Below, piece by piece: positions 1 to 64,000 of a stretch of DNA of 64,000 bases. This DNA is from Octopus bimaculoides (Eukaryota): the NCBI RefSeq assembly GCF_001194135.2, contig NC_068982.1, forward strand, positions 149,412,055-149,476,054, in the 5' to 3' direction. Position numbers and translations under genes: made by a program. The notes under the pieces were generated by a model. It was not told the origin of the DNA, ran no database searches, and saw nothing but the letters and a program-made list of their open reading frames with translations. Position 1 is the stretch's first letter. Every line of letters begins with the position of its first letter.

Positions 1-1369
1 GGGGAGTGCGTTGTATAAACACATACACACACACACACACACAGACACACTCATACATTTATTATCCTTGTTATTGTCATAATGTAGAAGAACGAAATGT
101 GTGAGGGAATAAATATTGAAGCAATAGCTTAAACAGTGGATTATGAATTCATATGTGTTGCGCACTGGTGAGTCTTGTTGTGTTTATGAGAAGAATACTT
201 AATTCCACATGCCATGCCCTCAGTTCGTTGAGTGGTGGGGGAAAGGGAAGTATCAAATTATTGCTATAATTTTACTTCTGATAGTCCTATCCATGGGAGA
301 CTCATTTTTCATGTACCTAAAGCTATTAAATCTAGAATTACACACTGCCTTTATACGCTAGTATGGTTTGTGAAAACATTTAGTATTTCTATTGTACAGC
401 ACTAGTTTGTAATGGCAATAATGGTTTGTTTTTGTTTATTCTTTGATATTGGAAAATGATCAGAGTAAAGAATACATTTCTCAGAAATTGTTATAATCAT
501 GCAAATGTTAATGAACAATGGTTAGACTAATGTACTTGTCAATATTATCACAGAGCAACACATATATACATCATTTAAAGACAAGTCACAACTGGTTGAT
601 ATATTTGTGCATCAGCCTAGCATTCAAAAGGTCAACTGTTCACACTTCATCACTAGTGTTGTATTGTGTCTATATACAAGATGTTTAAAGCTAGTTGACT
701 CGACAGCAGTTCTGCATGTATAATAATGACCAAGTTCTTCATTGACCTATAGAACTAAGCTCAAATAGGTTAGTAAGAAACTCTTTTGAAATTAATGCAG
801 CTGATTGAACATTGATGAGCTTTATCAACTGATGTTGCTCGAGAAACACATTTGAAATAAATAAATAGCATTTTCTTTTTAACAAAAGTACAAAAGATCT
901 GTGTTTTAAGAGGGAAGGGGAAAATAGAAGGGTTTGACATTAATACTTTTCTGAATGACAATAATAGTTGCCTTTAACTGGGAAGTGAAATGGTTTGGCA
1001 GTTCATGCTTGTTACTAACTTAACATTTGATCTATAGCAGACTTGACCAGCATTTTTCTAACAGCAGGCCTTACCAAATGCTACAGATCATAAATTGCAT
1101 TACACCACTAAATGAATAATTTAACAAATCAAATGCAATATAGTGTACCCCATACATAGCACATGCTAGAGGTTTTGAGATTTATTAAGAGAGGCATTTA
1201 TAACTGTCCCAGATTGTTGTAATTCTAATATTCCATTCCTGTACAAGTAATAAGCTGACCTGCCAACTTCTGCTATTCCAGATTGAAGGAGACAGCTGTA
1301 GCATCACTTTGAACACATCCTACTAAACACTGCTTGTCACAGCTGACTAGTTTGCAGAATGCAGTGAAG

Positions 1370-2044
1370 ACATGAAGATAGTTTGGAAGCTTGTTATGCA
1401 ATAAAGTTTTGTTAAACTAGGAAAAAATGCTGCAGAAACTTATGAAATGCTCCAGACTGATAATGCATCAACTTTTCCATTGGTACAAGAAGTTCAAGGA
1501 CTGTAAAGAGGGAGTGAGAGACAATAAAATGTGTGGAAGGAAGAGGGGTGTCAGGACATCGGAGCTGGATGTGAAAATACACAATTTTCTGGATGAAGAC
1601 CGTTGTGTGTCTATAAAAACAATAAGCATACAGTTTGGTGTTGGTGACGCAAATTTAAACAGAATAATTCAGGAAGATCTGAGCATATGTAAAATTTATG
1701 CTAAGTTTGTTCCCAAGGTACTCAGTAACGAGCACCCTGGTAAACTAAATACTTGACAGAGATGGGCATTATAACTGTCCCTCATCCTCCGTACAGTCCA
1801 GACTTTGCTCTCTGTGGCTTTTGGTTGTTCCCTAAGTTGAAGCATGTCAGGGGCAATCATTTTAAAGATGAAGGAGACTGTCACAAGAGTCTTGGACTTT
1901 GGAGGACTTCTATAGGGCCTCCAGGAAATGCCTGGAGTGTGACAAGTGCATTGAAGTCAGAGGAGATTAGAATTTTGTATTTGTTTGAAATTAATGAATG
2001 TCTCTGCTGAAAAAGTTTGAAAACTTTTGAAATGGACCTTGTAT
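1370..2044 (+). mobile_element. Mariner (Mos1/SETMAR-like) transposase fossil, internally deleted
   Basis: Translates to YAIKF..KLGKNAAETYEMLQ, FHWYKKFKD..IYAKFVPKVLS, then jumps to HPPYSPDFALCGFWLFPKLK. The catalytic middle is missing and there are frameshifts. Candidate right TIR ...ttttgaaatggaccttg|ta near 2044. Confidence 0.85.
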
Positions 2045-3117
2045 ATAAACAAATCATAATGATTCGAGTCAGAGAAAACATGAGGGAAAAAAGAAGAAGA
2101 AAAGAAACTGTTCAAATTGACAGAACCTGACTTAAAGATTATATTTCAAATTTTAAAGAAAAAGTTTTTATGTTTATATAGTTATGACATATCTTTCATT
2201 CAGAAAGAAATCGTAAAGAACTGCATCCAGCCAAAGTGTGACAGATTTTCAATACCTGCACTGAAGTATTCACATGTTAAATAAATGTTAGTTTCACTTT
2301 GTTGAGGTACAAAGTCCATGAGAGCAGCAAAGTTGTAAGGTTATTAATCATAATGCCTTTCTCAAAATCATTAGCAACACAAAGTAAAGTGAAATGAATT
2401 CAACCAGGAAGGAAAACTAAACTAGCAAGAGAACTCTTATACAAACACCCAGCCTGTGAGAAACAGCAGTCAAGTCTCCCTCAAATCACATTTTAAAGTC
2501 TTCAAAATGGAGGGATATATCAGTAATTTGTTCAAGACATATAATGAAGTTTGAAAATAAGGAGAATGACTATGGCAAGAAATTTTAATCAGGGTTGACC
2601 TGTAGTTAATCATCAGCAGCAAGAACAACAGTCACACTCTCAGTTTATTGTGAATTTATCCCTTACTTTAATGCAAGGACAAACATATCTTGATTGGTTT
2701 AATGAGTGAATGATTGTTTGAATGTTTGAAACCAAGTGGCTGCTCAGAGAGTAGTTTAGGCAAGCAAATGTCGTTTACAGTTGCTTGAGATCGAACAATG
2801 CCTTGTAAATAGAGTTTAATAGATCCAGGCTGTGATGAGGCCCATTGTGCATATGCATGTTCTCTTCTGTTTTTAATTATCTAAAATATTCCTCTGAGGA
2901 AGGAGCTGATTTCTAACAAAGATACAAAGCTCCATCCTTGGAATGTAGATAACAAAAAGAATGTCACATTTTAAACTTAAGAAAAGTCTTGCATGTTTTT
3001 ACTCTTCCATTTACAGATTGTATTTGTAATGTGTGAGTTAGTTGATTTCTTTTTCTGAAAATCCAAGCTTAACCAGACTGACAGCTATTTACTCACAATA
3101 CAAGTGTACTAATTATT

Positions 3118-3329
3118 CTTTTCTACTCTAGGCACAAGGCCCGAAATTTTGGGGGAGGAGTCCAGTCAATTAGATCAACCCCAGTACACAACTAGTACTT
3201 AATTTATCAACCCTGAAAGGATGAAAGGCAAAGTCGACCTCAGCGGAATTTGAACTCAGAACATAAGACAGATGAAATACCGCTAACTGTTTCGCCCAGT
3301 GTGCTAACGTTTCTGCCAGCTCGCCACCT
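3118..3329 (-). mobile_element. SINE family A copy (head ggcgagctggcagaaacgttagcac...)
   Basis: Flanked by a perfect 16-bp TSD aagtgtactaattatt (3102-3117 and 3330-3345). The same family recurs at 19002, 42170, 43115 and 59565. Confidence 0.85.
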
Positions 3330-4466
3330 AAGTGTACTAATTATTGTTGGCATAAATGTAAGTTTGTAATCTGGATATAGAAGCTAGAGGTTTTGAAGCA
3401 ATTGTCCATAGCTAACCTCTTTCTCTTTGATTTTCAAAGAGATTTTCACATCAGCAGGACAGCTGAACTCTATGACAATACACACTTTTTCTTGTCTGTG
3501 TTAAACAACAATATCTGGCCTATTATGCTTACACTTGACAGATGTATTGATGGTAATGTTCAACCAGTATTTCTTGTGCTGATGTTTGTGTAGTAAGTCT
3601 TGAGTATGACAATAAACTGCATCCAGTGGTGAGGCTCCAGTTCAGGAATTCTAGAGTTTTGAGGAACATGGAGTCACCTCTTAATTATCATTACTCCAAG
3701 GTCCATTCTAACCTGGAATGGTAGTACATGTCCGGGTTCCATCAATGAGTTAAACAAATTTCCAATAGGTAGGGAGGCTCCTCTTATTTTTGACAAAGCT
3801 GTGGAGAAGGTAACTCTTCTAAGAGAAAGACACTCTGACATAAAATATGCAGTCAAAATAATAGCAGTCATCTTGCAATGCTTATACTGGAATCTACAAT
3901 GGAGACTGAGAGAGTAACAAAAGTGTTGTACAAGCTGTTGTCATTTACATCCAATGACATACAGATGTCTCACTACCATTTGAATGTGAGACAGCTTTCA
4001 TCTGACAAGACGAGGCAATCATTATGTATGCACGCACCCTTGAATATATGCATGCTCTTGCATATATACATGTATGTAGGTATGTGTATTTATATATATA
4101 TGTATGTATGTGTGCATGTGTTTGTGTATATATATATATGTGCATGTGCATGCATTCTCTCTTTTTATTTATAAGAATTCTACCTAGAAAGAGTGAAATG
4201 TTCTTTCAATAAAGAATTAAAAGCTCCATCAATGGAATTTGAATATGTGCAATGATAACTGTGACATATTGAACGTTAGGAAAGTTTTGCATAGTTTTAT
4301 TGTTTCACTTATGGCTTATATCTGTGAGATATATGTTAACCAGTATCTTCCTGAACCCAAAGTGCTAGCTTTTTAAGGTTGTTGTTTGATCATTTGCAAT
4401 ATTTATACCAGTAATCACTGTTGCACTGTGATTACTGGTATAAATGTGAATTTATAAACAACAACC

Positions 4467-5071
4467 AAGACCTTTGGAGATATGCCTATGCTAGTGTTGC
4501 ATAACCTGTTCATTTAAGAGTACCTTTAATCATTGGGCAATACACTGTGTTTGAGAAGACCTGCTGAGTCAAGTGAAATCATTGTCGTGGCCGGTGCCAG
4601 TACCGCCTGACTGGCACCTATGCTGGTGACATGTAAAAAGCACCATTTGAGCATGGTCAATGCCAATCCCACCGGACTGGCTCCTGAGCCAGTGGCACAT
4701 AAAATGCACCATATGAACGTGGTCAATGCCAGTGCCACCTGACTGGTCCCATGCTGGTAGCACAAACAAGCACCATTCAAGCGTGGTCCTTGCTAGTGCC
4801 ACCTGACTGGCTCCCATGCTGGTAGCAAGTAAAAAGCAACATTCGAGTATGGTTGGTGCCAGTGCCACCTGACTGGCCCCTGTGTTGATGGCATGTAAAA
4901 AGCACCCACTACACTCTCAGAGTAGTTGGCATTAGGAAGGGCATCCAGCTGTAGAAACCTTGCCTGATCAGATTGGAGCCTGGTGCAGCCTCCTGGTTTG
5001 CCAGTCCTCAGTCAAGCTGTCCAACCTATGCCAGCATGGAAAGCGGACAATAAATGATGATGATGATGATG
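4467..5071 (+). mobile_element. RTE-LINE 3' end with ~60-bp tandem stem-loop units and (GAT)n tail
   Basis: Matches the sequence downstream of the RTE ORF2 C-terminus at 26380-26980. About 5 tandem units precede the common aagcacccactacactctc...ttaaacgatgatgat terminus. Confidence 0.85.
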
Positions 5072-5514
5072 AGGTGGAGAAGTTTCCAGTTTCAAAGCAG
5101 TTATCCATAAACAGTCTCCTTCTCATAAGCTTTGGAAGAAATATTCACATCTGCTGACTTTCGTTTTCTATCCTAAATAACTATATCAGTTAAGTTTGCA
5201 CTTGGTGGGAGTTTTGATGGGAATTCTCTACCAATATTCCTTGTATTGACATATATTCAATAGCTGAAGTATCATTTATATTTATCTCAGAACTGGCTTT
5301 CCTGGGGATGACATTGTGTATTGTTTCCATAAGAACATGTTGTAATGAGGTAGCTGTAGTACCTTAATAGCAATGTTTGAGCAGCTGCTGATTGCATATG
5401 TTATGTCCTCTACAGAAAAGTGACACTGTCAACATCTGTAGTTGAATCTTGGGAATTTAAAGGTATGTGTGTGTATGTATGTGCGTGTCAGAGAGAAAGT
5501 AGGTGTGTATGTGT

Positions 5515-5558
<44 letters not shown>

Positions 5559-6464
5559 ATCCATCCATGTGTGTGTATGTGTCCGTCCATGTATGTGTGT
5601 CTATAGATCCAGCACAGGGATCAATCTTCTAAATTGATAGCAGTAGAGTAGATAAATTGATTAAGAAAATGAAGCCACAAAAGCACCAAGTCCATCAGAT
5701 ACCATTGCTGAGATGCTGGAAATGCCTAGCAGGTTAGGTCATGTATATTTAACCATGTAGTACGGGTGCAGTTGTATCATTGTTAGCTGCAACAAAAGTA
5801 AAGAGAAGCTTTAGAAAAAGAGAAAATTAGAGACATTAAGAGTTGATTGACCAGGTTATGAAAGTCACTAATATATGTCTCACAGGTTCAAGTCCTATAG
5901 CCATTTGCTGGCAACTATCTTCCATCTTATAATGGGTAAAATACCCAATCTTTCTGCTGTTTTTACAGTTATACTGTATTCAAAAGCCCAACATGACCAC
6001 AGCCTTAGGACTGAAACATATAAAAGAATAAAAGAATATAAGCAAAATTTAGGCTAGTTGAAATATGTTTGTGACATATTTCAACTGCTAAAAGTTAAAT
6101 ACACTGCAGTTACCATGGAGAATATATCACTCTTATGGTAAAAAGGTGTGAAAACACCCAATTCATTCAGTGTCACTATCTATTAGGAATCTCAGACATT
6201 GATGTTTCAAGCTTCTTGGGTCTTAATGAAATTTACCTAAGCGATGATTCTTTATAACGATAATTATATATCACACACAGATGGGACAACGCAGGACATT
6301 AAAAACAAATAGTGTATTTATGAGTTTGTTTTTTAAAGTGGTTTTAAAAATATAATGATGAATATTATATTTTAAAAATTTACAAGTTTTACATGTTTAC
6401 ACTTGGCCATGAAGCCCAACGGCTATACCATACTTTTTTTTACCATGGATGAGATTAAGTAGGG

Positions 6465-6945
6465 TCATTCACACCCAACTTCCTTGCCACATCCTTCCAT
6501 CTTTTCCAGAATATACTTCACAACAGGTGTCTCCTCTTCAGCCCCATCTTGCTCTTCAGATCATACCTGAAGTAATATAGCAAACCAGGGCTGGAGATGA
6601 AAATTCCCATCATGATTCCTTTCATTCTAGTTTTCCATATACACTCTTTCAATACTGTGACTGTGCATAAAAACATGCCCCAGCTTCCTTTGATAGTCCA
6701 GGTGGCAGTACAATCTCAGTCATGGACTCAGTAGACAGCTGTAATCTTCCTAGGATGCAGCTGTAAACAGCACTGCAGAGCATTCAAAGAGGGTGAAACT
6801 TGTCAAAAAGAGGGGCCTAGAAAAGCATAGATTGAAGTAGGGAAAACTAACAAAAATAGATGATTAAGGGCTACATATATTGGAGACATATTGTGATTAA
6901 GAAAACCTGTACATTGGTGCAATGGAAGAAGTGTTGGACACCATC
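6465..6945 (-). mobile_element. L1/Tx1-like LINE ORF2 C-terminal fossil
   Basis: Frameshifted minus-strand translation VQHFFHC...LPPGLSKEAGACF..VLKECIWKTRMKG..YYFRYDLKSK..RWKDVAR resembles Tx1 ORF2 ends. Confidence 0.6.
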
Positions 6946-7000
6946 ACACACACATATGTACATACACACACACACGCATGTACGCATGCACGCACGCACG

Positions 7001-7034
<34 letters not shown>

Positions 7035-7036
<2 letters not shown>

Positions 7037-7615
7037 GGATGTTTGGGCTAAATTTGACAGTACATAAATAAAACACAATATCTCAACCAACAATAAAAGT
7101 ATTTTTAAAAATCAAAAAACATCAGTTAGATTATAGTTGGAAGATAACAGGTTATTCAAAGTAACCACTGTCATCTTCCTCCATAGTCTCAAAACAGCTC
7201 TGGAAACTGTCACATACATCCCTCATTGTATCCCTAGGAAGATTTTTCAAACACTGCCTTGATCTTGGCCACCAGCTTGGCCTTAGTGCTGCAAGAAGCG
7301 CAGTTGGTGTCTTTCTCAGCCCCATCTCACATATAGTAATCGATGTGATTACTATTGGGCAAATTAGGAGACCAGAAACTTGATACTGGTGAAGTCATAG
7401 GAATTCTTCAACAACCACTTTTAAACTATTTCCAGAGATATGGTAAGGAACCAAATTTTGCTACCACAAGTATGGCCTTCCATCCAAGGTTTAACCAGTC
7501 TCCAGCAGCTTCACATAACTGTCTGAGCTGAGCCTAAGGCCCTGTGCAAAGATGTGAGGTGGCATAACATCACCTTCACTGGAGTCACACCCAAAGACCA
7601 TAGCTTTATAGTTTT
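7035..7615 (-). mobile_element. DD37D/maT-like transposase C-terminal fossil with right terminus
   Basis: Minus-strand translation MVFGCDSSEGDVMPPHIFAQGLRL..FWSPNLPNSNHIDYY..KDTNCAS..TKAKLVAKIKAVFE..SGYFE*. Candidate TIR caggatgtttgggctaaatttgacag at 7035. Confidence 0.75.
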
Positions 7616-8687
7616 CACCTGCAGCTATCCATGTTATGTCTTATAGCTTTCATAGTATTCACAGAGCATTGAATAGTAGTCATGGTATCATTATTTTGAT
7701 AACAAGTGTGAAGCATTATGATATACAGGCAACTGCTTTCCAATATTCAGATGACTTCCAGGCTTCCATATCAGCTATCTTTTTCACAATGTCAACTTTA
7801 ATCTTTACACTCTCCAACGCCATTGACTGTTCACTAATACATCAAGCTGTTTCTGAAAAAAGGAGACACACAAAATCATCAAATTTTTGCCTGAACATTT
7901 TGCATGTACATATATTGCATTCTTAATATATCCCTGATCATCATTCCTCTGCTTACACCTTACATTTTTTACACCTTCTCATCTCTCAATCACTTATCTC
8001 TCTGCCATTCATCTATATCTCTCATCACCCCATCCTTTCCACTCCTCTGCTAACCCAGTTTGTATTATCATTCCCCTCTCCTCTATTCACTTCCTTTTGG
8101 ACATAACTGCCTTGAACAGAGATAATACATGGTTCACAGGACCTTTTAGTCTTGTTGTAGACATGACATATCTAATGTTGGTACCTTGATAAAAAGTTTA
8201 CCATACACTCTGTAAAGTTACTGGTATCAGAAAGGGAATCCAGCCATAGAATCCATGCCAATGTTGGAATGTATGAACAAAGATGATCCTCCAGCCCAGC
8301 TGAGAATGCAATAATTCTTAATGAGAACTTATTAGGACTGTGACAACCCATCCAATCCATGCCAATGAGAAAATCCGACATGAAATAAAAATAATACATG
8401 TGTATATGTATGTAAGTGCATGTGTATGTGTGCATATATGTGAGTGTGTGTCCAAGCCTGTGTTTGTATATAAGTGTATATCAGTGTATTGAGTTGCATC
8501 CCTTTACACCAGAAATGAATTTAAACCTTAGTCAGTCAATCAATTGAAATCAATAACCTGGGTACCAGCCTGCAATAAGTACTGGGATTGATATTAACAA
8601 AATCCCTTAAAAGACATTGCTGTAGCATTCGCTACAATCCAATGGCTGAAACTAGCAAATGACTATAAGAATAGGAGAATATCCACC

Positions 8688-8740
<53 letters not shown>

Positions 8741-8747
8741 CTACATA

Positions 8748-8796
<49 letters not shown>

Positions 8797-9396
8797 ACAC
8801 ACTCACACACACACACACACACATAAATATTTGCTTTTTATTCTATAACCCATGCTAGCATGGAAAGCGGACTTTAAACAATGATGATGATGATGATGAT
8901 GATGATGTTGAGTGCTAATGAATCTCCCATCTCCAACTTGCATTACTAATTGCAATTTATATAATTGCCATCCTATCTTATATGTTATTTGGATGGTTTC
9001 CACCCTGAAATGGAAAAATCCACTGTTTCCTATACTCGTTTATCAAATATTTATATTACGTTCTGTATGCTAATAATAACAAGGAAAAAATAAATACCTA
9101 TCTATTCAGAAAGAGAAGGAGGACAGAAAGAGAGAGAGAGAGGCTGAATGGGAGAGAGAAAGATTTAGAGTATAATAGATAATAGATGGATTACGGGTGA
9201 ATGTCACAATAGTCAGAGTGGATTTACATAAGAAACTAACGTGAACAAAAATAACAAAACATGAAAGAAAATACATGTTGCACATCTATATAAAAGCATA
9301 CATGGAAAGGCATCAAATACATAGAAGCATACATAGATACATATACATACATACATGCATATATACATATATACATACATATATACAAATGCATCA

Positions 9397-11071
9397 NNNN
9401 NNNNNNNNNNNNNNNNNNNNNNNNNNNNNNNNNNNNNNNNNNNNNNNNNNNNNNNNNNNNNNNNNNNNNNNNNNNNNNNNNNNNNNNNNNNNNNNNNNNN
9501 NNNNNNNNNNNNNNNNNNNNNNNNNNNNNNNNNNNNNNNNNNNNNNNNNNNNNNNNNNNNNNNNNNNNNNNNNNNNNNNNNNNNNNNNNNNNNNNNNNNN
9601 NNNNNNNNNNNNNNNNNNNNNNNNNNNNNNNNNNNNNNNNNNNNNNNNNNNNNNNNNNNNNNNNNNNNNNNNNNNNNNNNNNNNNNNNNNNNNNNNNNNN
9701 NNNNNNNNNNNNNNNNNNNNNNNNNNNNNNNNNNNNNNNNNNNNNNNNNNNNNNNNNNNNNNNNNNNNNNNNNNNNNNNNNNNNNNNNNNNNNNNNNNNN
9801 NNNNNNNNNNNNNNNNNNNNNNNNNNNNNNNNNNNNNNNNNNNNNNNNNNNNNNNNNNNNNNNNNNNNNNNNNNNNNNNNNNNNNNNNNNNNNNNNNNNN
9901 NNNNNNNNNNNNNNNNNNNNNNNNNNNNNNNNNNNNNNNNNNNNNNNNNNNNNNNNNNNNNNNNNNNNNNNNNNNNNNNNNNNNNNNNNNNNNNNNNNNN
10001 NNNNNNNNNNNNNNNNNNNNNNNNNNNNNNNNNNNNNNNNNNNNNNNNNNNNNNNNNNNNNNNNNNNNNNNNNNNNNNNNNNNNNNNNNNNNNNNNNNNN
10101 NNNNNNNNNNNNNNNNNNNNNNNNNNNNNNNNNNNNNNNNNNNNNNNNNNNNNNNNNNNNNNNNNNNNNNNNNNNNNNNNNNNNNNNNNNNNNNNNNNNN
10201 NNNNNNNNNNNNNNNNNNNNNNNNNNNNNNNNNNNNNNNNNNNNNNNNNNNNNNNNGCATACATATACATTGCTAGCACAGAAGATGGATGTTGATGATG
10301 ATATATATATGTATATAAACATGGTCACATACACACATACATGCACACACACATATATAAACATAAAATACACATATATACACATATATAAACATAGAAT
10401 AAACAAGATAAACGAAAAGAATCTTTCCAAAGTCTGATAATATTTTATGTATTTTATTATTGCTATCATCATTATTTTATTTTATAATCATTGTATATTT
10501 TTCTTGCTATTANNNNNNNNNNNNNNNNNNNNNNNNNNNNNNNNNNNNNNNNNNNNNNNNNNNNNNNNNNNNNNNNNNNNNNNNNNNNNNNNNNNNNNNN
10601 NNNNNNNNNNNNNNNNNNNNNNNNNNNNNNNNNNNNNNNNNNNNNNNNNNNNNNNNNNNNNNNNNNNNNNNNNNNNNNNNNNNNNNNNNNNNNNNNNNNN
10701 NNNNNNNNNNNNNNNNNNNNNNNNNNNNNNNNNNNNNNNNNNNNNNNNNNNNNNNNNNNNNNNNNNNNNNNNNNNNNNNNNNNNNNNNNNNNNNNNNNNN
10801 NNNNNNNNNNNNNNNNNNNNNNNNNNNNNNNNNNNNNNNNNNNNNNNNNNNNNNNNNNNNNNNNNNNNNNNNNNNNNNNNNNNNNNNNNNNNNNNNNNNN
10901 NNNNNNNNNNNNNNNNNNNNNNNNNNNNNNNNNNNNNNNNNNNNNNNNNNNNNNNNNNNNNNNNNNNNNNNNNNNNNNNNNNNNNNNNNNNNNNNNNNNN
11001 NNNNNNNNNNNNNNNNNNNNNNNNNNNNNNNNNNNNNNNNNNNNNNNNNNNNNNNNNNNNNNNNNNNNNNN
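9397..11071. other. Two assembly gaps (9397-10256 and ~10513-11071)
   Basis: N-runs flanked by simple repeats. Other gaps are at 14057, 15607, 19335, 21797, 31315, 34001, 39327, 44481, 50662 and 62759. Confidence 0.99.
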
Positions 11072-11161
11072 NGTTATTATGTATGTATTTATTTTGAAAT
11101 AGATAAAAAAATAAATAAAACCAATTTCTTTAAAACATTCATTGTTGTTTCTTCCTCTCTC

Positions 11162-11204
<43 letters not shown>

Positions 11205-11779
11205 CACACACTCTCTCTCTCTCTTCTTTTCTATATGCAATACTACAAAAATTTCTCAATAATTTTCAATATGCTGTAGAATTGTTGTCAATAAGCACCT
11301 GACTATAACGAGGTTTAAAACTCATTAATATGAGCTATTTGTATCTCATCAGCCATCATTTCATTTAGCCTCAATCAAGGTAAAATTTACGATGAAAAAT
11401 GCAAGTGCTTCTGATAACTCTTTGGTGGTGAAAACATCACTTGAGATACTTAATTTAAGACATCCAAATATCATATTGTGCATAGAATCAAATAATTAAC
11501 ATAAACACTTTCAGTGTATATGTGTTTGTATGTACCTTTGTCTTTATGTGTTCTTGTGTGATTTTTCATTGTTTTATGAGTAATTTTGAAGCATTCAAAA
11601 TCCATAATCTGTAGATGCACAGCAAGAATCAGTCTTCTCTTCCATTGTTCCTTGTCACCAGCAAAACCTCAGCATATTGAAACAACCCACTTCATGATCT
11701 TCCATATCCTCTATGTATGTATGTATTTTTTTAATGCATTTCAGCCAAGTGGCTGCGGTCATGCTGGAGCACCACCATG

Positions 11780-12010
11780 ACTTTCCCTCCTTATGTTGTG
11801 CTCTCTGCACATTCCTTGCATGGCTCTTCTCCGCCAGCTGATATAGTCCAATCAAAACTTTCGATGGCACATCTGGTGCATAAGAGAATTTGACATCGGT
11901 GCCCTCAACTGTGTCTCATTTCGAGTCATCGGTTTGTCTGGTATTGTGGATAGGAAAGTGTCGAGTTTTGTTTTGAAGACATCTACATCCATGTCTTGCA
12001 GGTCTTGTTA
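11780..12010 (-). mobile_element. CR1-clade LINE ORF2 extreme C-terminus and 3' UTR
   Basis: Minus-strand translation DLQDMDVDVFKTKLDTFLSTIPDKP..RAPMSNSLMHQ matches the typical CR1 ending FK..LD.FL..VPDEP. Confidence 0.75.
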
Positions 12011-12029
12011 ACAGCCTGTTATTTGCATT

Positions 12030-12315
12030 TGTATTTGTGTACCATTTCTCCGTTCTTTTTGCTGTCCTTGTTTTCGTATACATTCACTTCTTTCTACCAA
12101 GGAATCTAGTGCTCTTAGCTTAGTTTTTCCTTGGGGATGGATAGATTGGAGTAATCTCATGGATAACCAGCCGAAATTGCAAAGATATTCTGGAACTCGA
12201 CTGAGGAAAGAAAACTACAAATGACCCGTCCTTGTTTTTCTTGTCCCTTTTTTGTATCATCTAACTGACTGGATGTTTTGTGTTCTTGTCCCATTTTTTG
12301 TATTCCTTTATATAT
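12030..12315. repeat. Unclassified interspersed repeat abutting the CR1 tail
   Basis: Non-coding segment with T-rich ttgtcc tracts, similar in layout to the repeats at 21600 and 32000. Only one copy is in this window. Confidence 0.4.
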
Positions 12316-12842
12316 TCATCGTCGTCGTCGTTTAACGTCCGCTGTCCATGCTAGCATGGGTTGGACGATTTAACTGAGGACTGGTGAAACCAGATGGCTA
12401 CACCAGGCTCCAATCTGATTTGGCAGAGTTTCTACAGCTGGATGCCCTTCCTAACGCCAACCACTCAGAGAGTGTAGTGGGTGCTTTTACGTGTCACCCA
12501 CACAAAGGCCAGTCAGGCGGCACTGGCAACGGCCACGCTCAAAATGATGCATTTCATGTGCCGCCCACACAAGAGCCAGTCCAGGGGCACTGGCAACGAT
12601 CTCGATCGAAAATCCCACAAAGTCCAGCCAGGCGGCACTGGCAACGGTCACGCTCAAATGGTGCATTTCATGTGTCACCCACACAAGAGCCAGTCCAGGG
12701 GTACCGGCAACGATCTCGCTCGAAAAATTTCATGTGTCGCCCGCACATGAGCTAGTCCAGGGGCATCGGCAACGATCTCGCTCGAAAATTCTATGGCGGC
12801 CCCACACAAGAGCCAGTTCAGGGGCACTGGCAACGATCTCGC
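12316..12842 (-). mobile_element. RTE-LINE 3' UTR copy with tandem units
   Basis: Starts with catcgtcgtcgtcgtttaacgtccgc. Contains repeated cacacaagagccagtccaggggcactggcaacgatctcg units and retains its CpGs, suggesting a young copy. Confidence 0.85.
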
Positions 12843-12894
12843 ATATATATATATATAAAAGGACAAGATGTCCTTATTACATCAATATTATTTA

Positions 12895-13075
12895 TTTTTT
12901 CTTTTACTCTTTTATTTGTTTCAGCCATTGGGCTACAGCTATGCTGGAGCAACACTATGAAGGGTTCAGTGAAACAAGTCAACTCTATGTACTTATTCTT
13001 TTTAAATATAGCACTTATTCTATTAATAACTTTTGCTGAACTGCTAAGTTACATGGATGTAACTAAACTAACAGC
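12895..13075 (-). mobile_element. SINE family B, diverged 3' part
   Basis: Homologous to the 3' ends at 19410-19585 and 62500-62700. Confidence 0.6.
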
Positions 13076-13164
13076 AATTTTCAAGATATGTAAACAAGTA
13101 CTTGTATATGCATGCACACATACACACATGCACACATGTACATATACATTCATTTATGTATATA

Positions 13165-26186: not shown

Positions 26187-26379
26187 AATGGGTTTTCTGA
26201 TAATTTTTCCACTTTAATAATTAGATGTTTCCAAGTTTACAAAAGGTCACTCTAATAGGAGTTTCTCGCTTAAAAGCAGTTTGAAAACTGCTTTTCTTTT
26301 AAGCAAAAAACTCCTACCAGAGTCATCTTTTGTGAACTTATAGGCATCTAATTATTAAAGTAGTGGTATGCAAGAGAGA

Positions 26380-26980
26380 CGACTGTGCTAGTATGGTCAT
26401 GCATTGCATATGGATGAGAACAGCTGTGTGAAGAAGTGTCACACCCTAACAGTGGAGGGAACCACTAGTAGAGGTAGACCCAGGAAGACTGGGATGAGGT
26501 GGTGAAGCACAACCTTCAAATGTTAGGCCTCACAGAGGCAATGACAAGTGACCAAGACCTTTGGAGATATGCTGTGATTGAGAAAACCTGGAAAGCCAAA
26601 TGAGATCATAGCAATGGCCAATGCCAGTGTTGCATAACTGGCCCTTTAAAAGTACCCTTCAATTGTTGAGCAATATACTGTGCTTGAGAAGATCTGCTGA
26701 GTCAAGTGAAATCGTTGTTGTGGCTGATGCCAGTGCTGCCTGACTGGCCCCCTTGTCAGTAGCATGTAAAAAGCACCCACTACACTCTCAGAGTGGTTGG
26801 CATTAGGAAAGGCATCCAACTGTAGAAGCCTTGCCAGAATAGATTGGAGCCTGGTGCAGCCTCCTGGCTTGCCAGTCCTCAGTCAAACCGTCCAACCCAT
26901 GCCAGCATGGAAAGTGGACGTTAAATGACAACGATGATGATATTATTGATGATGATGATGTTGATGATGATGATGATGTT
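26380..26980 (+). mobile_element. RTE-clade LINE, ORF2 C-terminus plus 3' UTR
   Basis: Translates to ERRL..YGHALHMDENSCVKKCHTLTVEG..RGRPRKT.DEVVKH..DLWRYAV, running into the abundant 3' UTR and (GAT)n tail. Confidence 0.9.
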
Positions 26981-27779
26981 GAAAAATTATCAGAAAAGTT
27001 ATTTCTATTCTTTTTTCTAATGTGTGAGTGCCAGCGTGCATATATGTGTGTCTGTGTGTGTGTGAGGTAGTCTCTATGTAGTTGCTAAGCCTAATAGATA
27101 TAATAAGCAACCAACTGTCTCTCATATCACCAAGTACAATCTGAAAAAAAGAAGGAAGAACACATTAGAAAATTTAATGCTGGATATATTGAACAAAAAG
27201 GACAGAATGTCTTTGATAGTAGGCTTCCTTGGTTGAGACAGAGCTGGGAAGTACAGATGAAACAACAAATACTACAACAGATCATAAAGCAGATCATAAA
27301 TGCTTGAATTATTCCTCACAAATCCCTGGAAATATTTTATATTTGCTGTTCTTTGATTCCCTGATACACAGATAGCTTCACAATTCTTCATCCGTTTGAA
27401 GCCAACCCATTTTTTGATGTAGAACTGACTGCTTTAAAATGTTTGTATCACTCTTGCTTTTTTGTAAAAACCTTTTGTAAATTATGTTCCAATCATCATC
27501 TTAATGATGTAAAAGTTTTTATTATTTTACTAAATCCTACAAAACTGTTGATTATTATTGAAACACTTAGACAATGTATTTTATTAGAATTATTGTCATG
27601 AAAAGATTAATTATGTCTTTGTAGTTTGTCTTTTGTTGAAGAATAGAAAAACTCTTTGTAAACTTTTTCTACTTGCCAGACTTCTGGACACTGTTCATTG
27701 TTCCTACCACTTGCTCCACTCTGAATACCATTAAATATGTTATATAGATATCAGTATAGCTTTTACTTTTTCTTTTAAT

Positions 27780-28020
27780 GGGTTGTTCTGGAGAATGAAG
27801 TTATGTCCATGGCCTTCACAGGTCTTTTGGGACTCTGAGATAGACATAGTTGATGTTCCCTTTGAAAATCTGCAGATGATGACTACAGAAAAAGTATGGG
27901 CAAAGAGATGATTCCTGAGAGAAGATATTCTGATGTGGAAAGATTGGAGAAAAGTGGTTAGCATGGGAACTAGTGGAGTAGATATTAAATGGGTGGTTCA
28001 GTGGAGGTGGTATGAGACCA
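27780..28020 (-). mobile_element. Possible decayed CR1-type LINE 3' end
   Basis: Minus-strand translation SSHANHFSPIFP..SHHLQIFKGNIN weakly resembles the CR1 motif ..YNLQ.FK..VN. Confidence 0.3.
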
Positions 28021-28218
28021 AACAGATACAGTATGAGAGATAAAATGCAGAGACCTGTAGGTCAAAAGTTAGTGTGTGTCAACTATTATAATTTAATGAA
28101 GGAATAAAAGAAAGCAGTTCACAAGTAAAAGAATGAAACACTGATGTTTAACCCTTTAGCATTTAGATTTCTCTGTCAAATGTAATGCTTTTTATTCACC
28201 TTGATTTCAGTTAATCCT

Positions 28219-28280
<62 letters not shown>

Positions 28281-28495
28281 GTTCAGTAGTTATATTTTTA
28301 TAACGTGCTTTCACTTCACTACCGAGCGCAGCTCTGTGTGCCTTGGGTATGTGCTGTGGTTTGCTGTGATGCTCTTATGGTTACTGTATTGAAAGTGTTT
28401 TGCGTAGGATGTGTGCAGTGCCCAGTAGTGCAATTTTCTGTATGTTATATATATTTGTAAGTCCTGGTATTATTATTATTATCTCATAGATTCAA
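28219..28495 (-). mobile_element. R4/NeSL-type (RLE) LINE 3' end with (TAA)n tail
   Basis: Minus-strand translation IPGLTNIYNIQKIALLGTAHILRKTLSIQ*, then a UTR and a (TTA)n run at 28219-28277. Confidence 0.85.
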
Positions 28496-28809
28496 GATTT
28501 CGATAAAGCAATTACTAAATTTTAGAATGACATTGTAAGGTATGTGTGAAAGGCTGGATCTTGTCACTTTGAACATAAAACAGGCAGAATATTTGGACTG
28601 GATATGGTTGGTTTGAATGCTAAAGGGTTAAACACTTGTAAAACACCTTATATCCAGAGCCAGATTTATGTATGGGTCAATATGGACCATGGTCCAGGAA
28701 CCCATAAGTTTGGGAGGTGGGACAAGCATTGGTGGAGGTCCCTTTAACTCAGAGAAGCCAAAACCTTGGAGTTAAAAATAGAAAAATATATTTAAAAAGT
28801 ACGTTTGAA

Positions 28810-29336
28810 TTGTCAGGCAACACACCGTGCTTGAGGAGACATACTGAGTCAAAATGAAAATCAGAATCAAAACTCAAATCACAATCAAATGGAAATTGTA
28901 GTTGCGACCGATGCCTGTGCCACCTGACTGGCACTCGTGTTGGTGGCACGGAATAAGCACCATTCATATGTGGATCATTGCCAGTGCCACCCCGACTGGC
29001 TCCCCATGCCAGTGGAACATAAAAAGCACCATCCAAACATGGTCAGTGCCAGCCCCCTCCCCTCCAACCAGCTCCTGTGGTGGTAGCACGTAAAAAGCAC
29101 CATCCAAACATGGCCAATGTCAGTGCCGCATGACTGGCTCCCATGCAGTGGCACGTAAAAAGCACCCACTACACTCTCGGAGTGGCTGGCATTAGGAAGG
29201 GCATCCAGCTGTAGAAACATTGCCAGATCAGATTGGAGCCTGGTGAGGCCGCCTGGCTTGCCAGTTCCCAGTCAAACCATCTAACTCATGCTAGCATGGA
29301 AAACAGACGTTAAACGATGATGATGATGATGATGAT
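28810..29336 (+). mobile_element. RTE-LINE 3' UTR copy with tandem units
   Basis: Homologous to 4540-5071 and ends in (GAT)n. Confidence 0.85.
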
Positions 29337-30667
29337 TTCAAATAAATAATTTCTTTTCACTCATTTAAATTTTTTTTATTCAATAGAATTCTTCTACAAT
29401 TATTGAATCCTCTTTTGATTTATTGGGGCAATTTAGATTTTAAAAGCCATTAATTTTAATTAAGTCCCTTTGAATCTACCTAGAGCCTTTTAAGTTGTAA
29501 AGCTTCTTCAAATCTTTTGGAACTCATAGATTTAATGGGGCCCTCTTTATTGTGTTTTAAATAAACAAAATCATAGGAACCCTCAAAACCAGGGGTCCCA
29601 GCAGGTCTAAATCCAGCCTTGCATATATCCTTCAATGATTTCCAGTAAGTTAACTAAACTGTCTACAGTCTCAAATGTCTGTGTGTTTTTTTATGCTAAC
29701 CTTTAGCATAAGAGGCTGTGTGCATGTGTATGTATTTATGTGTGAGTAAATGTCATTAAGTGAATGTATGCACGTCTACATGGATGGATGTGGTTGTGTG
29801 TGTGTGTGTGTGTGATCACATGTGTATCACTATGTGTGCATAATTTTGGTGTAAACTCTCCATATATTTCTAGATAAAAATATGCTGTAGAAGCTATCCA
29901 TTAGCATCTTCAGCTACTGGAAACATAAGTGCTGCTTTGTATTGCACCTGCACAAAAATATAAAGTTACACACACCTACGCATGTCCACACATAGCTCGT
30001 ATAACAAAAGCAATTGCATATGAATGGCAGGAAAACAGTACCTGTAGATACCTGCAGTAGAAAAAATTAATAGTGAAGTAGGCACTATCATACTTAATAC
30101 CAAGAAAATATAAATTAATTGAAACTCCAGCTTTAATGATGAGTAAAATCATTATATTCCTGACAAATTCCAGTTGAAAAAAAAAGGGAAACAACTTTGG
30201 ATTTTTAATTCATTAGAATTAGATATGAAATGTAGTAAAAGAAAAATCTAGTATTTAACAATAAATCGTGTGTGTGTGTCTGTCTGTCTGTGCGTGCATG
30301 CATAATCATATATACATCTATCAAGGTGTAAGTTTTGCTGTGTGTTAAATAAGTTTACTTTGCAATCACACAGTTTCACAGTCAATTCTATTACAAGACA
30401 TTTTTGGCAAGCATCTTCAACCAGTGCCTTGCGAGTAAATTCCTTGATGGAAATTATAATGAGCCCATCATATGTATATTACATATGTGGGATATTTTGT
30501 CTGTGGGTGCGTTTGTGGAGTTGTTAGCTAACTCCACCTACATTGTTTTATAGGTTTTGATGTAACTTGATACATGAGTAGAACTCATGTCTGGAAACCT
30601 CATGGCATACTCAGATATTTGAAAAAAAAATCGATAATAGGGCCCCTGGAAGGAATCCTTATATATA

Positions 30668-31309
30668 TCTAATATATTTCATTTTAACAGTCAAGGGAAA
30701 TAACCCATTCACCCAGATTTTGACAGCCAAGGGAAGTAACCCATTCATTTTCGTAAATCATTCGGTATAAATCAAATTGAGTATGCTTATTTCTTGGTAG
30801 TTGAACTGTTGGAGTTATTTTTGCAATTTATCCAATACAGCCATTAAACAGGTAAATAGTATTTTCCTAAACAATAGATCCACTTATTTCGGTTAGGGAC
30901 TTATTCTCGAATATACCAACACTAGCACCACTGAGGGTAATATTCTCTGGGAATGCACAAAAGCCCTTTTCAAAGTTATTTACTTTGAATTGTTATTATC
31001 TCATATCCGATTTGCCTATTATTATGTAACATGCTTCATGATTTTAGTATACATACCTTATTAGTATTTCCTCCTAAGTTCTATATACTCTGGGAATACA
31101 TTAAAGTCCTTTTCGAGGCTACTTTATTTGAATTTTTACTATCAGGTAATTAATTTCATGTTATTACGTAACTGACTTCACAATTTGGGTATTCATAACT
31201 TATTGGGGATTCCTAAAAACAAGATCCTGTGTAAGATAGTTTGGTATTCTCTGTAAATGCACAAAAACTGTTTTCAGGGCTACCGGGAATTACCAGTTGC
31301 GTCAGCTAG
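30668..31309 (+). mobile_element. Possible non-autonomous Helitron-like element
   Basis: Starts A|TC-taatatat and ends GC-rich ..gtcagCTAG. Internal direct repeats include ctctgggaat.. at ~30945 and ~31089 and aaggga.ntaacccattca twice. Confidence 0.3.
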
Positions 31310-31741
31310 CATATNNNNNNNNNNNNNNNNNNNNNNNNNNNNNNNNNNNNNNNNNNNNNNNNNNNNNNNNNNNNNNNNNNNNNNNNNNNNNNNNNNNNNN
31401 NNNNNNNNNNNNNNNNNNNNNNNNNNNNNNNNNNNNNNNNNNNNNNNNNNNNNNNNNNNNATATATATATATATATAAACACATGCACACACATGTATAC
31501 ATGTATATTCATTCATTTGTTTGTTTTACATCCATTTTTCCATGCTGGTATGGGTTAGGTGAATATGCTCACTCATTTACAGCCAGATGTCCTTCTTGTT
31601 GCTAATCCTTATCTGGCTAACAAGTAAGAGATCTCTTATTCCACAAAGCTTCAGAAGCATCAAGTGAGCAGGACAAATATAAGCAAACACATGTATACAT
31701 GCACATACAAACACATACATATACACATATACATATACATA

Positions 31742-33060
31742 TAAAACTAAAACCTTACTGTGGACAAGGCTGTGTGGCATTCGATAATAAGTAAATAAAT
31801 ATAAAATACATCAAGTACAGGACATCGCCAATGAGTGAAAAATGCGTAAACACAGAAGAGATAAGTATAGGACAAAATACCAAAAATATACGATAATAAC
31901 AGGACATCAGCAACAAGTGAAAAATACATAAACACATAATGAGAGACAAGTATGGGACAAAATACCAAAAGAAGTCTAACCCACTCCTCAGTTGTTGACT
32001 ATTAATTACTCCCTATTTCGAGTTTTCAATGACAAGATAGGAAACCTTCATAAAACAACAGCATCCAGAAATTTTTAAAATATAAAATTTATGGAGGGTT
32101 AGGGCTTCGAATGAACAAACAATGACTGAGTGGATGTACAGAGTAAACAATCGACGAAGACAAACATTAAGGGCCGTTGAGCAAAGACGCATTGTAATGG
32201 GTAATGCCTGGGAGAAATTTTGAAAGGATACAGAATAAATAGAAGAGAAGAAAATAGTAGAAGAGAAAAAAAAGAGAAAAATGTCGAGAGGCGAGAAAAA
32301 TGACATCCAGTTAAATGGACGTCTTGTCCAGAAAAGACAGGTGAGAGAAATGGCCTGTAGTCACGAGGGAGCAAACAGGCAGAGGAGAAGCAGGACAAGA
32401 GAGAGGAGGGAAAAAAACAAAAGGAGTGAGGAGAAGGGAGAAGGAATGGAAGACAGTACGGAGTGAAAGAAAGATAGACAGGGGACAGCAAAGAAGGAGG
32501 GAGAGGAACAGAAAAGAAAGAGGATTATAGAGGGATAGAAAGAAAGAAAGAAAGAGAACAGAGAGTAGAGTCGCAGAAATTATAAAAGTAAAAACTTAAT
32601 GTAGACAAGGCTGCATGATGTTCAATTATAAATAGATAAATATAAAATACATCAAGTGCAGCACATCACCAATGTGTGAAAAATACATAAACACATAATG
32701 AGAGACAAGTACGGAACAAAATACCAAAAGAAGTCTAACCCCCTCCTCAGTTGTCGACTGTTAATTACTCTCTTTTTCTAGCTTTCAACGACAAGATAGG
32801 AAACCTTCATAAAATAGCAGCATCCAGAAATTTTTAAAATATAAAATCTATGGAGGGTTAGAGCTTCGAACGAACAAACAAGAACAGAGTGGATGTACAG
32901 AGTAGACAATCGATGAAGACAAACATTAAGGGCTCTTAGGTCAAGAGGCATTGTAATGAGTAACGCCTGGGAGATTTTTTCCTGTACTTATCTCATGTGT
33001 TTAGGCATTTTTCACTTGTTGGTGATGTCCTGTACTTGATGTATTTTATACTTATTTATT
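31742..33060. repeat. Direct repeat pair (31742-32221 and 32583-32980) plus an ~80-bp inverted partial copy (32980-33060)
   Basis: The copies align visibly and are separated by a GA-rich spacer. The arrangement resembles Penelope pseudo-LTRs. Confidence 0.85.
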
Positions 33061-33339
33061 ATATATATGTATAAATAAGGGAGAAATGAGATGAGAGAAT
33101 AGATGTTTATGCCATTAGCTTACAGCCAAATACATATATATATCATGATAATACTAAAACTTTAGAGATGTTTGTGTGTACCCGAAATATCTAAGAAATA
33201 GTATATTTTATCTTAATTTTGTTTTTGTATATTTATTTTCAAACTTACCTTTGGCAGTGCAGTACAAATTTTTGTGATATTTGGGACTCTATTTATTGAG
33301 GAAAACGATTAAATACAATTTTTGCTTGATATTTCTTAA

Positions 33340-33960
33340 AAGAAAAAATACATCGCTTCTGTGATGTCAACATACATACACACGTACAAAATACACACAC
33401 ATATAATGAATATCCTGGTGTGTCAATCGACACAAACACACGTCCACTATCTGTGACATATACACACATAGTCTTCGGGCTCTCTAAGATAAAAGAACAT
33501 CGACTTTTTGACATACACAATATTTTAATCATTTAGAAATATTTTCAACTGAATGGGATTTCAAAAATGTAAGTTGTTTGTAAAGTAAGTATTTATATTT
33601 TAGCTTTCTTTAAACAGACAATAGTTTAATGTTTTTTTTTAATTATTTTCAAGTGAATGGCAATCTTTCGCTTATCATCCGGAGTTTATTAATTTCCATA
33701 AAAAATTCTTATTTATTTACTTTTTTTTAAGTGAAAGAGAGGAGAAAGTGGAAGATGTATGTACATGTATATGAAATGGATGTGTGTGTGTGAAAGAGAG
33801 AGAGAAAAAAAGTTAGAGAGTGAGTGAAGGGGTATGTTGTCATGTATACGTACATACATCAATACATAACCGTACATCTTTTTTGTATGTACGTGTGCAT
33901 GTGTGTGTGAGTGACAGAGTGCGTGACTGAACGTGTGTGTTCTCATGTATGTGTAAGTGG

Positions 33961-34000
<40 letters not shown>

Positions 34001-34010
34001 NNNNNNNNNN

Positions 34011-34083
<73 letters not shown>

Positions 34084-34564
34084 TACACACGTCCATTTCA
34101 TATACATGTTCATACATCTTTTACTTTCTCCTCTTTCACTTTAAAACAAAAGTAAATAAACATAAATTTTTACAGAAATTAATGAACAAAACCAGCTGAT
34201 CCAGATGACAGTTCTGAGAGTCAAAGCGAAGGATTGCCCCAGGGGAATACCATTACAGAAGATTTTTCGAGTGCATTCAACGTATCTCAGCTCCAAAGAT
34301 TTGGTTACTTTTTCTAGCACACCCTGCTACCACATAACAGTTATTTGCGATGAAGGACCCAAAATACCTGTTACATGGTAGCAGGGCATGCAAGAAATAG
34401 CAGACAAGTCTTTCCTTTTCTGGGGAAAGGAACCGTTTACACGTGATTTCGATGTCACATTAATTGAAAGCATGTGAAATAACCTGGAAAAGAAAAAACC
34501 CACGAAACAAAACTCTGTTGCTGAGTAATTCAAACTTTCCAGCTGACCCAACAGGTCATGGGTA

Positions 34565-34606
<42 letters not shown>

Positions 34607-35060
34607 CAAAACATGGAGTTAGACAATTTTTTGGTATTATTCATTCACCGTTACATATGTTTCATTTGTTAATAGAAATTACAGAATTGTACATGTTAGA
34701 TAGACATGTAAGGAATTTCCTGTTAGAAACTCTTCAGACAGAGAAATCAAATAATATAAATTTTACATTTGGATGAAGAGTTTATATTTCGTTATTAATC
34801 ACGATCAGTATAAATTGTTGGGGTGAAGGAAAAACAAATCATATTACACAGATAAGAAAGGAGACAGAGTTATACACACACACTCAGACACGCGCGCGCG
34901 CGCGTATATACACATATACATTTATACACATAGATAGATATACACACACACACACCTCCTTGAATAGAATGGAATTGCTCTTTTATATTATATAGTATAT
35001 TACAGTCCTACAAGGCCTGTGACTTCTGCAGAGTCACTAGACCCCATAGCGATATCAAAA
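33340..35060. promoter_or_regulatory. CpG-retaining unique region (possible promoter or 5' region)
   Basis: Roughly 30 CpGs by eye, including (CG)n at ~34890, versus few per kb in unique DNA elsewhere. Strong splice signals cluster here. Confidence 0.4.
34311..34397 (-). ncRNA. Candidate pri-miRNA hairpin
   Basis: Minus-strand UUUCUUGCAUGCCCUGCUACCAUGUAACAGGUAUUU-loop-AAAUAACUGUUAUGUGGUAGCAGGGUGUGCUAGAAA forms a ~36-bp stem with 2 mismatches, 4 G:U pairs and a ~15-nt loop. Confidence 0.55.
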
Positions 35061-35524
35061 TTGTTAGGTTTATTTTTCCTAACAACAATTATAAAATGGG
35101 GTGTTTTTGTTTTTTTGTTTGTTTTTTTATGTGCATATATATGTACACTTCTTTAAATGTTGTAGTTATGAACAATAGAATATATGCATATATTTATGCA
35201 TAAGTGTATAGGTATTTGTATGAGTGTCTACTCATATAGATGTATAAATATTATTATGGATTTTATTAATTTTGTTCTTTGTTTTTGTTAAAATAGTAAA
35301 CACACTTGTATCTACGTTTCCTCCTCCCTGCCCATGATGAACTTATGTGTTCTTGTTTTATTTATTCATATAGTTTTTATACATGCACCTGTATTTCTTA
35401 GTCATGTTAAAATAGTCATATGTAACGATTTGTAACCATCTTTCAAATTTAGAATGTGATAATATATGTGTGTATGTATGTATGAACTTATGCATGTGTG
35501 TGTGTATGCATGAGTATGTGTGAA

Positions 35525-35572
<48 letters not shown>

Positions 35573-35753
35573 ACACGTGTGTGTGTATGTATATTTGTTT
35601 ATATATATATATATATATATTATCATCATCATCATTTAACATCTGTTTTCCATTCTGGCATGGGTTGGACGGTTTGACATGTAGCTAACTAACAGGGAGC
35701 TGTGCAAATTCCAGCTGTCTATTGTGGTGTAATTTCATATATACATATATATG

Positions 35754-35802
<49 letters not shown>

Positions 35803-35879
35803 AATTAGTATGTATAGTGCTCAGGTACACTATGACTAATCAAAGGTGCATGTACTGTACATAGAATTATATACAAAAG

Positions 35880-36485
35880 TCAGTGTATGAGCCATGATAT
35901 ACATGTGTGCATCCGTATGGAGGGGGGATATCAAGTGTAGTGTTGGTGAATTTCAGGAAGGATGGAGGATTTAAAGGATGCAATGTCTTGGCAACTAACA
36001 CCTGTTGTAGTTTGTTCCATGCTTCAGCAACTTTGAGTGCTAAAAAATGTTTTTGAAAGTCATGGGAGTTTTCCTGTTTTCTGACTTTGTAGGCATGCCC
36101 ACATGTGTTAGATATATGGAGCTCAAAAAGGTGCTTAGTGTGGTTGTTGGTGCAATGGTTAATAATTTTTTCGGTGTTTACCAAGTCAGTTGCCAGATGT
36201 CAGAGCTTCAATGTATCTATGCCCAGGGAAGCAAGGCGTTCAGAGTATGGTAGATTTCTGATGGAGGGTGTTTGCTTGGTTGCACGTCTCTGAACAGTTT
36301 CCAGGAGGTCAATGTCCTGAGCAAGACAGGGGTTCCAGACTGGTGATGCAAACTTCAAATGTGGTCACATCATAGCAATATACCGCCTTAAATAGATAGC
36401 CGAGAGTGAGTGACAAAGGTTTTGCTGAGTGATGCCAAGTCACCCTCGGCCTTCTTGACAATTTTAGAGATGTGCTTTGTCCAGC
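35880..36485 (-). mobile_element. CR1-clade LINE ORF2 C-terminal fossil
   Basis: PHLKFASPVWNPCLAQDIDLLETVQRRATK..YSERLASLGIDTL..GHAYKVRKQ..KHFLALKVAEAWNKL. Confidence 0.9.
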
Positions 36486-37306
36486 GAGGGATGAGGAAGA
36501 GGAGGAGGAGGAAGAGTGAAGGATGGAATGGAGTAGAGGTGGGGAGTGGTGGAGAGTTGAAGGGAGGGGGAAAAGGAGAACTTAAGACTTGTGTTTAACA
36601 CTAATGAACAATGTGAGATGATAAAAATGTATTAGAGATTTAATGCACTGTTCCAATATTCCTTCTGAATTCATGCCATCAACCTCATCTTGATGCTAGT
36701 GTGGGTTACCTCATTGAGATCCTTAAAGTAAGGAAAAGTGAAAATCTCTCAAATCTCTCTCTAATCAGGCCCTCCTGTCTGAAAAATGAAAGAGTTGCAT
36801 TAAATATTGTAATCTAAAATAAAAATGACTAGTCATGTTTGGAAAGTCTTCCATCATAGGTCTATATAATAGATTGCAGATTTGGTTATAAGCAAAAACT
36901 CGGCAAACTTAAATTCAGACATATTTATTGAAAGCTACTAATTTAAAAAAGAAAAAAAACCCTGTGAGCAGAATGGTTAAGAGCATTTCACAAAAAAAAA
37001 AAACTAAATTAAATTGAAAATTTTGGGTCATGGTTTAATGTAGAGACAGGGACATTTTTGCATTACTATAAGCATGTTTTGAAGAAAAGATTATTTAAAT
37101 AAGTCTTTAAAAAATGTCAAAGATAATCTCTTAAAAATAAAAAGAGAAAAATGAGATAGATATGTTTTTTACAGAGTATTGTTGTTTGCTTTCCAACACA
37201 TTTCAAAATCAGGTATTTTAATGTATATTCGAATAACAGAGCATGGTTTGTCAGTTCTAGCATACGTCTTAAGCTATAACTGCATGTACACAAATGCATA
37301 TATATT

Positions 37307-37341
<35 letters not shown>

Positions 37342-37355
37342 GTGTACATGCATAC

Positions 37356-37399
<44 letters not shown>

Positions 37400-37496
37400 G
37401 TGTGTATGTGTGTATATATTTGTATGTATACATATGCATGTATGTGTGTGTTTGTGTGTGTGTATACATACATACACACACACACATATATATATA

Positions 37497-37985
37497 TCAT
37501 CATCATCGTTTAACGTCCGCTTTCCATGCTAGCATGGGCTGGACGATTTGACTGAGGACTGGTGAACCAGGTGGTAGAGTTTCTACAGCTGGATGCCCTT
37601 CCTAACGCCAACCACTCCGAGAGTGTAGTGGGTGCTTTTACGTGCCACTATACACACATGTGTTTATGTGTGTATACATTTGTATGTATACATATGCATG
37701 TGTGTGTGTATGCATGCATATGCGCGATTGTGTGTACGTATGTATAACTGCCTCTTGCATTGGCTTCATGTAGCAGTTGTAAGTGAATGTCACTGTCATG
37801 CAAGCAGCATCCTTCATTTCCAATCTTCCATGAAAACATGTCTGGTCACGGGAAAATATTACCTTAGTTCGAAACAGGTGAGGGTTGGAGACAGGAAGAG
37901 CATCCAGGCTCAGAAAGTCTGCCTCTTCAGCAAATTCTTTTTGACCCATGAGAGCAAAGGAAAGTGAACGCCAAAGCAATGAGAA
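37497..37985. mobile_element. RTE 3' fragment (37497-37647, minus) and a related-family 3' end (37770-37985, plus)
   Basis: The first matches the common terminus. The second matches 51300-51560 in opposite orientation. Confidence 0.7.
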
Positions 37986-39265
37986 TGTCTACGTAACTCT
38001 CAGCTGCTTAGACATTTCTTTCATGAGTAGGAATTCATTTAATCAAATATCTGAACACTCATCATTGAGAGACCAATAAAGAATCCAGCACCACTAATTT
38101 CTCACAACTACTTTTCAAATGAATTAATGATGAATAAGCCTGTATACTTGTCATTAAAGTTAATTAATTTAACTTGTTCCAGAATTCTATAATAACATTA
38201 GATCTTAAATAATTAAATTTGTTTTATAATTTTGTTATTAGTTTATATCACACTATGTGTAATACAACATTGTATGAGAGCATCTGAAGTTAAGTGCTTG
38301 AAAGGTGTGATAACGAGTCTGTGAATTTTTTCTGTCATTTAGTAAAGCCTATCACCTTCATTTATGTTTGTATCTTCGTTAAAAAATAGCCAAACAAGCT
38401 GACTCAAGTCTCTGTTTCTGCAGTGCTATCATGCCTCTATACATAATGGGTTCTTTCATTTAACTTTGCACTTGTAGAAATGTATCTAGAGTGCTAAAGG
38501 GGGCATTACTTATCTAGCAAGCTAGCTCTGTGTGTGTGTATGTGTGCATGAGAGTGTGTGTGCATGCATGTGTGTATGCATGTGCATGTATACATACATA
38601 CATATATACATACATATACACACACACATATATATATACATACACACACATATATATGCATATATTTATATTTATATATATATTTATATATATATATATT
38701 TATTTATTTATATAGAGAAAGATATATAAATATATTTTATGCATATTATAATACACCTTTTTAATGTGTCTTTTGTTTTTATGAAGTGCCTTCAACCAAT
38801 ACATGAAACATAATGGCACACAATGCTAGAGAAAAAAATGAGGCTGGCTATCTTTTATCTGGAATTGCTGCAGGGTATCAGTATGGTATAATACTATCTC
38901 AGCATGTCAGATACATGTATACACATATTTTGACAAATGCATGCAAAAACGGTCACACTCACATACATATGGCTACACATTCGCACATAGATGTGTACAC
39001 ACTGACATATGTAAATAAAATGTTTTAATAATGGATATATAGTGACAGATAGAGAGTGAAAGAAAGATGGGGAAGATAGTGTGTGTGTGTGTATACATTT
39101 GTGTGTGTGTATACATTTGTGTGTGTGTACATATGTGTTTGTGTGTATGTGTGTATGTGTGTGCATGCATGTGTGTGTGCATGCATGCATGTGTGTGTGT
39201 CTATACATGTTTTCATAAATGTAGTTTATTTATGTATGCCATAAATGATTTATATATGCGTGTTT

Positions 39266-39326
<61 letters not shown>

Positions 39327-53419: not shown

Positions 53420-53915
53420 TCTTGACCTGTTGGGGCAAACGAAAGCGAAATCGTGATGGCACCTGTACCAGTGGAGCACTAAGAGCACCGTCCGAGCATG
53501 ATCATTGCCAGAGCAGCTGTCTGGTTTCCATGCCAGTTGCACGTAAATAGCACCAGCGTGATTGTTACCGATGTCGCCTTCCGGGCACTTGTACCAGTGG
53601 CACGTGAAAAGACATTCGAGCAAGATCGTTGCCAGTGCCGCTGGACTGGTTCCTGTGCAGGTGGCATGTAAAATACACCATTTTGAGCGTGGCCATTGCC
53701 AGTACCGCTTGACTGGCCCTCGTGCCGGTGGCACGTAAAAGCACCCACTACACTATCGGAGTTGTTGGCGTTAGGAAGGGCATCCAGCTATAGAAACTCT
53801 GCCAGATCAGATTGGAGCCTGGTGTAGCCACCTGGTCCACCAATCCTCAGTCAAATCGTCCAACCCACGCTAGCATGGAAAGCGGGCGTTAAACGATGAT
53901 GATGATGATGATGAT
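53420..53915 (+). mobile_element. RTE-LINE 3' UTR, young (CpG-rich)
   Basis: Homologous to 18044-18575 and ends in (GAT)n. Confidence 0.9.
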
Positions 53916-54444
53916 GAACAACATTCAGTACAATTTGGTTTTCTTTTCATGAAATGGCAGTTTTCCTTGTAATTTTATAATTAAAACTGATGAACAACTT
54001 AAACTGAAGATTACCTGTGCATTATTCTATGTATTGTTCATACACTTTGGGCTACTCTTTCTGAGTTGTAGTGCACCTGAGCACTGTATGCAATAATTTC
54101 ATTATTATTATTTTCATTCTTCTAAATTTGCTCACTCCTTATGGCTACAAATCTTTTAGTCCTTCATAATATTTTGCAAATTTTGTAAATTTTGTTTTAA
54201 GCATTTTGTCTTTCTATGCGAGATACACTAATTTGTCTAATTAAAAATTTATCATTGTTAATGTGGTTTAATTAATAAATCCTCATTATGAATTATTTCA
54301 AATGAATAAATGACCATTACTTATCAAATCATTCTTAATTAATATATAATCATTATCTTTTAGCAATTTTACATCAGATTAACAGGTTTTCATTTATTAA
54401 TATCCTATCAATCTCAGTATGATAAAAAAAAAAAAGATGCTAAA

Positions 54445-54487
54445 ATGATGATGATGGTGATGATGATGTTGATGATAATGATGGTGG

Positions 54488-54582
<95 letters not shown>
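54445..54582. repeat. (ATG)n microsatellite
   Basis: Read directly from the sequence. Confidence 0.97.
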
Positions 54583-55645
54583 TTAACAGTTATAGAGATG
54601 GTGATGAGAATAATATCTACATACTGGCAAAAATGCATCTATATTCATAGCATGTAATGTGTATGCATGTTATCTGTTTGTATGCTGGTACAGCTATGCA
54701 TGCATCATGTATATGAACACTACATGTATTTATGAATGTGCAGACTATGTGTGTTTGTGTAAGTTCATACATGCATGCATTTGACTGCATACCACACGTC
54801 TATGTATCTATGCATAGATGTTGTTACACTTTATGTGTATGCATTTGCACACATACATATACATACAATGAGTGAGTGCATGTATTTATTTATTTTTATT
54901 TTTATCTATCCCTTAACTACAAACACACATAGACACACACACACTCTCTCCCTTCCCCCTCTCTCTCCCTACTGTATAAACATCTGCCTCTCAGTACCTC
55001 ATGTCTCCCATGTCACACCTTTTCTCACAATTAAACTACTACAACAATCAACCAATTTACCCCCTCTATGATCCTAATGACTTTTAAATAAAAAGTAATG
55101 AAGCCAAAACTTTTCATTTCTGCTGATCCATAAATTGCAAATCCCCTTGTCTTTTTTTCTGTCAATAACTGCCAAATTACTTTACTATTCACAAATACTG
55201 GTCTGAAAACAAATATATCTCAACCTGTTTATGTTTTTGAATGAAAAAAAAAACACCCCCTTTTGTCCTGACTAACATATACCTCAACTCACACAAACAC
55301 AGACATAATTAATCCTTACATTGAAAGATAATTAGAAATTGAACTTAAATATCTTCCCCCAAACAGAAAACATCATACTACACCATTCAGAACCCACACT
55401 AATCCAAACCAAATCCATCTCCACAAAACACGTCTGCTTCAAAATTCTTCATTAATTCAAGAATTCCTATGTCAGAATGAAAACAATGATTGCTGTGAGG
55501 TATGAATTCTTTGAATTTGCATTGTAAATTTTTATGCAACAAATGCAGTGATTTCGTTTTTTTATTACAGGTTACAGTTCATAGAATGTACATTCTATAT
55601 ACTCCACTTTCTTTCACTTTCTCTTTCTCTGTCTATAAATAGGTA

Positions 55646-55711
<66 letters not shown>

Positions 55712-55953
55712 ATCCGGGATACCCTATTGAAATGTGCATAGGTTTGGCTTATTGTGGTTGTTTCTGTTATTATAATTGTTGCTGCAAAAAAGTATCTTCA
55801 ATGCATTGATTTTGAGCTCTATCTTTTAAGAGACATATATATATATATATACAAAAACTCACCTGTGAGCTTTTTGCTAAGACTGTTAACAGATACTATA
55901 TATTTTGTAAAATTTTGTTTTATAAAAGTATATATTTAATATATATATATATA

Positions 55954-56432
55954 CGTGGTCTGATCACTAAGTATCTAGGTGGTTGCCATAGTAACAAAGC
56001 TAAAGCATGCAAAGTGAAGCCACTTGACACAGATTGACCTTGACCTCTGCTGTGCATGCACACTAAGTTTCAATGTTCTAGCTCGCTTCTGCTGTTTATA
56101 GCAGTGCTTGGAAGGAAGGTGTGTAGCGTGTGATCATCACATTTACCACGACAGAGAAAGTTAAGCAGTGAATTTGCATCAAATTTTGCCAAAAGCTTGA
56201 TGATACCTGCTCAAAGGCCTATGCAAAGTTTTCAAAAAGCTTTCATCGTTCTCAACACAATCGAGGAGATCTTGTGCAACTGAAACCCAAGTGTCTTTTT
56301 GGTCAGCTGAAAGCAGTTTTGGTACAAACTTGGCAGACATGCGTCTCATACCCTAATCTTCAGTGATAATGGACTGAACTGAACTGTAACTAATCTGCAC
56401 ATACCCTGATAACTCGTGGATATAGTGATTCA
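55954..56432. mobile_element. Mariner fossil with a plus-strand 5' end joined to an inverted internal segment
   Basis: TA|CGTGGTCTGATCA terminus, then TEKVKQ*ICIKFCQKL on plus. From ~56228 the minus strand reads QISYSSVQSIITED*GMRRMSAKFVPKLLSADQK..ENDESFLK. Confidence 0.8.
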
Positions 56433-56439
56433 ATGATTA

Positions 56440-56644
56440 CCCCTCACCTGGCTCCAATCTGATTTGGCAAGGTTTCTCCAGCTAGAAGCCCTTCCTAATG
56501 CCAAACACTCCAAGAGTGTAGTAGGTGCATTTTGAGTGCCACTGGCATGGGACCCAGTCAGGTGGCACTGGCATCAACCACACTCAAATGGTGCTTTTTA
56601 CATACCACCAGCATGGGCACCAATCATGCGGTACTGGCATCAGC

Positions 56645-56645
<1 letters not shown>
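56440..56645 (-). mobile_element. RTE 3' UTR fragment
   Basis: ggctccaatctgatttggc..cccttcctaatgccaa..gagtgtagtaggtgc. Confidence 0.75.
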
Positions 56646-56681
<36 letters not shown>

Positions 56682-57551
56682 ACGTGTGTGTGTGTATATA
56701 TATACATATATGTATATACATATGTATATCTGTATATGTATATATGCATTATATATATAGACACACACACACACACATATATACACATTATTGAGATTAA
56801 TGTTAAATTTATACATTTTAAGTATTATTTACATGCACATACAAACATCTGCACACACTATTCACTGCAAAAATACACACACTTATATGTGAACTGACAG
56901 AAATAATCTTTTAGAAATTAATAAATGAGAAACTTGAACTATTTTCTTTGGACAATATACAAATTCCAATAGCTTTTTGTATTTAGACAAGTTGATGAAT
57001 TAAGACTCTAAATATGAAGACAGTTTGTAAAATTGATATGAATATTAATATGGCAAACTGGTTTCATATAACTTTTATTCATAAAAGATTGTTAAACATT
57101 ATGAAATGGGTGTAAAATATATAGAAGTGACTCTGATAATAAAAAGTTAATTCAGAATAGGTTTGGAGTGATTTTATTTATTTGATTTATTGGTATTTCC
57201 TTATCTCTTTTTTTTTTTTTATTTCCATTTTTGCTGTCTTTCATTTTGTTTCAAAACATATTTATAAAGAGAACAAGAAATGAAGTGGCTGTACATGTAT
57301 GTGCACGTGAGTGTGTACAGTGTGTGTGTATGTGTGTGTGTGTGTGCATGTGTGTATGGTGTGTGTGTCCGTGTGTGTGTGCGTGCATGCATGCACATTA
57401 TCATCATCATCATCATTTAATGACTGTTTTCCTGTTGGCAGTGATTGGACAGTTTGACAATAGCTGGCAAGGCCAAGAGTCCCACCAGGTTCCATAGTCT
57501 GTGGTTTATAGATTTATGTATGTGCTTTGAGACATATGATTCCAAAAAGAA

Positions 57552-57632
<81 letters not shown>

Positions 57633-58084
57633 ATGTGAGAGAAAGAAAAAGAAAATGGAATTTACAAAATGCATTATTAATCACCATCATGCATTAGTCC
57701 CTCATGTGCAAGATGTTGTAGAAACAGTTGTCATGCATTATTGGTGCCAATGTGTCTCATTAGGGGACTTGTGTCAAAAGGTACCTTGTTTTTTAATCCC
57801 CATTTTGCTTATTTTGGTTAGATTACATTTTGGTAGTTGTCTGTAGGTACTTGCATACACAAGAAACTTGAATTAAAATGAAGAACACTTCCTGATTCAG
57901 GATTTGAAACCACAATCTTACAACCATGATTGCAACATCCTAAGCACTATGCTATGTGCCTTCATACACATACAGGCACACACATACATGCATGCGCATG
58001 CACGCACGTAAATATAATAAGCATGTACATCATCAACATCATCCTCATCATTTAACAATCATAAGAGTGATTGTGCAATTCACT

Positions 58085-58890
58085 ATAGAGGGGAAGGAGT
58101 CCACATAACCACACCCAGATCAACCAGGGCCCTCTGACAGGACCCTTCTCTTTGCTAAATGAAATGATGTCGGTCCCAGAACAGCTGCCAGGTATCTCCA
58201 CAAACTTGGTTACTGTGGCAGAGCAGCAAGAGGGAAGCCACTTCTTTGACCAGCCAACATCAAGCAGAGAAAAGATTGAGCCAGTGAGATGGTGGAGAGG
58301 CCACTAGCATTTTGGGACCCTGTCATATTCTCTGATGAGTCCAGATTTCCTGACAGTGATCAAGTGTGGGTCTGGACACTCTGTGATCAAGAATTTGATG
58401 TTAAAAGATTGCAGCTAACAATGAAACATGGCAACTATTCTCTGAGGGTCTGGAGAACAATTTGGAGCAAGGGTTGATCAGAGCTGGTGGAGTGTGAGGG
58501 AACCAAACTCAGATAAATATGTGTCCACATTGCAAAAAGGACGCCTTCCAATCTTCTCCAGTGGTGAAATGATTAAAGAAGAGTCTTTATTTATGGAAGA
58601 AGGGGTTCCTTGTTACATGGCTAAAATGACCCAAGATTTGTTGGATGAGAATGGCATTAAAAAGCTTCCAAGGCCAAGCCAGTCTCCAGATATGAACCCT
58701 ATTGAACACCTCTGGGACATAATGGACAGAACACTTCATAAAAAGAACAAGAAAGCTTCTTCAAAGTCAGATCTTTTGAGATTATTGCATGAAACTTGGC
58801 AAGAAATTCCGTTAGTGAATATTTGTCATCTCTCTGATCAGTAACATGCCTAATAGGGTCCTTGCATTGAAAAATGCAAAGGGCATGTCT
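58085..58890 (+). mobile_element. Tc1 (DD34E) transposase fossil
   Basis: KLGYCGRAARGKPLL..VIFSDESRF..FMEEGVPCY..SQSPDMNPIEHLW..MSTKY*, with stops and frameshifts. Confidence 0.9.
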
Positions 58891-59284
58891 ACTAAATATT
58901 AAATATTCTCATTATAACTATTAATAAATAATTTGAATGTATAATTTCAGATCTAAATAAATTTTTAGGATTATAAGGGTATCTATTTACTTCTGTCATG
59001 TCTATAGATGTCCCATGAGTTAATTTATGATAAGTATTCCATATATTTAAATATGGTATATGTTGATGCTCATTCTTTCTGATCATTTTATTCATATAAA
59101 GCCTTAGCACTGACTACCTACTGAGTCATTGATTAAATATTTTGCTTAGATGAACGAAAATTACACTGCATAAGTTCAAGTGCATCTACCTAGTAAAACT
59201 TTATACCTTAACATATCTGTCTCTCTATCAACCTATCTATCAATCTGAATGCATATCTATGAATGTATGTATGTATGCATGTAT

Positions 59285-59326
<42 letters not shown>

Positions 59327-59564
59327 AGAGTTCTTACTGCAGATGTTATGTTAAGACAGAGTTCACAAAGTTGGATAAGCTTGTATGCAGAAGGGGAGAC
59401 ATGAATACTGACATTTAGAGTAAAACTCTTCTTCTGAGAGGCGAAAAAATTCACCTTTAAATTTTTTTCCCTTTCTCAAGAAAGGTTCTGCTTCAAAATG
59501 TCAGTACTAACATCTCCTCACAGCACTCAAGTTTATCATTAATATTTATGAGGTTTTAAAGCAG

Positions 59565-60215
59565 GAAGCTGGCAGAACTGGTAGCACTCTGGACAAAATG
59601 CTTAGCAACATTTCATCTGTCTTCGTGTTCTGGGTTCAAATTCTGCCTAAGTCAACTTTGCCTTACATCTTTTTATTTACCCTTGAAAAAATGAAAGGCA
59701 GAGTCAACATTGGTGGAAATTGAACTCAGAACATGAAGTCTGATGAAATGCCGCTAAGCATTTCAAATTCCACTAACGCCAGTATCGGCTATTGCCAGTA
59801 CCATCTGACTGGCCGTTGCCAGTACTGCCTGACAGGCCGTTGCCAGTACCACCTGACTGGCCTTTGTGCCGGTGGCATGTAAAAGCACCCACTACACTCT
59901 CAGAGTGGTTGGCATTAGGAAGGGCATCCAGCTATAGAAACTCTGCCAAATCAGATTGGAGCCTGGTGTAGCCATCTGGATCGCCAGTCCTCAGTCAAAT
60001 CGTCCAACCCATGCTAGCATGGAAAGCGGACGTTAAACGATGATGATGATGATGATGATGATGATTGACTTTGCCTTTCATTCTTTCAAGGGTAATAGAA
60101 AGGTGAAAGGCAAAGTTGACCTCAGCAGAATTTGAACTCAGAATGTGAAGATGGATGAAATGTCATCAAGCACTTTCTCTAGTGTACTAGCAACTCTGTT
60201 AACTTGCTGCCTAAA
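59565..60215. mobile_element. Cluster: inverted pair of partial family A SINEs, RTE 3' end (59770-60063, plus) and a further family A fragment (minus)
   Basis: Homology to 3118-3329 in both orientations. The RTE terminus carries (GAT)n. Confidence 0.75.
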
Positions 60216-60369
60216 AAACTCTTAAATATTGGTTTCAAATTTTGGCACAGGTCCAGTGAGTTTCAGGAGAGGGACCAGCTATGCTGATTAAATTGATCCC
60301 TGTTCTCAACTAGTACTTATTTTATGGAGCTCTGATGACAGCTTAAGGGACATATCATATTAATATTAT

Positions 60370-60680
60370 TTGTGGCTAAGAGGTTAAGCTATTCAGCTCA
60401 CGATTGTAAGGTCATGAATTTGATTCCTGGTGACACATTGTATCCTTGAGCAAGGCACTTCATTTCACATTGCTCCAGTCCACTAAGCCAACTAAATTGA
60501 GCTCTACCTGTAATTCAAAAGGGCCAGCCCTGTCGTGCTGAATTTCCCTGAGATCTGCATTAAGGGTATGCATGTCTGTGGAGTGCTCAGTCACTTGCAT
60601 GTTAATTTCACGAGCAGGCTGTTCCATTAATTGGATCAACCAAAACCCTTGTTGTCGTAACTGATGGACTACCAGTTACG
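60370..60680 (+). mobile_element. tRNA-derived SINE sharing its 3' half with family C
   Basis: gtctgtggagtgctcag.cacttgcatgttaatttcacgagcaggctgttcc matches 25650-25705. Confidence 0.8.
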
Positions 60681-60929
60681 ATCTATACTACTGTCAACAT
60701 GATATACATCTACATGTGTAGACACTCATCATAACATTCATTCACACATACATATTGTCTGTCTTTCCCTAAAAAGTGAGTCCCATTATAACAAATGGAT
60801 AACATAGGAGAATAAGAAGAGATTCCTTCAATTTTACAGACAGCTACAAATTTCTTAGGACCCTAGTTTGTATTTGTTGCTTTTATAATGTCTCAAAAAT
60901 GAAGACTTGGCAGAGTCGTTAGAGCATTG

Positions 60930-61495
60930 GATTGAATCCTCATCATTATCATCATCATCATCCACATCATTGTCATCATCATTGTCTTCATCATTGTCAT
61001 CATCATCATCATCATCATTGTCGTTGTCATCATCATCATCATCATTATTGTCATCATCCTCATCATTTCAACATCATTTTTCCATGTACCTGCATGACTC
61101 AAAGGGTGTTATCAAAGCAAATTTTCCAAACCAGATGCCCTTTCTATCACCAACCCCTACCTGTTACCCCATAATCAAATATGTTTCCACAGAATCTTGA
61201 GAATAAATAGCATTTATTTACAACAACCACACAATGTCAAAGACAAAGCGATCCTAACATGCATGCACTCACACTCACATACCTTTCATCATCATCATCA
61301 TTTAACGTCCATTTTCTATGTTGCCATGGGCTGGACAGTTTGACCAGAGCTGACAAGCTGGGGAGCTGCACCAGGCTCCAATGTGATTTGGCATGTTTTC
61401 TACTACTGAATGCCCTTCCTACCATCAACCACTTTACAGAGTGTGCTGGGTGCTTTTATGTAGCATTGTAAGAGCACTTTTACATGGGACCAGCA
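60930..61495 (-). mobile_element. Two diverged RTE-related 3' ends with expanded (CAT)n tails
   Basis: Each has a (CAT)n run (60930-61065 and 61285-61300) followed by the terminus motif. Confidence 0.65.
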
Positions 61496-62086
61496 CAGGA
61501 CTATTGTGGAGTACGGATCTTCTTGAGTACAGCAAGGCACCAGGTATCTCTGACCTTTGTCATCTCATCTGAAAGATTCAGTACGCTGATGTATGTATAT
61601 GTATGTTTGTTTGTTTGCGTGCATGCATGTGTGTATGTGTGCGTGTGTCCATATATATAAAGAAGTAGTATAAGATGTGAATTCAGAGAATCATGTTGCT
61701 ATCACAGAAAGCTCTTTTTATGGACTCAGGTAACAGTCTATATAGTGATCCAATACAGAAAAGTGTAATGTAGAGTGTCCATGCAACTGAAACCTAGAAG
61801 ACCTGATTGCCAAAATTATCTCATGAGGATAAACCATAAAAGTCAGGAGTTATGCAAGATGAATATATATTCATTTAACCATGTGACATCCTTAGAATTT
61901 TGGCCATTTCACAACCTTCTTCGTGTAGTATTAATTTCAGTGAGGAAAAAATTATCCTAACATATTTGTATTAATATGTATACTTGGTATTTATCAACCG
62001 ATTAAGCAAACAATCAGTGAAATTACACCAGTGCATGTGTTTATTGTTATTGGTGTAATGACCCTCCCAAGATACAACAAATATGT

Positions 62087-62137
<51 letters not shown>

Positions 62138-62499
62138 TGTGTGTGCGTGCGTGTATGCATGTATGTATGTATGTCTTTTTCTTTCTTCAAACAGCCTCAA
62201 TAAACTCTACTCAATCAGACGCTTGGCATAGTGATAACTAATGGAATAATGTTTAGAAGCAACCTATATATAACTTATGGTACAGACATACCACAAACTT
62301 TCTCTGTTTGGGGGTCATGTTATTTACAATATTTATATTCTGCTTTGGAAATGTTGATCATGGGAAGTACAAAGTCAAGCATTTTGTGTCCTCTGATTCC
62401 AATCTCCTTATAATTGATTATGATGTGTCAACATAAGATTTTAACAAGATAGATTATATGATATAATTGTCACAAAACTACAGGAAAGTAGGACTTTTT

Positions 62500-62720
62500 T
62501 ATTCCTTTACTCCTTTACTTCTTTCAGTCATTTGATTGCGGCCATGCTGGAGCACTGCCTTTAGTCGAGCAAATCGACCCCAGGACTTATTCTTTGTAAG
62601 CCTAGTACTTATTCTATTGATCTCTTGCCGAACCGCTAAGTTACGGGGATGTAAACATACCAGCATCGGTTGTCAAGCGAAGCTGGGGGACAAACGCAGA
62701 CACACAAACATATACACACT

Positions 62721-62758
<38 letters not shown>

Positions 62759-62880
62759 NNNNNNNNNNNNNNNNNNNNNNNNNNNNNNNNNNNNNNNNNN
62801 NNNNNNNNNNNNNNNNNNNNNNNNNNNNNNNNNNNNNNNNNNNNNNNNNNNNNNNNNNNNNNNNNNNNNNNNNNNNNNNN

Positions 62881-62922
<42 letters not shown>

Positions 62923-63085
62923 TATGACAGGCTTCTTTCAGTTTCCGTCAACCAAATCCACTCACAAGGCTTTGGTCGGCCTGAGGCTATAGTAGAAGAC
63001 ACTTGCCCAAGATGCCACACAGTGGGACTGAACCCACAATCATGTGGTTAGTAAGCAAGCTACTTACCACACAGCCACTTCTGCG
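62500..63085 (-). mobile_element. SINE family B, near full-length, with a gap in its internal microsatellite
   Basis: The head, body and tail are all homologous to 18873-19585. Confidence 0.9.
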
Positions 63086-64000
63086 TCTATTTATTTTTTA
63101 TCATTTATTGTGTTCTTGTTGTTTCTTCTTTCTAAATTATTATGGGGAGGATAATATTTATTGGAATAACTGATTTTCAGATGAATTTTCTTCCTACTAC
63201 TAGCCAGTCAATCGTGAAAGAGAATGAACCTGATTTTTGTCAGGCAGGTAAACTGGAGTAAACATAGTTATCTATCTTGATTAGGGGCATCACAACACAA
63301 TGGCTGAAGTAAAGTGTGAAAACATGACTATGTGATCAGTAGTCCAGTACAAGAACCTCACAGATAGCATGCTTTACCAGCCAAGAACATTAAAGTAACG
63401 GGACTTTGCTGTTTTTATTGCTAAGATACAAAGCTATTAATATTAATACCAAACTGTGTGCTGCAGCTTTTACAGCATCACAGAATGGTGTTTACAAGTA
63501 TATTTTTCTCACACATCTATCAAATCTATTTTTGAACTGGTTGATCACCATCCGCTTTTCAGTTAATATGTATATTATGACCAAGACTGGGAGGCAAATG
63601 CATAAATCATGATAGGCTTTTTTAGCAGCAATCAAACTGGCCTGAACAACTTTTTTAACAGTAGGGAGGTCTGACTGAATTTCAAAAAGCATGGATTACG
63701 TACATTTTAGCATCCAACTGTTTCAGTCATTGGACTGCAGCCGTGCTGTGGCACCACCTTGAAGGGCTTAGTCAAATCAATCTCATGACTTGGTTTATTA
63801 TGTCTAGGATTTATTCTAGCGGTTTATTTTGCCAAACTATCAAGATGTACACAAACCAACACCAGCTGTCAAGTGGGGGGGGGAGACAAACTCAAAGCCA
63901 AACCACATACACATTTTCATATATATATATATATATATGCCAGCATGGAAAATGGAAGTTAAATGATGATGATGATGATATATATATATATATATATATA

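What the first reader, a model, noticed from the sequence alone, without database searches (positions are those of the whole stretch)
34311..34397. Candidate uncharacterised microRNA hairpin on the minus strand
Seen: the minus strand folds into a ~36-bp stem with only 2 mismatches. Four positions are G:U on minus but A-C mismatches on plus, which points to selection on the minus-strand RNA. An ~11-bp lower stem, ~25-bp upper stem and ~15-nt loop match Drosha substrate geometry (established). It lies in unique, CpG-retaining DNA just downstream of a strong minus-strand acceptor at 34484. Inference: 5p is ~CCUGCUACCAUGUAACAGGUAU and 3p is ~UAACUGUUAUGUGGUAGCAGGG. I do not recognise the seed, and coleoids are reported to have many lineage-specific miRNAs. 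I found no CNNC motif at the expected spacing.
Basis: partly seen in the sequence, partly recalled or inferred. Interest (0 to 1): 0.75.

Follow-up and report, generated by a model that had tools for sequence, protein, structure and literature searches.

The report
Palindromic hairpin; microRNA status unproven
A real 119-base DNA palindrome folds into a microRNA-sized hairpin, but similar palindromes are common in this stretch and no available data show expression or conservation, so it is most likely an ordinary inverted repeat that could at best be a young or proto-microRNA.

Summary
The hairpin exists as described. The minus-strand RNA folds at -50.5 kcal/mol (z -10), against -37.7 for the plus strand. 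The stem has 36 pairs with 2 mismatches and a 15-nt loop, and four G:U pairs become A-C mismatches on the plus strand. It is the inner part of an ungapped 119-nt palindrome (34295-34413). The four wobbles form two TG/CA doublets, so they are probably four ancestral CpGs that all mutated C>T on the minus strand.

The microRNA reading is possible but unsupported:
- There is no Rfam family, CNNC or basal UG motif.
- None of 18 candidate seed matches appears in the held part of the published octopus miRNA target tables.
- No orthologous sequence or small-RNA data could be reached.
- The same 64 kb holds at least two other hairpins of comparable quality, one clear TA-flanked MITE and a repeat-family hairpin pair, so the base rate is high.
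- The strand asymmetry is weak statistically (6:2 overall). Another palindrome here shows it too, and local TG exceeds CA on the minus strand.

Best reading: an old inverted repeat that decayed neutrally (0.5). Rivals are part of a repeat family (0.25) and a genuine unannotated miRNA (0.15). Small-RNA read mapping and a genome-wide copy count would decide.

The parts
34295..34413 (.). Whole ungapped palindrome (59 positions on each side of the axis at 34354). It has 43 Watson-Crick pairs, 6 wobble pairs if the minus strand is the RNA, 2 if the plus strand is, and 8 other mismatches. It ends abruptly at 34294/34414.
34311..34397 (-). The hairpin as flagged: a 36-position stem with 2 mismatches and a 15-nt loop. 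Minus-strand RNA -50.5 kcal/mol.
34368..34391 (-). 5' arm of the 24-bp uninterrupted core (GCAUGCCCUGCUACCAUGUAACAG).
34317..34340 (-). 3' arm of the 24-bp core (CUGUUAUGUGGUAGCAGGGUGUGC). It starts with U at the weakly paired A/U-rich end.
34347..34361 (-). Apical loop, 15 nt. It contains the only CpG left in the palindrome.
34320..34321 (-). First wobble doublet, pairing with 34387-34388. It reads TG on the minus strand in both arms, so a palindromic CpG step is inferred as the ancestor.
   Evidence: inference
34333..34334 (-). Second wobble doublet, pairing with 34374-34375, with the same TG/TG pattern.
   Evidence: inference
34484..34503 (-). Acceptor-like motif (pyrimidine tract + CAG|G, AG at 34485-34484), 71 nt upstream of the palindrome on the minus strand. 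Whether it is used is unknown.

Best explanation
The feature is an old DNA palindrome of about 119 bp. It was made in one step by an inverted duplication or a replication template switch, with little or no spacer. It has since decayed by point mutation to 73% Watson-Crick pairing.

The inner 36 positions happen to be the best preserved part. Their only changes are four C>T transitions at two palindromic CpG steps. These read as G:U in a minus-strand RNA and as A-C in a plus-strand RNA.

The result is a hairpin with the size and stability of a microRNA precursor, but it is not shown to be a gene. If a transcript crosses it on the minus strand, Drosha and Dicer could process it. It is therefore best described as a neutral inverted repeat, or a proto-miRNA.

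Shown: the palindrome, its extent, the mismatch pattern, and the local abundance of similar hairpins. Inferred: its origin by one event, the ancestral CpGs, and neutrality.
For: - The palindrome reaches well beyond any Drosha-relevant stem. Positions 44-59 from the axis still pair at 11 of 16 in the register fixed by the core (binomial about 3e-4, my calculation). It then stops abruptly. This is what a DNA-level duplication predicts.
- The window CpG o/e is 0.29 and the palindrome's is 0.21, so loss of four CpGs is the expected mutation.
- The clean 24-bp run is not unusual given the number of helix-breaking mismatches. Permutation gives p=0.13 for the stem alone and 0.03 with the loop included.
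- Comparable hairpins are common here. Three loci in about 60 kb have an uninterrupted helix of >=18 bp in complex sequence with a loop of <=40 nt. Further long palindromes lie at 16941-17060, 59621-59738 and 60065-60120, with energies of -46 to -59 kcal/mol.
- Strand asymmetries of 6-13 kcal/mol also occur in most of those. The 26-kb palindrome has 4 of 4 core wobbles on the minus strand too.
- Local TG exceeds CA 39:24 on the minus strand, which suggests a mutational strand bias.
- Published base rates: over 6,000 suitable template-switch hairpins gave at least 18 miRNA genes in primates (PMC10710096). There are 164 miRNA genes in Octopus vulgaris (PMC9699675).
- No Rfam family, no CNNC and no listed seed.
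Against: - All six wobble-type mismatches within 48 positions of the axis favour the minus-strand RNA. That is two-sided 1/32, but the boundary was chosen after seeing the data.
- All four CpGs decayed while none of the 40 other core bases changed. This is mildly unlikely under neutrality (best-case likelihood about 0.05, my calculation).
- Stem length (36), loop (15 nt), a 5' U and a weakly paired 5' end for the 3p candidate all match a productive precursor.
- It is single copy in the window, has no target-site duplication, and its flanks retain CpG.
- An acceptor-like motif lies 71 nt upstream on the same strand.
- The species was not identified, so absence from the octopus tables may not apply.
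Confidence: 0.5

Rival explanations
1. It is a genuine canonical microRNA gene transcribed from the minus strand, either lineage-specific or not yet annotated. Drosha would cut about 11-13 bp above the basal junction. Dicer would release a duplex of roughly 34364-34385 (5p) and 34322-34343 (3p). The 3p strand (UAACUGUUAUGUGG...) would be the likely guide, because it starts with U at the less stable end.
For: - Fold of -50.5 kcal/mol, z -10, the best non-repetitive hairpin in the window.
- A 36-position stem and a 15-nt loop.
- Pair probability >=0.98 in longer context.
- Wobble orientation 6:0 for the minus strand within the stem.
- Single copy in the window and no TSD.
- An acceptor-like motif upstream on the same strand.
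- Octopuses gained 90 novel miRNA families, and the authors call their count an underestimate.
Against: - No expression or conservation evidence of any kind.
- No Rfam family.
- No CNNC within 30 nt, and no UG at -14 for the proposed cut (sequence).
- None of 18 seed-match heptamers, covering 8 start registers of the 3p arm and 10 of the 5p arm, occurs in the miRNA-labelled target table of Zolotarov et al. The held rows are in mixed order, and 5,085 further rows of the 8-mer sheet were cut when the file was stored. TAACAGTA is explicitly labelled a non-seed k-mer.
- High local base rate of similar hairpins.
- The statistical case for RNA-level selection is weak.
Confidence: 0.15
2. It is one copy of a dispersed repeat: a foldback or MITE-like element, or an internal hairpin of a SINE/LINE. 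The imperfect pairing would then reflect the family consensus rather than decay in place. The relative CpG richness of the flanks would reflect a fairly recent insertion.
For: - The window is dense in mobile elements. There is a 118-bp element with 30-bp perfect terminal inverted repeats and a TA duplication at 16940-17057.
- Two related hairpins lie at 59621-59738 and 60065-60120.
- A Tc1-like DDE_3 remnant lies at 58446-58841.
- A 111-nt inverted repeat lies 100 nt away.
- Segments with high CpG o/e elsewhere in the window coincide with repeated SINE-like ORF motifs.
Against: - No second copy in 64 kb at up to 3 mismatches in 22 nt, or by word-9 BLAST.
- No target-site duplication of >=3 bp at any boundary from 36 to 63 positions from the axis, and no TA flanks.
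- Both metagenome scans for the arms were empty, though that collection probably holds no DNA of this organism.
Confidence: 0.25
3. It is a double-stranded RNA element of another kind within a longer minus-strand transcript. It could be an endogenous siRNA-producing hairpin, or a duplex that recruits ADAR editing, which is very active in coleoids.
For: - A 24-bp perfect duplex inside a 36-41-bp helix. This is more perfect than most conserved miRNA precursors (my own knowledge).
- The four wobble sites could also be read as A>G changes at UA steps.
Against: There is no evidence of transcription. The CpG explanation of the wobbles is simpler, given a window CpG o/e of 0.29. Nothing here is specific to this reading.
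Confidence: 0.07

Closest known systems
Canonical animal microRNA precursors, in particular the 90 novel cephalopod, coleoid and Octopus families of Zolotarov et al. 2022 (PMC9699675; MirGeneDB)
   Same: Stem of about 35 bp, a 15-nt loop, very stable fold, single copy locally, and a candidate guide with a 5' U.
   Different: No reads, no conservation data, no CNNC or basal UG. The duplex is more perfect than usual. The candidate seeds are absent from the held part of the published target tables.
Hairpins created by replication template switching (Monttinen et al. 2023, PMC10710096)
   Same: Perfect or near-perfect pairing of a whole hairpin that one mutational event can explain. Such hairpins are the raw material from which a small minority become miRNA genes (over 6,000 hairpins, at least 18 genes).
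   Different: The event cannot be reconstructed here without outgroup sequences. This palindrome is long (119 nt) and old (27% of pairs mismatched).
MITEs with TA target-site duplication, such as the 118-bp element at 16940-17057 in this window
   Same: Similar total length. Folds into a long hairpin on either strand.
   Different: That element pairs only in its 30-bp termini and has TA flanks. The candidate pairs along its whole length, has no TSD and has no second copy in the window.
Rfam mir-5444 (RF03511), the best Rfam match
   Same: A long unbranched hairpin of about 90 nt.
   Different: 40.3 bits against a gathering score of 90. The plus strand also scores 29.5. The aligned letters agree mostly through pairing, not sequence. 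It is not a member.

Membership tests
Canonical animal microRNA (MirGeneDB-style criteria) | Unbranched hairpin with at least 16 complementary positions between the arms and a loop of at least 8 nt | tested here: met
   36 positions with 2 mismatches and a 15-nt loop
Canonical animal microRNA (MirGeneDB-style criteria) | Reads of 20-26 nt from both arms, with 2-nt 3' overhangs and uniform 5' ends | not testable with these tools
   No small-RNA data are reachable
Canonical animal microRNA (MirGeneDB-style criteria) | Conservation of the arms in related species, with pair-preserving change | not testable with these tools
   The ORF look-up, protein search and two metagenome scans found no related DNA
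Canonical animal microRNA (MirGeneDB-style criteria) | Not a dispersed repeat | tested here: inconclusive
   Single copy in 64 kb. The genome-wide count is unknown.
Canonical animal microRNA (supporting, not defining) | Processing motifs: CNNC 16-18 nt downstream, basal UG at -14, apical UGU | tested here: not met
No CNNC within 30 nt of three candidate 3p ends.
Any described RNA family (Rfam 15) | Score at or above the family's gathering threshold | tested here: not met
   No match in the whole window. The best sub-threshold hit is mir-5444, 40.3 against 90 bits.
Annotated Octopus miRNAs (Zolotarov et al. 2022) | Seed match listed in the published miRNA target tables | tested here: not met
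   18 heptamers for both arms are absent from the miRNA-labelled table. TAACAGTA is labelled non-seed. Caveats: the stored files are truncated and the species of the window is unverified.
MITE / foldback transposon | Target-site duplication flanking terminal inverted repeats | tested here: not met
   No direct repeat of >=3 bp at boundaries 36-63 from the axis. The flanks are CC/CC, not TA.
MITE / foldback transposon | Many dispersed copies | tested here: inconclusive
   None in the window. The genome is not available.
Mirtron | Hairpin ends coincide with a GU 5' splice site and an AG 3' splice site | tested here: not met
   The stem begins UUUCUUGCAUG. There is no consensus donor at the 5' base and no pyrimidine tract before the 3' base.

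The most novel reading that the evidence does not exclude
This is an unannotated, lineage-specific microRNA caught soon after its birth from a DNA palindrome. A single inverted-duplication or template-switch event made the hairpin. A minus-strand transcript, perhaps one using the acceptor at 34484, exposes it to Drosha and Dicer. Selection on the RNA would then explain why all four CpG decays in the duplex went in the direction that keeps G:U pairs.
Probability: 0.15. Interest if true: 0.4.

Novelty: new member of a known kind. Interest (0 to 1): 0.2.

Why it matters
If it were a real microRNA, it would add one locus to the large cephalopod miRNA expansion. It would also be a clear example of a miRNA born from a palindrome, with its CpG decay filtered by RNA pairing. 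That is useful but incremental.

As it stands, the main value is a caution. In this repeat-rich genome, pri-miRNA-like hairpins occur about every 20 kb. G:U strand asymmetry also arises without selection. Structure alone therefore cannot nominate miRNAs here.

Tried and rejected
Steps that led nowhere:
- Exact look-up of the 105-aa spurious ORF across the hairpin, to fish for contigs of the same or related species: not on record.
- Protein search with that ORF: no hit.
- Two metagenome scans, one with both arms and a variable loop and one with a 28-nt degenerate arm: both empty.
- Full-text searches for 16-21-nt pieces of either arm in RNA or DNA letters: no paper.
- Search for papers that list Obi-/Ovu- miRNA names: none relevant.
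- Supplements of Zolotarov et al.: they hold seed-match k-mers but no mature sequences, and the files are truncated.
- Identifying the organism with the Tc1-like ORF: only unnamed ENA proteins at 47-69% identity. The coleoid premise stays unverified.
- Hunt for a host-gene exon. The six-frame ORFs are dominated by microsatellite and repeat translations. Pfam found only a sub-threshold DDE_3 in eight chosen ORFs. No anchor for orthologous loci was found.

Readings rejected:
- Chance hairpin: expected about 3e-4 per window.
- Mirtron: no splice sites at the ends.
- snoRNA snR8: 19.5 bits, E=0.15.
- tRNA-related: none found.
- Coding exon after the acceptor: only one open frame, with no homologue.
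- A donor at AAAAA|GTAACC at the hairpin base: weak, lacking the -1 G and +5 G.

Full report
THE OBSERVATION

The minus strand of 34311-34397 folds into one unbranched hairpin at -50.5 kcal/mol. Two hundred dinucleotide-preserving shuffles average -20.6, giving z = -10.0, and none folds as well. The plus strand folds at -37.7, z -7.1.

Pairing is ungapped around an axis at 34354. From the loop outward there is:
- a 15-nt loop;
- five A/U pairs;
- a G:A mismatch;
- 24 uninterrupted pairs;
- a U:U mismatch;
- five more pairs.

The four positions that are G:U on minus and A-C on plus are 34320/34388, 34321/34387, 34333/34375 and 34334/34374. The core helix keeps pair probabilities of at least 0.98 when 300 or 500 nt of context are folded. 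The arm sequence occurs nowhere else in the window at up to 3 mismatches, or by word-9 BLAST. No CNNC lies within 30 nt downstream of three possible 3p ends.

WHAT THE HAIRPIN IS PART OF

The pairing does not stop at the flagged ends. In the same ungapped register it runs out to 59 positions on each side (34295-34413) and then stops abruptly, with five consecutive non-matches. Of the 59 pairs, 43 are Watson-Crick. Six are wobble if the minus strand is the RNA, two if the plus strand is, and eight are other mismatches.

The outermost 16 positions still pair at 11 of 16. At 25% per position this has a probability of about 3e-4 (my calculation). So the object is a 119-nt DNA palindrome, not only an RNA-sized stem.

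No direct repeat of 3 bp or more flanks it at any plausible boundary, and the flanks are CC/CC rather than TA.

ORIGIN OF THE WOBBLE PAIRS

The four G:U pairs sit in two adjacent doublets. In each doublet both arms read TG on the minus strand. The simplest ancestor is a palindromic CpG step in each place: CACG paired with CGTG. All four CpGs would then have undergone C>T on the minus strand.

The alternative is two adjacent transitions in one arm at each doublet. It needs the same number of changes but not at hypermutable sites.

The window is strongly CpG-depleted (o/e 0.29). The palindrome itself is at 0.21, while its immediate flanks are at 0.54 and 0.68. So 'CpG-retaining' holds for the flanks only.

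IS THERE EVIDENCE OF SELECTION ON A MINUS-STRAND RNA?

It is suggestive but weak.
- Orientation. Four of four CpG decays in the wobble-preserving direction is 1/16 one-sided. Counting every transition-type mismatch gives 6:2 for the whole palindrome. It gives 6:0 within 48 positions of the axis, but that boundary was chosen after seeing the data.
- Control. The palindrome at 26240-26335 has a 28-bp uninterrupted helix on the minus strand, and its four core wobbles also all favour minus. Overall it is 6:5.
- Other hairpins. The long hairpins in the window show strand differences of about 3 to 13 kcal/mol, against 12.8 for the candidate.
- Local bias. On the minus strand between 34110 and 34550, TG outnumbers CA 39 to 24. 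A mutational strand bias could therefore contribute.
- The clean run. The 24-bp run is not exceptional given the number of helix-breaking mismatches. Permutation gives 0.13 for the stem alone and 0.03 with the loop included.
- Rates. All four CpGs decayed and none of 40 other core bases changed. Under a neutral model with CpG transitions 15 times faster, the best-case likelihood is about 0.05 (my calculation). This is mildly unusual, no more.

BASE RATE

I folded 11,784 windows of 100 nt, at steps of 10 on both strands. The mean is -16.3 kcal/mol with sd 7.8. The candidate is third overall and first among windows that are not microsatellite. But it is not alone.
- A census of uninterrupted helices of at least 18 bp, in complex sequence with a loop of at most 40 nt, finds three loci in about 60 kb: 26286 (28 bp), the candidate (24 bp) and 4423 (20 bp).
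- Further long hairpins lie at 16941-17060, 59621-59738 and 60065-120.
- The one at 16940-17057 has 30-bp perfect terminal inverted repeats flanked by TA on both sides. That is the signature of a Tc1/mariner-type MITE.

If one such hairpin per 20 kb is typical of a genome of a few gigabases (genome size from my own knowledge), there are on the order of 100,000 of them. Against that, 164 miRNA genes are annotated in O. vulgaris and 162 in O. bimaculoides, after small-RNA sequencing of 18 O. vulgaris tissues and a whole-body O. bimaculoides library (PMC9699675). In primates, more than 6,000 suitable template-switch hairpins yielded at least 18 miRNA genes (PMC10710096). The prior for any single hairpin is therefore well under 1%. 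The features in its favour have to overcome that.

COMPARISON WITH WHAT IS KNOWN

No Rfam family reaches its gathering score anywhere in the window. With permissive settings the best match is mir-5444, at 40.3 bits against a cut-off of 90. The plus strand also scores 29.5. This is a generic long-hairpin match.

The supplements of Zolotarov et al. that are held do not contain mature sequences. They do list the seed-match k-mers of the annotated miRNAs. I tested 18 heptamers, covering eight start registers of the 3p arm and ten of the 5p arm. None occurs in the miRNA-labelled table. TAACAGTA is explicitly labelled a non-seed k-mer.

The rows seen are in mixed order, so this argues fairly well that the hairpin is not among the annotated O. 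vulgaris miRNAs. There are two caveats. The stored files are truncated. And I could not verify the species: a Tc1-like ORF found only unnamed proteins at 47-69% identity.

WHAT COULD NOT BE DONE

No cephalopod genome, transcriptome or small-RNA data can be reached with these tools. The following attempts all failed:
- fishing for related contigs through the spurious ORF across the hairpin;
- DNA pattern scans of the metagenome collection;
- full-text searches for the arm sequences.

I found no convincing protein-coding exon within 10 kb that could anchor orthologous loci. The only open frame after the acceptor-like motif at 34484 has no homologue. That motif has 12 of 15 pyrimidines followed by CAG|G. 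Nine motifs at least as good lie on the minus strand of the window and two on the plus strand.

VERDICT

The hairpin is real and non-random, and it has the dimensions of a Drosha/Dicer substrate. My estimates are:
- 0.5: an old inverted repeat made by one DNA-level event and decaying neutrally. Its best-preserved inner part looks like a miRNA precursor.
- 0.25: a copy of a repeat family. This cannot be excluded without the genome.
- 0.15: a genuine, unannotated, probably lineage-specific miRNA.
- 0.07: another kind of double-stranded RNA element.

Mapping small-RNA reads and counting genomic copies would settle the matter quickly. Interest is low to moderate. At best it is one more member of a known class, with a neat origin story.

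Noticed in passing
window 16940-17057: A 118-bp MITE-like element with 30-bp perfect terminal inverted repeats (AATTCTCAAATGCAGGATAATGCTAATAAT and its reverse complement). It is flanked by TA on both sides. It folds at -56 to -59 kcal/mol on either strand.
   Followed up: partly
window 26240-26335: A second long palindrome in complex sequence. As minus-strand RNA it has a 28-bp uninterrupted helix (-57.3 against -49.5 kcal/mol). Its four core wobble pairs also all favour the minus strand. It is as good a hairpin as the flagged one but has a short loop of about 4 nt.
   Followed up: partly
window 59621-59738 and 60065-60120: Two related hairpins share a GACTTTGCCTTTCA...TGAAAGGCAAAGTTGAC core, so they are probably copies of one repeat family. 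The first folds at -59.4 kcal/mol on the plus strand.
   Followed up: no
window 33684-33792 and 34080-34187: A 111-nt inverted repeat, 86% identical. Its roughly 290-nt spacer is full of microsatellites and holds a 10-N gap. It lies only about 100 nt from the candidate palindrome and may be a foldback element.
   Followed up: no
window 58446-58841 (and 1421-2007): Transposase remnants. The first matches Pfam DDE_3 at 26.2 bits (cut-off 28.6) and Tc1-like proteins at 47-69% identity. The second looks mariner-like by eye but has no Pfam hit.
   Followed up: partly
window 35870-36199, minus strand: This ORF contains a motif (...FLALKVAEAWNKLQQVLV...) that resembles the C-terminal tail of CR1/RTE-type LINE ORF2 proteins. 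The resemblance is from memory and there was no Pfam hit. It lies 1.5 kb upstream of the hairpin on the same strand.
   Followed up: partly
whole window: Acceptor-like motifs (>=12 of 15 pyrimidines + NCAG|G) number 9 on the minus strand and 2 on the plus strand, or 22 against 4 at >=11 of 15. This could reflect a minus-strand transcription unit or only compositional skew.
   Followed up: no
whole window: There is strong CpG depletion (o/e 0.29), with islands of 0.6-0.7 at 12-13 kb, 25-26 kb, 32-35 kb and 53-54 kb. Some of these coincide with a repeated SINE-like unit whose translation reads ...LDALPNANHSESVVGAF..., seen at least 8 times. The window also has twelve N gaps totalling 3,812 bases.
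   Followed up: no
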